A stretch of 64,000 bases of DNA from positions 128,001 through 192,000 of IMG/VR virus record IMGVR_UViG_3300011559_000001; one strand, given 5' to 3'. The notes beneath the pieces are model-generated. The model had not been told where the DNA came from. It did no database searches and was given only the letters and a program-made list of their open reading frames with translations. This document shows, in pieces, positions 1-64,000 of the stretch (its first letter is position 1; each line of letters begins with the position of its first letter). The position numbers and the translations under genes were made by a program. This DNA is from a virus. Taxonomy: Duplodnaviria > Caudoviricetes.

Positions 1-2
1 AC

Positions 3-2384
3 GCGCCTAACACGCACTTCGGTGCTACCAACACGGGCAACACGATCCTTGAGATCGGTGGGCGGGCTGGTACGGCCACCACGGTCGGACTGGACTTCCA
101 CAGCAGTGGCAGTAACAACGACTTTGACTCGCGCATCTCGGCAACGGGTGGTACGGGCACCAACGGTGCAGGTAAGTTGACGGCCTCGGCTATCGACTTC
201 GGGTTCACCGGTACGGTGACGCTGGTCAACGACAAGCTGCTGTACTTCGGCTCCAGTGGTGCAGCCATGCGCGGTACCAGCACGGGTAGCATTGTGTTGG
301 CTTCGGGTGTGGGCGCTAGCGGTAACGTCTACCTGCGTCCCAACGGCGAATCCAGTACCACCGGACAAGCTGTGGTCTACACCAACGGTGTGTTGGATGC
401 CAACAGTCTGAAGGCCAATAACTCCGGTGCTGGCGCAGTCATGCTTGAGCTGTCCGGCGAGCGTGCGTGGCAGTTCCGTCAGTCGGGCACTGCAGCGACT
501 TCGGCACTGGAACTGTTTGACGTCACCGGCGGTAAGCGCTTTGACATCACCTCGACCTCCAGCAGTAACAAGGTCTCCATTGACCCCAACGCTTCTCGCG
601 TGTCGGCCAATGAGTTCGTCGGTTCGCTGACCGGTAATGCCAGCACGGCCACCAATGCATCGACGGTGGGCAATCTGGCGGCGGGTTCGTTCCTGCGTAG
701 CGATTCCACCAACAGTGTTGATGTGCGTTTGGCATCTGGTGACGGTCGTGGTCTGCGGTTCTGGGACAACGACAATTACAAGATCTCCATGAGTGCGGCG
801 ACCACGGCTAACACCGGTGGTCGGATCACGGGTGAAACCACCTCTGATTACAACATGTACTTCCGCATGTCCTCGGGCACCAATCGCGGTTTCGTCTTCG
901 AGGCTAGCAATGCCAACAAGATCTTCGCGATCAACCCCAACGGCGTTCGGTCGGTTGTGGGTATGTACGCTCCGGGCTTCACCGGTCCGCTGATTGGTAA
1001 CGCCGACACGGCAACCAAGCTGGCTACGGCCCGCACGATCAACGGTGTCAGCTTTGATGGCTCGGCTAACATCACCATCAATGCCGCATGGGCCGGTGGT
1101 AATGTCAACAATGTGATCAACATCTTCAACGGTACGATCAACTCGCAAGCGTCGTTGTTGACGTTGGGTTGGGGTACCGGTTCGACACGATGGGCGCATG
1201 TGTTTGAAGGCGACGCTACCTACTCGCTGTACTCCTACAACGCTAGTGGTGGTAATCCGTTGCGTGTGGCATGGTTTGCCAATTTGGCCGGCGGCGGCAA
1301 TAGCTTCTCTGCATTCGGCGTTGAAGGTGGTATCCGCACCCAAGGCGCCAGCGCAGGGCTTAACGTGGCTGACCGTACCGGTGGTAGTAATGGTGATTGG
1401 AGCATCTACGCTTCGGATCAGGCGCTTCGCTTCTGGTACGGCGGGACGGGCGCCAGTGATAAGGTCTCCATCAGTTCCGGTGGTGAGGTGGGTGCTCAGC
1501 GTGCACGACTGATCGCTGAAGCGCCGCTGCACTTTACCTTCGGCAATGGCAGTTTGTCGCGCATCTACGCATGGGGTACGGGTGGTGCAGGCGATGACAT
1601 GTTCAACGTCTTGCGCAATGGCACCAGTAACTACAACCTGTTCTGGAACGGCAACATGGAGGCGTCCAACACGCTCCGTGTGGGCAATCAACTCTACCTC
1701 AACGGTGGTTGGTTCCGTACCCAGCAGTCAGGGTGTGGTTGGTACCACGAAGTCCATGGTGGTGGTTGGTTCATGCAGGATAACACCTGGATCCGAACCT
1801 ACAACGGCAAGGGTGTCCTGATCACCGGTGCCTCCGGCAATGACGGTGGCCTGCGTATGGAAGGTCCCTCGCCGACGGTCACCTTCTACGATACCGACAG
1901 TGGTCGTACCAACTGGCTGCACTGCAATGACGACAACATTGGCTTCCTGGCCAGTAACTCGTTCTCGTGGGCAACCTACCGCAACGGCAGCAACGACTGG
2001 GTGTGTATCGGTAACATCGTGGGCTACTCCTCCGATGAACGCCTGAAGCACCACATCTACAACGTGGACCGTGCGATCCCAACGGACTTCTTTGACCGCT
2101 TCGTGGTCCGGGAATTCGACTGGAACTACGACGCCATTGCGGAACTGAATCCCGACTTCAAGCCGATTGCCGACCACGAGGTCGGTGCCGTCGCGCAGGA
2201 GGTCGAGAAGGTCTATCCGTTCATGGTGACCACGCACGAGCACACCGGCATCAAGACGATCATGTGGGACAAGGCTGTCCCGCTGTTGATCTCTGAGGTG
2301 CAGGAGCTGCGCAAGCTCAAGCCGGTCGTTGACGAGCTGCTCCAGCGCATCGCGGCGCTGGAGGCCAAGACTGGGGGTGGCTAA
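3..2384 (+). CDS. Tail fibre protein with C-terminal peptidase S74 intramolecular chaperone (5' truncated by the window)
   Basis: Frame is open from base 3 (…GLDFHSSGSNNDFDSRI…), so the ORF-track start at 177 is not the true start. Gly/Ser/Thr/Asn-rich, contains the fibre motif KLATARTINGVSFDGSANITI, then SDERLK…GAVAQEVEKVYP plus a C-terminal coiled coil typical of S74. Confidence 0.9.
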   Translation, partial: APNTHFGATNTGNTILEIGGRAGTATTVGLDFHSSGSNNDFDSRISATGGTGTNGAGKLTASAIDFGFTGTVTLVNDKLLYFGSSGAAMRGTSTGSIVLASGVGASGNVYLRPNGESSTTGQAVVYTNGVLDANSLKANNSGAGAVMLELSGERAWQFRQSGTAATSALELFDVTGGKRFDITSTSSSNKVSIDPNASRVSANEFVGSLTGNASTATNASTVGNLAAGSFLRSDSTNSVDVRLASGDGRGLRFWDNDNYKISMSAATTANTGGRITGETTSDYNMYFRMSSGTNRGFVFEASNANKIFAINPNGVRSVVGMYAPGFTGPLIGNADTATKLATARTINGVSFDGSANITINAAWAGGNVNNVINIFNGTINSQASLLTLGWGTGSTRWAHVFEGDATYSLYSYNASGGNPLRVAWFANLAGGGNSFSAFGVEGGIRTQGASAGLNVADRTGGSNGDWSIYASDQALRFWYGGTGASDKVSISSGGEVGAQRARLIAEAPLHFTFGNGSLSRIYAWGTGGAGDDMFNVLRNGTSNYNLFWNGNMEASNTLRVGNQLYLNGGWFRTQQSGCGWYHEVHGGGWFMQDNTWIRTYNGKGVLITGASGNDGGLRMEGPSPTVTFYDTDSGRTNWLHCNDDNIGFLASNSFSWATYRNGSNDWVCIGNIVGYSSDERLKHHIYNVDRAIPTDFFDRFVVREFDWNYDAIAELNPDFKPIADHEVGAVAQEVEKVYPFMVTTHEHTGIKTIMWDKAVPLLISEVQELRKLKPVVDELLQRIAALEAKTGGG

Positions 2385-2854
2385 TGGCCATCCCCACCTC
2401 TGGTCAAATCAGCTTCGGTGACTTCCTTAACGAGTTCGGTGGGGGCACGCCGGTCTATTTCAGCCAGATGTATCGTGGCGGTCCGCGTGTTCCCAACAAC
2501 TCGGCCAACCAAGGCGTCCCCACCAGCGGTACGTTGTACCTCTCGCAGTTTCGAGGTGCAGCTGCCTCAGTGGGTTCTCCGCTGTCGGTCACCGCACCGA
2601 ACGTGAGTCGTGTGGTCAACAGCGGTACGGCCACCGGTAGCTCGGTAGCCAGTGCCTCCGGTGGTTCGGGTGGTTACACCTATACCTGGACCAACGGTAC
2701 GCCGGGCGCCAACTTCAGTTCCAATGGTGCAACGGCGACTTGGTCGTCCCCCTCGAGTCGTTCGGGTACGGGTACGGTCACGGTACGCGACTCCTCCGGT
2801 GCAACGGCCTCCTACCAGATCTACGTGGATCTCACGGTGGGTCGTCCGGTTTAA
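2384..2854 (+). CDS. Small tail-fibre tip/adhesin-like protein, paralog 1
   Basis: TAATG overlap with the fibre stop. N-terminal module (EFGG…YRGG…VP…N…SQFRGA) is shared with 3362 and 3901; the C-terminus is a Ser/Thr/Gly beta-rich domain. Confidence 0.7.
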   Translation: MAIPTSGQISFGDFLNEFGGGTPVYFSQMYRGGPRVPNNSANQGVPTSGTLYLSQFRGAAASVGSPLSVTAPNVSRVVNSGTATGSSVASASGGSGGYTYTWTNGTPGANFSSNGATATWSSPSSRSGTGTVTVRDSSGATASYQIYVDLTVGRPV

Positions 2855-2926
2855 GTAAACCTCCAACGGGACATGGACGTCCCTGCGGACACCTTTTCAC
2901 ATGGCACAGTTCTACGGGGGTAGACA

Positions 2927-3358
2927 ATGTCCAATCAACAAGAGAATGCACGTTTCGTGGACATGGGTGGCGGCAACATTGCCGAAATGATTTCGCACCA
3001 GATCCAAGTGTTCTGGGATCCGACCAACCAAGCAGCGCGGGCTGTGTTCAACGGCGCCCCGTACATGCTGATGGGTCGCAAGTACCAGCGCATTGGCTTG
3101 GAGCAGGACATGCTCGAGCAGGAACTGACGCACCTGATGCACCTGCGTCTGATCCCGCCGGGTACGCTTGATCCGGTCACAGGCTTTGACCTGTCCAACG
3201 TGTCGATGTATGGCATCGTGCTCATCCACAAGGGTGCGTACGACTTCTTCTACAACGTCCGTGCTGGCACGCCGGGGTACCCGTTGCCGGGTACGATCGA
3301 AGGCGCCCAGCCCACTTACCAAGGTGACAGCCGCCCGGCGGCACCCGTGGAGATCTAA
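2927..3358 (+). CDS. Tail-associated hypothetical protein (DPVTG..LS.VS…K.AYD motif), possible fibre/tip assembly factor
   Basis: Clean ORF with G-rich RBS between tip paralogs; the motif is recalled from Xanthomonadaceae phage tail modules. Confidence 0.6.
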   Translation: MSNQQENARFVDMGGGNIAEMISHQIQVFWDPTNQAARAVFNGAPYMLMGRKYQRIGLEQDMLEQELTHLMHLRLIPPGTLDPVTGFDLSNVSMYGIVLIHKGAYDFFYNVRAGTPGYPLPGTIEGAQPTYQGDSRPAAPVEI

Positions 3359-3361
3359 ACC

Positions 3362-3838
3362 ATGGCATTGGGTACGAATCCGAGTTTCTCGCAAGTGCGC
3401 GCGTTCTTTGGAGGGTCTGCGAATCTAAAGGACTATTATCGTGGGGGACCTTACGTACCCAATATCCCGGCGAACAACGCCATCTCCACTACAGCCGCTG
3501 GATTGCGGTTGACCCAGTTTACCGGCGCTGACAAGCAGTCGAACTTCACCTGGAGTGTGAGCCCGAACATGTTCCGGGTAAACAACTCCACTGCGTGGAC
3601 AACGCAGGCGTTCACCATCACCACTTCCGGAGCGACCGGAGCGGTGACCTATGCAATCGAGCTGTATCCGCAATCGGGGATGCTGGCCAATGTCATTTCT
3701 GGTAACGGCACCGCCAACCCGTCCGTCCAAGCACGCCGACAGGGTCAGGAAGTCAGTGGCGAGGACAGTTTCATTCGCTTCAAGGTCACGCACGCTGGTG
3801 TCACCACTAGCGTTGACGTGCAGATGTACTTCGGCTAA
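3362..3838 (+). CDS. Small tail-fibre tip/adhesin-like protein, paralog 2
   Basis: 37 of the first 41 residues are identical to 3901..4479; unrelated beta-rich C-terminus. Confidence 0.7.
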   Translation: MALGTNPSFSQVRAFFGGSANLKDYYRGGPYVPNIPANNAISTTAAGLRLTQFTGADKQSNFTWSVSPNMFRVNNSTAWTTQAFTITTSGATGAVTYAIELYPQSGMLANVISGNGTANPSVQARRQGQEVSGEDSFIRFKVTHAGVTTSVDVQMYFG

Positions 3839-3842
3839 CGCA

Positions 3843-3875
3843 AGGGAGGGACTTCGGTCCCTCCCTATTTTATGC
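3843..3875 (+). terminator. Hairpin AGGGAGGGAC-TTCG-GTCCCTCCCT followed by ATTTTATGC
   Basis: Perfect 10-bp stem with UUCG loop just after the stop codon. Confidence 0.75.
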
Positions 3876-3900
3876 TCTCTTCCACTTTGCAGTAGCAGTC

Positions 3901-4479
3901 ATGGCTTTAGGTTCTAACCCCAGCTTTTCCCAGATCCGTGCTTTCTTTGGTGGGTCGAATAACTTCAAGGATTACTATCGCGGCGGCCCGTACGTCCCGA
4001 ACATTCCTGCCAATAACGCCATCCCCACCGGTCCTGCGGGGATGAGCATGCGCCAGTTCTCTGGTGCTGATAAGAACACCGCACCTCCCGTACCGAACTT
4101 TGGTGATGCCAGTGCGTATGCTGACCTGTTCGTCAATAGTGCGGGCGGCGGCAGTTGTAACGCCTACGTCGAACTGCACAACAACGGTCAGGTGTATTCG
4201 TATTCCTCGACCAATGGTGCTGGTTATGTCTCCACCTGGCTGCCCAGTGGTCGCTCCCCTGGCGAGTACATGGCCCGACGTAGTTTTGACAATGGTGCGA
4301 CGTGGGAAGGCTGGCAGTCGCTGGCGTCCACGTACCTGTGTGTCTCGGCCAATGCGTGGTCCGATGGCTTCTACAGTGAACAAGATAGCCAGGTTGCGCT
4401 GGTGCAGATCGGCTATGGTGGGAATGTCCAAGCCCAAGCTAACTTCTACGCCACCGCCTCGGCCAACGGTCGCGGTTAA
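3901..4479 (+). CDS. Small tail-fibre tip/adhesin-like protein, paralog 3
   Basis: Shared N-terminal module, Pro linker (TAPPVP), aromatic-rich variable C-terminal domain. Confidence 0.7.
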   Translation: MALGSNPSFSQIRAFFGGSNNFKDYYRGGPYVPNIPANNAIPTGPAGMSMRQFSGADKNTAPPVPNFGDASAYADLFVNSAGGGSCNAYVELHNNGQVYSYSSTNGAGYVSTWLPSGRSPGEYMARRSFDNGATWEGWQSLASTYLCVSANAWSDGFYSEQDSQVALVQIGYGGNVQAQANFYATASANGRG

Positions 4480-4491
4480 TCGTTAGGTCAA

Positions 4492-4586
4492 GTGGGCAAT
4501 ACTTTGAGATCGTCTCGTGAAGAGGCGAATGAAAGATTACGCAGCCTGCTAGATGTAGTGAAAAACATCCAGCGTGGCTGGTCCAC
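4492..4586 (+). ncRNA. Candidate structured RNA (three-way junction), family unknown
   Basis: Closing stem GTGGGC/GTCCAC; arm 1 AAT.CTTT…TCGTCTC-GTGAA-GAGGCGA…AAAG.ATT; arm 2 CAGCC.GCT.GATGT-AGTGAAAA-ACATC.AGC..GGCTG. G-U pairs favour the + strand. Confidence 0.45.
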
Positions 4587-4609
4587 AGAACTTTAAAGGC
4601 TGGTACTCT

Positions 4610-5140
4610 ATGGGCAATCCCCTACCTTCTGATCGACGCTTCGACAAGCCGCCACTGGATTCGCTGGTCGATCTGTTGAACAAGAGCAACAAGACGTATC
4701 TGGTCTACGGCACGATCGCTGCAGATCGGGTTCAACCGGTCGCCTCCGATACCCCTGAGCTGTACAACAGTTCAGTGCGCATCTGTCTGCCGGGGATGGA
4801 GGCCGTAGGTCCGTACTCGCGCATGACCTATGCGCGACTGGACATCGGCGAGTATGTCCCCGTCCCGGACTTCTTCAACTACGTTGAAGGCGACCAGATC
4901 GGTTCGCTGTTTACGCAGTTGCGTGAAAAGCATCGCATCTGGCTGACCGGAGAAGACTGCGCGGTGGTCATTGGTGACCACGACGAGAACAGTCTGCGCA
5001 CCATCACCTTTGTCCCCAAAGACGGCCACCTGGTGTGGACCGGCGTGCTGAAGGTTCAGGCTGGCGCCTTGAATCACATCGGCAAAGAAATTCGCCATAC
5101 GGAAATGCTAGGTTTCACGATCGAGCAATTGACGGCATAA
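4610..5140 (+). CDS. Putative virion structural (baseplate/tail) protein
   Basis: ATG at 4610 preferred over GTG 4574. The L..L.NK.N…Y.RLD…HLVWTG pattern resembles phiKZ-like tail-region paralogs. Confidence 0.6.
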   Translation: MGNPLPSDRRFDKPPLDSLVDLLNKSNKTYLVYGTIAADRVQPVASDTPELYNSSVRICLPGMEAVGPYSRMTYARLDIGEYVPVPDFFNYVEGDQIGSLFTQLREKHRIWLTGEDCAVVIGDHDENSLRTITFVPKDGHLVWTGVLKVQAGALNHIGKEIRHTEMLGFTIEQLTA

Positions 5141-5177
5141 ACGACTAGGGCTCCACTTCGGAGCCCTAGTTATGTCG
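5133..5177. terminator. GCATA-hairpin-TATG element
   Basis: CGGCATAA…ACTAGGGCTCC-acttc-GGAGCCCTAGT-TATGTCG. Confidence 0.7.
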
Positions 5178-5253
5178 CCTATACTGTGACTACCTTGATC
5201 CGCGACCGCGTGTCGGGTCGGATTCTTGTTCATACTCACAGTGGAGTCATTCC

Positions 5254-6129
5254 ATGGCAACTGCGCCACGCATCATCACGCGCACCATCATCGGTTCGCG
5301 TATCCTCGCCGCTCTGCAACAGGGCAAGGCGTTCACCCACGTTCAGTACACCACGCTCAACGAGGGTCTGGGCATCAACGCTGGCGTCATGCCGGTGGAC
5401 GGCGACACCCCGCGTGTGCGCTACTACGCCATCGGTATCAATGGCCACATCAACAAGGTGGGCAGCGACGGCGGCCACTACTCCCAGGCCCGACAGAAGG
5501 GTCCGGAAGAGTTCGGCCTGTACAGCCAGATCCCGTTCGTGCTGCGCTCGCCGACCGAAGACCTGACGCAAGCTGAGCGCGCACCGTACGCCCTGCGTAA
5601 GATCATCGAGATCAACGGCGAGAAGTTCGTCGCCTACTACCTCAAGCGCATCCCGATTTCGGCTGAGCCGGTCAAGATGCTGCAGAACACCGTCGTAGAC
5701 GGCGTCACCACCACGGTGCCCTTCGTCCCGACCAACGCCAACCTGCATCCGAGTCCGAAGGATCCGACTTCCACCAACGTCATCTCCACCAACGGCACTT
5801 ACCTGTCGACCTCGGCGATGATGGCACTGGAGTTCGGCCCGAAGGACGTGGAGGAACTGCTGCAGGTGGCCACGATCATGTTCGGCTCGGAAGAGCGCGC
5901 ACTGATCTCCGAAATCGCACTGGTCGCCGGTAGCGACCGTGTCATCCAGATCACCGACCCCGGCCAAGCTCCGTTCAACATGAACGAAGTGGTGATGGCG
6001 CAGATCGCTACCCATATCACTGGCCTGTGGCCGGTGGCCTTCACGTCGCAGGGCTTCACCTACGACCTGGATCTGGGTGGTACCGAGCCGATGGTGGGCA
6101 TGGACGCAAGTGCCGCCACCAACCCCTAA
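5254..6129 (+). CDS. Virion structural protein conserved in phiKZ-like phages
   Basis: Motifs TTLNE…YYAIG..GH…IPFVLR…YYLKRI…ISEIALVAG; adjacent to RuvC as recalled for this phage group. Confidence 0.7.
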   Translation: MATAPRIITRTIIGSRILAALQQGKAFTHVQYTTLNEGLGINAGVMPVDGDTPRVRYYAIGINGHINKVGSDGGHYSQARQKGPEEFGLYSQIPFVLRSPTEDLTQAERAPYALRKIIEINGEKFVAYYLKRIPISAEPVKMLQNTVVDGVTTTVPFVPTNANLHPSPKDPTSTNVISTNGTYLSTSAMMALEFGPKDVEELLQVATIMFGSEERALISEIALVAGSDRVIQITDPGQAPFNMNEVVMAQIATHITGLWPVAFTSQGFTYDLDLGGTEPMVGMDASAATNP

Positions 6130-6149
6130 GCCAACACGGAAATACAACA

Positions 6150-6728
6150 ATGCCACAAGAAGCTGATGATCTGTTTCGAGTGGTAGGCATTGACCCCGGT
6201 ACGGAGAACCTCGGTATCTCCGTACTGGATCTGTCCTTGCGGACGGGCCAAGTAACTGTGGCTTACTCTGAGACCATTATCACCCAGAAGCATCTGGCTG
6301 ATTATCGTGTCGAAGAGAAAGTACACGGGGCACGTACCGCGAGGCTGATGGCGCTGGAAGACCGTTTGTTCACTTTGTTCGAACTGCTCCAGCCACATGC
6401 CATCTGCACAGAGTCGCCTTTTTTGGGACGCTTCCCACAAGCTTTCGCGGCCTTGACTGAATGCGTCAGCTACGTGCGGCGGGCTGTGTGTCGGTATGAC
6501 CGATACATGCCCTTGGAGATGGTTGATCCACCCACTGCTAAAAAGGCGGTGGGGATGACAGTCAAGCGCGGTATCACGAAAGACGACGTCACTGCGGCAG
6601 TGAGAAAGCTGCTTATCCAATACGCGGACGGGCTGAGCCTGGACGAGATGGACGAGCATCGCGTAGACTCCATTGCCGTAGCCTACTACCACACCCTTCA
6701 CTTCAGGAACCAGATTCCTGATCTTTGA
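6150..6728 (+). CDS. ruvC: Holliday junction resolvase, RuvC-like
   Basis: VVGIDPGTENLG, central E (CTESPF), P..AKKAVG…KDDV, and DEHRVDSIAVA acidic residues. ATG 6150 preferred. Confidence 0.88.
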   Translation: MPQEADDLFRVVGIDPGTENLGISVLDLSLRTGQVTVAYSETIITQKHLADYRVEEKVHGARTARLMALEDRLFTLFELLQPHAICTESPFLGRFPQAFAALTECVSYVRRAVCRYDRYMPLEMVDPPTAKKAVGMTVKRGITKDDVTAAVRKLLIQYADGLSLDEMDEHRVDSIAVAYYHTLHFRNQIPDL

Positions 6729-7237
6729 GCCAATGCGAGGTCGCCATGAAACTGGATGATGTATTCGGTACTGCTGGCGACCATCAGCTCTCCACATTCG
6801 ACTGGGGTGCCAGTGCCGTGTTGCTGTACAACACGCTGGTGCCTGCCGAGAATGCCATCGACGTGAGCCACACAGGCCAGATGGCCTTTGATAAGCTGCG
6901 TCGTCTGCCGAGCCACACCTTGGTCGCTGTCTTGCAGCGCCAAGTGCTTGTCGAAGGTGGTTCTGTCCAGTTCCTGGGCACGCCGCGCGAACAAGCCGCC
7001 GGGGTTCCCCCGACGGTGCCTCAAGGTCAGCGCAGGATGAGTCCCATTGCAATCATGCTGATGGTCATCATGTCAGTGATTGCGTTGGGTCTGACCTTCT
7101 CCATGAACAACGGAAAGCAGGTGGATCCGGAAGCTTTCAAGTCCGTGATCACTGCGATGGTGGACATTCTCAAGGAAGAGAACAAGAAGGACGCTCCTGC
7201 GTCTCCGGCCGAGCAACAGCAGCTGGTGGTTCCCTGA
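6725..7237 (+). CDS. Hypothetical membrane protein
   Basis: One hydrophobic helix (IAIMLMVIMSVIALGLTF); start may be ATG 6746. Confidence 0.6.
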   Translation: MSQCEVAMKLDDVFGTAGDHQLSTFDWGASAVLLYNTLVPAENAIDVSHTGQMAFDKLRRLPSHTLVAVLQRQVLVEGGSVQFLGTPREQAAGVPPTVPQGQRRMSPIAIMLMVIMSVIALGLTFSMNNGKQVDPEAFKSVITAMVDILKEENKKDAPASPAEQQQLVVP

Positions 7238-7239
7238 CC

Positions 7240-7278
7240 AACATAACGCCCCCTCCCGAAAGGGAGGGGGCTTATGCT
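7240..7278. terminator. Bidirectional CATA-hairpin-TATG element between convergent genes
   Basis: ACATAAC-GCCCCCTCCC-GAAA-GGGAGGGGGC-TTATGC. Confidence 0.8.
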
Positions 7279-7280
7279 GT

Positions 7281-7892
7281 TTACAGTGCTTGTAGCTGGA
7301 AGTGCACCGGGGTCTTCTTGATGGCCTTGGCCACCTGCGACAGGATCGCAGTGGGTTCACGGTAGGTACCGTATTCCTTCATGTAGTCCGTTTCCAGACG
7401 GCGCTTCTTTTCCATGCGCTTCTTGCTCTGGCTCCATCCGAAGATGCCCCACGCACGCACGGCCAGGAACATCACCGTACGTTCAAACAGGTTCACCCCG
7501 GCCACCTTCATCGCATCGCGGAAGATGTGATCGGCCTTTTTACGACTGACGGTGACGGGCACCTCGTTGTGGAACATGGTCTTACCTTCGCACAGGATGT
7601 CGTGCAGGACAGCAGCCTGGCCGTAACGGCCCCACGGCGGCAGGATGAACCACAACGGCTTGGGCACGCTGGCACCATCGGTGAGGAAGCCTGCCGGGAT
7701 ATACGCCCAGACATCACGGTTCTCAACATCCAGGTAATAGCGGAAGGACTTGGTGACCTTGTAATAGGCCTTGCCCAACAACTCCGTTGCGGCTTGGTCT
7801 TTCACCACTTCCAACTCTGCGTCGAAATTGGTGAATGCCTCAGCGGCCTGCAGCAACGTGGCCGTGGGGACATAAGGTGTTTCGATGTTCAT
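7281..7892 (-). CDS. DUF1353 family protein
   Basis: IPAGFLTDGASVPK…WGRYGQAAVLHDILC…RKKADHIFRDAM…AVRAWG signature; GGAG RBS before ATG 7892. Confidence 0.85.
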   Translation of the reverse strand: MNIETPYVPTATLLQAAEAFTNFDAELEVVKDQAATELLGKAYYKVTKSFRYYLDVENRDVWAYIPAGFLTDGASVPKPLWFILPPWGRYGQAAVLHDILCEGKTMFHNEVPVTVSRKKADHIFRDAMKVAGVNLFERTVMFLAVRAWGIFGWSQSKKRMEKKRRLETDYMKEYGTYREPTAILSQVAKAIKKTPVHFQLQAL

Positions 7893-7913
7893 TGAATGCT
7901 CCACGGAATAAGA

Positions 7914-7938
7914 AACCGGGGAGGTTACCCTCCCCGGT
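7914..7938. terminator. Hairpin ACCGGGGAGG-TTAC-CCTCCCCGGT
   Basis: Perfect stem downstream of the Hint gene; near-identical stem at about 42581-42603. Confidence 0.65.
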
Positions 7939-7945
7939 GTTTGCC

Positions 7946-9283
7946 TTACTGGATTTCCTTCACCACCGTTGCGTTGTGAGTGGCGATACGACGATCGCCC
8001 TGCTCACCTGCAAAGTAGCTCTGGTCATCAACGTTGAACAGGACCACATCACGCACACCGACGAACTCGATATGCACAACCGGTTCCCAACGCAGCTGAC
8101 CACGGTCGTTGACGAAGACCTCTTCGTTGAGCATCTCCGGACCGAACATCTTGTTCGTACCATCGCGCATCGTCATCGGGGTGGACTCCGAAGCAATGAT
8201 CGAGATACCCGAACGGGTGGTCAGGCGGTAGCACGGCTGCGGCATCACTGCGTTGGCACGGACTTGACGCGGGACCATCGTGTCCGGCTCGTAAGCCGAA
8301 CCGTCAATCCAGTCGCCAATAGCAATGTCCGAAGCCAACCGCTCTTCGTCCATCCACATGGTCGTTGCCACGCAGCCTCCGCCACCACCACCGCCTCCGC
8401 CCCCTCCGCCACCACCACCGCCTCCGCCACCACCTTCGGGGGTGACGATGTCAATGTCGTTGAACTCGTTGACGAAGTTGAACAGGAAGCGGAAGTTGTT
8501 GACGACGTTACCGTTGCGCTTGAGCAAGACGCGGAACCAACCGCGGTTGTAGATGCGCAGCACCGCATTGGGGTCGCGGAAGTTCGAGTTATTGGACAGC
8601 GTGGTCATGTCCAGATTGAGCAACAACACGCGGTCTTGATTCAACGGCATGTCGTCGCCGTTGCCAGAGGTGACCATGGTGGTGTTGTTGAACGCACCCG
8701 GCGGACCCGGCTGCCATTCCCATTGGCCAGGACTGTTCCCGTTGCGCGGAATCCACCAACGACCCGACTCGAAACTTTCCAGCCCGTAAGAGATGGTGTA
8801 GTTGTCGCCGAAGTTGTCACGCGGGTTCTGTGCCCAGTTACCATTACCCAAGACGCGACCGTCCGGATACAGGTACCCGATCTGACCACCACCGGAACGC
8901 ACCACCAATGCTCGGTAGTTGCGGGTCATGTGCCACAGTTCCCACGAACCGTTGCGCCGGAAGGTCAGGCGCAACTGATTGGTGTTGTGGGCCACGTGCC
9001 AAATGACCGACGGGCAGCTGGACATGACGTTGTCGTAACTGCCGATGTCGCCCATCGCATTGGTGTAACCTACCGTGCCTTTACCGGCCCAGTAGTTGGT
9101 GACGTCCGGGCCGGTGATGTCGTAGTAACCCACGTCGGCAATCTTGCTACCTGCCGAGAGCGGAGCGTAGCGCATCAGCGAACCGTCAGGGCGGTAGTAA
9201 CCGAAGAGCTGGGGACCGTTTTCGTCCGGTTCGAACAGGTCGTCAAAATCCCAACCTGCACCATTGTAGTAAGCGACAGCCAT
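7946..9283 (-). CDS. Tail-fibre tip/adhesin-like protein with poly-Gly linker and C-terminal Hint (intein-like) domain
   Basis: Directly follows an S74 fibre, with AGGAGG RBS. Twenty Gly codons, then CV…ASDIAIGDWI…CYRLTTRSGISIIASESTP…VGVRDVVLFNV…YFAG…THN. Confidence 0.8.
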   Translation of the reverse strand: MAVAYYNGAGWDFDDLFEPDENGPQLFGYYRPDGSLMRYAPLSAGSKIADVGYYDITGPDVTNYWAGKGTVGYTNAMGDIGSYDNVMSSCPSVIWHVAHNTNQLRLTFRRNGSWELWHMTRNYRALVVRSGGGQIGYLYPDGRVLGNGNWAQNPRDNFGDNYTISYGLESFESGRWWIPRNGNSPGQWEWQPGPPGAFNNTTMVTSGNGDDMPLNQDRVLLLNLDMTTLSNNSNFRDPNAVLRIYNRGWFRVLLKRNGNVVNNFRFLFNFVNEFNDIDIVTPEGGGGGGGGGGGGGGGGGGGGCVATTMWMDEERLASDIAIGDWIDGSAYEPDTMVPRQVRANAVMPQPCYRLTTRSGISIIASESTPMTMRDGTNKMFGPEMLNEEVFVNDRGQLRWEPVVHIEFVGVRDVVLFNVDDQSYFAGEQGDRRIATHNATVVKEIQ

Positions 9284-9294
9284 CTTGGGCCTCC

Positions 9295-11370
9295 TTACTT
9301 ACTTTCCAGCGCGGCCAGGCGGGTCAACAGCGAATCGATCAGGATCTGCTGCTGTGCCACCTTTTCGTGCAGGCGATCGGTTTCCACACCCACGGCGTAG
9401 GCCATTTCCATTGCCAGACCGGTGTTGTTCACCGCCAGACGCTTGGACTTGCGCTTCACGCCGTGATCGTACTCGATGACCAGATCCGGGGCCACCTTCT
9501 GCAGGTCCTGTGCAATCGGGCCAACCTGGTGTTCACCGGTCTCCCGCATGTTCCACTGCTTGAAGTCAAACCCGCGCCACAGAGGACGTGCCTCGATCAG
9601 GCTGATGTTCTTCTTCAGGCGCTTGTCGGAGGGCTGGAAACCCTGACCGGCAATTGCACGGCCGTTGTGAACCACGAAGTTGCCGCCGGCTTGGAACTGG
9701 AAGAACCGCGAACCGGCCACGCGCAGCGAGATCGAACCATCGCCATCCTGATACAGGTAACCGGAGTTACCGATCACCAGCGTATTCAGGGTTGCGTTGG
9801 AGCCAGTGATCACACGATCGTTGATCTGTGCCTGCAGCGGGTTGTAGGCGATGGCGACGATGGCCTGACGCGTACGCAGCGGTGACATGAACAGGGTGTT
9901 GGAACCACCCGACTCGGCATTGGCCTGATCGGACATGCCGTAATTGGGTACGTTACCCAAACCGACCTGCGCAGCCGTGGTGTTGTGCGGGTTATCGCTA
10001 CGGTTGATGTGCGCATTGAGCGAATTGGTCAGCGGGGTCACCGCTTGCGAGGTGATCGCTTCCTTGGTCCGCAGCGGGGTCATGTACGTGGCATTGTCCG
10101 TACCGGTCTGCGCTTGGGCAGTGGTGGCAATACCGTAGTTCTGCACGTTCCCCAGACCCACCTGTGCTGCCGTGGTGTTGTGGGGATTGTTGGTGTTGTT
10201 GATGTGCGCGGTGAGCTGGTCGCCGGCCACCGACTGGATCAACGCACGTGCACCGGCAGGGGTCACGAACAGGTTCGTGGCCGTACCGGCAATGGCTTGG
10301 GCATTGGTAGCCGTAGCGTAGTTGTCGACATTGCTCAGACCGACTTGCGCCTTGGTCGTGTTGTGCGGATTATCCACACGTGCAATGTGCGAGTTCAACG
10401 GGGCCAGTGCCAGTGCCGTGATGGCCGCACCGGTGAGGGTGGCGGTCATGTACGCTTCACCCACACCCGCCTGGGCCTGTGCCGTGGAGGCCAGACCATA
10501 GTTGACCACCGAGCCCAAGCCGACTTGCGCCTTGGTCACGCCGTGCGGGTTGTCCGTACGAGCGATATGTGCATTGAGGGAGTTGCCCACCTGAGAGGTG
10601 ATGGCTTCCTTGGTGCGCAGGGGCGTCATGTACAGCACGTTGGAGGTGCCGGTGGTGGCGTCGGCCGTGGCAGCAATGCCATAGTTCAGAACGCTACCCA
10701 GGCCGACCTGTGCCTTGGTGGTGTTGTGCGGGTTGTTGGTGTTGTTGATGTGGTCATTGACCAGCGAGTCCATCGAGGTGATCAGGGCACGCAGTTCGTT
10801 GTCCTTCAGGTCGATGTACTGACGAAGTTCATCAAACGCGGCCTGGTCGCCCAGCAGGATCGCACGGCGGATCTGTTCGAGCACCGCCACCAAGTACTCA
10901 AACCCGTACACATCACCGATGTCATGCAAGTGAGCGGTGGGCGGGAAGTACTCGGGGGCACCGATGATGTCGCCCCAGTTGACGGTACGGTTGTCCAGAT
11001 CCAGACCATCGAGCATCTGCGCGATGGCCGTGACCGAAGCGGAGTATTCACCGCCCACTGCCTGGTAGTCGATCTCGATCTCGGTGGCGCGACACGCCGG
11101 CAGGATCAGAACGACCGAGCAGATTTCCTGACCTGCACGAAGCGAGGCTTCGATGAACAGGTGGACCGGACGGTAGTCGACGTCCGGGGCCAGAACGGCC
11201 CCGGTCGAACGGTTGCGCACGATCATTCCACGAGTGTAGAACGGACCGCGAGTGGTGACGAAAGCTCGGTTCCCGGTAGCCGCCACGGTGTGACGCTCGG
11301 TCACCACCTTATTGGTGGCGGCCACACCGGAGAGGTCGAGCGGGAGTTGAATTACGGGAGGGGTACTCAT
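9295..11370 (-). CDS. Tail fibre protein with five H..NPH..T.AQVGL repeats and a C-terminal S74 chaperone
   Basis: N-terminal anchor resembles that of 11402..14767 (GPFY…IDYQAVGGEY…P..FPP..HLH); SDKRLKKNI…GPIAQDLQKVAPDLV at the C-terminus. Confidence 0.88.
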   Translation of the reverse strand: MSTPPVIQLPLDLSGVAATNKVVTERHTVAATGNRAFVTTRGPFYTRGMIVRNRSTGAVLAPDVDYRPVHLFIEASLRAGQEICSVVLILPACRATEIEIDYQAVGGEYSASVTAIAQMLDGLDLDNRTVNWGDIIGAPEYFPPTAHLHDIGDVYGFEYLVAVLEQIRRAILLGDQAAFDELRQYIDLKDNELRALITSMDSLVNDHINNTNNPHNTTKAQVGLGSVLNYGIAATADATTGTSNVLYMTPLRTKEAITSQVGNSLNAHIARTDNPHGVTKAQVGLGSVVNYGLASTAQAQAGVGEAYMTATLTGAAITALALAPLNSHIARVDNPHNTTKAQVGLSNVDNYATATNAQAIAGTATNLFVTPAGARALIQSVAGDQLTAHINNTNNPHNTTAAQVGLGNVQNYGIATTAQAQTGTDNATYMTPLRTKEAITSQAVTPLTNSLNAHINRSDNPHNTTAAQVGLGNVPNYGMSDQANAESGGSNTLFMSPLRTRQAIVAIAYNPLQAQINDRVITGSNATLNTLVIGNSGYLYQDGDGSISLRVAGSRFFQFQAGGNFVVHNGRAIAGQGFQPSDKRLKKNISLIEARPLWRGFDFKQWNMRETGEHQVGPIAQDLQKVAPDLVIEYDHGVKRKSKRLAVNNTGLAMEMAYAVGVETDRLHEKVAQQQILIDSLLTRLAALESK

Positions 11371-11401
11371 AACCCGCTTGCTCCTAGTTGCTTGATTGGG
11401 A

Positions 11402-14400
11402 TCAGGTCGTCACGAACGTCGGGTTCTCACGGCTGTAGGCCTCGATCAGGATCGGGCGCAGACGGCCGTTGCGCTGGCTCTGGTAGAGAACACCATTCCA
11501 GTCGCTGAAATACAGACGGTTGGGACGAACCAGCGGGTTGTTGAGACCCAGGTAGGACATCTCCCAGGCCGTGCCGTTGTAACGGTACAGGCGCTGCTTG
11601 TCATTGTCAGCGGCCACGCCGGTACGGACGTAGTCACGGTACTTGCGCGGACGGTTGAGGACCTTGTAGGTCACCTTGGGCTGACGCACGCTGATCACAC
11701 CCACCGAGGAGGGACGATCGACGAAGTCGGACAGCGCCGGGTAGTCGGCCAGGTTGATCACCACACGCGAAGCCACCGGGTAGGTGGTCTGACCGAAGTC
11801 GGAGGTGTCGATGGTGATGGTGTTACCGGCACGCACGACCTTGATCCGCACCTTGCCCGAGGTAGCCCAGCCGTGACCGGCCGGAACGAACGTGGCCGGA
11901 TCGCGGGTGTCGTTGGTGGCGTTGTTGTCCATCCACTTCAGACCGCCATTCTTCGAGCCCAGATCCAGACCATCGGCCTGACCGATATTGGCAGCCACCG
12001 AGAGCAGCTTGTAGGCGAAGCTGGAGGGCACGCCCTGCACCTGCGTCAGGCCACCGGGGGTACGAACCACGGTGATAGCCACCGGACGGTTGGCCACGGT
12101 GACTTCCGCTGCGATCACGCCGGCGCCGTTGGCCTTGGCATCAGTGGAGCTCAGTTCCACCTCAAAGGTGTAGTTGAGCATGGCGTCGGAGGAGCTGAGC
12201 ATGGCGTTACCGTCCACCGTGTCGGTGTCCAGCAAGATGCCACCTTCAGTTGCGTTCCAGCCCCACTTGTCCAGCACATCCAGGTCGTTGTAGAGCCAGT
12301 TGGTGCCCTGCGCCGAGTACGGAGTGAAGCTGGCGTAGTCCTCACGCAGCGACGATTCGATGGCCTGAGCCAACAGTTCATCGTCGGCGTTGTCCACCAC
12401 CGAGACCCACTCCACCAGACCGCCCGAGATCTGGGCAACGTTCTGGGTGCGCGGCAGTTCACCAAACGGCAGGTCGCCGAAGTACGTGCGCTGACGGGTG
12501 TAGGGCGGCAGGTTGACCGGGATGTAGACGATGTTGGACGGCTCAGCGTTTTCGATCGTGTTGGTACTGGTGAAGAACTTGGCACCCTGGGAGAGCGCCG
12601 CCACCGTGATCGGATGACGGGTACCCGGACCACGGGCCCAGACCTTCAGCAGCGTACCACCGGTCTGTGCCGTGGTGGTGTAACCGTAGGACACCACGCG
12701 GCTGTAGTTCTCCACCAGTGCAGTGACCGTGGAGAAGGACAGGTTGCGCGGGGCGATGCGCAGCTGGAACGAAGGCGAGGCGCCGTCGAAGGAAGATTCG
12801 CCACCGGTGATGTTGGCCACCACGTCCGGAATCGGATTGGTTGCGATGTCATTGGGGATGACCATCTGGCCCAGCAGCGTCCACGTATCGGCCGCACCCT
12901 GCGGGGCGCCCGGATACAGCTCCACGCTCTTGGCGTTGCCGATCACTTCCTCGTAGGTCTTACCGTCGAGCTTGCTGGAGTCAGCGGCCTTGGCCGTGGT
13001 GCCCAGTTTGGCAGCCAGTGCGGTATCCACCTGAGCGGTGGTGTACGCGCCGACCTGCGCAGCGGTGGTCTGGTGAGGGTTGTTGGTCGCATTGGCGTGG
13101 GCAGTGAACGAATCACCCACCAGCGCCATGATCGCAGCACGCGTACCGGCCGGGGTCACGTAGAGGTTGGTCGCCGTGCCCGTGGTGGTCTGCGCGTTGG
13201 TCGCCGTGGCGTAGTTGTTCACTGCCGCCAGACCCACCTGGTCCTTGGTCACTTCGTGCGGGTTGGACAGATCTGCCTTATGCGCATTCAGTGCCGCCGT
13301 GGCATCACCGCCACCGCCACCGCCGAGCGAATCGAACAGGGCCTTGGTGCCAGCCGGGGTCATGAACAGGTTGGTGGCCGTACCGGCCATCGCCTGCGCA
13401 TTGGATGCGGTCTGGAAGTTGTCCACGTTGCCCAGACCCACCTGTGCCTTGGTGGTACCGTGCGGGTTGGAGCTGTTGTTCAAGTGCGCGTTGAGCGGGG
13501 TCATTGCCACCAAGTCGATGGCCTGACGGGTACGCAACGGCGTCATGTAACGGTTCGACGCAGCGCCACCTTCGGCTTCAGCCTGCGAGGCCAGACCGTA
13601 GTTCTGCACATTACCCAGGCCGACTTGGGCGGCCGTGGTCTGGTGCGGATTGGACATGTTGTCGATGTGCTCGGTCACGCCCTGCAGTGCGATCGCGGTG
13701 ATCGCCTCACGGGTCATGGCCGGAGTCATGTACAGCTCGTTGCTGGTACCTGCACGAGCGGCCACGACATCAGCAATGCCGTAGTTCAGCACCGAACCCA
13801 ACCCGACTTGCGCCTTGTTGGTGTTGTGCGGATTGTCGGTGCGCGCGATGTGCGCATCCAGACGGTTGCCCACCAGCGCAGTGATCGCCTGTGCAGTGCG
13901 CACCGGAGTCATGTAGCGGTTGGTGGCAGTGCCCGTCTCCGCTTCCGCCTGCGAGGCGATCGGGTAATTCTGGACCGAGCCCAGGCCGACTTGGGCGGCC
14001 GTGGTGTTATGCGGGTTGTTGCTGTTGCCCAAGTGGGCATCGAGCGTGTTGCCGATCAGAGCCTGCACCAACTGCGCACCACGCAGTACCGTCAGGTACT
14101 TGGTGGCCGAGGTACCGGCTTGGGCTTCGGCCACGGTGGCCACGCCGTAGTTCAACACGCTACCCAGACCCACCTGCGCGGCGGTCGTGTTGTGCGGGTT
14201 GTTCTTGTCGGCAATGTGAGCCAGCAGGCCACCTTCGCCCGAGGCGATCAGTGCATCGCGGATACCCTCGAGCACCTCGACCACTTCGGACATACCCACC
14301 ATGTCATCCAGGTGCCAGTCGTGATCGATCGGCGGGAAGGCATAGGGCAGTTGCGCCACCTGTTCCCAGGTGACACGGCGCGGGTTGATCAGCTTGTTGG

Positions 14401-14767
14401 ACAGGATCTCGATGATCTTCGCCGAGTCCAAGGTCCAGTCGCCACCCAGGGTCTGGTATTCCAGACGGACCGCACCGGTGAGGCGGTTGTCGAAGAAGGT
14501 GAGCGAGCCGTAGATCGGCCGTGCGCAGGCCAGCGAGGCATCATGGAAGTAGTGCGTCGGAACGTAGTCCGCGCCTTCCACCAGCGTGCGCTGACTGGGC
14601 AGGTGAACCACCTTCATCGACTCCGCAAAGAACGGGGTCGCGCCGGGGATAACGAAGAGGAACTCAGACAACTCCGGTGGGGAGATAGTCAGGTGCTCCG
14701 CCGTGATTTTGTTCGAAGCCAGCTTACCACTGGGATCGAACGGATAAGCAATTTGAGCGTTGCTCAT
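11402..14767 (-). CDS. Long tail fibre protein with seven His-containing ~60-aa repeats
   Basis: YPFDPSG…YQTLGGDW…P.AFPP.DH.W anchor typical of phiKZ-like fibres; repeats HxxxxxNPHxTTxAQVGLGxVxNY; globular C-terminus. Confidence 0.88.
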   Translation of the reverse strand: MSNAQIAYPFDPSGKLASNKITAEHLTISPPELSEFLFVIPGATPFFAESMKVVHLPSQRTLVEGADYVPTHYFHDASLACARPIYGSLTFFDNRLTGAVRLEYQTLGGDWTLDSAKIIEILSNKLINPRRVTWEQVAQLPYAFPPIDHDWHLDDMVGMSEVVEVLEGIRDALIASGEGGLLAHIADKNNPHNTTAAQVGLGSVLNYGVATVAEAQAGTSATKYLTVLRGAQLVQALIGNTLDAHLGNSNNPHNTTAAQVGLGSVQNYPIASQAEAETGTATNRYMTPVRTAQAITALVGNRLDAHIARTDNPHNTNKAQVGLGSVLNYGIADVVAARAGTSNELYMTPAMTREAITAIALQGVTEHIDNMSNPHQTTAAQVGLGNVQNYGLASQAEAEGGAASNRYMTPLRTRQAIDLVAMTPLNAHLNNSSNPHGTTKAQVGLGNVDNFQTASNAQAMAGTATNLFMTPAGTKALFDSLGGGGGGDATAALNAHKADLSNPHEVTKDQVGLAAVNNYATATNAQTTTGTATNLYVTPAGTRAAIMALVGDSFTAHANATNNPHQTTAAQVGAYTTAQVDTALAAKLGTTAKAADSSKLDGKTYEEVIGNAKSVELYPGAPQGAADTWTLLGQMVIPNDIATNPIPDVVANITGGESSFDGASPSFQLRIAPRNLSFSTVTALVENYSRVVSYGYTTTAQTGGTLLKVWARGPGTRHPITVAALSQGAKFFTSTNTIENAEPSNIVYIPVNLPPYTRQRTYFGDLPFGELPRTQNVAQISGGLVEWVSVVDNADDELLAQAIESSLREDYASFTPYSAQGTNWLYNDLDVLDKWGWNATEGGILLDTDTVDGNAMLSSSDAMLNYTFEVELSSTDAKANGAGVIAAEVTVANRPVAITVVRTPGGLTQVQGVPSSFAYKLLSVAANIGQADGLDLGSKNGGLKWMDNNATNDTRDPATFVPAGHGWATSGKVRIKVVRAGNTITIDTSDFGQTTYPVASRVVINLADYPALSDFVDRPSSVGVISVRQPKVTYKVLNRPRKYRDYVRTGVAADNDKQRLYRYNGTAWEMSYLGLNNPLVRPNRLYFSDWNGVLYQSQRNGRLRPILIEAYSRENPTFVTT

Positions 14768-14905
14768 GGAAGATTTCTCCAACGAAGGACGTCATCGTAT
14801 GGCACGATGTCAAAAAATACGTGTACCATATCATAGGGTTCCTCCCCTAGACGGTGCACCAGTATTTCCTAGAGTTTTTCAACCCTTTTCCGAGGAGTTA
14901 TTTCC

Positions 14906-16150
14906 ATGTCTTATCAGCTCGTAGCGGCCAAGGCTCGCTCCAAGGGACTGGATGCTGTCTGGAACGATGTGGACATCACTGCGATCCGCATCAGTGCGTT
15001 GTATGCGACGTACTCGGACCTGTGGATGACCTTGTCCCATCCGTCACTGACCAAGAACGTGTACCTGCGTTTGGAGTCGGTGCGTGAGCTGGTCTCGTCC
15101 CAGTACCACAGCTTCACCATTCCGCAATGGCTCACTGCCATTGGTAACCTGGCCCTGCCCACCGTCCCTTCGCTGCCTGAGTTCACCTTGCGCCGTGTGC
15201 GTTCGGCCGACGCCTGGCGCGCCGGCTATGACATCAAACCGTTTGACCGCACCCGCCATGAAGATGCCGAGTTGCCTTACGGTGAGAAAGACGATCTGTT
15301 GCTCACCAAGGAAGGCGTGGACTTCCAGACCTATGCGCGTTATGCGCTGGTCAGTGTCAATGGCTTCTTCCATCGTACCGGCACTGGCGCGCGTGGTTTG
15401 ACGGTGGTCGATGGTGGTCGCACCGGTCGCCAGCTCAACGACAACCAAGTCTCGATCCATTCCTTCTTGGGTGTGGGTACGTTGGACTTCATCCCCATCA
15501 CCGCCGACATGGTCTACAAGAACGCCGACAACGGCCGACTGGCAGACCGGGCTTATATCGAACTTCCCTACAGCGTGGAAGACAAGACGGTGCTGGTGGT
15601 CATTGGTGGCTTCTTGCATGTGCTGGATGAAACCTACACGCGTATCGGTCCGCGCTCGCTGTGCATCAACATCAACAAGCTGGCCCTGCCCGAGCGTTAC
15701 TTTGAAAGCTACCAGGCATTGGATCTGTCCTCGCTGCCGCTGACGCGCAATGAAGATGATCCGGGCCACGTTGCGGTGGATGAGCTGTATTCGGATGCGT
15801 GCATCAAGGCGTACTTGAGCCTGAGCCAGTCGTTCGTCGTGGTGGTCAACACCAAGGACTTCTACGTCCGTCGTCACCCCGTTGCCAATGCCGAACTGCC
15901 TGGTCGTTTCGAGGTTCCGCAAGGTACCGAACGTCTGCCGTTGATCGGTGCATGGGGCATGGTCTACGACTATGCGATCTTCCCCGACTGGGGCGTGAAC
16001 GTGTTGGCCTGCCGGGAGAACACCCGCAAGCGCTATTCGTTCCGCACCACCCACTGGCGTGGCAATGCCTCGCTGGATGATTCGCTCAACACGTATCGTC
16101 CGTGGGACTGGGCCAAGGCCCACATGCTGGAGATGGGTCGTTTCACCTAA
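14906..16150 (+). CDS. Virion structural protein (phiKZ-like tail/baseplate)
   Basis: GAGGAG RBS; LVSVNGFFH and VIGGFLH motifs; divergent from the fibre operon. Confidence 0.65.
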   Translation: MSYQLVAAKARSKGLDAVWNDVDITAIRISALYATYSDLWMTLSHPSLTKNVYLRLESVRELVSSQYHSFTIPQWLTAIGNLALPTVPSLPEFTLRRVRSADAWRAGYDIKPFDRTRHEDAELPYGEKDDLLLTKEGVDFQTYARYALVSVNGFFHRTGTGARGLTVVDGGRTGRQLNDNQVSIHSFLGVGTLDFIPITADMVYKNADNGRLADRAYIELPYSVEDKTVLVVIGGFLHVLDETYTRIGPRSLCININKLALPERYFESYQALDLSSLPLTRNEDDPGHVAVDELYSDACIKAYLSLSQSFVVVVNTKDFYVRRHPVANAELPGRFEVPQGTERLPLIGAWGMVYDYAIFPDWGVNVLACRENTRKRYSFRTTHWRGNASLDDSLNTYRPWDWAKAHMLEMGRFT

Positions 16151-16151
16151 G

Positions 16152-16196
16152 CGGCATAGAGCCCCCTCCCGTGTGGGAGGGGGCTCGTCTTATGCC
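16152..16196. terminator. Bidirectional GCATA-hairpin-TATGC element
   Basis: GGCATA-GAGCCCCCTCCC-GTGT-GGGAGGGGGCTC-…TTATGCC between convergent genes. Confidence 0.8.
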
Positions 16197-16609
16197 CTCT
16201 GGAGCAAATGCTCCCGCGTCATGAACTCACGGGTCGGTACGGAACAGTGCGCTTGGACAAAGCCCAGCGATGCGTACAGACGCTTGGCCAAGTGGTTGTG
16301 AGGAATGACATACAACGTGCGCAACTGCCGCTCGTTGATAAAGCGTCGGGCCAGTCCCATTCCACGGGCTTGTTCAGAGACGTAGATGTTGGACAGGTGG
16401 TAGGTGATGCGATGCCAACGTGCAAACCCAACCAACTCATCGTCCACGTAGAAGCCTTCCACCGCTTCCTGACAGAACATCGAGTAGTTCATGTAGCGCA
16501 CGTCTTGGTCGACGTCACGGTTGATCTTACACGCTTCCTTGTGCAAGTAACGGGTCAGCTCATCCCAGCTGAGCCGACGGAATTCGACGTTGGGGTCCAC
16601 GATACACAC
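16190..16609 (-). CDS. GNAT family acetyltransferase
   Basis: LVGFAR…LSNIYVSEQARGMGLA (acetyl-CoA motif A) and N..AKRLYASLGF (motif B). Confidence 0.85.
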   Translation of the reverse strand: MCIVDPNVEFRRLSWDELTRYLHKEACKINRDVDQDVRYMNYSMFCQEAVEGFYVDDELVGFARWHRITYHLSNIYVSEQARGMGLARRFINERQLRTLYVIPHNHLAKRLYASLGFVQAHCSVPTREFMTREHLLQRA

Positions 16610-17033
16610 TCTTGTTCGGACGGGCCTTGTACAGCTCGGCCACTTGATGGGAGTACTGACCCTCCCGGTACTGATACCCCTTCTTACGACACAGGCTCAG
16701 CAGGTGAATGTAACGCACCGGCACACGAATGTCGGTGACCGGCATTTGGTCCAGTACCCAGGAAGCCACACCATGGCGACGGTACTCGGGCATCACGTAG
16801 ATGCGCAGCAGCTGGCGACGCTCGCCGTCATAGCGGGCAGTGGCAAAGCCGACCATCCGATCACCGACCAGCAAACGGAAACACAGTTCCTTGCGCAGGT
16901 CAAACCACGACAGCTCCGCATAGTCGCCCATCTCCGCACGATTACCGCGTGCCACCTCGGCTTCCTTAAAAGCCATGATGACGTGTGGTTCGGTACGTGC
17001 GAACTGCTTGTACACGTTCTTGAAGTTACCCAT
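16560..17033 (-). CDS. GNAT family acetyltransferase
   Basis: MVGFA…LLRIYVMPEYRRHGVAS motif A; degenerate motif B (LCRKKGY). Confidence 0.8.
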   Translation of the reverse strand: MGNFKNVYKQFARTEPHVIMAFKEAEVARGNRAEMGDYAELSWFDLRKELCFRLLVGDRMVGFATARYDGERRQLLRIYVMPEYRRHGVASWVLDQMPVTDIRVPVRYIHLLSLCRKKGYQYREGQYSHQVAELYKARPNKSVYRGPQRRIPSAQLG

Positions 17034-17053
17034 GGTGTTCCCCTGAAGGCACG

Positions 17054-18082
17054 CTAGATACGGCCGTTGGGGCCAGAGAGCGTTGCCGTAGTTGTACCGC
17101 CGGCCAGTGTGACCGGAGACTGGAAGGTGGCCGACATTTCAAAGTTGCAAGCACCCTTGAAGGTCATCGTACCGCCGTTGGCTGCACCCACCAGACTGCC
17201 ACCGATACTGACATTGCCAGAGAAGGTGGTGTTGGGGGTGGTGAAGGTGTTCTGGTTGGATTCAACCGTGTAGTTGGGTGTGCGGACCGTGTAACTTTCA
17301 CTGGCTTCCACCAAGGCCGTCTCGGTCATCATCACGTACTGCTTGGTCTGGAACATGATCGACTTGTCGGCGATCATCAAGATCTTGTCTTTGGCATAGC
17401 CGTAGAAGATCTCCTTGTTCAGGCGCAGGATCGTGCCGTCCCCGTTCTGGATGGCAATGTCCTTCTCCACCGTGTCCCAGTTCAGGAAATTACCGAAGTT
17501 GTCCTGGATGGCAATGATACCGTCCTTGGTATTGATCTGGACGGTGTACACACCCTTCTCACCGTTCTTGTCGGTGGTCTCGATGTGCAGCATTCCTTCA
17601 TGGGTGGACAGCTGGACGTGGTAGAAGTTGGTCGAGTCGGTCATATCGGCCGATTCGTCCTTGGTGGCCGACAGACGGAAGTGGATGGTCTCCAGTCGAC
17701 GCAGGTGGTCATCCCAGCCGGTGGCGGTCCAGTAGAACTGGTCCAGATCGGCGTAGCGCCAGATAATCACCCGTTCGCCACGACGCACGTCGGGCGGGGT
17801 ATGGCGGTTGGAACCCATCGGCAACCACGTTGCCGTCAGTGCCGTGTTCAGGGTCACCGTGGTGGTGTATTCAGAACCATCGGGTGTGGTACCACTGACC
17901 GAGGATTCAAAGGGCAGTGAGACCAGCTCACCGTCCATGTCCCCCAAGTGTTCGATGGGGGTTACTTCCAAGTTGCGCTCAGGCTGACCAGTCTCTGCAT
18001 TGACCAAGGCCTTGTTATTGGCAGCACGGCCAATGGAGTAAAAGCGCAGCTTGGAGACATCAACGTCGTCCGGGTTGGACAT
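17054..18082 (-). CDS. Baseplate central spike-like protein (phiKZ gp164-like)
   Basis: ATWLP..SNR.TPPDVRRGERV OB-fold motif, then a repetitive beta-strand C-terminus; AGGAG RBS before ATG 18082. Confidence 0.72.
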   Translation of the reverse strand: MSNPDDVDVSKLRFYSIGRAANNKALVNAETGQPERNLEVTPIEHLGDMDGELVSLPFESSVSGTTPDGSEYTTTVTLNTALTATWLPMGSNRHTPPDVRRGERVIIWRYADLDQFYWTATGWDDHLRRLETIHFRLSATKDESADMTDSTNFYHVQLSTHEGMLHIETTDKNGEKGVYTVQINTKDGIIAIQDNFGNFLNWDTVEKDIAIQNGDGTILRLNKEIFYGYAKDKILMIADKSIMFQTKQYVMMTETALVEASESYTVRTPNYTVESNQNTFTTPNTTFSGNVSIGGSLVGAANGGTMTFKGACNFEMSATFQSPVTLAGGTTTATLSGPNGRI

Positions 18083-18183
18083 ACGGCACTCCTGCTTAAA
18101 GATCCATACAATTGCCGGGTAAAGTTTTACCGTCTCGAACAAGGCTATGTACAGTACCAAATATTCCAAGGTCTCCCACGCAC

Positions 18184-20643
18184 ATGAAGATCGAGAGATT
18201 TGAGGTCTACGGGTTCAAGCGTCTGATGCTGAACAACATCAAGCATCTGATCTACACCCCGAACTCAACCCACCAGCTGATCTTGGGCACCAACGGCTCA
18301 GGCAAGAGCTCGGTCCTGAGTGAGCTGTCCCCACTGCCGGGGCATCATTCCAACTACACCAAAGACGGCTACAAGAAGATCACCCTGCGCCATCGTGGTG
18401 TGGTCTACCAGTGCGAGTCGGTGTTCCGCCACAACAAGCATTCCTTCATTGTCGATGGTGAAGAGCTCAACCCGGGCGGCACCGCCCAGGCACAGGCCAC
18501 GCTGGCCTTGCAGCACTTTGGCATTGACAAGGACATCCATGAACTGCTGACCGGTGAAGTGCGTCTGTCGCAGCTGCCGGCCGGCGAGCGTCGTAAGTGG
18601 ATCACCAAGATTTCCCGTGCCGACTACGGCTTTGCCATGGGCGAGTTCCGTAAGTTCGCCGGACGGGCGCGTGACCAGCAAGGTGCCTTGAAGCACCTGC
18701 GTACACGACTGGCCCAAGAGATCCACAACCTGCAATCGATGCAGGACGTAGACGGGTTGGCCGACCGTGCCGCCAAGCTGCGTGAGGAACTCAACTACCT
18801 GATGCTGGAGCGTATTCCGAATCTGCCTTCGTTGGAAGCGCAGAAGCAGAAGATGCAGGTCCTACATGGCAACATCAGCACGCTGGCTGCGGACTACTTC
18901 CGCAGCATCGCTTATATGCCCGCCGACAAGGCCTACCGCAGTAACGAGGACGTCGTCTTTGACATCCAGCGGTTGGACACCAACATCCAGTCTGAACAAG
19001 CTTTGCTGCAGCGCATGGGTAATGAGTACTCGGACATGGAAGCGGTGATCAATGCGGTACAGGTCGATGCCGGTGAATCGCTGGAAGACCTGCCTACCTT
19101 GATCCAGCGCCAGTTGGAGGAACTGACCCAGCTGCGGCTGAATCCGACCTTGTTCCGGGAGTTGTCCAGCCCGGCTGAGATCCAGCGTGACTGGCGTGCC
19201 ATTGGTGACGAAGTCCAAGTGACCTTCCGGGCACTACCGGATAACATGGACCGTAAGTTCAGTCGTGATGCCGTAGACAAGGCCGCCGGTGAGATCCGGC
19301 ACCTGCAAGGCAAGATCGACCATTCGATGGCCAAGGTCAACCAGCTCTCCAACAAGATCGCCTTGATGGAAGAAGCGCAGGAGACTCAGTGTCCCAGCTG
19401 TAAGTACGTCTGGAAGCCGGGTTACTCGGCACAGGAGTTGGAGCAGAATCGTCAGTGGCGCATTGACCATGTGGCCGAAGCCGACGGCCACCGGGCCAAG
19501 ATCAAGGAACTGGAAGCGTTTATCGAAGAGTGCAGCGGCTATACCGAACTGTACAATCGCTTTCGCGGTTTCGTGCAAGGCTATCCGCGCCTGCGCCCGT
19601 TGTGGGATCACATCCTGACCAACCAGCTGCTGTTGGATAACCCCAAGGGTAATCTGGGGCTGTTCACCACCTGGGCACGTGATCTGGATCTGAACGTCCA
19701 GCACGAAGAGGGCCTCAAGCGCCTCCAGCACTATCAGGAGGTCCACGAACGCCAGACCAGTATGGGAGACACCGCTCACTTCACCAAGCGCATGCTGAGC
19801 CTGCAGCGCGAGATTGAGCAGGCTACCGCACAGCTGCTGTCCCAGCGCGGTGAGCGGGCAACGGTGGAGCGCTTCTACCGAAAACTGCAACAGCTGCAGT
19901 CCATCCATCTGCGCATGCAGAACGACTACAACGAGATCGAACGCATCCGCGGTGTCCTGCTGGACTCGCTGCGCAATGAGATCATCGATGAGACCGTGAT
20001 GGCCCACCAGCTGGAGCTCGGTGGCATTACCCGTCGACTGTCGGAAAAGGAAGGACAGGAAGGTATCGTCCGTGACTTGGAAACGAGCATGGGTGAGGTG
20101 GAGATCGATGCCAAGGCGTGGCAGGTCCTCACCAACCTGCTCTCGCCCAACGAGGGCTTGATTGCCGAACAGCTGTCCAGTGACATCGGCTGCATGGTAG
20201 CCCAGTTGAACTCGATCATCGGATCGATCTGGAGCTACGACATGACCGTGCTGTCGTGCGGTCTGGATACCGGTGAGTTGGACTACAAGTTCCCCGTGCA
20301 GTTTGCCGCCTCGGACAACCAGAGTCCGGACGTAGCCAAAACCTCCAAGGGTCAGCGACAGGTGATTGACTTTGCCTTCCAGCTGACTGTCATGCTCTAT
20401 CTGGACCTGACCGACTATCCGTTGTTCTTGGATGAGCCCGGTGAAGGTTTTGATGAAGCCCATCGCGTCAAGCTGATGGACTTTGTCAAGCAGTTGATGG
20501 ATAGCAACCGTCACAGCCAGTTGTTCATGATCTCCCACTACGCTTCGAGCCACGGCTCGTTCACCAATGCCGAAGTGATGGTGCTGGACAGTTCGAACAT
20601 CGCCATTCCCGGCGTCTACAATCAACATGTGGTCCTCGGGTAA
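18184..20643 (+). CDS. sbcC: SbcC/Rad50-like SMC ATPase
   Basis: Walker A GTNGSGKS, long coiled coils with CPSC zinc hook, signature SKGQ, Walker B LFLDE, ISH loop. Confidence 0.92.
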   Translation: MKIERFEVYGFKRLMLNNIKHLIYTPNSTHQLILGTNGSGKSSVLSELSPLPGHHSNYTKDGYKKITLRHRGVVYQCESVFRHNKHSFIVDGEELNPGGTAQAQATLALQHFGIDKDIHELLTGEVRLSQLPAGERRKWITKISRADYGFAMGEFRKFAGRARDQQGALKHLRTRLAQEIHNLQSMQDVDGLADRAAKLREELNYLMLERIPNLPSLEAQKQKMQVLHGNISTLAADYFRSIAYMPADKAYRSNEDVVFDIQRLDTNIQSEQALLQRMGNEYSDMEAVINAVQVDAGESLEDLPTLIQRQLEELTQLRLNPTLFRELSSPAEIQRDWRAIGDEVQVTFRALPDNMDRKFSRDAVDKAAGEIRHLQGKIDHSMAKVNQLSNKIALMEEAQETQCPSCKYVWKPGYSAQELEQNRQWRIDHVAEADGHRAKIKELEAFIEECSGYTELYNRFRGFVQGYPRLRPLWDHILTNQLLLDNPKGNLGLFTTWARDLDLNVQHEEGLKRLQHYQEVHERQTSMGDTAHFTKRMLSLQREIEQATAQLLSQRGERATVERFYRKLQQLQSIHLRMQNDYNEIERIRGVLLDSLRNEIIDETVMAHQLELGGITRRLSEKEGQEGIVRDLETSMGEVEIDAKAWQVLTNLLSPNEGLIAEQLSSDIGCMVAQLNSIIGSIWSYDMTVLSCGLDTGELDYKFPVQFAASDNQSPDVAKTSKGQRQVIDFAFQLTVMLYLDLTDYPLFLDEPGEGFDEAHRVKLMDFVKQLMDSNRHSQLFMISHYASSHGSFTNAEVMVLDSSNIAIPGVYNQHVVLG

Positions 20644-20675
20644 CCGAGGACCTTTTCCTTTGTGAGAGAGCACAG

Positions 20676-21938
20676 ATGGACAAAGACCACACCAAACGCT
20701 ATCGCCCATCCGCTGCCGAACTGGCACTGGAAGCGCGGCTCATGGCACTGACCCATGTGCTGCAGAACTTCGCAGCTCGCGTGCGCATGAATCTGCCCAA
20801 TGTCGGCGATCTGGATATGGGAATGCTGAACTGCGCGCCCGGTATCATGATGGGACAAATTTCCGACCAGGGCATGATCGATGGACATGGACCGCGGTTT
20901 GTGGCCAAGTATCATCTGGCCGCCAGTGACGAAGAGCGCCGCACGTTGCTGGAGACGCTGCCTCAGGTGGGCGGTTACGATAGCCGACTGATCTGGGCTG
21001 ATCTGGTCGGACTCACCGCCGAGGCGCGCTTGGGTTATCAGGGCGATGCTCAGGTCAGTCCGCAATGGGTCGACTGGTATGAAAGAGTGATGGACCCCGA
21101 AACTATCCGCCCTGTGGTCTTGGACGGTACCCTCCAAGACATTGCCAGTGCGGTCACTACGTGGTCCTCCACTGGTGATCCGTGTATTGCTGACAGCTTC
21201 GACTGTGTGCGGTTCAAGACCAGCGAAACTGAACGTAAGGACGGTTATCGCGACTCCGTCAAGGTTCCGGCCACCGACACGTTGTATGCCGTCATGGGCA
21301 TCGCCGAACTCAACGTCTATGTCTTGGTGAGTCACGTCAAGTCGACTTACAACAACCGCAACACGCGCGTCGCTCCGCGCTTCGAAAAATGCATCTGGTG
21401 GAACCGACACGAACAGTGTTGGAATACCACCGAGGTCAACTTCAATGCGTCGTATCAGGAGGCCATCACCCGGCGCTATCTGAAGTACACCATGATGCCC
21501 GACTTTGACTACGTCTCTCTGGATGAGATGGCCGTGATGGGCAAGGCGCTCCTGGACCACCTGACGGCCAATGGGGACTGGTACAAGTCGGCCCAAGCTT
21601 ACGGGAACCCCACCAAGCAGACCACGGTGACCCTGCCCGGTGTGTTGCGCTTCAGGTTCAGGCGCAGTAACTACGGCGATGGCGATGTGATGTACCCGCT
21701 TTATCAGGGCAACCAGTACCCGCCGGAATGGCCCATCGCTTACAAGTTCGATCGTGAGTGGGACAGGCTGCCCCTGTACGGTCAGGATGAGCACAAGTAC
21801 ATCAAGACGAGCTTGCCGATCCTGCCCTACGCGCGCCGTGAGGCATTCGATGCGATCTACCAGTTCATCAACGCCGATCCTTCGCAGTTGGTCATCGTGC
21901 ACGAAGGTGGCGAGAGCGACGACGACGACGACAATTAA
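20676..21938 (+). CDS. Hypothetical protein
   Basis: 420-aa ORF with GAGAG RBS and acidic tail; no recognised motif. Confidence 0.7.
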   Translation: MDKDHTKRYRPSAAELALEARLMALTHVLQNFAARVRMNLPNVGDLDMGMLNCAPGIMMGQISDQGMIDGHGPRFVAKYHLAASDEERRTLLETLPQVGGYDSRLIWADLVGLTAEARLGYQGDAQVSPQWVDWYERVMDPETIRPVVLDGTLQDIASAVTTWSSTGDPCIADSFDCVRFKTSETERKDGYRDSVKVPATDTLYAVMGIAELNVYVLVSHVKSTYNNRNTRVAPRFEKCIWWNRHEQCWNTTEVNFNASYQEAITRRYLKYTMMPDFDYVSLDEMAVMGKALLDHLTANGDWYKSAQAYGNPTKQTTVTLPGVLRFRFRRSNYGDGDVMYPLYQGNQYPPEWPIAYKFDREWDRLPLYGQDEHKYIKTSLPILPYARREAFDAIYQFINADPSQLVIVHEGGESDDDDDN

Positions 21939-21992
21939 CTTTTACACCCCACCGGATCCTATGGGTCCGCCCACGCAACCATTCCCAAACAA

Positions 21993-23054
21993 GTGACCAT
22001 GATGTCCACCAAAAAGAACATTCCCAACTTTGGCCGCCAGCCGGTCAATGTGATTGCCCTGGAACGCCGCGTTGCCGTACTGGCCCAGTTCGCCGGCGAC
22101 CTGCTGACCCTGCTGGCCACCGAGTACCCCTCGCTGAAGGACAAGTTCAGCAAGCTCGGTCAGGAAGCCCAGGCACGTCTGACGCAGATCGATGCCTCGG
22201 TCGGTGAGATGACCCTGTTCGGCCATGGTCCGCACGGTGTGATCGTGTCCCAGGGTCTGAAGACCGAAAAGGACAACAAGGCCTTCGAAGCGTGCTTCCC
22301 AGTGCCGGCTGAAAAGCCGCTGCAGGTCCAGCAGCTGCTGGCCGTGCTGGAGAACTACCTCGCCCTGGACGGTGCCAGTGAACACGGCCGCGGCTACGTG
22401 CTGCCGGATGAGTCGCTGTTCGGCAACCACGTCAAGGATGCCAGCAAGATCATCAACCAGGACCTGCTGGAACAGGCCGACGGCCTGTGGGTGCTCAAGA
22501 CCGAAGATGGTCAGGCCACCTACACCCTGAAGCTGGCCATCGACGAGCACGTGCTGCTGTTCACCCCGACCAGCGGCCCGACCCTGGTCACCTACAGCAG
22601 CATCGAAGGTCGCTGGGTTCCGCACGGCCAGTGGGCCCTGCTCGACGCCGATACCGCAGTGCGTGCCGTGGAAGCCTTCTTCGAGAAGACCAACGTGCGC
22701 GATGCCACCGCCGGCGAGCTGCAGAAGCTCTACGTCCAGACCCGCCAGATCCCGCGCGAAAACCTGGAGAAGATCGCCACCGTCACCGGTGATGCACATC
22801 CGGACGTCGACCTGATCGTGGGCGAGTTCTTCAAGATCCACCTGACCTTCGAAGGCGACCACAGCATCATCAGCCAGCGCGATGACGTGCAGTGGACCGA
22901 CCTGACCCTGCAGACCCGCCGTCGCCTGTTCCGTGAAGCGGTGGCCAAGGTCCAGTCCCAGCTGCCGGTGCCCAAGGAAGCTGAGCCGGCCAAGAAGACC
23001 GTCGCCAAGAAGGCGGTCAAGAAGGCTGCTGCTAAGAAGGCCACCAAGGCATGA
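21993..23054 (+). CDS. Hypothetical protein with Lys/Ala-rich (histone H1-like) C-terminal tail
   Basis: Strong codon bias; ends PAKKTVAKKAVKKAAAKKATKA. Confidence 0.75.
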   Translation: MTMMSTKKNIPNFGRQPVNVIALERRVAVLAQFAGDLLTLLATEYPSLKDKFSKLGQEAQARLTQIDASVGEMTLFGHGPHGVIVSQGLKTEKDNKAFEACFPVPAEKPLQVQQLLAVLENYLALDGASEHGRGYVLPDESLFGNHVKDASKIINQDLLEQADGLWVLKTEDGQATYTLKLAIDEHVLLFTPTSGPTLVTYSSIEGRWVPHGQWALLDADTAVRAVEAFFEKTNVRDATAGELQKLYVQTRQIPRENLEKIATVTGDAHPDVDLIVGEFFKIHLTFEGDHSIISQRDDVQWTDLTLQTRRRLFREAVAKVQSQLPVPKEAEPAKKTVAKKAVKKAAAKKATKA

Positions 23055-23530
23055 GCTTGGTCCGAGTGACTATCCCATCCAAGGAACTGGCCGGTTACGT
23101 ACCGACCTTGCCGCTGGATCAGCTGCCTGCCGATGTGCGCCCGGCAATCGAGCAGGCCATGGGTTCGGCACATGTCACCCCGGTCTTCGCTTTCGCAGTC
23201 GGCGTGGATATGCTCGGACTGCAGCTGACCATGAAGGCGGTCAAGGTGACGCCGGCCGTGGTCTCCACCTGGGTGCAACTGCTGGAGGACTACGGTTGGG
23301 GTAACAACCTGCGTACGCCGGACCTGCAGTTGTCGATGCTGGCCAACGCCATCAAGGCGATGGCGCAGGCTCAGAACGCCCCCGACGCGCTGCGTTTGGA
23401 AGGGATCGTGTACAACCTGATCGTGGAAGTCTGCGAAGGCGACCAAGCGGTCAGCGATTACATGACCAAGGTGCTGATCACCGACAAGGGCATGACCCTG
23501 CCGTGGGCCCTGGCCGTACCACCGCTGTAA
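23051..23530 (+). CDS. Hypothetical protein
   Basis: ATGA overlap with the upstream stop; codon usage typical of the genome. Confidence 0.7.
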   Translation: MSLVRVTIPSKELAGYVPTLPLDQLPADVRPAIEQAMGSAHVTPVFAFAVGVDMLGLQLTMKAVKVTPAVVSTWVQLLEDYGWGNNLRTPDLQLSMLANAIKAMAQAQNAPDALRLEGIVYNLIVEVCEGDQAVSDYMTKVLITDKGMTLPWALAVPPL

Positions 23531-23535
23531 ATCAA

Positions 23536-23575
23536 CAGCATAGACCCCCGCCCAAACGGGCGGGGGCTTATGTCG
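23536..23575. terminator. Bidirectional GCATA-hairpin-TATG element
   Basis: CAGCATAGA-CCCCCGCCC-AAAC-GGGCGGGGG-CTTATGTCG between convergent genes. Confidence 0.8.
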
Positions 23576-23576
23576 G

Positions 23577-24188
23577 TTACCCGTTTTGCAGATCGCGGAT
23601 GATGGCTTCCAGTGCCTTGATGTTCGCCGCTTGGGCGTCGATCACGGCCTGCTGCTGTACGACCGTTGCCCGATCGGTGGTGCGATTGGTGATGGCGGCT
23701 TGCCGGACTGCTTCGAGCGTCGCGTGCTGTTCTGCGGTCACCACTCCCGCATAGGGAGCGGCAAGGATCTCCACCACGGCGTCCACACCAGTGATGTCAG
23801 ATGCCACTGAAGCCAACGAAGCCTTCAGGTGCACCAAGTCCACGTCATCGGGCAGCGGGCCTACCAAGACGGACCCTACGATGCGCTTGTAGGGAACGCC
23901 GGACAGGTCCGGGAACTTTTCGATGAACGTGTCGGGGACATGGATCACGGCCGAGACGGCCGACTGCAGGGTGACGATGTGCGCCCCTTCTGCCTTGTCA
24001 GCCAAGTACTGTTCTTCAGGTACGTTCCTCGGCGCGTAGTACTTGGTGAAGACATCCTCGCCACGGTTGACGAAGTCTTCAAAGCTACGGATGGCGATGC
24101 ACTCATAGAGCGTATCGCCCAACGTGCTCCACGGCGTGCGCAGGGAGTAGATGCCCTTGGCGTGCAAGGATGGCGTGTTACGTGCCAT
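23577..24188 (-). CDS. Putative virion structural protein
   Basis: TP…KG.Y.L..PW start, VP..FI..FPD motif, C-terminal coiled coil; GGAG RBS. Confidence 0.65.
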   Translation of the reverse strand: MARNTPSLHAKGIYSLRTPWSTLGDTLYECIAIRSFEDFVNRGEDVFTKYYAPRNVPEEQYLADKAEGAHIVTLQSAVSAVIHVPDTFIEKFPDLSGVPYKRIVGSVLVGPLPDDVDLVHLKASLASVASDITGVDAVVEILAAPYAGVVTAEQHATLEAVRQAAITNRTTDRATVVQQQAVIDAQAANIKALEAIIRDLQNG

Positions 24189-24199
24189 AGCTCAACTCC

Positions 24200-25948
24200 T
24201 TAGGTCTGCGGACCGGTGTAGATGTGCAGGGTGAATTCCTTCTGCGAGACCACGCCGGTGTCATCGGTGATCTTGGCGGTGACCTTGATGTCGCCGGCAG
24301 CCAACGGATCGGCCGAGAAGTCACCGGTATCCGGATCAAGCACTGCACCGGAGAGCTTGCTGACGTCGGAGACCTTGACCAGCTCGTAACGATACGGCTG
24401 CGTGCCGCCAATACCCACGAACTTGGTACGGTACTTGCCAGCGGCGATATTGGCGTTCGGCATGGCCGAGACACCTTCAGCACCGTTGGAGGTGATGCGC
24501 AGTGCGTCCACGCCGCGCGGCGGGAAGTACGACTGCACCGACTGGCGCGAGGCCACCAGGTACTGGATGTTGTTGTAGTTGGCCACCACGTACATGAACG
24601 TCTCACCGGCCGGGTTGGTACGGCGCAGGCGGGTCATGGGGTAGGGCTGCTGCGGCAGGTCGGAGAAATCGGTCATCGACTCGGCCACGTACAGCATGTT
24701 GTTCAGCATCTGCACCCAACGCTGGGTGTCCGGCTGCATGCGGTTGAAGTCGGTCGATCCGGTGACCACGGACATATAGTCCGGCCAGACTTCCTCGAAG
24801 CGATCCTGCCCGTTGCGGTTCTCCGGACCACCAGTGATCAGCAGGGCCAGCGACTTGTAGGGCACACCCACCACGGCCATGACCGAATCGATGTGTTCCT
24901 GCGTGTAGGCCGTACCGGTGCAGGTACGACGGGCCGTGGACAGCGCGTTGAGGGCATTGACAGTGGGCGAGTACACGCCGTCCTGCAAGGTCTCATTGGG
25001 CACTGCCATCTGGCTCCACATCGGCGTCACGATGAACTCGGTGGAGGTGAAGATGTCCGGGAAAATGACCGCCCACTCTTCACGAGTGTGGGTGGAGTTG
25101 TCCAGAATCCAGTTGGCCAGGCCTTCCTTGATCGAGTCGACGTTGTCACCGGCAATGCCGTAGATGACAAACGACCAGTTCGTCGGCAAGGTCCAATCCT
25201 TGTCGTTCGGATCGTGGTACAGGAAGTTGATGGTGCGGATCTTGGTTTCCGGCTGCCCGTCCTTGATCTGGTCGATCAAGATGTGGGTCTCTTCCATCGT
25301 CCGTGCCTTGACCTTCACCTCGACTTGGTCAGCCAGCAGGAAGAAGTCATCCAGACGGGCGTTGTCGATCGGGGCCAGGAACTCGAGGTTGAACTCGTCA
25401 TACTCACTGGCGAAGGCCTCGTTGGCAAACCAGATCTTGGCTCGCGAACGTTCCAGCTCGGCCCGTACGGCCGGGTCCCAGGTTGCGCCCAGCGCATCCG
25501 GGTTGATATAGAAGGTGAGACTGGCCGGCAGCCAGACACCGTCTTGGGAGATCATCTGACCTACGACCGCATCGCGGATCTGCCCGTCGTACTCAGCCAT
25601 CAGCAACTGACGGCACAGTTCGGCGTTGTTGGTGAACGTACCGTTGAGCGCTTGGGTATGGCACCAGCGCATCATCGACGTCAGCAACGTGGCGTAGGGG
25701 GTGGGGACTTCGAAATAGTCGTCCTCCGGGGTCCGGCTGGAGAACACAGCCAGTTCCAGCGTGGTGGGGCTACCACCGGTGGAGGTCGTGGCGAAGTACG
25801 CACGGTCCTTGGCGTAGGTGGAACTGCGCAGCGAAAGTTCGCCCAACGGAGCGACCTCGTAGCGTACATTGTCCACGAATGCACCGATGGACACGAAGCC
25901 CTTCAGGCTGTACGTGTCCGCCAGATTCGGGTTGTTGGGGTTACTCAC
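24200..25948 (-). CDS. Virion structural protein (phiKZ gp157-like) with C-terminal Ig-like extension
   Basis: Y.LKGF…LGELS..S.TY..D and W..IFPDIF..TEF motifs; tail GGTQPYRY…LDPDTG…VTAKITD resembles a He_PIG Ig-like repeat. Confidence 0.7.
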   Translation of the reverse strand: MSNPNNPNLADTYSLKGFVSIGAFVDNVRYEVAPLGELSLRSSTYAKDRAYFATTSTGGSPTTLELAVFSSRTPEDDYFEVPTPYATLLTSMMRWCHTQALNGTFTNNAELCRQLLMAEYDGQIRDAVVGQMISQDGVWLPASLTFYINPDALGATWDPAVRAELERSRAKIWFANEAFASEYDEFNLEFLAPIDNARLDDFFLLADQVEVKVKARTMEETHILIDQIKDGQPETKIRTINFLYHDPNDKDWTLPTNWSFVIYGIAGDNVDSIKEGLANWILDNSTHTREEWAVIFPDIFTSTEFIVTPMWSQMAVPNETLQDGVYSPTVNALNALSTARRTCTGTAYTQEHIDSVMAVVGVPYKSLALLITGGPENRNGQDRFEEVWPDYMSVVTGSTDFNRMQPDTQRWVQMLNNMLYVAESMTDFSDLPQQPYPMTRLRRTNPAGETFMYVVANYNNIQYLVASRQSVQSYFPPRGVDALRITSNGAEGVSAMPNANIAAGKYRTKFVGIGGTQPYRYELVKVSDVSKLSGAVLDPDTGDFSADPLAAGDIKVTAKITDDTGVVSQKEFTLHIYTGPQT

Positions 25949-26018
25949 GGGATAGCTCCATGTGTGGGTTCGGCTTAATCTATGACGGAACTCTATACCA
26001 TAACCCTAAAAGGCCCTT

Positions 26019-26585
26019 ATGTCCTTTCTCACGATCTTCGTCACGATCGCCCGAGAACTCTTCCCGTTTTTGAAGGAAGCGTTGTTGGAAGGTCAGACCT
26101 TCAGGGTGTGGCTCAAAACGAATTGGTTGACCTTTGCCTGGCTTGTGAACACTGCGTTTTTGGTTCTGATGATCGTCCATCTGTCCGATCTTCTGACCAA
26201 AGCCCATCGCAGTGAGAACGAGATGTTTGGTCAAGTAAGCTCTTTGCGTGCGCCGATCGAGAAGATGGTGGCGCGCAATAAGGAGTTGGCTGCTCGCAAC
26301 GAGCAATTGGCATCGGAGCATGCCGAGCTGAGTTTGTTCAAAACTACCAATGAACCCAAGATCGAGCAATACGAACAGTGGATGCAACACTGTGGCGTAA
26401 ACCTCGATACCGGGCAATGCAAAGCAGTCCGTCAACCGGTACGGCCCGCCCGGGCTAAGCCTACACCCACCGCCCCTCCACCGAACATCAATCTGCCGCA
26501 ACCGCAGCCGGAGCAGAAGCCCACCTTTATGCAACGCATCCGTAAGATGCTCGGTGGTAACAAGAACAAGAACGAGGAAGACTAA
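26019..26585 (+). CDS. Putative inner-membrane spanin (i-spanin)
   Basis: N-terminal TM helix, periplasmic coiled coil, two Cys, Pro-rich segment; TAATG-coupled to a lipoprotein gene. Confidence 0.6.
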   Translation: MSFLTIFVTIARELFPFLKEALLEGQTFRVWLKTNWLTFAWLVNTAFLVLMIVHLSDLLTKAHRSENEMFGQVSSLRAPIEKMVARNKELAARNEQLASEHAELSLFKTTNEPKIEQYEQWMQHCGVNLDTGQCKAVRQPVRPARAKPTPTAPPPNINLPQPQPEQKPTFMQRIRKMLGGNKNKNEED

Positions 26586-26902
26586 TGAGCCGCGCACTTG
26601 TGCTGCTGCTCTGTTTGTCGTTGACCGGGTGTGTAACCATCACCATGCCCACTACCCCACCTCAAGCGTCGCCCCCGGTTGCTGACCGGGCGGCGACGGC
26701 TTGTCGTCCTTTTGTCCCGCCTCAGCGCCGGGCAGTACCCAGTCAGCCCAATATCCCCGAGCAAGAAGGGGAATACGTGGCGTTTCTGGAAACACTGACC
26801 GAACGCATGGTGGGCTATATCGGCGAGCTGCGTGAGTACATCGACAAAGAGCACGATGCTGAAGACCAGGCCTTGCGGAAACACCAACTGGACTGCCAGT
26901 GA
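26585..26902 (+). CDS. Outer-membrane lipoprotein, putative o-spanin
   Basis: Signal peptide with lipobox LTG-C, Pro-rich mature part, internal and C-terminal Cys. Confidence 0.7.
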   Translation: MSRALVLLLCLSLTGCVTITMPTTPPQASPPVADRAATACRPFVPPQRRAVPSQPNIPEQEGEYVAFLETLTERMVGYIGELREYIDKEHDAEDQALRKHQLDCQ

Positions 26903-26959
26903 GTGTAATTCGTTACCGGTCCCCTCCATACTACGATAGGTGGATTCCACGGATTAAAC

Positions 26960-28423
26960 ATGAGCAACGAAACAAACAAGCCCACCCACGCCGTCCTGTA
27001 TACGGACGGTGGTTGTGACAACGCCATGGTGGCCGGTTGGGGCGTCCACGGTTACTTCTTCACGCCGGAAGCTGCCAAGCAAGGCACCGGCAATCCCAAG
27101 GCACTGCCCACTGCCCTGGGGTACAACACGGGGGCCACCGGTAAGCCGGAGATCACCCTGACCCACTACGTCGATGCCTTCGGGTCGATCACCCAGAATG
27201 CAACCAACAACGTTGCTGAACTGATGGCCACCTTCAATGCCCTGAAGGTTGTCAAGGACGCTGGGATCAAGAACGTCCACTTCATGAAGGACAGCCAGTA
27301 CGTACTGCAGGGTTTTGACACCCACATGTACAACTGGGCCAAGAACAACTGGACCAAGAAGGACGGTGGTCCGGTCAGCAACACTCCACTGTGGAAGTCG
27401 GTTTACGATCTCAAGGCGGAGATGATCAACGACGGTGTCAACTTCACCACCAAGTGGGTGAAGGGTCACAGCGGCGAGTTCGGCAACGAACGTGCCGATG
27501 GTCTGGCCACCGCTGGCAAGATGGCTGCCCGCAATCAAGCCGCGCGTGATTCGTTCCAGATCAATGAGGCCAAGGGCTTCTGGAATGCCAAGTCCGAACG
27601 CAACCGGATGTTCTCTCTGCCCAACTGGTACTTCGCCGCCTACGCCGGCAAGGCACCGGATGCGCCGGGTGAGCGCCACGTCTACTACACCGGTACCATC
27701 CGCGATGACATCCAGCTGATCGGCAAGCAAATCGCCGATGCCAGCTTTGCGGTCCTGTTCTTGAAGAACCGCGATCCGGTGTTGGACATTGTCGGGGCCG
27801 GTACGCAGGACATGCATGTGGGTCGTCCGCAGGGCGTGATGATCGGCTACCTCGATGCCATCTTCAAGCCGGGCACCTACGATGAGCTGGCTGATTTCGG
27901 TCGTGACCTGCTGATCAAGGATCGTCGTCAGCGTCGGCTGATGACCAAAGACAAGAAGCTGGTACTCCACGAAGCTGATCCGCCGGGCCTGTCGTTCCGC
28001 CTGATGGACCACTTGGGCCTGTTGGAAGATCGTCTGCGCGACTATCTCAACCCCAAGCGTGAAAGCTACGTGAGAATTACTGATCTGACTGGCCTAATCT
28101 ATGAGAAGACGGAAACCAAAAACAAGGTCTCTGTCAAGCTCATTTCTTCGATCAATGCGGGTACGCGTTCGATGAAGGTCGATGGGGCCTACAGCAATGA
28201 GAAGAACAAGGAAGGTTCGCTTCCCATTGTTCTGACGCTGGCCCAGGATCTTCCCGATCGTAATACTCTGGCGGCCTTGGCTGCTGAGGATGTCAAGGTT
28301 TCGCTGCTGACGTGGCCTGAGTCCACGCGCGCAGTTCGCTTTGCAATCGTGATCGAATCCAACGGCGACGTCGGCATCTGGGCAGGTCCGTACTCCAACC
28401 TCCAGATGCTTCCTCTTAAGTAG
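26960..28423 (+). CDS. rnhA: Ribonuclease HI with long C-terminal extension (phiKZ gp155-like)
   Basis: LYTDGG, TNNVAEL, DSQYV, WVKGHSG..GNERADGLA motifs. Confidence 0.93.
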   Translation: MSNETNKPTHAVLYTDGGCDNAMVAGWGVHGYFFTPEAAKQGTGNPKALPTALGYNTGATGKPEITLTHYVDAFGSITQNATNNVAELMATFNALKVVKDAGIKNVHFMKDSQYVLQGFDTHMYNWAKNNWTKKDGGPVSNTPLWKSVYDLKAEMINDGVNFTTKWVKGHSGEFGNERADGLATAGKMAARNQAARDSFQINEAKGFWNAKSERNRMFSLPNWYFAAYAGKAPDAPGERHVYYTGTIRDDIQLIGKQIADASFAVLFLKNRDPVLDIVGAGTQDMHVGRPQGVMIGYLDAIFKPGTYDELADFGRDLLIKDRRQRRLMTKDKKLVLHEADPPGLSFRLMDHLGLLEDRLRDYLNPKRESYVRITDLTGLIYEKTETKNKVSVKLISSINAGTRSMKVDGAYSNEKNKEGSLPIVLTLAQDLPDRNTLAALAAEDVKVSLLTWPESTRAVRFAIVIESNGDVGIWAGPYSNLQMLPLK

Positions 28424-28444
28424 TTCTTTCCTGAGGTCTCTTCC

Positions 28445-28882
28445 ATGTACGGAACGGCGAGTAACGACCAGCGCGGCGTGGGGCTGGTACGGGCAATGGT
28501 GGAGTTTATCCTCTCCAAGCTCGTCAACGAGCACACCCGTCGGATGATCTTCGTGACGAGCATCTACAAGCGCGCCACGCGTTTGGATCATCTGAAGCAA
28601 TCTGCTGTGGTCAAGCTCAATCAACTGATGGTGGTGGCGACCGATACCCGGTCGCTGCCGATGGCTGCGCGATTGCACAATCTCGTGTGGGGTAACACCG
28701 ACCTCAACACCGTGCTCTCTCCGGAAGTCCTTGCTCGTGTAATGAGTGATGACGAACGCCGGGAGATCTCCACACGGGTGGTGGACATGGCTCCCAAGTG
28801 TCTTCGCTACGGGAAGCCTGAAATGATCAGGGACGTCCAACGTCTCCTTTCGCTGGGCAACATGGCGCCTGTGGCAGCCTGA
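28445..28882 (+). CDS. Hypothetical protein
   Basis: GAGG RBS; fills the space between RNase H and the terminator. Confidence 0.65.
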   Translation: MYGTASNDQRGVGLVRAMVEFILSKLVNEHTRRMIFVTSIYKRATRLDHLKQSAVVKLNQLMVVATDTRSLPMAARLHNLVWGNTDLNTVLSPEVLARVMSDDERREISTRVVDMAPKCLRYGKPEMIRDVQRLLSLGNMAPVAA

Positions 28883-28897
28883 TTGAAAAAGTCTCGC

Positions 28898-28943
28898 GAG
28901 CATAGAGCCCCCGCCCAAACGGGCGGGGGCTCGCTTTATGCTG
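28898..28943. terminator. Bidirectional GCATA-hairpin-TATGC element
   Basis: GAGCATA-GAGCCCCCGCCC-AAAC-GGGCGGGGGCTC-GCTTTATGCTG. Confidence 0.8.
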
Positions 28944-28952
28944 TCGACCCGA

Positions 28953-29777
28953 TTAGATCTTCGGGGTGACGATGCGCACGTTGTTGTCCACGGCCTTGAG
29001 GAACTCATCGACGCGATGACGCAGCACGCCGTAGAACTCCACATGCTGAGCCACTTCGTAGACGACCTTGGACAGCTTCTCCACGTTGACCGAGGAGAAC
29101 TGGTAGGCGTCGGTGCCCTTGTCTTCGCGCAGGCGCTCGGACAGCACGGTCAGCAGCTGACTCAGTTCGGGCAGGCGCTTTTGCACCTTCTCGTACTTGC
29201 CGTTGCTGTAGATCGTATTGAGCTTCTTGACCTGGTTGTTCAGGTCGGTCCAGTCGCCCTGGCGCTTGAAGGTTTCACCGTAGACGGCACTGGTGACGTC
29301 GGACTTGTCGGGGAAGTAACGGTCCAGCTGCTTCTGGATGCCTTCGATCTTGGGCTCGTGCAGGCCGGGGATCTTCAGGCTGTTGCTCAGCGACTTGAGC
29401 GATTCCGGATCAGCGATGCGCTGCTGCAGCCAGGAGCTGAACGGGGAGAGCACGTCGGCGTCCAGACTGTCCAGTGCTTCGGTGGCCTTGATCAGGGTGT
29501 CACCGTAATCCACCAGCGCACCCTTGAAGCCCTGCGGTACGTACACCTGCAGGCCACGCAGATCGCTGTAGTTGGCACGGCTGGCATTCATGGACAGCCA
29601 GCCGATGTTCTTGACCGAGAAAAAGTCGCCCAGCGACTGCAGGACGTTCTTGGTCAGAAATTCACTGGCTTGATCGAACAGCGAGGGCAGCTTTTCAGCG
29701 GCCTTATCTGCTGCATTGCCACCTACAGCGGCCTCCAGGGAGATCACGTTGCAGGTCTGGCGAAGTTGTTCCAACAT
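28953..29777 (-). CDS. Internal head protein (phiKZ gp153-like) with N-terminal protease site
   Basis: VISLE/A cleavage motif near the N-terminus, Y.DL…VYVP.GF.G motif; lies between RNase H and UvsX. Confidence 0.65.
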   Translation of the reverse strand: MLEQLRQTCNVISLEAAVGGNAADKAAEKLPSLFDQASEFLTKNVLQSLGDFFSVKNIGWLSMNASRANYSDLRGLQVYVPQGFKGALVDYGDTLIKATEALDSLDADVLSPFSSWLQQRIADPESLKSLSNSLKIPGLHEPKIEGIQKQLDRYFPDKSDVTSAVYGETFKRQGDWTDLNNQVKKLNTIYSNGKYEKVQKRLPELSQLLTVLSERLREDKGTDAYQFSSVNVEKLSKVVYEVAQHVEFYGVLRHRVDEFLKAVDNNVRIVTPKI

Positions 29778-29930
29778 AGATAACTCCACGGAAGGTAGAT
29801 GAGATGACTTGTGTCATAGAGTTAGGTTATCTAAGGTATGGGTTTTTTTACATGGTCGTTTGATACTTTGAGAAACTCCGACGGCCCTCGCCGTTACTCG
29901 ATACCCAACAACACAAGGATTCATTCCGCC

Positions 29931-30821
29931 ATGTTCCAACCCGTCACCTTCCACGACAAGCGTTCGGCCCTCAACGAAATCCTGCTGCAGCAGATGGTGG
30001 GTCTGGTCCAGGGTCTGATCCCGGCCATCCACAACGCCGCCACCGGCAACCGTCCCAGCGAAGAGCTGATGCAGGTGCTGACTGCTGCCCAGCAGAACAG
30101 CCAGGAAATGCTGACCAACTACGGCATCGGCATGAGCGCCATCCGCAACAAGGAAGCCGACCGCGTCCTGGGCCCGGTGATGCGCGATGACAACGAGAAC
30201 TACGCCGACCCGGCACTGGTGCTGGAATACCTGAAGGCCAACGTCGGCCGTACCTACTTCGGCACCTCCGAGCCGACTGCTGCGCCGGATGGCTCGATCG
30301 GCACCGCCGGCTTCGGCAAGAAGTTCAAGGACTGGCTGAACGACCTGCCGGACTTCGACCTGACCCTGAGCCAGCAGATGGCCGCCGGCTTCTACAAGGA
30401 CACCCACACCAACCGTGGTGGTGAGCCGATGCCGCTGCTGGTGCTGCGCAACGGCCAGGAAATCATCGTCGTGGCCTTCCGCAAGTTCGTCTCCATCGAC
30501 GTGCTGAACCTGGACCACGTGCCGGAGGACTACCGCTGGGACAGCCACAGCAAGTACGCTCTGCGTGGCGAGATGTACAGCTACCGCGGCGACCTGACCG
30601 TGGGTCAGCTGGAATCGCTGTTCCTGTCGGCGCTGACCACCCAGGGCATCACCACCGTCAACCCGCCGGTGCTGAAGGAAGTCACCAACGGCCTGTCGCA
30701 GGTCAAGAGCGAAGAGCAGCTGGAGCAGGCCGAAGCTGAACAGCTGGCACAGGCTGAAACCGACGCCAACGTCATCGAAGGCGGCGTGTACGCTGAAGAC
30801 GTCAAGTCCAGCGAGCAGTAA
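29931..30821 (+). CDS. Hypothetical protein, likely highly expressed
   Basis: Extreme C/G third-position bias from ATG 29931; acidic C-terminus. Confidence 0.75.
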   Translation: MFQPVTFHDKRSALNEILLQQMVGLVQGLIPAIHNAATGNRPSEELMQVLTAAQQNSQEMLTNYGIGMSAIRNKEADRVLGPVMRDDNENYADPALVLEYLKANVGRTYFGTSEPTAAPDGSIGTAGFGKKFKDWLNDLPDFDLTLSQQMAAGFYKDTHTNRGGEPMPLLVLRNGQEIIVVAFRKFVSIDVLNLDHVPEDYRWDSHSKYALRGEMYSYRGDLTVGQLESLFLSALTTQGITTVNPPVLKEVTNGLSQVKSEEQLEQAEAEQLAQAETDANVIEGGVYAEDVKSSEQ

Positions 30822-30879
30822 TCCGAATGGTCCCCGGTTTCGGCCGGGGACCTTCCCCTTTCTTTCAGCCGAGTAAACC

Positions 30880-32478
30880 ATGAGTCTGAAGAACCATTTC
30901 AAGAAAGCGCCGAAGATGCGACCACAGCTCAATGTCGGCTCGGTGTTTGACATCCCCAACGGGCGCTACTACCTCGGCAAGCACGGCGAGTCCATCCTCA
31001 ACGGTGGCGTGGCGTACTTCACCGGCGTGGCAGGTAAGGGTAACACCTTCAAGTCCACCCTGATGCATTACATGACGCTGCAGATTCTGAACCGCTACTC
31101 CAGTTCGGAATGCAACATCTACGACACCGAGATGTCGCTGACGGCTGAGCGCATGTACCAGCTGGCCCAGCACATGGAGTACATCGCTGGTCTGGATCTG
31201 GAACAAGAAGATCGCATGCTGATCACCGACTCCACCGCCATGATGGGCGAGGAGTGGTTCGAAGCGCTGAAGAACATGGGCGCTGAGCGAATCTCCAAGG
31301 AAAAGATCAAGCACTACACCCGCACCACCCCGTTCATCAACCACGAAGTCGGTGGTTTCTTCACCGCTGTCGCTCCGACGGTTGTGGAGATCGATTCGCT
31401 GTCCATGCTGACCACCACCACGGTCCAGGCAGTGTTCGACAAGAACGAGATCGGCGACAGTGCCACGAACATGTCGGCCATGTCCGATGCGCGCATCAAG
31501 ACGCAGATGCTCAACCAGTTCCCGGCGTTCACCGCCGCGCACGGCGTGTACATCCTGACCTCGGCCCACGTGGGCAAGCAGCACGTACTGGACAAGTACG
31601 CTCCGCCGGCCAAGCAGCTGCAGTTCCTCAAGGGCGATGCGTCCTTCAAGAACGTGCCGGAGAAGTTCTCCTTCCTGACCAACAACCTGTACTTCGTGCA
31701 CTCGGCAGAAATCTTGCTGAACGCGGACAAGACCGGTTGCGAGTTCCCGAAGGATACCGACGACAAGCGCAAGGGCGATACCGACCTGCAGCTGTTGACG
31801 GTGCAGAACCTGCGTGCCAAGTCTGGCCCGACTGGTATGCCGATCGAAGTGATCGTCTCCCAGAGCGAAGGCCTGCTGATGGGTCTGACGGAGTTCAACC
31901 TGATCAAGTCGCTGGCGCGCTTTGGTCTGGAAGGCAACATGCAGAACTACCAGCTGACCCTGCTGCCGGGCGTGGCCCTGTCGCGTACCACCGTGCGCGG
32001 CAAGCTGGACACCAACCCCAAGCTGTGCCGGGCGATGGAGATCACCGCCGAGTTGGCGTACATGTACAACTTCGGTTATCGCACCGAAACCACGGCCACC
32101 CGTGCCCCGGGCCTGAACGAAGAAGAGCACTTCGACAACGAACTGGTCTGCACCGCCAAGGAGCTTTACGACGACCTGAAGGCGAAAGGTTATGACTGGG
32201 ATGAGCTGCTGAATACTCGCGGCTACTGGGTCTTCCAAGAAGACGAAGCTGATCGTCCCCCGTTCCTGAGCACCATGGACCTGATGCGTATGCGTGCCGG
32301 CCTCTACCATCCGTACTGGATGAAGAAGCCGGATGGCATTCGCGTGGCGACGCAGGCCGAAGCAACACTCGGTACCAGCAATGACGTCAAGGTCACTGAA
32401 GACGACGTCGCCCGGGCTGTCAAGAAGCTGGAAGCCACCGTCTCCAAGATGCGTGGTAAGAAAGCCGTAGAAGCGTAA
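30880..32478 (+). CDS. uvsX: UvsX/RecA-like recombinase (phiKZ gp152-like)
   Basis: Walker A GKGNTFKS, YDTE catalytic Glu, VEIDSLS Walker B, R.KSGP.G motif. Confidence 0.88.
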   Translation: MSLKNHFKKAPKMRPQLNVGSVFDIPNGRYYLGKHGESILNGGVAYFTGVAGKGNTFKSTLMHYMTLQILNRYSSSECNIYDTEMSLTAERMYQLAQHMEYIAGLDLEQEDRMLITDSTAMMGEEWFEALKNMGAERISKEKIKHYTRTTPFINHEVGGFFTAVAPTVVEIDSLSMLTTTTVQAVFDKNEIGDSATNMSAMSDARIKTQMLNQFPAFTAAHGVYILTSAHVGKQHVLDKYAPPAKQLQFLKGDASFKNVPEKFSFLTNNLYFVHSAEILLNADKTGCEFPKDTDDKRKGDTDLQLLTVQNLRAKSGPTGMPIEVIVSQSEGLLMGLTEFNLIKSLARFGLEGNMQNYQLTLLPGVALSRTTVRGKLDTNPKLCRAMEITAELAYMYNFGYRTETTATRAPGLNEEEHFDNELVCTAKELYDDLKAKGYDWDELLNTRGYWVFQEDEADRPPFLSTMDLMRMRAGLYHPYWMKKPDGIRVATQAEATLGTSNDVKVTEDDVARAVKKLEATVSKMRGKKAVEA

Positions 32479-32547
32479 GCCATCCTTTGTGGTGGCATGT
32501 TGAAAGGGGCTATGGACTACCATAGCCCCCACTCCTGAGATGTCATC

Positions 32548-32898
32548 ATGAAGCCCCAACTGTTTTCATCGACCAACCCCATCACGGTTGGAATCTACAC
32601 CGCGCTGGCTGGCCTGGATGTCAGCTGTGCGTGGCGTTTCGTGCAGACCTACTGTGAACCCAAAAGCAACAACATCAACGACCACATTCGCGCGGCCAAC
32701 TGCTACTGGCGCGAACAACTGCATTCGGCCATGGTCAACACCATGGACGTGCGTGCTGACCTGATTGATCAGGTGGACATGCACGACTGGCTGCGCTTGT
32801 TCGCTGTCAAGGTTGCCCCGGTTGTGGTTTCTCTGGACCTGCCGCAGGAGATGCGTCAGGCCATGGGCACCCCGTTCTTCGGTTTCGCCCCCGCATAA
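32548..32898 (+). CDS. Hypothetical protein
   Basis: ORF after the hairpin GGGGCTATGG-ACTA-CCATAGCCCC. Confidence 0.65.
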   Translation: MKPQLFSSTNPITVGIYTALAGLDVSCAWRFVQTYCEPKSNNINDHIRAANCYWREQLHSAMVNTMDVRADLIDQVDMHDWLRLFAVKVAPVVVSLDLPQEMRQAMGTPFFGFAPA

Positions 32899-32971
32899 GC
32901 TCACAAGGCCCTCCCTCTGACTTTGCACGGGTCGGAGGGAGGATCTTGTGTATCTATTATGGAATGCACCC

Positions 32972-33637
32972 ATGAGTAACCGTAAGGCGGCTACGGCCCA
33001 ATGCCTGAGTGACATCGAAGAACTGGTCCCCGGTGGACAAGCGGGCAAGGACATGGAAGCTGTCCTGAATGCCATGAGCGATGAGCAGTTCGATCAGTAC
33101 ATGGCCGCGCTTGAAAGCGGTGATGAGATCGTCTCCATTGCCATCCCCAATCTGGGCACGGACAAGCTGGAAATGGAACGCCTGCTGGACGTGGGCGCCA
33201 AGTTCGGCCACGAGTTCTTTGAACAGATCTGGCTGACCGATGCCAAGACCGGTCTGACCTATCTGACCCCGGAGAAGTACTTGGTCATCATGCTGCCGCT
33301 GCGTCGTCAGCAGCAGGCGCTGGTCAAGAAGATCTCCATTCCCGATTCCAACAAGCACGTCGATGAAATGACCGGCCAGGTCACCGGCGATTCCAAGGGT
33401 GCCAGCCTGTCTGGTCCGGAAATCCAAGTGCTGCGTGCACTGGGTCTGGACAAGGTCCTGCTGGAAGGCATCAAGGTTCGTGGTGGTGATGAGAAGGCCT
33501 TCCGCTTTGTCAATCGCCAGATCATCGAAACCGGTGAAGCCAACATCGATACCGTACTGGCTGCCGGTACGCGTGTGAAGGGCACCATTACCCTGAGCGA
33601 TCTGATGACGGCCATGCACCTGCGTAACAACCTCTAA
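32972..33637 (+). CDS. rpoB: Virion RNA polymerase beta subunit, C-terminal part (phiKZ gp149-like)
   Basis: LPLRRQQQ.L.KKIS…D..TGQVTGDSKGASLS.PE…E..KVRGGD matches the beta C-terminal TQQP..G…G..E…KSDD region. Confidence 0.85.
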   Translation: MSNRKAATAQCLSDIEELVPGGQAGKDMEAVLNAMSDEQFDQYMAALESGDEIVSIAIPNLGTDKLEMERLLDVGAKFGHEFFEQIWLTDAKTGLTYLTPEKYLVIMLPLRRQQQALVKKISIPDSNKHVDEMTGQVTGDSKGASLSGPEIQVLRALGLDKVLLEGIKVRGGDEKAFRFVNRQIIETGEANIDTVLAAGTRVKGTITLSDLMTAMHLRNNL

Positions 33638-33646
33638 GCGAGCCTT

Positions 33647-34204
33647 ATGAGTAACCCCAACTTTCAATTTGACCTGCCCCAGCTGATCAGCGCGTTGGAT
33701 GCTGAGCTGGAAGAGCGGATGAACTCCCTGTCGGTGAGTCCGGAGATCTACGGAAAGGTACTCAACTACCTGACTGGTGATCTGCAGACCTTGCGCTTCC
33801 ATCTGTGCAACGATGCACTGACGGTGGGGGAGACCTGGCGTGTGATTCGTAGTCAGGAAGAGCTGGTCGATCTGATCTCGGATCTGACCTTGAGCCTCCA
33901 CCTGTATGCCAACGTCCAAGTCCCCGACGGCTGGGTTAAGCTGAGTGATCTGGTGGCCAATGCCATCGGTTCATTCAATCCACCGAACGTGAACAAGGAA
34001 TGGTGTGCACTGGAGGACACTAGCGAGACTGAGTTGTTCGCCACTCCGACCACGGTGACCCACACGATCGCCTCCAATCCGTGGTGGGTGACCTTGTTCC
34101 TGATGCGTCGTACGCCCACGGTGATCAAGCACAACGCTGAATTGATCCGTAAGGCCGCTGCCGTGCATCGTAACGGCGGCGCAGCTTCGGCGCAGGGAGA
34201 ATAA
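33647..34204 (+). CDS. Hypothetical protein
   Basis: In operon with the RNAP subunit. Confidence 0.7.
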   Translation: MSNPNFQFDLPQLISALDAELEERMNSLSVSPEIYGKVLNYLTGDLQTLRFHLCNDALTVGETWRVIRSQEELVDLISDLTLSLHLYANVQVPDGWVKLSDLVANAIGSFNPPNVNKEWCALEDTSETELFATPTTVTHTIASNPWWVTLFLMRRTPTVIKHNAELIRKAAAVHRNGGAASAQGE

Positions 34205-34207
34205 GCC

Positions 34208-35014
34208 ATGGAAGAGCATCGCCCGCCATCGATCATCTACGTCGAATTGGACGCCTATCTGGACACCCGACTGTCCAGCCTGGCCATGATCTCACCGGCC
34301 GCGGCACTGGAGTGTAAGGGGGACCCGCGTTACTTCGATCGCGTCATTGACGATTTCGAAGAACTGTGCGGTGTGACCCGACAGGCGTACCGTAACGCCT
34401 ACTCCCGCCGTGACGAAGACTGCATGCGCAACGCAGTCATCACCGAGATCCCCTTCATCCTCAATGAGCTGGTGCTCAAACTGGAGAAGGAAGCCATCGA
34501 TACCCCGTTCCTGTCGCGGGTGGTCGTGGAAGTCAACGTCTATCCCTACAAGCTCGACGAAGAGTCGCGCGACGCCATTGCACTGGCGGTGATGGCACGG
34601 GCTGGGATCGAAACGGAAGTGCGGTGCATCTACATGACCCCTGAGCAGGTCACGCCCACGTTCGTACGTGGGCGCTACTCGGGCATGATCATCTACAACT
34701 TCCGGGAATGGATGGAATGCCACCTGAAGGAGTTTGACCGGGTGAAGATGCCGCGGGTCTCGGTACTGGCTCCTGCCTTGTGGCATGACGTGGTGCCCTC
34801 CGCTGAAGCCTTCACCGGTGAAGGGGTGTCCTCGCACATCACCGGCTTCCAGTTGTCTGAAGTAGCGGCGGTGGAATTGTTTGCCCTGTCGCTGTTGCCG
34901 GCAGCCAACTTCTCCATGGTGCGTGTGCCGGGCCATTACCAGCCCAAGGCCAAGGTCGACGTACCGATCGAAGACATCACTCCGGCTGCACCCAGTTCGA
35001 TCATCATCAAATGA
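34208..35014 (+). CDS. Conserved jumbo-phage protein (phiKZ gp147-like; degenerate HAD-like N-terminus)
   Basis: IYVELDAYLDTRL and VNVYPYKL motifs; GGAG RBS. Confidence 0.65.
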   Translation: MEEHRPPSIIYVELDAYLDTRLSSLAMISPAAALECKGDPRYFDRVIDDFEELCGVTRQAYRNAYSRRDEDCMRNAVITEIPFILNELVLKLEKEAIDTPFLSRVVVEVNVYPYKLDEESRDAIALAVMARAGIETEVRCIYMTPEQVTPTFVRGRYSGMIIYNFREWMECHLKEFDRVKMPRVSVLAPALWHDVVPSAEAFTGEGVSSHITGFQLSEVAAVELFALSLLPAANFSMVRVPGHYQPKAKVDVPIEDITPAAPSSIIIK

Positions 35015-35053
35015 CAGCATAAGCCCCCGCCCCGAAGGGCGGGGGTCTATGTT
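35015..35053. terminator. Bidirectional GCATA-hairpin-TATG element
   Basis: CAGCATAAG-CCCCCGCCC-CGAA-GGGCGGGGG-TCTATGTT. Confidence 0.8.
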
Positions 35054-35601
35054 CAATCTTCCTCTTCTTCCTTCTTGAGCTTGGCCAGGTCGTCCTCGGT
35101 CATGCCCGTACGGTTCATCACGTCATCGTAGGTGGTGGTGTCCAGACCCACCTGCGTTTCATCCGGCGCCAAGGCCAGCGGTTCCAGACCCTGAGCATCG
35201 TCGATGCTCGGAATAACGCGGGTGGCTTCACCGGGGATCGGGTCACGGCGCATCGGATTGTCACCGACTTGACGCAGCATGAGCTGCACAGCTTCGGCGG
35301 CCAGACGGTCAGCACCAGAGATCTTCTCCTTGACCTGGGTGAGCTTGTTCTTGGCGGCCGCATCTTCCAGCGCCTTGACGTTGCTCAGGAAGACCTTACG
35401 CTCTTCCGGGTCCACCGGCATCTCACCGCCGTTGTTGTTCAGATCGATAGCCACCTGACGCAAGCGCAACTTACGGGTGAGCTTGAGGATCTGATCATCG
35501 CCCAAGTCGGGGACGTCCTCGATCCTGGGGGTGGTGGGTTGCAGGATCTGGTCAAAGCCATTGGGGCCAGAAGACGCCAAAGGCAGTTGTTCATCGCTCA
35601 T
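35053..35601 (-). CDS. Hypothetical protein (acidic)
   Basis: AGGA RBS; typical codon bias. Confidence 0.7.
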   Translation of the reverse strand: MSDEQLPLASSGPNGFDQILQPTTPRIEDVPDLGDDQILKLTRKLRLRQVAIDLNNNGGEMPVDPEERKVFLSNVKALEDAAAKNKLTQVKEKISGADRLAAEAVQLMLRQVGDNPMRRDPIPGEATRVIPSIDDAQGLEPLALAPDETQVGLDTTTYDDVMNRTGMTEDDLAKLKKEEEED

Positions 35602-35719
35602 AGCGGCTTCCTATGTAAAAAATGTACGGTTACATACTATTTGTACAGAGCAAGCTATCCAAGATCTTTCAGGCCTCGGTTATTTTTTACCGAAGGCCCT
35701 TAACATAGCAGAGCAACCG

Positions 35720-36271
35720 ATGTCACTACTTACGTACATCTTTGGGGTTTATGCACGCTTCAAGGCCGATAGAGCCTCGCGTGCTTGGGAAAACGATTGG
35801 ACTGTTTTCCTGAAAACTCACCCAGATCCCTACAGTCTGGATGGGTTGGAACTGGCACTCTTGCACTGCAGCAGAGTCACCATTCCTGAGTTGTCTATCA
35901 GCCAACGGCGGACGCAAAAGGCCTACACGGCCACCGCCACGGTTGAGGATTTGTTGTCCCTGCTGGGTACGATCCGGATGATCGTTCTGGCGGGAGATAG
36001 TATGCCCGAAAAATTACTCCCGAAAGACAGTGATCAGAAACACCGCCGTGTGGATGATTACTTCATTTCGCTGGAGGGGCATATCGTCTCGACTGCAAAG
36101 ATCTTACCTTCCTTGGAAGGACGGATTGAGCAGTTGACCACTGCGTTGCGCCAGCTGGAAGTGGACGATGAGAATCGCTACCGTTATTACGATCGCAAGC
36201 TCCGCCCGCTCTACCGCGATGTGTATTACGTACTGATGGCTCTACACCAAGCCAGCTTTGCAAACCGCTAA
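35720..36271 (+). CDS. Hypothetical protein
   Basis: ATG 35720 preferred; the upstream extension crosses an AT-rich divergent promoter region. Confidence 0.65.
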   Translation: MSLLTYIFGVYARFKADRASRAWENDWTVFLKTHPDPYSLDGLELALLHCSRVTIPELSISQRRTQKAYTATATVEDLLSLLGTIRMIVLAGDSMPEKLLPKDSDQKHRRVDDYFISLEGHIVSTAKILPSLEGRIEQLTTALRQLEVDDENRYRYYDRKLRPLYRDVYYVLMALHQASFANR

Positions 36272-36310
36272 ACCGCCCGATCCGCCATCGGGTATTACAG
36301 AGAGGTGAGA

Positions 36311-36868
36311 ATGTCTTACGGTTATAACGACGACCAAGACATGTTGAACGCAGACAACAAGGGCGTCGAAGAAGCCCGCGGTCACCTGAGCAAGATGTGG
36401 CGCACGCTGCTCGTGGCGCGCGACATCGACGGTTGGAAATGGGATCGACTGATGCGGATCTATCTGACTGATCCGCGCAACGGTATCCAGAACAACTCCC
36501 GCGACCGGTCCTCGGCTCGCGGTAACCTCAACAAGGAACTCAAGCGCGACGACATGACCTGGCGTGTGTTTGAGAAGGCCTTGAAGTTCCTCGATCCGAT
36601 TCGTATCGTGTTCACTGTCCGTGTCACGTTCAAGGATGGCAAGACGGTCGAGGTTTCTTCCATGCCGCGTGACCGTGGCAAGATGCCGGAGTTTGAGCAG
36701 TCGGCACCTGAGGTCGATGAGATCCTCGACAACAGCGGCGATGGCGATCTTGTGCCCGAGCACTCGATGGCAACCGAGCATCGTCCTGATTTCCGCAACC
36801 GTCCGTCCCAGGACGTCCTGACTCCTCAGGGCGTGATTGACGCCATCAACAGGAAAAAGAAGAAATGA
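36311..36868 (+). CDS. Conserved jumbo-phage hypothetical protein
   Basis: GAGG RBS; RGNL.KEL…MTW.VF.K.L.FL motif. Confidence 0.72.
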   Translation: MSYGYNDDQDMLNADNKGVEEARGHLSKMWRTLLVARDIDGWKWDRLMRIYLTDPRNGIQNNSRDRSSARGNLNKELKRDDMTWRVFEKALKFLDPIRIVFTVRVTFKDGKTVEVSSMPRDRGKMPEFEQSAPEVDEILDNSGDGDLVPEHSMATEHRPDFRNRPSQDVLTPQGVIDAINRKKKK

Positions 36869-37686
36869 CCAAGCGCAAGACGAGCGCAATCGTGTATGAC
36901 CGTGAGTCCGACGGTGTGGACTATATCGCCATCTCCAGCCGTGCCCGCACGCGGCTGGGGCGGGCACTGGCGGCAGGTGGTCACCTGCCCAGTGAACATC
37001 GCGACTACGGTCGCTTCAACTCGATCGCCGGTCTGATCCGCTTCCTGGGCGGTGACCATCGTGAGATCAATCGCGAGATCAGTGGCGTGGAGTACGATGA
37101 CGCGTACACCGACACGCTGGGTGAACAGTACGAGGAAGTCCTCCAAGACTACCTCAAGCAGGCGTTGAACTCGCTGTCTTACCTGAAGTCCGACATCCGT
37201 CAGGTGATCCGCGACAAGACGCCGTTTGCGGTGTTCCACGCCGTTGACGACGAGTGGGTCAACCTGCCGTGCCCGTTGTGGCTACAGGAGACACTCACTG
37301 CCCTGCTCAAGGCCCTGGCCGATCAGGACACCATGGAAAGCTCCATGGTGATGCAGATCATGTCCGTCGATCCGGGCACTGACCAGGGCGAGGCCTCCAT
37401 CCTCTTGCACGCAACCAAGACGGCTGACGGTGTGACCTTGAAAGAGGTCAAGTCGTTGGACTGGGACGCTGAGGTAGTCCACCCCAGCTCGCCCCAGCGT
37501 TCACTGCTGCAGTTGCAAGCGGCCTATATCGAAGCCACCCAGGGCACCGATGCGGCAATCGACTTTGTCGTGAGCCAGGCCGAGTACGACAGCCTCCCCG
37601 AGAATGTTCGCACCATGATGGGGGATGCGCTGAAAATCCAACGGGCAATCGAAGGCACCGCCGTGCCTGCGCCGAAGAAGGAATAA
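36865..37686 (+). CDS. Degenerate NADAR-like paralog with C-terminal extension
   Basis: DGVDYIAISSRARTRLGRAL…YGRFNSIAG aligns with DGVDHINVCSHGKTPLGQLA…HGFFASMEA of the next gene. Confidence 0.55.
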   Translation: MTKRKTSAIVYDRESDGVDYIAISSRARTRLGRALAAGGHLPSEHRDYGRFNSIAGLIRFLGGDHREINREISGVEYDDAYTDTLGEQYEEVLQDYLKQALNSLSYLKSDIRQVIRDKTPFAVFHAVDDEWVNLPCPLWLQETLTALLKALADQDTMESSMVMQIMSVDPGTDQGEASILLHATKTADGVTLKEVKSLDWDAEVVHPSSPQRSLLQLQAAYIEATQGTDAAIDFVVSQAEYDSLPENVRTMMGDALKIQRAIEGTAVPAPKKE

Positions 37687-37778
37687 TGTGAGGGCGTCAA
37701 CGCTCCACCTCCCACCTCCTTTCTAGGCGACCCTGAGCGCCAGATCCAACTGGCGCTTACCCGCCAAAGTGAACCACC

Positions 37779-38411
37779 ATGTCCACCATCTTACCACTCC
37801 CCTCCGATGCACGACCCAAGCCGGAGAACGACGGCGTTGATCACATCAACGTCTGCTCCCACGGCAAGACGCCGTTGGGGCAGTTGGCAACGAACTTCGC
37901 TCACGTCCCGTTCCGACATCCAGTCCACGGCTTCTTCGCTTCTATGGAAGCCTACTGGTACTGGGTTAAAACCGGCATGAAGCACGAAACGCTGCGTCGC
38001 CTGTATGGCGCCACGGCGAAGACGGCCGGTATCCAGTTCCCCATCGTGATGATGCCGCAAGAAGAGTTCGTCAACCTGATGTGCGATGGCCTGCGCTGCA
38101 AGGTGATGCAAAACGCCAAGCTGCTCAAAGCCTTGAAGGATTCCACGCTGCCGTTGCGGCACTACTTCGTTCTGAACACCGGTGGGAACACCGTGGTCAA
38201 CGAACCCAACCGCAACAAGTGGCTGTGGCGTTGTCTGGAAGAGATCCGCACGTTGCTGCAAGAGGACATGCAGATCAAGCTCAACGACGGCACGGTACTG
38301 TTCACCGACCTGATCAAGGAAGTACCGGAGAACCCGGTACCGGAGGACATGCAGCGTTATATCCCTCGCCAGTTGGAAGACGAGGACGTCACGCGCGAGC
38401 GCGAAGACTGA
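37779..38411 (+). CDS. NADAR superfamily protein (T4 gp30.3-like)
   Basis: L.NFA..PF…F.S.EAY…K…L.G..AK.AG…K..QN..L..AL..S…L.H pattern. Confidence 0.7.
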   Translation: MSTILPLPSDARPKPENDGVDHINVCSHGKTPLGQLATNFAHVPFRHPVHGFFASMEAYWYWVKTGMKHETLRRLYGATAKTAGIQFPIVMMPQEEFVNLMCDGLRCKVMQNAKLLKALKDSTLPLRHYFVLNTGGNTVVNEPNRNKWLWRCLEEIRTLLQEDMQIKLNDGTVLFTDLIKEVPENPVPEDMQRYIPRQLEDEDVTRERED

Positions 38412-38416
38412 CCTGA

Positions 38417-38461
38417 GACCCCCTGCCCAAACGGGCAGGGGGCTTATGCCGTTTCTTTTTT
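38417..38461 (+). terminator. Hairpin-TTATGC element followed by a T-rich tract
   Basis: CCCCCTGCCC-AAAC-GGGCAGGGGG-CTTATGCC-GTTTCTTTTT. Confidence 0.78.
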
Positions 38462-38504
38462 GTCTCTTCAGCCTAGCGCAAAGGTATGATGACTCTTAAG
38501 GTAG

Positions 38505-40082
38505 ATGTCCATGAGCAATAATCCCAATTACGTACCGATGACCGCGGCCAATGCCCCGAAGATCAACGTCGGTAATTCGCCGGGCGGCGGCTACAAAACC
38601 GAAAGTCTCCTGACCAACATCGTCAAGACCCAAGCCTCTAAGCTGGCAAAGGACCAAGCCACTAAGTTCATCAGTAAGAAGGCTAGCTCCTTGGTCAACG
38701 ACAAGTTGGGCAAGGTGGGTCTTGGGGGTGGACTGGGCAGTAGTGCATTGAACAAAGCAACCGAAAGTGCGCGCTCGGCTTCGGAAAAGCTCAGTGGTGT
38801 ACTGGGTGGTAAGCTCTCCTCCACCTTGGGGGCGGGACTGAGCAGCAAGTTGGGCGGCATCGCCGGAGGGGTGGCCAGTGGTCTGGTCAACAAGGGCGTG
38901 TCGGCACTGCAGGATGCGGGCACTAAGAAGCTCAACAACCTCGTCACGGGCGCCCAAAGCAAGCTCAGTAGTCTGGCCTCAGATAAGCTCGGGTCCGCCT
39001 TGGGCAGTGCCCTGGGCGGTCGTGCGAACGATCTGCTCAGTTCGGCCTTGTCCGGTCTCTCTGACAATGGTGTCAAGAATCTGGCCAGCGCCAAGATCGC
39101 CCAAGGTTTCCTCACCAACGGTCCCAAGGCTGAGACCCTGACTGAAGACGTCTATGGTGTCAGCGACAACAACGTCCTGAACGGTCTGGGTGAAAAGGTC
39201 AGTGGGTTTGCCAAGGATGCCTTCAATGACATCCGTAAGGCTCCGGGTCTGGTGACGGACCTGACCAAGATGGTGATGTCCGGCGGTAAGGACTGGAGCG
39301 TGCTCAAGGACGGCCTGGCTGACCGTGTAGTGAGCTCGCTCGGTGGTGCACGTGGGTTGGTCAGTAACTTGGGCTCGACCTTCAAGAACAGCCTTACCGG
39401 CGGTCTGGGACTGCCCGATGACATCTACGATGCCGTCGTGGTGACCATTGGCGATAAGACCTCCACCTTCCATGGTGAAGTCACTGGTGCCCGTCAGGTG
39501 TTCTCGCTGATCAACCAAGTCACCAAGTCCAGTCAGCTCTCTGGCTTCTTTGACGTGGGTAGTGAATCGGCGTTGATGTCCAGTGTGATGTCTGAAGCCA
39601 TTGCACTGGGCGTGCCCGATGCCATCGAAGTACTGGTGGAAAACGCCAAGGACGATCAGATCGCTTACAACGCCCTGTATGCCAACATGCGGGTAGCGGT
39701 GGAGAACTCGGATCTGGATACGGTCTTGCTGATGATCGACAAGGTCGGCATCAACACCTTCCGTGCGCAGGTGCCCGATGCAGCCAGTATCTTGCTGTCC
39801 AATTACCAGTTGCCGCGTGACACCACCAGTGACGACTACGATGCAGAACTGCTTGCTTTGCAGGCCGTGCTGTTGAAGTTGGACAGTAACTGGAATCAGG
39901 TGCAGCGCAATGGCGAATGGATCCAGGACCTCACTCCGTATGCGGCCATCAGCGATGATGCGCGTACGCTGCTGATGCGCGATGACAACTTCATGGTGGC
40001 TAGCCTGATCTCCTCGCAGTTCCAGCAGCCGACCAACCTGATCGATGATCTGAAGAAGATGTACCCCCTGGCGCCGCTTTAA
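38505..40082 (+). CDS. Virion structural protein with Gly/Ser/Lys/Leu low-complexity N-terminus
   Basis: TATG just upstream; position next to the tail genes. Confidence 0.65.
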   Translation: MSMSNNPNYVPMTAANAPKINVGNSPGGGYKTESLLTNIVKTQASKLAKDQATKFISKKASSLVNDKLGKVGLGGGLGSSALNKATESARSASEKLSGVLGGKLSSTLGAGLSSKLGGIAGGVASGLVNKGVSALQDAGTKKLNNLVTGAQSKLSSLASDKLGSALGSALGGRANDLLSSALSGLSDNGVKNLASAKIAQGFLTNGPKAETLTEDVYGVSDNNVLNGLGEKVSGFAKDAFNDIRKAPGLVTDLTKMVMSGGKDWSVLKDGLADRVVSSLGGARGLVSNLGSTFKNSLTGGLGLPDDIYDAVVVTIGDKTSTFHGEVTGARQVFSLINQVTKSSQLSGFFDVGSESALMSSVMSEAIALGVPDAIEVLVENAKDDQIAYNALYANMRVAVENSDLDTVLLMIDKVGINTFRAQVPDAASILLSNYQLPRDTTSDDYDAELLALQAVLLKLDSNWNQVQRNGEWIQDLTPYAAISDDARTLLMRDDNFMVASLISSQFQQPTNLIDDLKKMYPLAPL

Positions 40083-40121
40083 CGGCATAATAAGCCCCCG
40101 CCCGTTTGGGCGGGGGCTTAT
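40083..40121. terminator. Bidirectional hairpin element, reverse copy of the AAAC-loop core
   Basis: CGGCATAATAAGCCCCCGCCC-GTTT-GGGCGGGGGCTTATA. Confidence 0.8.
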
Positions 40122-40238
40122 AGTGGTTGTGTCGGTAGTCGTGTCCCTGTATTGGACCTTTCCCGGACCCGACGGGTCTTAGGCTTGGTGCTAGAGCGGG
40201 ACACTTCTCCTACAAGATACAGCACTCGTACGTAAAAA

Positions 40239-42554
40239 TTAATCCGTACGATCGGTTTCGGCGGAGAACACGTTGATGATTCGACCGGGCAACGTCTGCC
40301 CTGCCCACATCGACGCACGCGCCGGGGACTTCCAGCTGGTCCAGTTTTGCATCTGACGATAGCGGGCCAGACGCCAGCGCCGGTTGGCGTAGGTCATGTC
40401 CTGCCAGCTCAAACCACCCAGCACAGCCAGATAGTCGGTGAAGCTGTTATCGTCATCGTAGGTGCCCTTCTGGAAATACGAGGCCCACTCCTGTCCAGTC
40501 TGTCCGTTACCGGCCAGCGAACCCAGTGCGTCACCGGTGGCCTGCATGGCCATATCGGTCAGACCGAAGTTCGAGTGGATCGGCAGGTGCATGATCGAGG
40601 ACAGGTCAGTGATCGTGAAGGTCACATCGATGCCCAGCGCATCACCGTCTTGCGTCCAGCCCAGGTTACCCACACCACGGGAGACCGACATCTCGGTGAT
40701 CATGCCCAAGCGAATGGCATGACGACCGCGACAGTACGCCTCACAGATGAACGGTGAGGTGTAGGAGCGCTTACCGGTGGACAGCGGCAGCGCCGCAGCC
40801 AGCAGCATCGACAGCGGGATGTACAGGTTCATCAGACGCGACATGCGCGTACCGTAGGGGCTACGCAGTTTGATCGTGTACTGAGCGGTGGGCAGGTTAG
40901 CCGTGGAGTTGGACCACGTCTTGGGGATGTCCACAAACGCGTTACCGGCCAGCGCCAGCAGGCCCGACATCTGGAAGCCTTCCAGGGTACCGGAGACGAA
41001 CTGATTGACCGCCGACATCACCTGATCCACACCGGGGATACCCAACTTACCGTTGGCCCAGTCAAAGCGAGCCGACTTGGCACTGGAGGAGGTGGAGTTG
41101 AACTTCTGTGCGATCTGGGACTCTTCCACCGAGGAAGAGAACGACTCTTGGGTCGAACCGGTGTAGGAGGTACGGAAGGTGACGTACTGCGCACCGTCGC
41201 GACGCTCGGCTTCAAACATCGACTTGAAGCTACCCAGCCAGCTCTGGTCGGCACCGGCTTCCTTACCCGAGCCCATGTTGTACCACGGACGGCCACCGTT
41301 TTCATCCACCGATTCCACTTCGGCGTTCATGTTCGGCGGGGGCTCGCCACTGGCCGACTGAGTCGGTGCTGGGGCAGGAGCCGGCGCATCAGCGCTGGCA
41401 CCACCACCTTCCAGATCGGCCGTTGCAGTGGCTGCTGCCGTACCGTCCAGCTTGATGTAGTTCTTGGCAGCACCATCGGAGGTATTGCGATCGGAGGACA
41501 TGTAGTCCTCGCGATACTTGTCGATGCCGTAGGACTCAACCTTCTTCAGACCGCCCTGCTTGAAGGCCCAGTCCGACAGTTCATTGATTGCGCCCTTGTT
41601 CCATTCACCCTTGATCTCGTTGACTGCGTTGAACAGCTGGGACGCATCGTTGAGAGTTTCCAGCTTGTTCTGCAGTTCGGTGTTGAAGACGTTGGCGATA
41701 CGCTGCGCACGGTTGGCAATGGCGAACACGTCCAGACCGGCCGGCTTGTCACCAGAGCTCAGGAAGATGTCGGGCAGCACCTTCTGATACTCGGTCAGCA
41801 TTTCCGCTTGGTTGCCGATATGGTTGGCGTCCAAGCCCATGACCTTGGTCTGTGCTTCGGTCAGGGCCATCGGGATCACACCGAGGTTGACCGCAATACC
41901 GTTGGCGATCGTGTTGACCGCTTGCCAGTACGGGTACATCGTCGGCTTCAGGTAGTAGTACTTGGAGGCAGGCCATGCACCGAGGTACTTGATGATCTGT
42001 CCACCCAAGATGATCGGCTGCAGTGGCAATGCCAGCAAGAAGCCGAAGGCCTTACCGGCGGTGGCAAAGACCGAAGAGATTCGACCGGTACGCGACACCA
42101 GCGCGGCATCGGTACTGTAGAAATTGCTGAAGAACTGAATCAGCGAGTTGTACTCCGGCACACCAAAACGCATCACAACGTCTTGGCCCCAGTCATCGAT
42201 GGCTTCGCTGTAGTAGCGACCCATACCCGCACTGGGAGTGGTGTACTTGGAGTTGGGATTGTCACCGTCAGTCATGAACCGGCCAGTGGACATCATCCAG
42301 CGAATACCACCGCGAGTCGTGGACCCGTTGGTAGCACCGCGCGAATACGGTTCACTACCACCGACACGAATGTCAGCGTAGCGAGTGAATTGAGGCGGGG
42401 CGTTGATGGAGAAGTTACCGCCCAACGTGGTGTCGGTGAACTTGTATGCCGCCGACGTGAGGACGCGGCGACGCTGATCAACTTGGTCCAGTGCCGACTC
42501 CGGCAAAAGAAACGATTGCTGGACCCAGACCTTGTCCTTGATACGAAACGTCAT
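40239..42554 (-). CDS. Tail/baseplate structural protein (phiKZ gp182-like)
   Basis: KFTDTTLGGN..IN.PPQFTRYAD, GMGRYYSEAIDD, SYTSPF…RG.GNLGW motifs; follows the tail lysin gene. Confidence 0.8.
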   Translation of the reverse strand: MTFRIKDKVWVQQSFLLPESALDQVDQRRRVLTSAAYKFTDTTLGGNFSINAPPQFTRYADIRVGGSEPYSRGATNGSTTRGGIRWMMSTGRFMTDGDNPNSKYTTPSAGMGRYYSEAIDDWGQDVVMRFGVPEYNSLIQFFSNFYSTDAALVSRTGRISSVFATAGKAFGFLLALPLQPIILGGQIIKYLGAWPASKYYYLKPTMYPYWQAVNTIANGIAVNLGVIPMALTEAQTKVMGLDANHIGNQAEMLTEYQKVLPDIFLSSGDKPAGLDVFAIANRAQRIANVFNTELQNKLETLNDASQLFNAVNEIKGEWNKGAINELSDWAFKQGGLKKVESYGIDKYREDYMSSDRNTSDGAAKNYIKLDGTAAATATADLEGGGASADAPAPAPAPTQSASGEPPPNMNAEVESVDENGGRPWYNMGSGKEAGADQSWLGSFKSMFEAERRDGAQYVTFRTSYTGSTQESFSSSVEESQIAQKFNSTSSSAKSARFDWANGKLGIPGVDQVMSAVNQFVSGTLEGFQMSGLLALAGNAFVDIPKTWSNSTANLPTAQYTIKLRSPYGTRMSRLMNLYIPLSMLLAAALPLSTGKRSYTSPFICEAYCRGRHAIRLGMITEMSVSRGVGNLGWTQDGDALGIDVTFTITDLSSIMHLPIHSNFGLTDMAMQATGDALGSLAGNGQTGQEWASYFQKGTYDDDNSFTDYLAVLGGLSWQDMTYANRRWRLARYRQMQNWTSWKSPARASMWAGQTLPGRIINVFSAETDRTD

Positions 42555-42621
42555 GCGAATGCCTCGTGGTTATTGAAAGCCCCGGGGAGGAAACCCTCCC
42601 CGGTTCTCGTTTTCAACTACT

Positions 42622-45600
42622 TCAACCGCCTTGGTTGAAGCGCATGCTTACCGGCAGCGGCTTGCGTTGATTCTCCACCGGGCGATCCCGACGCGGAGTC
42701 ACCGCCTTGGCCGGTTCGGCCGCCGGCGCTACCTGCTCTTCAGCCTTACCGGTGGTTCCGCCGCGCTGAAGGATCTGGCGCAGCATCGACACGGTGTCAG
42801 CGGTGTTTTGCTGGATGCCCTGTTGGACTTCCAGCGACTTCTGGAGGATCTGACCCACTGCGTTCATCTGGGCCTGGTCGGTAGCAGCCAGTCGCTGGGA
42901 CTGGGCTTCGGCCTGACGCTGCTGCTGAGCCAATGCCTGACGCTGCTTCTCAGCAGCGGCCTGACGACTGGCCTCATCACGTGCAGCTGCCGCGGCAGCG
43001 GCATCCAGAGTGGAGGTCGTGTTGATGTCCGGTGTCGCCGCAGCCGTAGTCGGTGCAGCAGCCACAGCCGAAGCACCGCCAGCTGCCGCGGCAGCGTAAC
43101 CGCCACCGGAGGACAACGAGTTGGTACCGGTGCTTCCCGCAGACACTGCCGGCGCGCTGCCCACGGCGGGCATCTTACCAGCCGCATCCGCACCACCCAC
43201 ACCACCGGTAGGACCGCTGGCCGTGGTGGTCGTGTTGACCGGCTTGTTGGCCGTACTGTCAACACTGGAGGTCACACCTGCAAACGCGTTGGTCGCAGTA
43301 GCAGCCGGCGCAGTGGGAGTACCACCTTGCTGACGACCACCGTACACAGCCTGGGCCTTGTTGACCTTCTGCTGCATCAACTGATAGACACCACCGACGG
43401 TCTTGGGGCTGGACAAGTTCGGAACGTTCTTGTTGCCCTGCTTCATCATGTCGTAGAAGATCCACTTGTTGGCCGCAGCTTCCTTGGGGAAGGTTGCCGG
43501 GGCATTCAAGTTGGGATCCTTAGACAGGAAGTTAGCTGCACCGCCTGCGCCCATGAAGTGGGCCATGTACATGTCCGTCTCATTGACGCCACGACCGATG
43601 CGACCCTTCAGGATATTGAAGTTGTCCTTCAGGAACATCGCACCCATCAACGCATTGGCCTTCGGATCAAACGGGCTAGCCGTCGGATTGATGCCGTAGG
43701 TCGAGCCGTACTTCTTCAGCATGCCATTCCAGGTACCGCGAATGAACTGGAACAGACCCGAGGCCGAAGAGGTCGGAGCTTTCGCACCGGGGTTGAACGT
43801 GGACTCGATCGAGCAGATGGCGTAGAGCATGTTCGGATCCACACCAGTCATCTTGGCCACAGCGTCGAACAGCGGCTTCAGTACTGCAAAGCGCTGGCCG
43901 GGCTTCATGGCCGCAATTTCTTCGTTGGACGGAACATTGGGCAAGGAGTTGATGTCACCACCGGTACCCTTACCCGGATGGGACAGTCCCGGACCAAAGC
44001 CCAGTGCGCCCATCGCTGCTTGTCCAGGCAGCATCGCTGCCCGACCCACCGTACTCAATGCGCCACTGACGTCACCGTTGGTGGCCTGGCCCCACGCGTC
44101 CTTGGCCATGTTCAGGCCACGAGTTGCGGTGTCATTGATCGTGTCAACCGTGCGACCCAACCAGTTACGATCATTCTTCGATCCCAGCATCCAATCAGAG
44201 GCTGCCGAGAAGTTGCTCTTCATGGTGTCCATCATGGCACCGAGCATACCGCGGTTTTCCTTGACCGCCGAATCCTGACCGGGCAGCTTCTCTTCTGCCA
44301 TGGCCTTTCCTTCTGCCTGCTTACGCAGGACCAGCATCGATCCGGAGATCGCATTGGAATCGCTGGTGAGCTTTTCGTTGTCGCTCCACGGGGAGAAGGT
44401 CCACGACCAGATCGAACGTTCATCCGGACCCTTGGCGTTGAGCATCTTCTGCGCAACGGTCAACATCTGATCCGGCTTGAGCAGCTTCTCCGGCGCTTCC
44501 GGATCGGCGTTAGGCGACTGATCCTTGACGGCTTGCATGTAGGCCAACGCGACCGGCTTGAAGCGGTTGCCAAACCAGCCACACCAGCGAATGCGATCCT
44601 TCGGACTGTTGGGCGTCAACCCGAACAGACCGGCCGCGGCCATGTACACCTGTTCGGCATCCATGGGGAAATGCGCACGACCGCTACTGGACATCGACAC
44701 CTTACGGAAGATGAGGTTTTCCAGTGCTTGCATCGCACGCACCCGATCGGTGTCCAGATTGGTCAGACCGTAGGCGCGGTAACGCATGGCTTGCAGAGCC
44801 GAGATCTTACCTAGGCGAGCCGTGGGCGTACTCAGGAAGTGATCGATACCTTCGGTGTTCTTGATCGAACCCTTGGTCTCCAGCATGTTCATGCCCGAGC
44901 TGGCCTCAGTGGTGGCGGCCGTCAACTTGGCCCCTTCCTTCTTGGCTTCGCTCTCATCCATCTTGTTCTGCACGTAGTTCATCAGCAATCCACCGCCGGG
45001 AACCAGCACAGCACTCAGACCCATGGCACGCTTCTTCCACTTATCAAGCGACTTCTGACCTTCCGACTTCCCAGCTTCCTTCATGGCCAGGTTATAGGCG
45101 TCTTCGATGTCGCCGACGTTGGTGACCGCAGGCTTACCGTCAAACGGACCCGCAGTGATTGCGTACAGGTTACGGGAGATGGTCCACGCCTTGTTGAGCA
45201 GCTTGGTCAGCGGCTCACCGCTGAGCTTCTCATCGGCATCGAGCAGGGCCATCTTCGGATCGATCTCACGCAGGGACTTGACCCACATCAGGAAGATCGG
45301 CTTGAAGCGCTGGTTGTACCAGATGTTGAACGCGGCACGTTCTTGGTTCTTGTTGCTGAACCAACCGTCCTCCATGTCCATCACCTTGTACACGTCTTCC
45401 ATCGCAATGTCCTTGCCGCCCGAGCTGGACTTGGAGACAATCTCCAAACCACCGCCGCGCTCACCGATGTGATCGAGCAGCAACTCTTCGAGCTTGAAGA
45501 CCATCTTGTTGTTACCTGCATCGCCCGGCTCAACACCGTACTGCAGATAACGGAAGCGACGCACCGGAGTGAGCGAACCGTACTTGAACTGCTTGTAGCC

Positions 45601-48600
45601 GTAGTAGATTGCCACACCAGCCGCGGCCACAGCCGCCGCACCGATGGCAATGGGGATCCAGATCGGAGCACCTACCACGGCAGCAGCCGTACCGGCCGTA
45701 CCGGCAGCGACAGTACCCGCCGTAGCAGCAGCACCTGCGCCAGCGGCCGCCGTACCGGCAGCCGCAGCGGTGCCCGCTGCGGCAGTGCCCGCGGCTGCCG
45801 CGGTGCCTGCGGCCGCCGTACCTGCGGCTGCGGTGCCGGCCGCGGCAGTACCCGCCGCTGCAGTGCCTGCGCCGGCCGCGGTTGCACCACCACTGAACAG
45901 ACTACCCAGCCACGGCAAGCCTCGGGCCAGCTGTGCGTACATAGCCACATCCGATGCGGTGTTGGCCACATCACCCACACCACCAATGACCTTACCGGTG
46001 GTGCTGTCTTCGTCTACACCCATGGCATCGGTTGCAGCACTCACACCGCCAGAGATCAGCATGCTGGCCAGCAGGGCCTTGGGATTCATCAACCCCTTGG
46101 CGCCACGCTTGAGCATACCCGGCTTCTTACCACGGGCAGCGCGTTGACGACGCAGCTTAGCAGCTTGGCGATTACGGGCGCGACCGCCCTTGGTCCCCTT
46201 ACCGCGCTTGGCCTTTTCAGCAGCCTTCTTTTTCTTGGCTGCTTCATCGTCCTTACCGCCATCACCACCAGCGATGATCGTGGTGTCACCACCACCGCCG
46301 TCATCATCGTCATCGTCGTCCTCTTCGGAGTCGCCCCCGCCGAACAGACCCTTGGCCTTGTTCTTGAAGAACGACAGTAGGCCGCCGACGCCCCACTTCT
46401 TGTCCTTCTCGTCCTTTTCCTTCTCAGCCTTTTCGGCCTTAGCCTCTTCGGCATTGATTTCGTTCTGCTCCTGCCAGGAACCCTTACGGGCCTTCTTGCC
46501 GGGCAGACGCTCATCGAGCACCGAGAAGATCTTGGACAGCCATTCGACTTGCTTGGCCCCTTGCTTTTCAAAGGGGTTGAGCAATGCACCGAGGAACTTG
46601 AACGGAGCGCCGAGGACGCCACCACCAAAGCCCATCAGTCCACCGAACAGCTTCCCGTAGCCCTTCATAGCGCCGCCGAACAAAGCACCGGCACCCTTGA
46701 CCATCGAGATCGCCGCACCGCCCAGAGCGCCAATGGCGCGCATCAGCGGGGTCTTCAGGGCCATGCCCCAACGACCAACGATACCCGGTTCATGGATTTC
46801 GGTTTCGTACAGAACGGTCTTGTCGTCCTTGGACGCCTTGTCTTGTCCAGGCAACAGCTCCTTGATGTCACCGTAGATGTCTTCGTAGGTGGTGACCACC
46901 TTACCCGTCTTCTTGGCACCGGCATTGTAGTACCGGCCGGTCTTCATCTTGGAGGCCATCAGACGCGGGGAGGACTCGCCCTTGACGTAGACGTCCACTT
47001 GCTTGTTGGTGGCCCACTTGAACGTGGCACCGATGGCCTTGACGCCCAACGCAGCAGCCTTGAACGGCAGGGCCGCCAGATTACCATAGAAGCTCACCGT
47101 GGCGCCGGCCAACGTCTTGATCGACTTGGTGGCCAGACGCACCATCCCTGCCGGACCCTTGACGAAGATACCCTTGTCAAAGCCTTCCTGATCCAGAATG
47201 GTTTCACCGTTGGTGACATCCATCACCGGACCGGTGACATCACGCCAACGGGTGATCTTGCGCTTGGTGTTCAGGTCAACGAAGTGACCCATCTTGATGC
47301 GCTCGGCCGTCATGATCGGCTTGCGTTCGCCTTGGACGTAGATGTCCTTGATCTGGCGCACGGCATTACCCAGTCGGGACGTTACACCGCCTGCCACAGC
47401 ACCGGCGCCCTTGAAGACACCGCCCACTGCGCCAGCAGCGCCCTTGCCGACCATCTTGGTCCACCACATCGTGCCCTTACCGGCCAACTTTGCAGCGCCC
47501 CATGCACCCTTGATGCTACCCAGGGCAATGGAGTCCAAGAAGCCACGACGGAACCCACCGCCACCACCGCCGTCACCACCACCGCTGCCTTGGGCAGCGA
47601 TCAGCTCAGCGATGATCTTCAGCAGGTCCACCTGTTCACTGTTCAGGCGCACCAGTTCCGGGTTGTCACCCAGAGACCCTGCTTCACGCGGAGTGAAGGG
47701 GTTGTTGGCCGCTTGTTGGTTGGCCGTGGTCTTGGTGGTGTTCATCGCCGCAGCGGCCTGTTCGACCTGCGCCTCAGCGCGAGCCTTCAGTTCTTCAGCG
47801 TTGGTCTGCTGTTCCACCGTACGACCATTGACACGACCACCGGCAGTGTTGACGGCATTGGACACCCAGTCCTGAGCCCCTTGCACATGCGCACGCAGGT
47901 TGAAGGTGACCTTCTCGCCTTTGTTGTTGCGCAGGCCCTTGGCCAGCTTCTCAATACCGATGATGGCATTGGAGGCCATGTCACGGACCGGACCCTTGAT
48001 GTCTTCCCACTTACGGATGGGCAGACCGGAGACGGCGTCGCGATACGAACCGGCCAACAACTTGGCTTCGGTCAGCAGCGCTTCTTTACCACCTTCCTCA
48101 AACAGGTCCTTGGCCTTACCAAAGCGTCCCTTGACCTCACCTACGAACGCATTGCGCAGGCGCTCTTCCGGAGACATCTTCTTGGAACGGATGTCGTTGT
48201 AGTCAGCCTGTTCCACCATATCCAGAACCGCGCCCACATTCAGACGATCGTTACCGTCCTTATCACGGGTGAGCAAGTTCTGATCCATCAGCGCTTCACG
48301 TTGACCGATGGAACGGTAGACGCTGGAGGCGGTCACCGGTGCCTTAGCACCGAAGTTGATCTCGTGGTATTCTTTACTGCGATCACGCATCCACTCATTG
48401 CGACCAACCTTACCGTTACCCTTGCTGGTCTCCGACAGGATGGCCTGCAATTCCAGCTTGGCCTTGGCCGACAGTTCCGGTGTATCGCTGGCCGGAGAAG
48501 TTAGACGTTCCAAGTCAAACGGTTCGAGGTTCATCGAATCCAACAACACCTGACGGAACAGACCCTTGCGAGTCTCAGCACTGATGGGCCGATCGCCAAT

Positions 48601-50085
48601 CAGTTCGTCGATGAAGTTGTTGACGTTGCGCTTGTCATTGGCGCGATCGTTGGGCGTGTAGATCTTCTTGGCTGCGTCACGACCCACAGCACCGACGGAG
48701 GTAAACTCACGACGGTCGTGGTTGTACATCTGAAGCTTGGCTTTGGGATCATGCAGACGAGCAATGCCGTGGTCGATGCGTGCGAGCAGACCCGGGATGA
48801 CCTCCACCAACGTACGCTGGGAGAGCTTGTTCCACGAGGCCGGCTTGTCCAGACCACCCACCCCGTCGCGACCGACAGTGGTGTCAAAACGTTCCTTGCC
48901 CAGGATCGACTTGATGATGTCAATGCCTGCGCCCTTCATGCCCGTTTGCTTAGTCGAACTACGGGCCCAGCGGTTGGCTTCAAAGGGCAGGTTCTGAACC
49001 AGCGACTCCAAGTCGAAGCCGCTGTTCTCCACACCGGGGATGCGCTTGAGCAAGTGCTTGAGCGCAAAGCCCATGCCGTGCTTCATCGCACCGCCACCAG
49101 CCATCGCCGCCAGCATCTCCAGCAACGGAGGACCGTCACCGTCAGTGTCGAAATTACTCAGCGCCATATCGGCGCCGCCCAACACACCCTTCAGGGAGGA
49201 CTTGGCACGGTCACCCATCTTGCGCAGGTAATTGGATGCGAACTTCGTTGCCGAGTTCTGCATGCCACCGAGCATCTTGGTGCGGAAGGTTTGCTTGGCG
49301 GTGTGTGCCAGATCTTGTTTGGCAATGTCGGGCATCGCCGAGTTCTTCTGGATCGCTTCCAGCAGCGCCGTATGGCGACGGGTGGTTTCCACCTGCAGAC
49401 GCAAACTGTCACGGGCCACGAAGTACTGGCGCGTTTGCAGTTCCAGCGTCTTGCGCTGCCAACGGTTGGTGATCTGGTCTTGGTAGTCCACCAGTCGCAT
49501 CATGCCCTGCTGCATGATGTTCAACGCATGCGACTGATCGCGCGTGCTCTTCATCAGCTGGGCGTGCTGGACCGAACGTTCCATGCGCTCTTCGGCCGAG
49601 CGACGTGCATCGCCCTCGGCCACCACTCCAAAGACCTCGCCGAAAATACGCTGCTGCTCGGCGGCCTGCAGTTCTGCCGGGGTGGCATTACGCGGCGGCG
49701 GCTTAGAGAAATCCTCCAGCTTGGCGTAGGTCTCCTTGTCCAATCGCGTCTTGAGCTTGGGCAGGTGACGGGCGGTAATACGACGCATGGCCGGCAATGA
49801 AGGTTCCAGCTCCTTCATAGCGACATTATGTAGCTCTTCTCCTTGTCGGACGACGTCGGAGGCAAGAGAGAAGACGTCACCATATCCCTTCGGGAGCGCT
49901 TTCTTCATCGCGTCCTGGAAGGTGGCAGGCGTCTTCAGGGCATCTTTTGCCCCTTGCTTGAAACTGGTGGCTACCCGCGTGATGACGCCACGCTTCGTTT
50001 GATTCGAAGCGGGCTTAAACGGGTCCTCGAACTCATAGTCGAGTGAGCGATCCCAATCGAGATCGCCCAGTTTTTGCTTCGTCAT
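42622..50085 (-). CDS. Large tail-associated lytic transglycosylase / tape-measure-like protein (phiKZ gp181-like)
   Basis: About 2490 aa; SLT domain IESTFNPGAK…SASGLFQFIRGTW…YMAHFMG.GG; internal TM segment; GGAG RBS before ATG 50085. Confidence 0.9.
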   Translation of the reverse strand: MTKQKLGDLDWDRSLDYEFEDPFKPASNQTKRGVITRVATSFKQGAKDALKTPATFQDAMKKALPKGYGDVFSLASDVVRQGEELHNVAMKELEPSLPAMRRITARHLPKLKTRLDKETYAKLEDFSKPPPRNATPAELQAAEQQRIFGEVFGVVAEGDARRSAEERMERSVQHAQLMKSTRDQSHALNIMQQGMMRLVDYQDQITNRWQRKTLELQTRQYFVARDSLRLQVETTRRHTALLEAIQKNSAMPDIAKQDLAHTAKQTFRTKMLGGMQNSATKFASNYLRKMGDRAKSSLKGVLGGADMALSNFDTDGDGPPLLEMLAAMAGGGAMKHGMGFALKHLLKRIPGVENSGFDLESLVQNLPFEANRWARSSTKQTGMKGAGIDIIKSILGKERFDTTVGRDGVGGLDKPASWNKLSQRTLVEVIPGLLARIDHGIARLHDPKAKLQMYNHDRREFTSVGAVGRDAAKKIYTPNDRANDKRNVNNFIDELIGDRPISAETRKGLFRQVLLDSMNLEPFDLERLTSPASDTPELSAKAKLELQAILSETSKGNGKVGRNEWMRDRSKEYHEINFGAKAPVTASSVYRSIGQREALMDQNLLTRDKDGNDRLNVGAVLDMVEQADYNDIRSKKMSPEERLRNAFVGEVKGRFGKAKDLFEEGGKEALLTEAKLLAGSYRDAVSGLPIRKWEDIKGPVRDMASNAIIGIEKLAKGLRNNKGEKVTFNLRAHVQGAQDWVSNAVNTAGGRVNGRTVEQQTNAEELKARAEAQVEQAAAAMNTTKTTANQQAANNPFTPREAGSLGDNPELVRLNSEQVDLLKIIAELIAAQGSGGGDGGGGGGFRRGFLDSIALGSIKGAWGAAKLAGKGTMWWTKMVGKGAAGAVGGVFKGAGAVAGGVTSRLGNAVRQIKDIYVQGERKPIMTAERIKMGHFVDLNTKRKITRWRDVTGPVMDVTNGETILDQEGFDKGIFVKGPAGMVRLATKSIKTLAGATVSFYGNLAALPFKAAALGVKAIGATFKWATNKQVDVYVKGESSPRLMASKMKTGRYYNAGAKKTGKVVTTYEDIYGDIKELLPGQDKASKDDKTVLYETEIHEPGIVGRWGMALKTPLMRAIGALGGAAISMVKGAGALFGGAMKGYGKLFGGLMGFGGGVLGAPFKFLGALLNPFEKQGAKQVEWLSKIFSVLDERLPGKKARKGSWQEQNEINAEEAKAEKAEKEKDEKDKKWGVGGLLSFFKNKAKGLFGGGDSEEDDDDDDDGGGGDTTIIAGGDGGKDDEAAKKKKAAEKAKRGKGTKGGRARNRQAAKLRRQRAARGKKPGMLKRGAKGLMNPKALLASMLISGGVSAATDAMGVDEDSTTGKVIGGVGDVANTASDVAMYAQLARGLPWLGSLFSGGATAAGAGTAAAGTAAAGTAAAGTAAAGTAAAAGTAAAGTAAAAGTAAAGAGAAATAGTVAAGTAGTAAAVVGAPIWIPIAIGAAAVAAAGVAIYYGYKQFKYGSLTPVRRFRYLQYGVEPGDAGNNKMVFKLEELLLDHIGERGGGLEIVSKSSSGGKDIAMEDVYKVMDMEDGWFSNKNQERAAFNIWYNQRFKPIFLMWVKSLREIDPKMALLDADEKLSGEPLTKLLNKAWTISRNLYAITAGPFDGKPAVTNVGDIEDAYNLAMKEAGKSEGQKSLDKWKKRAMGLSAVLVPGGGLLMNYVQNKMDESEAKKEGAKLTAATTEASSGMNMLETKGSIKNTEGIDHFLSTPTARLGKISALQAMRYRAYGLTNLDTDRVRAMQALENLIFRKVSMSSSGRAHFPMDAEQVYMAAAGLFGLTPNSPKDRIRWCGWFGNRFKPVALAYMQAVKDQSPNADPEAPEKLLKPDQMLTVAQKMLNAKGPDERSIWSWTFSPWSDNEKLTSDSNAISGSMLVLRKQAEGKAMAEEKLPGQDSAVKENRGMLGAMMDTMKSNFSAASDWMLGSKNDRNWLGRTVDTINDTATRGLNMAKDAWGQATNGDVSGALSTVGRAAMLPGQAAMGALGFGPGLSHPGKGTGGDINSLPNVPSNEEIAAMKPGQRFAVLKPLFDAVAKMTGVDPNMLYAICSIESTFNPGAKAPTSSASGLFQFIRGTWNGMLKKYGSTYGINPTASPFDPKANALMGAMFLKDNFNILKGRIGRGVNETDMYMAHFMGAGGAANFLSKDPNLNAPATFPKEAAANKWIFYDMMKQGNKNVPNLSSPKTVGGVYQLMQQKVNKAQAVYGGRQQGGTPTAPAATATNAFAGVTSSVDSTANKPVNTTTTASGPTGGVGGADAAGKMPAVGSAPAVSAGSTGTNSLSSGGGYAAAAAGGASAVAAAPTTAAATPDINTTSTLDAAAAAAARDEASRQAAAEKQRQALAQQQRQAEAQSQRLAATDQAQMNAVGQILQKSLEVQQGIQQNTADTVSMLRQILQRGGTTGKAEEQVAPAAEPAKAVTPRRDRPVENQRKPLPVSMRFNQGG
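45690..45885 (-). repeat. Degenerate 15-nt repeat encoding (AAAGT)n before the TM helix
   Basis: AGTAAAGTAAAGTAAAGTAAAGTAAAAGTAAAGTAAAAGTAAAG in the translation. Confidence 0.8.
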
Positions 50086-50155
50086 TGTTTTCTCCAGGCC
50101 TGATCTTATTAAGGCAGGCCGTAGGCCCTCATTCATAGTTTAAGGAACCTTTCCG

Positions 50156-51622
50156 ATGTCTCCTTTGGAACTACCGTTCAATGTGGAGATCTTCCAGCCC
50201 ACGGATGAACGGCTGCGACTCCTCAAGCCGGTCACCAGTACCGACTACCACGAGAACACCAAGGGCGACCTCCACGAGGACGGCCTGTTCTCGATCAGTA
50301 TCTTCGGGCGCATCGGTGATGAAGCCCGCGATCGTCGGTTCTCGTTTATCGACATCAAAACTGAAATCTTCCACCCGATCATCTACAACCGTCTGATCCG
50401 ACTGAAGAAGCTGTATGGGGCGATCCTCAACAGCGAGCAGTATGCCGTCTGGAACGAAGAAGCTCACGACTTCATGCCGTCCAATGAAATGGATGGTCGT
50501 ACCGGTTATGCCTTCTTCTGCGAGCACTGGAAGAAGCTGGTGTTCAACCGCAACAAGTCCGACGTACGTGACTTGCGTGCCAAGCTGGTGGAGAAGTATC
50601 GTGGCGAAGCCATGACCTCCAAGATCTTGGTGTTGCCTGCGGGTCTGCGCGACATCGAGGTGGATGAAAACGGTCGCACCAACGTGCACGAGATCAACCC
50701 GCTGTACCTGAAGCTGTTGATCGCCTCGTCCACCTTGCCGGCCAGCGAATCGGTGCGAACCGATCCGACCTATGACCGAGCCCGTGTGCTGTTGCAGCGC
50801 GCCTTCAACGACATCTACGATCTGATTGAAACCATGCTCTCGGGCAAGAAGGGTTTCTTCCAGGACAAGTGGGCGGCCCGTAACGTGGCCAACTCCACCC
50901 GTAACGTGATCACCGCCATGGACACCTCCGTGGCTGAACTGGGTGCTGTCAATGCACCACGCTTCACCGACACGATCGTGGGCCTGTGGCAGTTGTCCAA
51001 GGCCGTACTGCCACTGACCATCCACCAACTGATGAAGGGTTACCTGAGTCAGGTCTTTGCATATGGCAATCGCCAAGCGCGTCTGGTCAACCCGGACACG
51101 CTGGAGGCAGAGATCGTGGAAGTGTCAGCTGACTACTACGACAAGTGGAACACCGTCGAAGGGTTGGAGAAGATCGTCACCAGCTACAAGGAACTGTCCT
51201 TGCGCAACAAGCCGGTCAAGATCGATGACTACTACTACATGGCCCTGCTGTACGCCCCGGCCAACCGTACGGTCTTCAAGATCTTCTCCGACATCAACGA
51301 GCTGCCCGAAGGGTTTGATCGCAAGGACGTGCGGCCGATCAACCTGATGGAACTGCTGTATTTGTCCGGGTACAAGATCTGGAACGACCAGGTCGGCACC
51401 GTGACCCGTTACCCGATCACCGGGTTGGGTAGCTGCTATCCCACTACGGTCTACGTCAAGACCACGGTGGTGGGTGAAGTGCGCGGTGAGCTCGATGACA
51501 ACTGGGAACTGCCTGACTCAGGCACCGAGCATATCGCTCCGGAGTTCCCCACCTACGATCCGCTGGCCTACCAGGACAGCCTCGTAATCCCCAGTACCCG
51601 CCTTGCGGGTCTGAGTGCCGAT
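50156..51622 (+). CDS. rpoC: Virion RNA polymerase beta' subunit (phiKZ gp180-like), exon 1
   Basis: DGLFSISIFGRIG, VLPAGLRD, GKKGFFQ…TRNVIT, TRYP motifs; ends …LAGLSAD, the first Asp of DFDGD. Confidence 0.92.
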
Positions 51623-52023
51623 AACCCGTAGCACAACTACGGGTAAGTCCCGTACAGATGTGAATCTGTGCGAGCATTCCCTTAATTGCTGGAAACTCCT
51701 GTTAGACTCAATGGCTACAACGTGGGACGAAAGTCCGAGCGTGAATGCTTGAAAACATTGAGGTAGGGACAATCAGCAGCTGATCCCCTTCGTGTACCTG
51801 CTTTTTAGCGTGGAGCATGGGGAGAGTTCAACGACTATCCGGTGGTGCGGAGTACATCGTAATTGGGCGATGGAAATAGGGAACTTCTACGAACCTGCGT
51901 CTGGGCAAAACGCTGCGTAGAAGAAGATATAGTCTGGCCTGCATGGAGACATGCAGCAGTGGATCTGTAGTTGCGGCAGACACCACGCGCTTGAGGGGAA
52001 ACGACCACAAGCGGAACAAAGCG
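51623..52023 (+). ncRNA. Self-splicing group I intron (401 nt, no homing endonuclease ORF)
   Basis: P AATTGCTGGAAA (51684), Q AATCAGCAG (51771), R GTTCAACGACTA (51826), S AAGATATAGTC (51924); P3 TTCCCT/AGGGAA; P7 GACTA/TAGTC; 5' exon ends in U, intron ends in G; removal restores GCC GAT|TTC GAC GGC GAT. Confidence 0.95.
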
Positions 52024-52200
52024 TTCGACGGCGATACCGCCAGCTTCATCGCATATTACACCAGCGCTAAGCAGGAGATCAAAGATTTCCTGAACAGCAA
52101 GCGTGCCTTCGTCAACCCCATTGGTGGTATCCAAACCAGTGCGGCAGTTGATACGGTCGTGCTGTTCATGCGTAGCTTCACTGGCCACCCTGAAGATTAA
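52024..52200 (+). CDS. rpoC: Virion RNA polymerase beta' subunit, exon 2
   Basis: Begins FDGDTAS…, in frame with exon 1; spliced product 547 aa. Confidence 0.92.
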   Translation, partial: FDGDTASFIAYYTSAKQEIKDFLNSKRAFVNPIGGIQTSAAVDTVVLFMRSFTGHPED

Positions 52201-52215
52201 TCCAAGGACAGTACG

Positions 52216-53514
52216 ATGTTGAACAAAGACGAACAGGCTGTCGAGGAGAGTATCGCCAGCCTTGAGTCGCTGCGGGACTTTGAGGAACAACTGCTCGAAG
52301 GTGCAGTGAGCCTGGAGTCCGGTGGTGCCGAGGTGGATTACCTCAAGATTCGCCAGATGGAGGACTTGGAAGTCTCCGTGGGGATGGAAGCCAACACCAT
52401 GCAGGTCGTGCGGGACGTGTTCTCCTCGATCGGTCGCATGTCGGTGGCCTTGGGCCATGGCTTCATGAAGTTCCTGGACAACATACACCGGGCCATTGAC
52501 ACCACCCATCTGGTGCGTACCCGTCAGACCCGTGAGAAGATCAAGTCCATCCCGGTGTCTGAGCACACTGTGAACAAGGGCCGGATGGAACGGGCCAAGC
52601 TGGCTGCTGGTCTGGCCATCGACGGTGACATCCCGTCCAACTTCCGCTCCTATGCTGATGGCATGGTCGACTTCTCCCGTCGCACCACCAACAATGTCAT
52701 GAGTGATCTGGCTTCGCTGAGCCGTCAGATCGGCGCACGTCTGGAAGCCAAGCGTTGGATGGGCAACAATGCCTTCAACGCTGAAGTGGTTGAGATCGTG
52801 CGTATCATCGGCGCCTACAAGCTGCCGATGCAGCGTTACCCCGACACCGACTACCGTCGCCTGTTCCCGGGTAACCGTTCGATCTTCTCCAATATCAAGC
52901 CCAAGCGTCCGCGCCGTGAACCGGTGGAACAGACCCAGGCCGCCAAGAAGGTCATTGATGGTGTGTCCAATACGGTCATCGGCATCGCCGCCCGTCCGGA
53001 CTACGTCAAGGGCAAGGCCGACACGATCCTGCCGATCCTCACGGTGGAGCAGCAGTTGGCCATGGTCGATGCAGCTGAGGTCCTGCTCAAGGAAGCTCAG
53101 CGCGTGGCTCAGGTGGCCAAGGCCTACAAGAAGGACAAGGTCCCCTCCACGTTCTCGATGATGATCTCCGGCTTCTTCCATGGCGTCAAGCGCCAGTTTG
53201 ACGATGTCTGGACTGCCCAGGACGATGGCTATGATGTCATCGATACCAGCGGCGGTGTGCAGACCCGTCACAAGCCGGGCACGCGCAATCCCTTGGGTGG
53301 CGCCGCCTCCCGTCTGGCTGGTCAGATGGGTATGGGCATGGAATCGCTCACCGAAGACGAAGCACGGGCTCAGTTGGCCGTGTGGGTCAGTCGTTACCTC
53401 AAGCTGTCGCTGATTGATCATCAGCGTACGGCGCAGTCGTTGATCCTCTTGTTGGTGTCCGTGGCCAAGACGTACTTGGACTACGTCGATGAGAGCCTCG
53501 ACTACTACACCTGA
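52216..53514 (+). CDS. Internal head protein with acidic propeptide
   Basis: ASLES, VSLES and VGMEA protease motifs in an acidic N-terminus, GMES near the C-terminus; AGGA RBS. Confidence 0.7.
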   Translation: MLNKDEQAVEESIASLESLRDFEEQLLEGAVSLESGGAEVDYLKIRQMEDLEVSVGMEANTMQVVRDVFSSIGRMSVALGHGFMKFLDNIHRAIDTTHLVRTRQTREKIKSIPVSEHTVNKGRMERAKLAAGLAIDGDIPSNFRSYADGMVDFSRRTTNNVMSDLASLSRQIGARLEAKRWMGNNAFNAEVVEIVRIIGAYKLPMQRYPDTDYRRLFPGNRSIFSNIKPKRPRREPVEQTQAAKKVIDGVSNTVIGIAARPDYVKGKADTILPILTVEQQLAMVDAAEVLLKEAQRVAQVAKAYKKDKVPSTFSMMISGFFHGVKRQFDDVWTAQDDGYDVIDTSGGVQTRHKPGTRNPLGGAASRLAGQMGMGMESLTEDEARAQLAVWVSRYLKLSLIDHQRTAQSLILLLVSVAKTYLDYVDESLDYYT

Positions 53515-53582
53515 TCGACAAGCCCTTTAGACTGGACGGAGGGCTTTCCTCCGTCCAGTTATCCTGTCAAAAGGCAATCGAA

Positions 53583-56500
53583 ATGCTCAACCCGCTCAAT
53601 CCCGCATCTTGGACGCTGCTGCCCAATCGCCCGGAGTATTTCCCGCCGGGCAATGGCGAATGCTACCAGAGCCCGCCTGAAGATGGTCTGCTGACCTTCA
53701 GCGCTGAGGCCTACGTCACTCTGGGCGAACAAGTCAGTCTGGAAGCCCAGCCGCTGTACACGCCTTACTTCCGTAAGTACGGTGTGCTGCGTGCTGTGCA
53801 GTTGGCTGCACCGCTGCTGAACAAGCTGACCGCCCTGGAACTGCCCAAGGACACCGTCCTGCATTACATGCCGGAAGATGAAACCGAAATCGGCATTCCG
53901 CAGAACCATTCGATCTTGGCCAACAACACCCGTTTGTTGATGACCGAGCACATCACCACGTTGGGTGACAACAAGGGTAATCCCCGTCCGTTGCCGGTAC
54001 CGGCCGCGCAATTCAAGCGCGACTACCAGCGACTGAACCGCCGTACCCGTGAGATGACCAAGCCTGAAACCACGATGCGTGATCCGATCACGATCGTCGT
54101 GGAGAACTATGCGCTGCTCAATCACCTGTACCGCTACCCGACCAATTATTTCCGCGCCTACTCCAAGTGGTGGAACATCCAGGCAGCGCTGTGGACCCGT
54201 GCCGGTCAGATCGGTAAGGACTATCCGCACCGCAACCAGTTCCTGCAGTGCCGACTGCCCACGTTGCTGCCGACCATGGCACTGCTGCGTCGTGGCGAAG
54301 GGGAGATGACCCGCAACCTGCTCTCCAGCTTCACCCAGCCTGAGTCGCTGTTGATTCTGGAAATCTGGAAGTGGCTGGGCGAGCGTCGTGCTGAGTCGGT
54401 GCTCTCCAAGGCCGCCCCGGAGCATCTGGCCAACATGAACCTGATCTTTATCGAACAGGATCGTTGGTTGATGATCAACCTGGGCCTGCTGGACACCTGG
54501 CGCAAGCGTCCTGAAGAAGAAGGCGGCAATGACACCCACAAGGGCATCCTTGATCCGCTGATGATTCAGAAGCGCTTCTTGCGTTTGCTGATGTCGCTGA
54601 TGGAAGTGCGCACCGGTAGTACCGGTGAGGCGCCGGTCAGTGAGATCGATACGGCCGTGGTGGCAGTGGATACCGAAACCGCTCCGGGCTCGGCTGAAAC
54701 GCCGGATACGGTGATGACCGTCGCTCGTACTGAACCGGTCAAGCTGGTGGTGCCCACCGAAGATGGCAAGACCACCAAGGTCAAGCTGACGGCCAACCTG
54801 AATCTGGATCGCCTACCCACCGAGCTGGTGGAAGAGACCCCGGAAAACCAGGCGGCGATCGATGAAGCCATCACCCGCGATCTGGACGCACTGGATCGGG
54901 TCATGGCTCGCTTCCAAGAGCAGCGTACCGAAGGCGAAGAAGATGCACCTGTGGATACCTCCACCGGTGAGATCAGCGCCATGATCAAGTACGAGCCGCA
55001 GTGGCGTTCGCTCCAGTCGGGCGTGATGAACAAGATGGATCAGCTGGCCGACGCTGGCCTGTGCTCGGGTGCCGAGTACCGCCGTATGACGGCGCTGTCC
55101 ACCGCCTACCAGCGTCTGCCCAATCCGTTCGGAGAGGGTGTGCTGGCGGACATGGCAGAGATCAAGCCGGAAGAGCTCACCCTTCCCACCGAAGCGCAGA
55201 TCCCTGACATGGCCACGGTCCCTGACAAGACCATGCTCAAGAGCACGATCAAGGACTTTGACGCGCACTACTTGGAGAACGTCTACCGCAAGGACTTGGT
55301 CCGCTGCGTGCTGGCCGTGCAGAACTCCGGTGTGGCTGTCACGGGCTTCTCGGCCGATGAGTACAAAGACGTGCTCAACCACTACGAGAAGTACTCCATC
55401 CAGCTGACGCCGGTGCAAGGTAAGGTCTCCACGATCAACGCCAAGCTGCCGCGCGTGAGTAACGATGGTACCTACGTGGACAACGGCTCGCGTTACCGCA
55501 TGCGTAAGCAGCGTGGTGACATGCCGATTCGTAAGCTGTCCCCGGCCCGTGTGGCACTGACCTCGTATTACAACAAGGTCTTTGTGACGCGTTCGGAAAA
55601 GCAGGTCAGCAACTATCCGGGTTGGATCACCAACCAGATCGCTGCGATGGCCATCAACGAGTCCAACGAGAAGATCACCCATTCGATGCTGGCCGACGTG
55701 GCTGACACCACGATCATGACCCCGCGTATCTACTCGATCATGGCCGCACGCTTCCGCTCGTTCCACCTGACCGACAAGACCGGTGTGTACGAGTTCTTCT
55801 TCGACTACCATGCGCGTAAGGCCGAGTACGGTAGCGAGCTGGTGGAATCGCTGGAGAAGGACGGCCTGCTGGTGATCGGCCGCATGCAGGCCTCCAAGAA
55901 CCTGTTGCTGGTAGATTCCACCAACACGCTGTATGAAGCGCAAGGGTTGGAACTGCGCACGATCGGTTCGATGGAGTCGCTGCTGGACTTGAACGGTCGC
56001 GCGCCGGCTGAGACCGCTGAGATTCGCATCTTCGGCAAGCAAGTGCCGGTGGGTCTGTTCCTGGCCTATCAGTTGGGTCTGACCGAACTGTTCAAGCTGA
56101 TGGGTGTGACCCCGCGTAAGGTCCCCACCGGTACCCGTGCGTATATGGGCGAAGACGAAATTGCACTGCGCTTTGAAGATGAGATGTGGATCTTCCCGCA
56201 AGACCAAGGCTCGCGCACGCTGATCCTCTCCGGACTGGCCCAGTACGAGAAGATCACCCGCAACTACCCGGTGCACCTGTTCGATCGCAAGGACATCTAT
56301 TACAACGTGTTGGAGCAAGCACGCATTGGCGTGCGCTACCTGCGCGAGATGGATTTGCTGGTGGAGATGTTCGTGGACCCGATCACTGAGGACATCCTCA
56401 AGGAAATGGGCGAACCCACTGACTTCATCAGCCTGGTCCTGCGCGCCTGCCAGTTGCTGGAGACCGATTGGTCGCCGGCCGAAACGGACATGGCGTACAT

Positions 56501-58085
56501 GCGCCTGAAGGGCTACGAGCGTTTTGCTGGTGCGCTGTACGCAGAGATGGTCAAGGCGATCCGTCAGCAGCGCTCGCGCGGCTCGATGGCCAATGCCAAG
56601 ATTGACATGCATCCTGATGCGGTGTGGATCGGTATCCAGTTGGATCCGGTGAAGAAGGCAGTGGAAGAGTCCAACCCCGTGCACAACGCACGTGAGCCTG
56701 AGGAAGTGACTTTCTCGGGCGTGGGTGGTCGTTCCAGTCGCTCGATGGTGGGCCGTACCCGTGTGTTCCATGAGAATGACATGGGCGTGATCTCTGAGTC
56801 CACCAAGGACTCGGCGGATGTGGCTATCACTACGTTCACCCCGGCCGATCCGACCCTGCTCAACGTTCGCGGCATCACCCGTCGCTTCGATCCGAGCAAG
56901 GATGGCATCACCTCGATCATGTCCACGCCGGCATTGCTGTCGCCGGGTGCCGATCGTGACGATCCCAAGCGTGTGAACTTCATCCCCATCCAGCACTCCT
57001 CCGGTACGTTCGCCAAGGGCTACCGTCCGACCCCGTTGCGTACGGGCTATGAGCGTGTGTTGGCCCACCGTTGCGATGACATGTTTGCCGCCGTGGCAGA
57101 CCAAGACGGTGCGGTGACCTCGATCAATGATCGGGGTATGGTCATCACCTACGCCGATGGCAAGACCCGTTCGATTCAGCTGGGTCGTCGCTTTGGTAAG
57201 GGTGGTGGTTTGATGTTCCCGCATCAGCTTGTCTCGGACCTGACTGCCAACAGCACCTTCAAGAAGGGTGATGTGGTGGCCTACAACGAACGTTACTTCC
57301 AGGCAGATATGCTCACCCCCGGACAGGTGGTGTGGAAGGCGGGCTTGCTGGTCAACACGGCGATCATGGAAAACCCCGATACGCTGGAAGACTCCTCGGT
57401 CATCACCACCCGTGTGGCAAAGGAGTTGGAGACGGAGATCACCTTTGTACGCGACATCGTCGTGGGCTTTGATCAGAGCGTGCACAACCTGGTGGAAGCC
57501 GGGAGCGCGGTCGACATCGACAGTATCCTATGTACGATCGAGGACGCTGTGACGGCTGAGAACGGTTTGTTCGACGACAACTCGTTGGACATGCTGCGCT
57601 TGCTGGCCGCCAATACGCCGCGTGCGAAGTACAAGGGTCTGGTGGAGCGCGTTGAAGTGCTCTACCACGGCGAGATCGATGACATGTCCGCATCGCTGGC
57701 AGAGATTGCCTCCAACAGCGATCGTGAGCGCAAGCGTCAAGCACGTGCGCTGGCCCAGCAGTCGCTGACCGGTAAGGTGGATTCTTCCACCCGTATCCAG
57801 TCCAAGCCGCTGCCGGTGGACAACATGGTCATCCGCGTTTACATCACCAGTCCTGCTTCGGCAGGTGTCGGCGACAAGGCTGTGTTCGGCAACCAGCTGA
57901 AGACGGTGATCGGTCGTGTGATGACCGGTGTGAACGAGACCAAGTCGGGTATCCCGCTGGATGCCATCTTCAGCTACGCTTCGATCTCCAACCGAATCGT
58001 GCGCAGTCCTGAACTCATGGGCGTCACCAACGTCCTCCTCAAGCTCATCAGTCAGCGCATGGTAAATGCGTACAAGGGAAAGTAA
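53583..58085 (+). CDS. rpoB: Virion RNA polymerase beta subunit, large N-terminal part (phiKZ gp178-like)
   Basis: RKQRGD.PIRK…ALTSYY.K, G.GGRS, GVISEST.DS..V, DDPKRVNF, EDSS, GVGDK..FGNQLKTV motifs. Confidence 0.93.
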   Translation: MLNPLNPASWTLLPNRPEYFPPGNGECYQSPPEDGLLTFSAEAYVTLGEQVSLEAQPLYTPYFRKYGVLRAVQLAAPLLNKLTALELPKDTVLHYMPEDETEIGIPQNHSILANNTRLLMTEHITTLGDNKGNPRPLPVPAAQFKRDYQRLNRRTREMTKPETTMRDPITIVVENYALLNHLYRYPTNYFRAYSKWWNIQAALWTRAGQIGKDYPHRNQFLQCRLPTLLPTMALLRRGEGEMTRNLLSSFTQPESLLILEIWKWLGERRAESVLSKAAPEHLANMNLIFIEQDRWLMINLGLLDTWRKRPEEEGGNDTHKGILDPLMIQKRFLRLLMSLMEVRTGSTGEAPVSEIDTAVVAVDTETAPGSAETPDTVMTVARTEPVKLVVPTEDGKTTKVKLTANLNLDRLPTELVEETPENQAAIDEAITRDLDALDRVMARFQEQRTEGEEDAPVDTSTGEISAMIKYEPQWRSLQSGVMNKMDQLADAGLCSGAEYRRMTALSTAYQRLPNPFGEGVLADMAEIKPEELTLPTEAQIPDMATVPDKTMLKSTIKDFDAHYLENVYRKDLVRCVLAVQNSGVAVTGFSADEYKDVLNHYEKYSIQLTPVQGKVSTINAKLPRVSNDGTYVDNGSRYRMRKQRGDMPIRKLSPARVALTSYYNKVFVTRSEKQVSNYPGWITNQIAAMAINESNEKITHSMLADVADTTIMTPRIYSIMAARFRSFHLTDKTGVYEFFFDYHARKAEYGSELVESLEKDGLLVIGRMQASKNLLLVDSTNTLYEAQGLELRTIGSMESLLDLNGRAPAETAEIRIFGKQVPVGLFLAYQLGLTELFKLMGVTPRKVPTGTRAYMGEDEIALRFEDEMWIFPQDQGSRTLILSGLAQYEKITRNYPVHLFDRKDIYYNVLEQARIGVRYLREMDLLVEMFVDPITEDILKEMGEPTDFISLVLRACQLLETDWSPAETDMAYMRLKGYERFAGALYAEMVKAIRQQRSRGSMANAKIDMHPDAVWIGIQLDPVKKAVEESNPVHNAREPEEVTFSGVGGRSSRSMVGRTRVFHENDMGVISESTKDSADVAITTFTPADPTLLNVRGITRRFDPSKDGITSIMSTPALLSPGADRDDPKRVNFIPIQHSSGTFAKGYRPTPLRTGYERVLAHRCDDMFAAVADQDGAVTSINDRGMVITYADGKTRSIQLGRRFGKGGGLMFPHQLVSDLTANSTFKKGDVVAYNERYFQADMLTPGQVVWKAGLLVNTAIMENPDTLEDSSVITTRVAKELETEITFVRDIVVGFDQSVHNLVEAGSAVDIDSILCTIEDAVTAENGLFDDNSLDMLRLLAANTPRAKYKGLVERVEVLYHGEIDDMSASLAEIASNSDRERKRQARALAQQSLTGKVDSSTRIQSKPLPVDNMVIRVYITSPASAGVGDKAVFGNQLKTVIGRVMTGVNETKSGIPLDAIFSYASISNRIVRSPELMGVTNVLLKLISQRMVNAYKGK

Positions 58086-58088
58086 GTC

Positions 58089-58301
58089 ATGTCCAACATC
58101 CAACAGAAAGCGCTGCAGCGCTCCAACGTGCCGTTGCTTGCCAACGCGCTCGAATTGGGCGCGCAGGGCATCCTTCAGGTCGCAGGCAATGCCATCACCA
58201 ATACGGTTGATGGTAAGCCGCTGACGCCGGCGTTCCTGCATTCGGCCCTCGCGGGCCGGGTGCAGTCGCTGATCAACAACAACACCAAGACCGGGAGCTG
58301 A
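58089..58301 (+). CDS. Small virion protein
   Basis: Fills the gap in the RNAP-protease operon. Confidence 0.65.
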   Translation: MSNIQQKALQRSNVPLLANALELGAQGILQVAGNAITNTVDGKPLTPAFLHSALAGRVQSLINNNTKTGS

Positions 58302-58306
58302 TCGCC

Positions 58307-59746
58307 ATGTCCCTGAGCAATACTTCGGTGGGCATGGCCCAGATCGTCAGCCAGTCCCTGCAGAACAAGGGCATCGAACTGTCCGCTGTTCCTGAAACCC
58401 CGGTCGGCGTGCTGACCGACCTGTCGACCCAGCAACTGGTCATCGACGAAAACGCCAAGCTCGCCGCCGGCGGCTACGAACGTCCGGAGCTGAACGTCTC
58501 GTTGCTCTCCGGTGCCGACGACGCCCTGCCGGGTCAGCCGCACTCGGCCCACTCGCTCCAGATGGAGCAGTCGGTGCAGATGCTGACCACTGCCCTGAAC
58601 GGTGCGCTGGACCTGGCCCAGAACGTGGTCACCCCGACCATCGATCGCTGCGTCAAGGCCGTGGCCGATTCCATCAGTGCCGCCCTGGAAGCGACCCAGT
58701 CGCCGCTGGAGATCATCCAGCAGCGTCCGGATCCGATCTTCTCCTCGGCCTACCTGCAGGAATCCACCGAGCGCTACGTCAACCAAAACCGCGTCATCTC
58801 CCTGCGTTCGCTGGGTCTGAATGCTGCCAGCATCGCCGGCAACATCCGCGCTCTGGTCCTGACCGGTCATGCCGGTATGGACGAGCAGCTGACCGCGTTC
58901 ATGGACCGCGTCGGTGATGACTTCGTCGTGAGCGTGTGGGACCGCATCTTCGGTGCGGCCTGTGCAACCTCCGACGACGTCTACTCGCGTCAAGGCCAGG
59001 AAAAGGAAGCCGTGCTGGCTTACTTCTTCGGTGCCAAGATGGCGCAGGAAATCCCCTCGGGCCTGAACATCGAGCTGGGTGCCTACCGCGACCATTGCGC
59101 TTCGGTGCTGGCCTCGGCCGGTGCGTCGATCCAGAACTTCTACCGTCAGCGTGAGCAGAGCGCCACCAGCGGCCGGATGGTTCTGACCTATCCGATGCAG
59201 GAACAGCCGCACGGTTCGGTCGTGGTCGACGGCGACAAGTACGCACTGTGGATCAGCCAGGGCGGTTCGCCCGAAGCGCTGTTTGCCACCGTCTACGGTG
59301 ATCGCAACTTCGACAACGCCCGCATGATCGATCGCAAGGAACACCTGACCGGCGACTGGTCGCGCGTGATGGCCATGTACCAGAGCACGATCGCTTCCAA
59401 GCGCTTCGACGCTGCGGTGCAGGGCCTGAAGAACCAGCTCACCACCGAGATCAACGAGATCCCGGACAACGAGCTGGTCGGCGAGCGCGCCGAGTACCAT
59501 GCCCGTCTGCGTGAGCGCCTGAGCCACGCCAAGATGCGCGACCTGGATGACCAGTGGCACTGGGCCCGCAAGGCCGTCTGCCGCGTGCTCTATCCGCACA
59601 CCGACGCCGAAGCCCTGCTGCAGGGCATCGACGAGCAGGCCAAGCACAACCCGGAAACCCCGGTGCGTGAACTGGCCCTGTACGCCACGATCGACCTGGT
59701 CGCTCGCTGGCTGGTGAATCAGCTGGCTCGCCAGCACCACAACTGA
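58307..59746 (+). CDS. Head/ejection protein (phiKZ gp177-like)
   Basis: Synteny; GGSPEAL motif; strong codon bias. Confidence 0.7.
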   Translation: MSLSNTSVGMAQIVSQSLQNKGIELSAVPETPVGVLTDLSTQQLVIDENAKLAAGGYERPELNVSLLSGADDALPGQPHSAHSLQMEQSVQMLTTALNGALDLAQNVVTPTIDRCVKAVADSISAALEATQSPLEIIQQRPDPIFSSAYLQESTERYVNQNRVISLRSLGLNAASIAGNIRALVLTGHAGMDEQLTAFMDRVGDDFVVSVWDRIFGAACATSDDVYSRQGQEKEAVLAYFFGAKMAQEIPSGLNIELGAYRDHCASVLASAGASIQNFYRQREQSATSGRMVLTYPMQEQPHGSVVVDGDKYALWISQGGSPEALFATVYGDRNFDNARMIDRKEHLTGDWSRVMAMYQSTIASKRFDAAVQGLKNQLTTEINEIPDNELVGERAEYHARLRERLSHAKMRDLDDQWHWARKAVCRVLYPHTDAEALLQGIDEQAKHNPETPVRELALYATIDLVARWLVNQLARQHHN

Positions 59747-59754
59747 GGTGATCC

Positions 59755-60480
59755 ATGGATCCTTCAGTGTTGAAACGTGATGCCAGCAAGGTCAAAGCTG
59801 CGCTGGTGGAACAACCTGACGGATCGGTGCTCACCACTCGCCCGCTCAAGATCTACGTACCTGAAAAGTACATGGAGAAGGGGCTGGGCGAGATCGGGTC
59901 GGAAACGTACATCGTGGGTGTCTTTGCGATGGTGGTGGATGACAAGTATTACGGCGTGAGTAAGATCAACGCCATGATGCGAATCAAGCCCACCACCATT
60001 TCCACGGTGAAGTTCGATGGCGACTCCTACTTGGAGTTTTACTTCGAACCGGGTTCGGTGGTCATTGCGACCACCGACCTGCTCAAGACCGACACGTTGG
60101 TCTACCACATCTTCTACTACTTCATCTCCAATGGCTCTGTGCCGTGGTTCATGTCGTATGAGGACGTGGCGACCTTGTTTGAAAGCGCCGACCGTCATGC
60201 AGGCGTGAGTCTGTCTCGAAGCCACACGATCCTGGAGATGTTTGCCGCAGCCATTGCGCGTAACCCGAACCAGCGAACCGAGTACTTCCGGCATACCCTT
60301 GATGACACTGCTGTCAAACCGACCAATGCGCCGGCGTGGATTGCCCTGCGAAATATCTCGCTGGGTGCGACCAACACCACCGCACGCCTGATGGGTTCCT
60401 ATTGGGCTGACGGTCTGACTTCCGCTCTGACCAATCCGAGCAGCCGCTTGGAACGGATCGAGCAACTTCTGCGCAGTTAA
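59755..60480 (+). CDS. phiKZ gp176-like protein, probable small virion RNAP subunit
   Basis: Synteny; C-terminal ATNTTARLMGSYW.DGLTSAL…E.LLR. Confidence 0.7.
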   Translation: MDPSVLKRDASKVKAALVEQPDGSVLTTRPLKIYVPEKYMEKGLGEIGSETYIVGVFAMVVDDKYYGVSKINAMMRIKPTTISTVKFDGDSYLEFYFEPGSVVIATTDLLKTDTLVYHIFYYFISNGSVPWFMSYEDVATLFESADRHAGVSLSRSHTILEMFAAAIARNPNQRTEYFRHTLDDTAVKPTNAPAWIALRNISLGATNTTARLMGSYWADGLTSALTNPSSRLERIEQLLRS

Positions 60481-60490
60481 GGAAAAGGCG

Positions 60491-61294
60491 ATGAGTGGTT
60501 TCTCCCTGTCCTGCACCGCGCTCTTGGGTACCAACAAAGCCGGAACCCTGAAGCCCGATGCAGATGGCTATTACACCGTGGTGTTGGGCGCGCTTGACGT
60601 GTTCAACTCCGGCGGTGCGTTCTACCCCGAGGCTTCGGCCAAACACCTGTTCCAGCAGTCCTCCTCGCTGATGCGTCGTATTGCCTCGGGCAATCTGCGC
60701 GGCGAGTACGGTCATCCGCGCCCGCAGCCCGGCATGTCTTCGGACGAGTGGGTCAATCGCGTGCGCGACATCTACGAGCCGAATGTGTGTATGCACATTC
60801 GCAAGGTGACCGTGGACTACACCTCCTTCCGCAACGCACAGGGCCAGCCGATCATCACGATCGTCGGCGAAGTGCGCCCGTCCGGCCCGCAGGGTCCGGC
60901 GCTGAAGGAACAGCTGGACAACCGCCACGAGGACGTGTGCTTCTCGATTCGTTCGCTGACCAATGATGACTTCCAGTACGGGCGCGTTACCAAGCACCTG
61001 AAGCTGATCGTCACCTGGGACTACGTGAACGAGCCGGGTCTGGCACAGGCCCACAAGTGGAACTCCCCGTCGCTGGAATCGCGTGACAAGGACACCATGG
61101 TGTCTTATGGCAACGATGAAGCACGTTCGCTGGCTGAGCAACTGATCCTGCCGGGTCAGATCATGGCCATGAACAAGCGCCAGCGCGCCATGGGCGTTTC
61201 GATGGAATCGGACGGCGGTGTCTCGCTGGAATCGATCGTCGAGGCGATCACCGTGGAACCTGAAGCACAGCGGCCGGTCTCGGCTCGCTGGTAA
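60491..61294 (+). CDS. Prohead (head maturation) serine protease (phiKZ gp175-like)
   Basis: GEYGHP (His), FSIRS (Ser), TWDYVNEPG; C-terminal SLES/SMES/SLES autocleavage motifs. Confidence 0.9.
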   Translation: MSGFSLSCTALLGTNKAGTLKPDADGYYTVVLGALDVFNSGGAFYPEASAKHLFQQSSSLMRRIASGNLRGEYGHPRPQPGMSSDEWVNRVRDIYEPNVCMHIRKVTVDYTSFRNAQGQPIITIVGEVRPSGPQGPALKEQLDNRHEDVCFSIRSLTNDDFQYGRVTKHLKLIVTWDYVNEPGLAQAHKWNSPSLESRDKDTMVSYGNDEARSLAEQLILPGQIMAMNKRQRAMGVSMESDGGVSLESIVEAITVEPEAQRPVSARW

Positions 61295-61296
61295 GC

Positions 61297-61333
61297 AGCA
61301 TACGCCCCCGCCTTCGGGCGGGGGTTTATGTCG
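61297..61333. terminator. GCATA-hairpin-TATG element
   Basis: CAGCATAC-GCCCCCGCC-TTCG-GGCGGGGGT-TTATGTCG. Confidence 0.8.
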
Positions 61334-61414
61334 TCGGTAAAAAAAGAATAGACCCGTACTATTGATATGCAGAGGCCCCTAAGTGGCCTGACCTGCTAAC
61401 CCTGTAGAGGAGCA

Positions 61415-61543
61415 ATGCCCATGAAGGACACCACCGGCTTCGTCTCGCAGACGACGCCCGATTGGATCGATGGCTTCGGCGAAGGTCTGCGCAACGGTTG
61501 CGATGAGACCGTCGGCGGCCTGATCGAACGCGACGGCATCTGA
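61415..61543 (+). CDS. Small acidic peptide (42 aa), absent from the ORF track
   Basis: AGAGGAG RBS; MPMKDTTGFVSQTTPDWIDGFGEGLRNGCDETVGGLIERDGI; followed by its own hairpin-TTTATG at 61556-61587. Confidence 0.6.
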   Translation: MPMKDTTGFVSQTTPDWIDGFGEGLRNGCDETVGGLIERDGI

Positions 61544-61655
61544 TCGAACAGCCTGGCCGCCCCACCCTTCGGGGTGGGGCTTTATGGCGTGTGAAGGAAA
61601 CGTGTAAAGTTTGACAGGTCGGCAAGGTCTTGTAGACTTTCTCCAGCCCGCCGCC

Positions 61656-62936
61656 ATGAACGAACTTTTCGCAGCCTACACTGAGCTGCTCAAAACCAAT
61701 CCTTTGGTCGCTTCAATCCTACCGCTCTACGTGGCTGGTGTGGCGACGTTCTTCTTTCGCAACGTCCCCATCAAGATCTGGACGACTATCAAGAACCAGT
61801 CGACCACCACACTGAACATGCTTTCCACGGGTGCTGGTTCGGCTGACATGCAGTACTTCAGTTTTCTGGAATGGTTCGTCAAGCGCGGCTTCATGCGCTG
61901 GTCCCGTTCACTGGCCGTTGAGTCGGCCTACAGCAAGGACGCCGATGGTAAGGTGTTGCCGGGTAACGGTATCCACTACTTCATCTGGAAAGGTCGGCTG
62001 TGTTGGTTACAGAAGTCGCGTGTGGAACAAGGCGGTACGCAATGGCAGATCACCCATTCGATCACAGTGGGTATGATTGGTCGTAATCAGCAGTTGCTGC
62101 AGGATATGGTCGACGAGTTCCGCTGGAAGCCCAGTAAGGAACGCGGCCATCTGTTCACTGCCGATCTGGCCGCTGCCAGCTGGTCGACACAGCACAAGAT
62201 CTCCCCGCGTCGACTGGAGACCATCGTGCTCAATGCGGGCATCATGGAGGGCCTGGTTGACCGCATCCAGTGGTTCCTCGACAACCGTGACTGGTATGAA
62301 ACCCGCGGCCTGCCTTACCGCTTGGTCATCTTGCTGGAAGGTCCGCCGGGTACGGGTAAGACCAGTCTGCTGCGCGCACTGACCACGCACTTCAAGCGTA
62401 ACCTGTGTCCGCTGAATCTGGCCACGGCCAGTGAAGAGAAGCTTCCGTATCTGCTGCGTAATGCGCCGGCGGAGTCGTTCATCATCATGGAAGACTTCGA
62501 TGCCTGCCCGGCCGTACTCAAGGCCGAAGCGCAGACCAAGGCCGACAACCCCGCTGCACAGATGGCGGAGATCTTCGGTCGCTCGGGCAAGTCGGCGCTG
62601 CTGCAAGCGCTGGACGGGGTGGACGTGTTGGATGGTCAGGTGATCTTCCTGACGACCAACTACATCGAACGCATCGAGCCGGCGGTGATCCGCGATGAGC
62701 GCGTCAACGAACAGGTCCATCTGGGTCTGCTCAACGACGAAGCCATCCACCGTTATATCGGACGAGTATTCCCCGAACACACTGGCGAGCCGCCGGTGGT
62801 CTACGCGCCTATCGCAGGTGCGACGTTGCAAAAGTTGTACGTGCGTAATCACGAATCCTACCGGGACTTCATCACTGCCATCCCGGTGGCCAATCCCGAC
62901 GCATTGTCGGTCAATCAGGAAGAGGAGGTTGTGTAA
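61656..62936 (+). CDS. BCS1-like membrane-anchored AAA+ ATPase
   Basis: N-terminal TM helix, PGNGIHYFIWKGR (BCS1_N-like), WY..RGLPYR…LLEGPPGTGKTS, IIMEDFD, LLQALDGV, FLTTN. Confidence 0.85.
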   Translation: MNELFAAYTELLKTNPLVASILPLYVAGVATFFFRNVPIKIWTTIKNQSTTTLNMLSTGAGSADMQYFSFLEWFVKRGFMRWSRSLAVESAYSKDADGKVLPGNGIHYFIWKGRLCWLQKSRVEQGGTQWQITHSITVGMIGRNQQLLQDMVDEFRWKPSKERGHLFTADLAAASWSTQHKISPRRLETIVLNAGIMEGLVDRIQWFLDNRDWYETRGLPYRLVILLEGPPGTGKTSLLRALTTHFKRNLCPLNLATASEEKLPYLLRNAPAESFIIMEDFDACPAVLKAEAQTKADNPAAQMAEIFGRSGKSALLQALDGVDVLDGQVIFLTTNYIERIEPAVIRDERVNEQVHLGLLNDEAIHRYIGRVFPEHTGEPPVVYAPIAGATLQKLYVRNHESYRDFITAIPVANPDALSVNQEEEVV

Positions 62937-63394
62937 TGGGTCATGTCACCCGTCATGAAGTTGGCGAGTTGATCAAGCGTTTCGAAGACCGCGTCATGCC
63001 CAAGAGCATGTCGCTGGGGATGCCCGGTCTGCTGTATCAGGGTATCAACGCGGTCAAGTTCGAGCTGAGCAAAACGACCGGGGCGCCGGAGCTCCAGTTG
63101 CGCAACTACGCACGGGTGCTGAAGCATTACATCGAAGCGCCGGTGGATCCGAAGAACATCTACTACGCCAACACCGCGATCCATCTGGTGGGCGAGAACA
63201 AGATGGATGCAACGGCCGCCATCAAGAAGGCTCGCAAGACCTATGAAGCGATGATGGACCCCAAGCGTATCCAGAAGGATGCGAAGAAGGCCATGCAGCG
63301 CATCCAGGCCGAAGAACAGCGGCAGGCCGAACAGCTCGCTACGCAGCAGCGTGGTGTGGCCGCTGAGCAGTCCGCTCAGCAGTCGGCCGGTTAA
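62936..63394 (+). CDS. Hypothetical protein with helical C-terminus
   Basis: TAATG-coupled to the ATPase. Confidence 0.7.
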   Translation: MGHVTRHEVGELIKRFEDRVMPKSMSLGMPGLLYQGINAVKFELSKTTGAPELQLRNYARVLKHYIEAPVDPKNIYYANTAIHLVGENKMDATAAIKKARKTYEAMMDPKRIQKDAKKAMQRIQAEEQRQAEQLATQQRGVAAEQSAQQSAG

Positions 63395-63398
63395 ACCA

Positions 63399-63435
63399 CA
63401 GCATAGGCGGGAGGGCAACCTCCCGCTTTATGCCC
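63399..63435. terminator. GCATA-hairpin-TATGC element
   Basis: CAGCATAG-GCGGGAGG-GCAA-CCTCCCGC-TTTATGCC. Confidence 0.78.
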
Positions 63436-63450
63436 TACACAGAGGAAACA

Positions 63451-64000
63451 ATGAGCGCAACGAACGATACGGGCAACGTCGTCCACTTCAACTCCAAGCT
63501 CATCGGCAATAGCGCGCAGGAGATGGTGAATTATCTCAAGGCCGTCGGTGCGCCGATTGCACTGCAGAAGATTCTGTTGGGGGCCTCCAAAGACCACTTC
63601 ACCCTGTTCAACGCCAACGGCAAGCTTTCGTTCAACTTGAACGCGCGTGTCACCCGCGGTATCTTCGAAATGCGTCTTTCGACCGACGATCCTGAAAATG
63701 AAGGGTCGGTCATTCCGTTGGTGTTCGTCTCCAGCAGTATGATGCACATGGGCCATTACGCCGCTGTGTCCGGTCTGACGCCGGTAGAAATTCCCGACTG
63801 GGACAGTACGTCGAAATTCTTCAGTGGGGAACTTCACGGCATCACCGATGCGGTCGGGTCGGTGACTGATACGCCAGGGCTTAACGAAGCCTTTGCCTTC
63901 GGCCTGAATATCTTGGGCGACTTGGTACGGTACACATCTCAGGTCTACGTCACCGTCGAGGAATCGAAGGACAACACCGGCAGTCGTCACTACATGTCCA
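63451..64000 (+). CDS. Hypothetical protein, 3' truncated by the window
   Basis: AGAGG RBS; MSATNDTGNVVHF… stays open to the window end. Confidence 0.7.
   Translation, partial: MSATNDTGNVVHFNSKLIGNSAQEMVNYLKAVGAPIALQKILLGASKDHFTLFNANGKLSFNLNARVTRGIFEMRLSTDDPENEGSVIPLVFVSSSMMHMGHYAAVSGLTPVEIPDWDSTSKFFSGELHGITDAVGSVTDTPGLNEAFAFGLNILGDLVRYTSQVYVTVEESKDNTGSRHYMS

Follow-up and report, generated by a model that had tools for sequence, protein, structure and literature searches.

A predicted tail-fibre-tip adhesin of a jumbo phage was found to end in a run of 20 glycines, a minimal Hint domain and a short C-terminal tail with a single lysine, a residue present in every terminal tail of the Hint family that was examined. 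This Gly20-Hint-tail segment is an optional, portable cassette that is dispensable in orthologues. For its function we tentatively favor a reading, in itself not quite an even bet, in which a thioester would form at the Gly-Cys bond, the tail lysine would attack it, and cyclization of the terminal asparagine would release the Hint domain. The window analyzed here (64,000 nucleotides, positions 128,001 to 192,000 of the IMG/VR record IMGVR_UViG_3300011559_000001) is part of one 310,882-base contig.

Gene neighborhood and predicted docking on the fibre tip

The adhesin gene (7946..9283, minus strand, 445 aa) is the terminal gene of a fibre operon and lies, as a sequence-only reading of the window had stated, directly downstream of an S74 fibre. 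This partner tail fibre (9295..11370, minus strand, 691 aa) matches Pfam Peptidase_S74 with an E-value of 2.6e-10 and carries the S74 chaperone after Ser581, while a hairpin resembling an intrinsic terminator (7915..7938, minus strand), also found in orthologues, closes the operon. Synteny extends to metagenomic loci and to the Xanthomonas jumbo phages RTH11 (72% identity over the full length) and LucasX (54%), the nearest annotated relatives, with which the gene order is shared. The genes around the adhesin match phiKZ-type virion PHROGs, and the source phage is a phiKZ-like, Xanthomonas-type jumbo phage, the phiKZ-like assignment depending in part on what we take these PHROG families to be. 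A plus-strand ORF of 521 aa across the adhesin gene was discarded as its antisense shadow. Directly after the adhesin gene, a DUF1353/phrog_1158 tail-assembly-chaperone gene (7281-7904, minus strand) follows in nearly all syntenic loci. Elsewhere in the window (2384-4479, plus strand), three small genes (at 2384, 3362, and 3901) stand behind the other S74 fibre and have a common N-terminal module (phrog_30374) and divergent C-termini; these are further putative tip adhesins, forming a second set in which no member has a Hint. No second Hint of the same family was found in the phage genome.

The first 73 residues (9065..9283, minus strand) were annotated as a fibre-attachment module from a phrog_11610 match (aa 3-121), the complex model and the S74-fibre neighborhood, and an S74-motif fibre is encoded directly upstream in all 12 loci carrying this module. 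A model combining adhesin aa 1-283 with a trimer of the C-terminal 90 residues of the matured fibre gave a complex score of 0.82 (best of three controls 0.14). Of 80 solved complexes 58 reach the mark applied, against 2 of 110 mismatched pairs, although these counts are only roughly valid here. Contact agreement between runs was at least 96% and the pLDDT of the partners at least 86. The predicted interface pairs adhesin aa 3-58 with the last eight residues (C-terminal strands) of all three S74-cleaved fibre chains. The model, with one adhesin copy per fibre trimer, supports the tail-tip role suggested earlier; part of its high score may stem from resemblance to fibre-adhesin complexes already solved. 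The same tip arrangement is known from gp38 on gp37 of phage S16 (PMC7289586). With one copy per fibre, cross-linking between adhesin copies is unlikely. Beyond the module, a variable all-beta sandwich (aa 74-283; 8435..9064, minus strand; AF2 pLDDT 85) is the putative receptor-binding part, and it is swapped for different bodies in orthologues. Its Ig-like and fimbrial-adhesin matches are weak (all Z < 6), and fold searches with aa 1-283 returned nothing above Z 6, a result that speaks neither for a known fold nor for a novel one.

The Hint domain, its linker and its family

The 20 consecutive glycine codons reported at 8375-8434 are present in the minus-strand ORF (9283..7946) and encode a flexible linker that is the longest glycine run, in any frame, within the window. 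Because its codons are mixed (GGT/GGC/GGA/GGG) it is not a slippage repeat, and the mixed codons together with conservation in RTH11 (19 glycines, again with mixed codons, at the equivalent position) rule out a microsatellite or an assembly artefact. A Gly-rich linker is typical of the Hint family (median of 8 Gly among the last 20 residues before the Hint); the residue at -1 is variable (Gly in 64/155 relatives, 41%; Trp in 30/155), and neither Gly at this position nor the 20-Gly length is a general rule of the family.

Behind the linker, the Hint domain runs from Cys304 to Asn437 (7973..8374, minus strand), as delimited by the AF2 model (pLDDT 90), Foldseek, the VIA structure comparison and the intein register. 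The sequence-only reading had assigned the last 140 or 142 aa to a Hint; the fold is indeed there, but the domain proper measures 134 aa, and 142 is reached by counting the tail. The best Foldseek match was the bacterial intein-like (BIL) domain of C. thermocellum (2lwy, E 1.5e-6), and among the matches listed all were Hint proteins (47 matches at E<=1e-3). VIA gave Z 18.3 to the NpuDnaB intein (4o1r; rmsd 1.8, 131 aligned residues), 17.6 to the Hedgehog Hint (1at0), and 16.1 to BIL2, while in the ESM Atlas Hint families were recovered both by features and by structure. At E<=0.1, no Hint-clan Pfam match (PT-HINT/Hint_2) was obtained in 112 members, NCBIfam gave none, a single-sequence search of the PDB returned no Hint match, and a profile search returned weak intein matches. 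Kinship to the Hint superfamily is visible by structure and language-model features only, and genes carrying a Hint of this subfamily are annotated as hypothetical, since neither Pfam nor NCBIfam recognizes it. Automatic annotation already marks Hint domains in some phage proteins.

Every sequence statement of the sequence-only reading holds, including the cysteine at 8372..8374 (Cys304, Cys1 of the Hint) and the terminal His436-Asn437, behind which Ala opens a tail of 8 residues. Cys1, the putative N-terminal nucleophile, is Cys in 144 and Ser in 9 of 155 relatives (one or the other in 153/155), and in the Thr-His-Asn that ends block G (7973..7981, minus strand) His occurs in 155/155 and Asn in 152/155. 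Canonical splicing is not possible, as had been noted, with Ala at +1 of Asn437; at this position relatives have Cys in 0/152 and Ser or Thr in 20/152. Block B (8177..8191, minus strand) does read S-E-S-T-P, which aligned to T-H-D-H-P of the KlbA intein puts Ser at B7 and Thr instead of His at B10 (Ser in 150, Thr in 151, and Pro in 155 of 155 relatives); Ala occupies B10 in the other 4, and His in none. In the same register Asp-F4 and His-F13 are absent, with Met at B12 and Leu at F4. In inteins His-B10 is the most conserved residue (PMC4031507). Thioester chemistry at the Gly-Cys bond, proposed earlier, is probable. Position 48 (C351; 8231..8233, minus strand) co-varies with position 1: it is Cys, Ser, or Thr in 141/144 Cys1 members and hydrophobic (Leu/Val/Ile) in 9/9 Ser1 members.

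A profile search with the Hint retrieved 949 clusters at E<=1e-3 (506 at 1e-10), and the 155 relatives examined have a median pairwise identity of 34% (range 19-96%). The domain is found at the extreme end of unrelated proteins (PKD-repeat proteins, a gp53-like fibre, a VrlC-type protein of DLP6, ORF231 of XacN1), the parts upstream fall into at least 37 unrelated clusters, and Hints on unrelated proteins can be 57-72% identical. Cultured carriers are RTH11, LucasX, XacN1, PhiXhv-12, and DLP6. Where present, the Hint evolves under tighter purifying selection than does the body of the adhesin (dN/dS of 0.12-0.19 vs. 0.27-0.35, rough values as dS is near saturation).

Two syntenic orthologues (L127 and L128) end exactly at the linker start, a third (L129) keeps the Gly linker and a short tail similar to that of L246 with the Hint missing, and a fourth (L130) has a Hint of a divergent branch with the lysine present, which makes the cassette both optional and exchangeable. 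Hint-less syntenic orthologues with the same adhesin body were found in two assemblies. An obligatory S74-like folding chaperone, one of the roles previously put forward, was rejected on the same Hint-less orthologues and on the adhesin being modeled as a monomer, one copy per trimer.

Several variants of the domain were noted. In PhiXhv-12 (L003:6423-6842), a free-standing, catalytically dead Hint-like ORF without Cys1 or His-Asn lies directly after the Hint-bearing adhesin. Tandem Hints joined by Lys-containing linkers of 5-7 residues occur in P0013, P0064, and P0114, in two cases with a second copy lacking Asn or tail. The terminal Asn is lost in L247 (P0033, 5001-6617) and likewise in P0062 and P0122 (L248:4001-4732), being replaced by Thr or Ile and followed by a Pro-rich, Lys-containing tail of 23-26 aa; with this replacement, release of the Hint by Asn cyclization is impossible. 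Hint-like domains starting with Gly-Cys-Phe, found at protein ends on viral contigs (L069, L254, L261, L016, L064, and similar ones), have no His-Asn and a longer C-terminal extension.

The tail lysine and its possible roles

The tail (7949..7972, minus strand) holds one lysine, K442 (codon 7958-7960, +5 from Asn), the proposed acyl acceptor. Lysine occurs in 147/147 terminal tails (3-26 aa) of the Hint family, exactly once in 144, while Arg occurs in 9. The number of Lys-bearing tails expected among 147 is 19 from the Hint composition, 37 from ORF ends of the same genomes (a null that takes in non-coding ORFs), and 66 under a generous, hence conservative, 10% Lys. The offset from Asn ranges from +1 to +13, and the Hint tree implies at least 42 changes in it, with the lysine never lost. 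One Hint-less orthologue (L129) has the Gly linker and a short tail without lysine, a single case. In the AF2 model the tail is disordered (pLDDT < 50). As Tko CDC21-1, the only intein known to function with no His-B10, uses a lysine instead (PMC4031507), viral contigs were sampled by DNA pattern alone, independently of the 147 tails (175 relatives in both sets). This sample gave 28 terminal Hints from 13 clusters, all with an intact His-B10, and all 28 tails contain lysine (about 11 expected). The lysine thus belongs to these cassettes in general and is not merely a patch for the lost histidine. A role purely as a stand-in for His-B10 is weakened accordingly.

Two other layouts place a lysine behind a Hint. 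In L010, L018, L044, L258, L307, and about 35 similar loci, the layout is mirrored: the Hint lies near the N-terminus of large tail-tip-like proteins, presumably resembling lambda J, after an N-flank of about 20 aa ending in Gly, and a Gly-embedded lysine follows 5-21 residues past Asn, although this may simply be the usual N-terminal motif of J. In L029, L077, L255, L263, and L321, the Hint follows about 120 residues that end in I-L-E-G-A-G-G, and GGGG-K stands behind it. This preceding part may resemble the ubiquitin-like tail assembly protein I; if so, these proteins would be a BUBL architecture in a phage tail.

The analysis establishes the anatomy and fold of the protein, how its residues are conserved, that the lysine is invariant, that selection is purifying, and that the cassette can be dispensed with; the chemical steps of the scheme that we tentatively prefer are all inferred. 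Roughly the first 60 residues would dock a single adhesin copy on the S74-cleaved fibre trimer, at the tip, and Cys304 would convert the Gly303-Cys304 bond to a thioester. The epsilon-amine of Lys442, presumably near the active site as it lies five residues past the terminal Asn, would then accept the acyl group in place of the missing +1 Cys/Ser/Thr, and cyclization of Asn437 would free the Hint, the last two steps being possible in either order. The product would be adhesin-Gly20 isopeptide-bonded to the 8-residue tail, and our best guess is that the phage would gain a maturation step which is timed, self-contained and free of any leftover reactive thioester. The invariant Cys1, the His-Asn and the single lysine of floating position are most simply explained by splicing to the amine of a side chain, and this has a precedent in BIL2 of Tetrahymena, where a Lys isopeptide is formed by splicing (PMC8616854). 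The reaction may be slow or conditional, since His-B10, Asp-F4, and His-F13 are absent. Further points count against lysine splicing: the modeled tail is disordered, characterized type A BILs mainly cleave (PMC4031507), three relatives without Asn still have Cys1 or a long Lys-bearing tail, and an octapeptide-capped product has no obvious use.

The lysine could also serve as a catalytic helper, an acid/base or oxyanion stabilizer and not an acyl acceptor, with the Hint excising itself by thioester hydrolysis and/or Asn cyclization and leaving a free poly-Gly end. Such cleavage fits the missing His-B10 of the family and the fact that Arg never stands in for the lysine, which is compatible with a catalytic amine as well. 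We regard it as unlikely, however, because the lysine is equally invariant (28/28) where His-B10 is kept and because its position drifts from +1 to +13, unlike that of a fixed catalytic residue.

It is more doubtful still that the thioester waits for an outside amine or hydroxyl (on a virion protein, a host pilus, a cell-wall amine, or a lipid), with the 20-Gly arm giving reach and the tail lysine acting as latch or pseudo-substrate. The long Gly linker shared with RTH11, the modeled position of the Hint at the outermost fibre end, the mirror layout with its lysine on a large C-flank, and the conjugation of BIL2 to other substrates and of Hedgehog to cholesterol (PMC8616854, PMC7664689) speak for it. 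Against it, a lysine linked to the active site by as little as five residues would be expected to outcompete outside nucleophiles, the Hint has no Hedgehog-like recognition region past Asn, and orthologues exist without it. The transfer to an external nucleophile suggested in the sequence-only reading thus lost ground to the invariant lysine that the Hint carries itself, 1-13 residues past Asn. We likewise consider it improbable that Gly-linker, Hint, and lysine form a cassette, widespread in phage tails and here without the block B histidine, for isopeptide ligation that needs no enzyme. Such a cassette could attach the poly-Gly arm of the adhesin to a lysine of some other virion protein or of the host surface and so create a covalent phage-host or fibre-adhesin link; a single domain would then run what resembles ubiquitin-like conjugation.

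Slightly further down stands the idea that the Hint is slow or unreactive and stays on the virion at the end of its flexible arm in a structural or binding role, possibly locked, e.g., by a Cys1-Cys48 disulphide outside the cell. The missing His-B10, Asp-F4, and His-F13, the dead free-standing copy behind the PhiXhv-12 homologue, the co-variation of Cys48 with Cys1, and the conservation of the Hint beyond that of the adhesin body, up to 57-72% identity on unrelated proteins, are consistent with it. A passive domain, however, has no need of Cys1, Ser-B7, Thr-His-Asn, and a tail lysine that are near-invariant at 19-96% identity, and Ser at position 48 in 23 members means that a disulphide is not general. 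A selfish or neutral element, excising itself from protein ends that tolerate it and bringing the phage no gain, perhaps also acting as a conserved recombination anchor for swaps of adhesin bodies, would explain the patchiness in orthologues (absent from L127 and L129, divergent in L130) and the joining to at least 37 unrelated upstream clusters, but is very unlikely, there being no homing endonuclease and one stop codon being enough to delete a C-terminal Hint, as in L127, while 949 clusters persist under purifying selection.

In the literature, with subscription journals largely outside our coverage, we found neither Hint domains of phage tail proteins nor lysine splicing in phage tails described, in agreement with the earlier remark that such a role is uncharacterized for a virion receptor-binding protein. 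The adhesin gene is not taken up in the papers on XacN1 and LucasX (ORF231 is absent from the text of the former), and a literature search for virion proteomics of RTH11 or LucasX returned none. What the locus adds is a His-less Hint subfamily, a modeled fibre-tip position, Hint-less orthologues, and cultured phages. If lysine-directed splicing holds, many phages would mature receptor-binding proteins by a reaction so far demonstrated for one ciliate BIL domain, fibre tips would have a second autoprocessing system next to S74, and a 134-aa domain able to join any protein terminus to a lysine would be of use as a tool for ligation. A subfamily without His-B10 under purifying selection also bears on the catalysis of the N-S shift, and cultured carriers with natural Hint-less orthologues as controls make the question directly testable.

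Comparison with known systems

The adhesin Hint is neither an intein nor a Hog domain. Class 1 mini-inteins (NpuDnaB, SspDnaB, gp41-1) give the top structural scores (Z 17-18), but the adhesin Hint has no +1 Cys/Ser/Thr and no real C-extein and does not sit within a conserved enzyme motif; whereas a class 1 intein interrupts its host protein, both flanks of which are joined in alleles that lack the intein, the C-flank here is 8 aa and the Hint-less L127 ends before the linker. A class 3 intein was rejected, as Cys1 is present, B12 is Met and F4 is Leu, so that of the Trp-B12/Cys-F4/Thr-G5 triad only Thr-G5 was found. Tko CDC21-1 works without His-B10 by means of a lysine, which lies inside its domain, unlike the tail lysine. 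The Hedgehog Hog domain (1at0, Z 17.6) is likewise a C-terminal Hint, and as in Hedgehog the end of an N-terminal functional domain would be activated; the adhesin Hint, in contrast, has 8 residues past Asn and no sterol-recognition region, which excludes sterol transfer of the Hedgehog type, keeps His-Asn, and has its own candidate nucleophile.

On the adhesin side, the closest likeness is to gp38-type tip adhesins (S16, T2-like) on S74/IMC-matured gp37 (PMC7289586, PMC12143355), with which it shares the gene position directly behind an S74 fibre, a variable distal domain and, as predicted here, a small N-terminal module on the trimer tip at 1:3. It differs by the beta-sandwich fold of its distal domain, by glycines gathered in one terminal linker instead of a polyglycine type II sandwich, and by the added Hint. 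Pfam, PHROG, and fold searches, which barely probed aa 1-72, listed no gp38 match.

With the type A BIL of C. thermocellum (2lwy) the adhesin Hint shares the minimal Hint fold, Cys1, a terminal His-Asn, and the lack of both an endonuclease and a +1 nucleophile, and its 134 aa and His436-Asn437-Ala438 fit the type A size of ~130-150 aa. It differs by Thr-B10, by the loss of Asp-F4 and His-F13, by the absence of a PT-HINT/Hint Pfam match (112 members), by the location of its family at the extreme C-terminus of virion proteins (C-flank 3-9 aa), and by a proposed acceptor that is a Lys side chain, not a freed alpha-amine. BIL2 of the Tetrahymena BUBL1 locus (6Y75, 6TMM; PMC8616854) has the same Hint fold, Gly-rich N-flank, and missing +1 nucleophile, and a C-flank lysine as isopeptide acceptor, the candidate counterpart of which is K442. 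BIL2 is flanked by ubiquitin-like domains, keeps the block B histidine, and has demonstrated activity, whereas the adhesin Hint, at ~10% identity, follows a beta-sandwich adhesin with poly-Gly and has a tiny peptide as acceptor. The domain therefore departs from both in profile, block B, and flanks, yet it would act like a type A BIL, possibly like BIL2.
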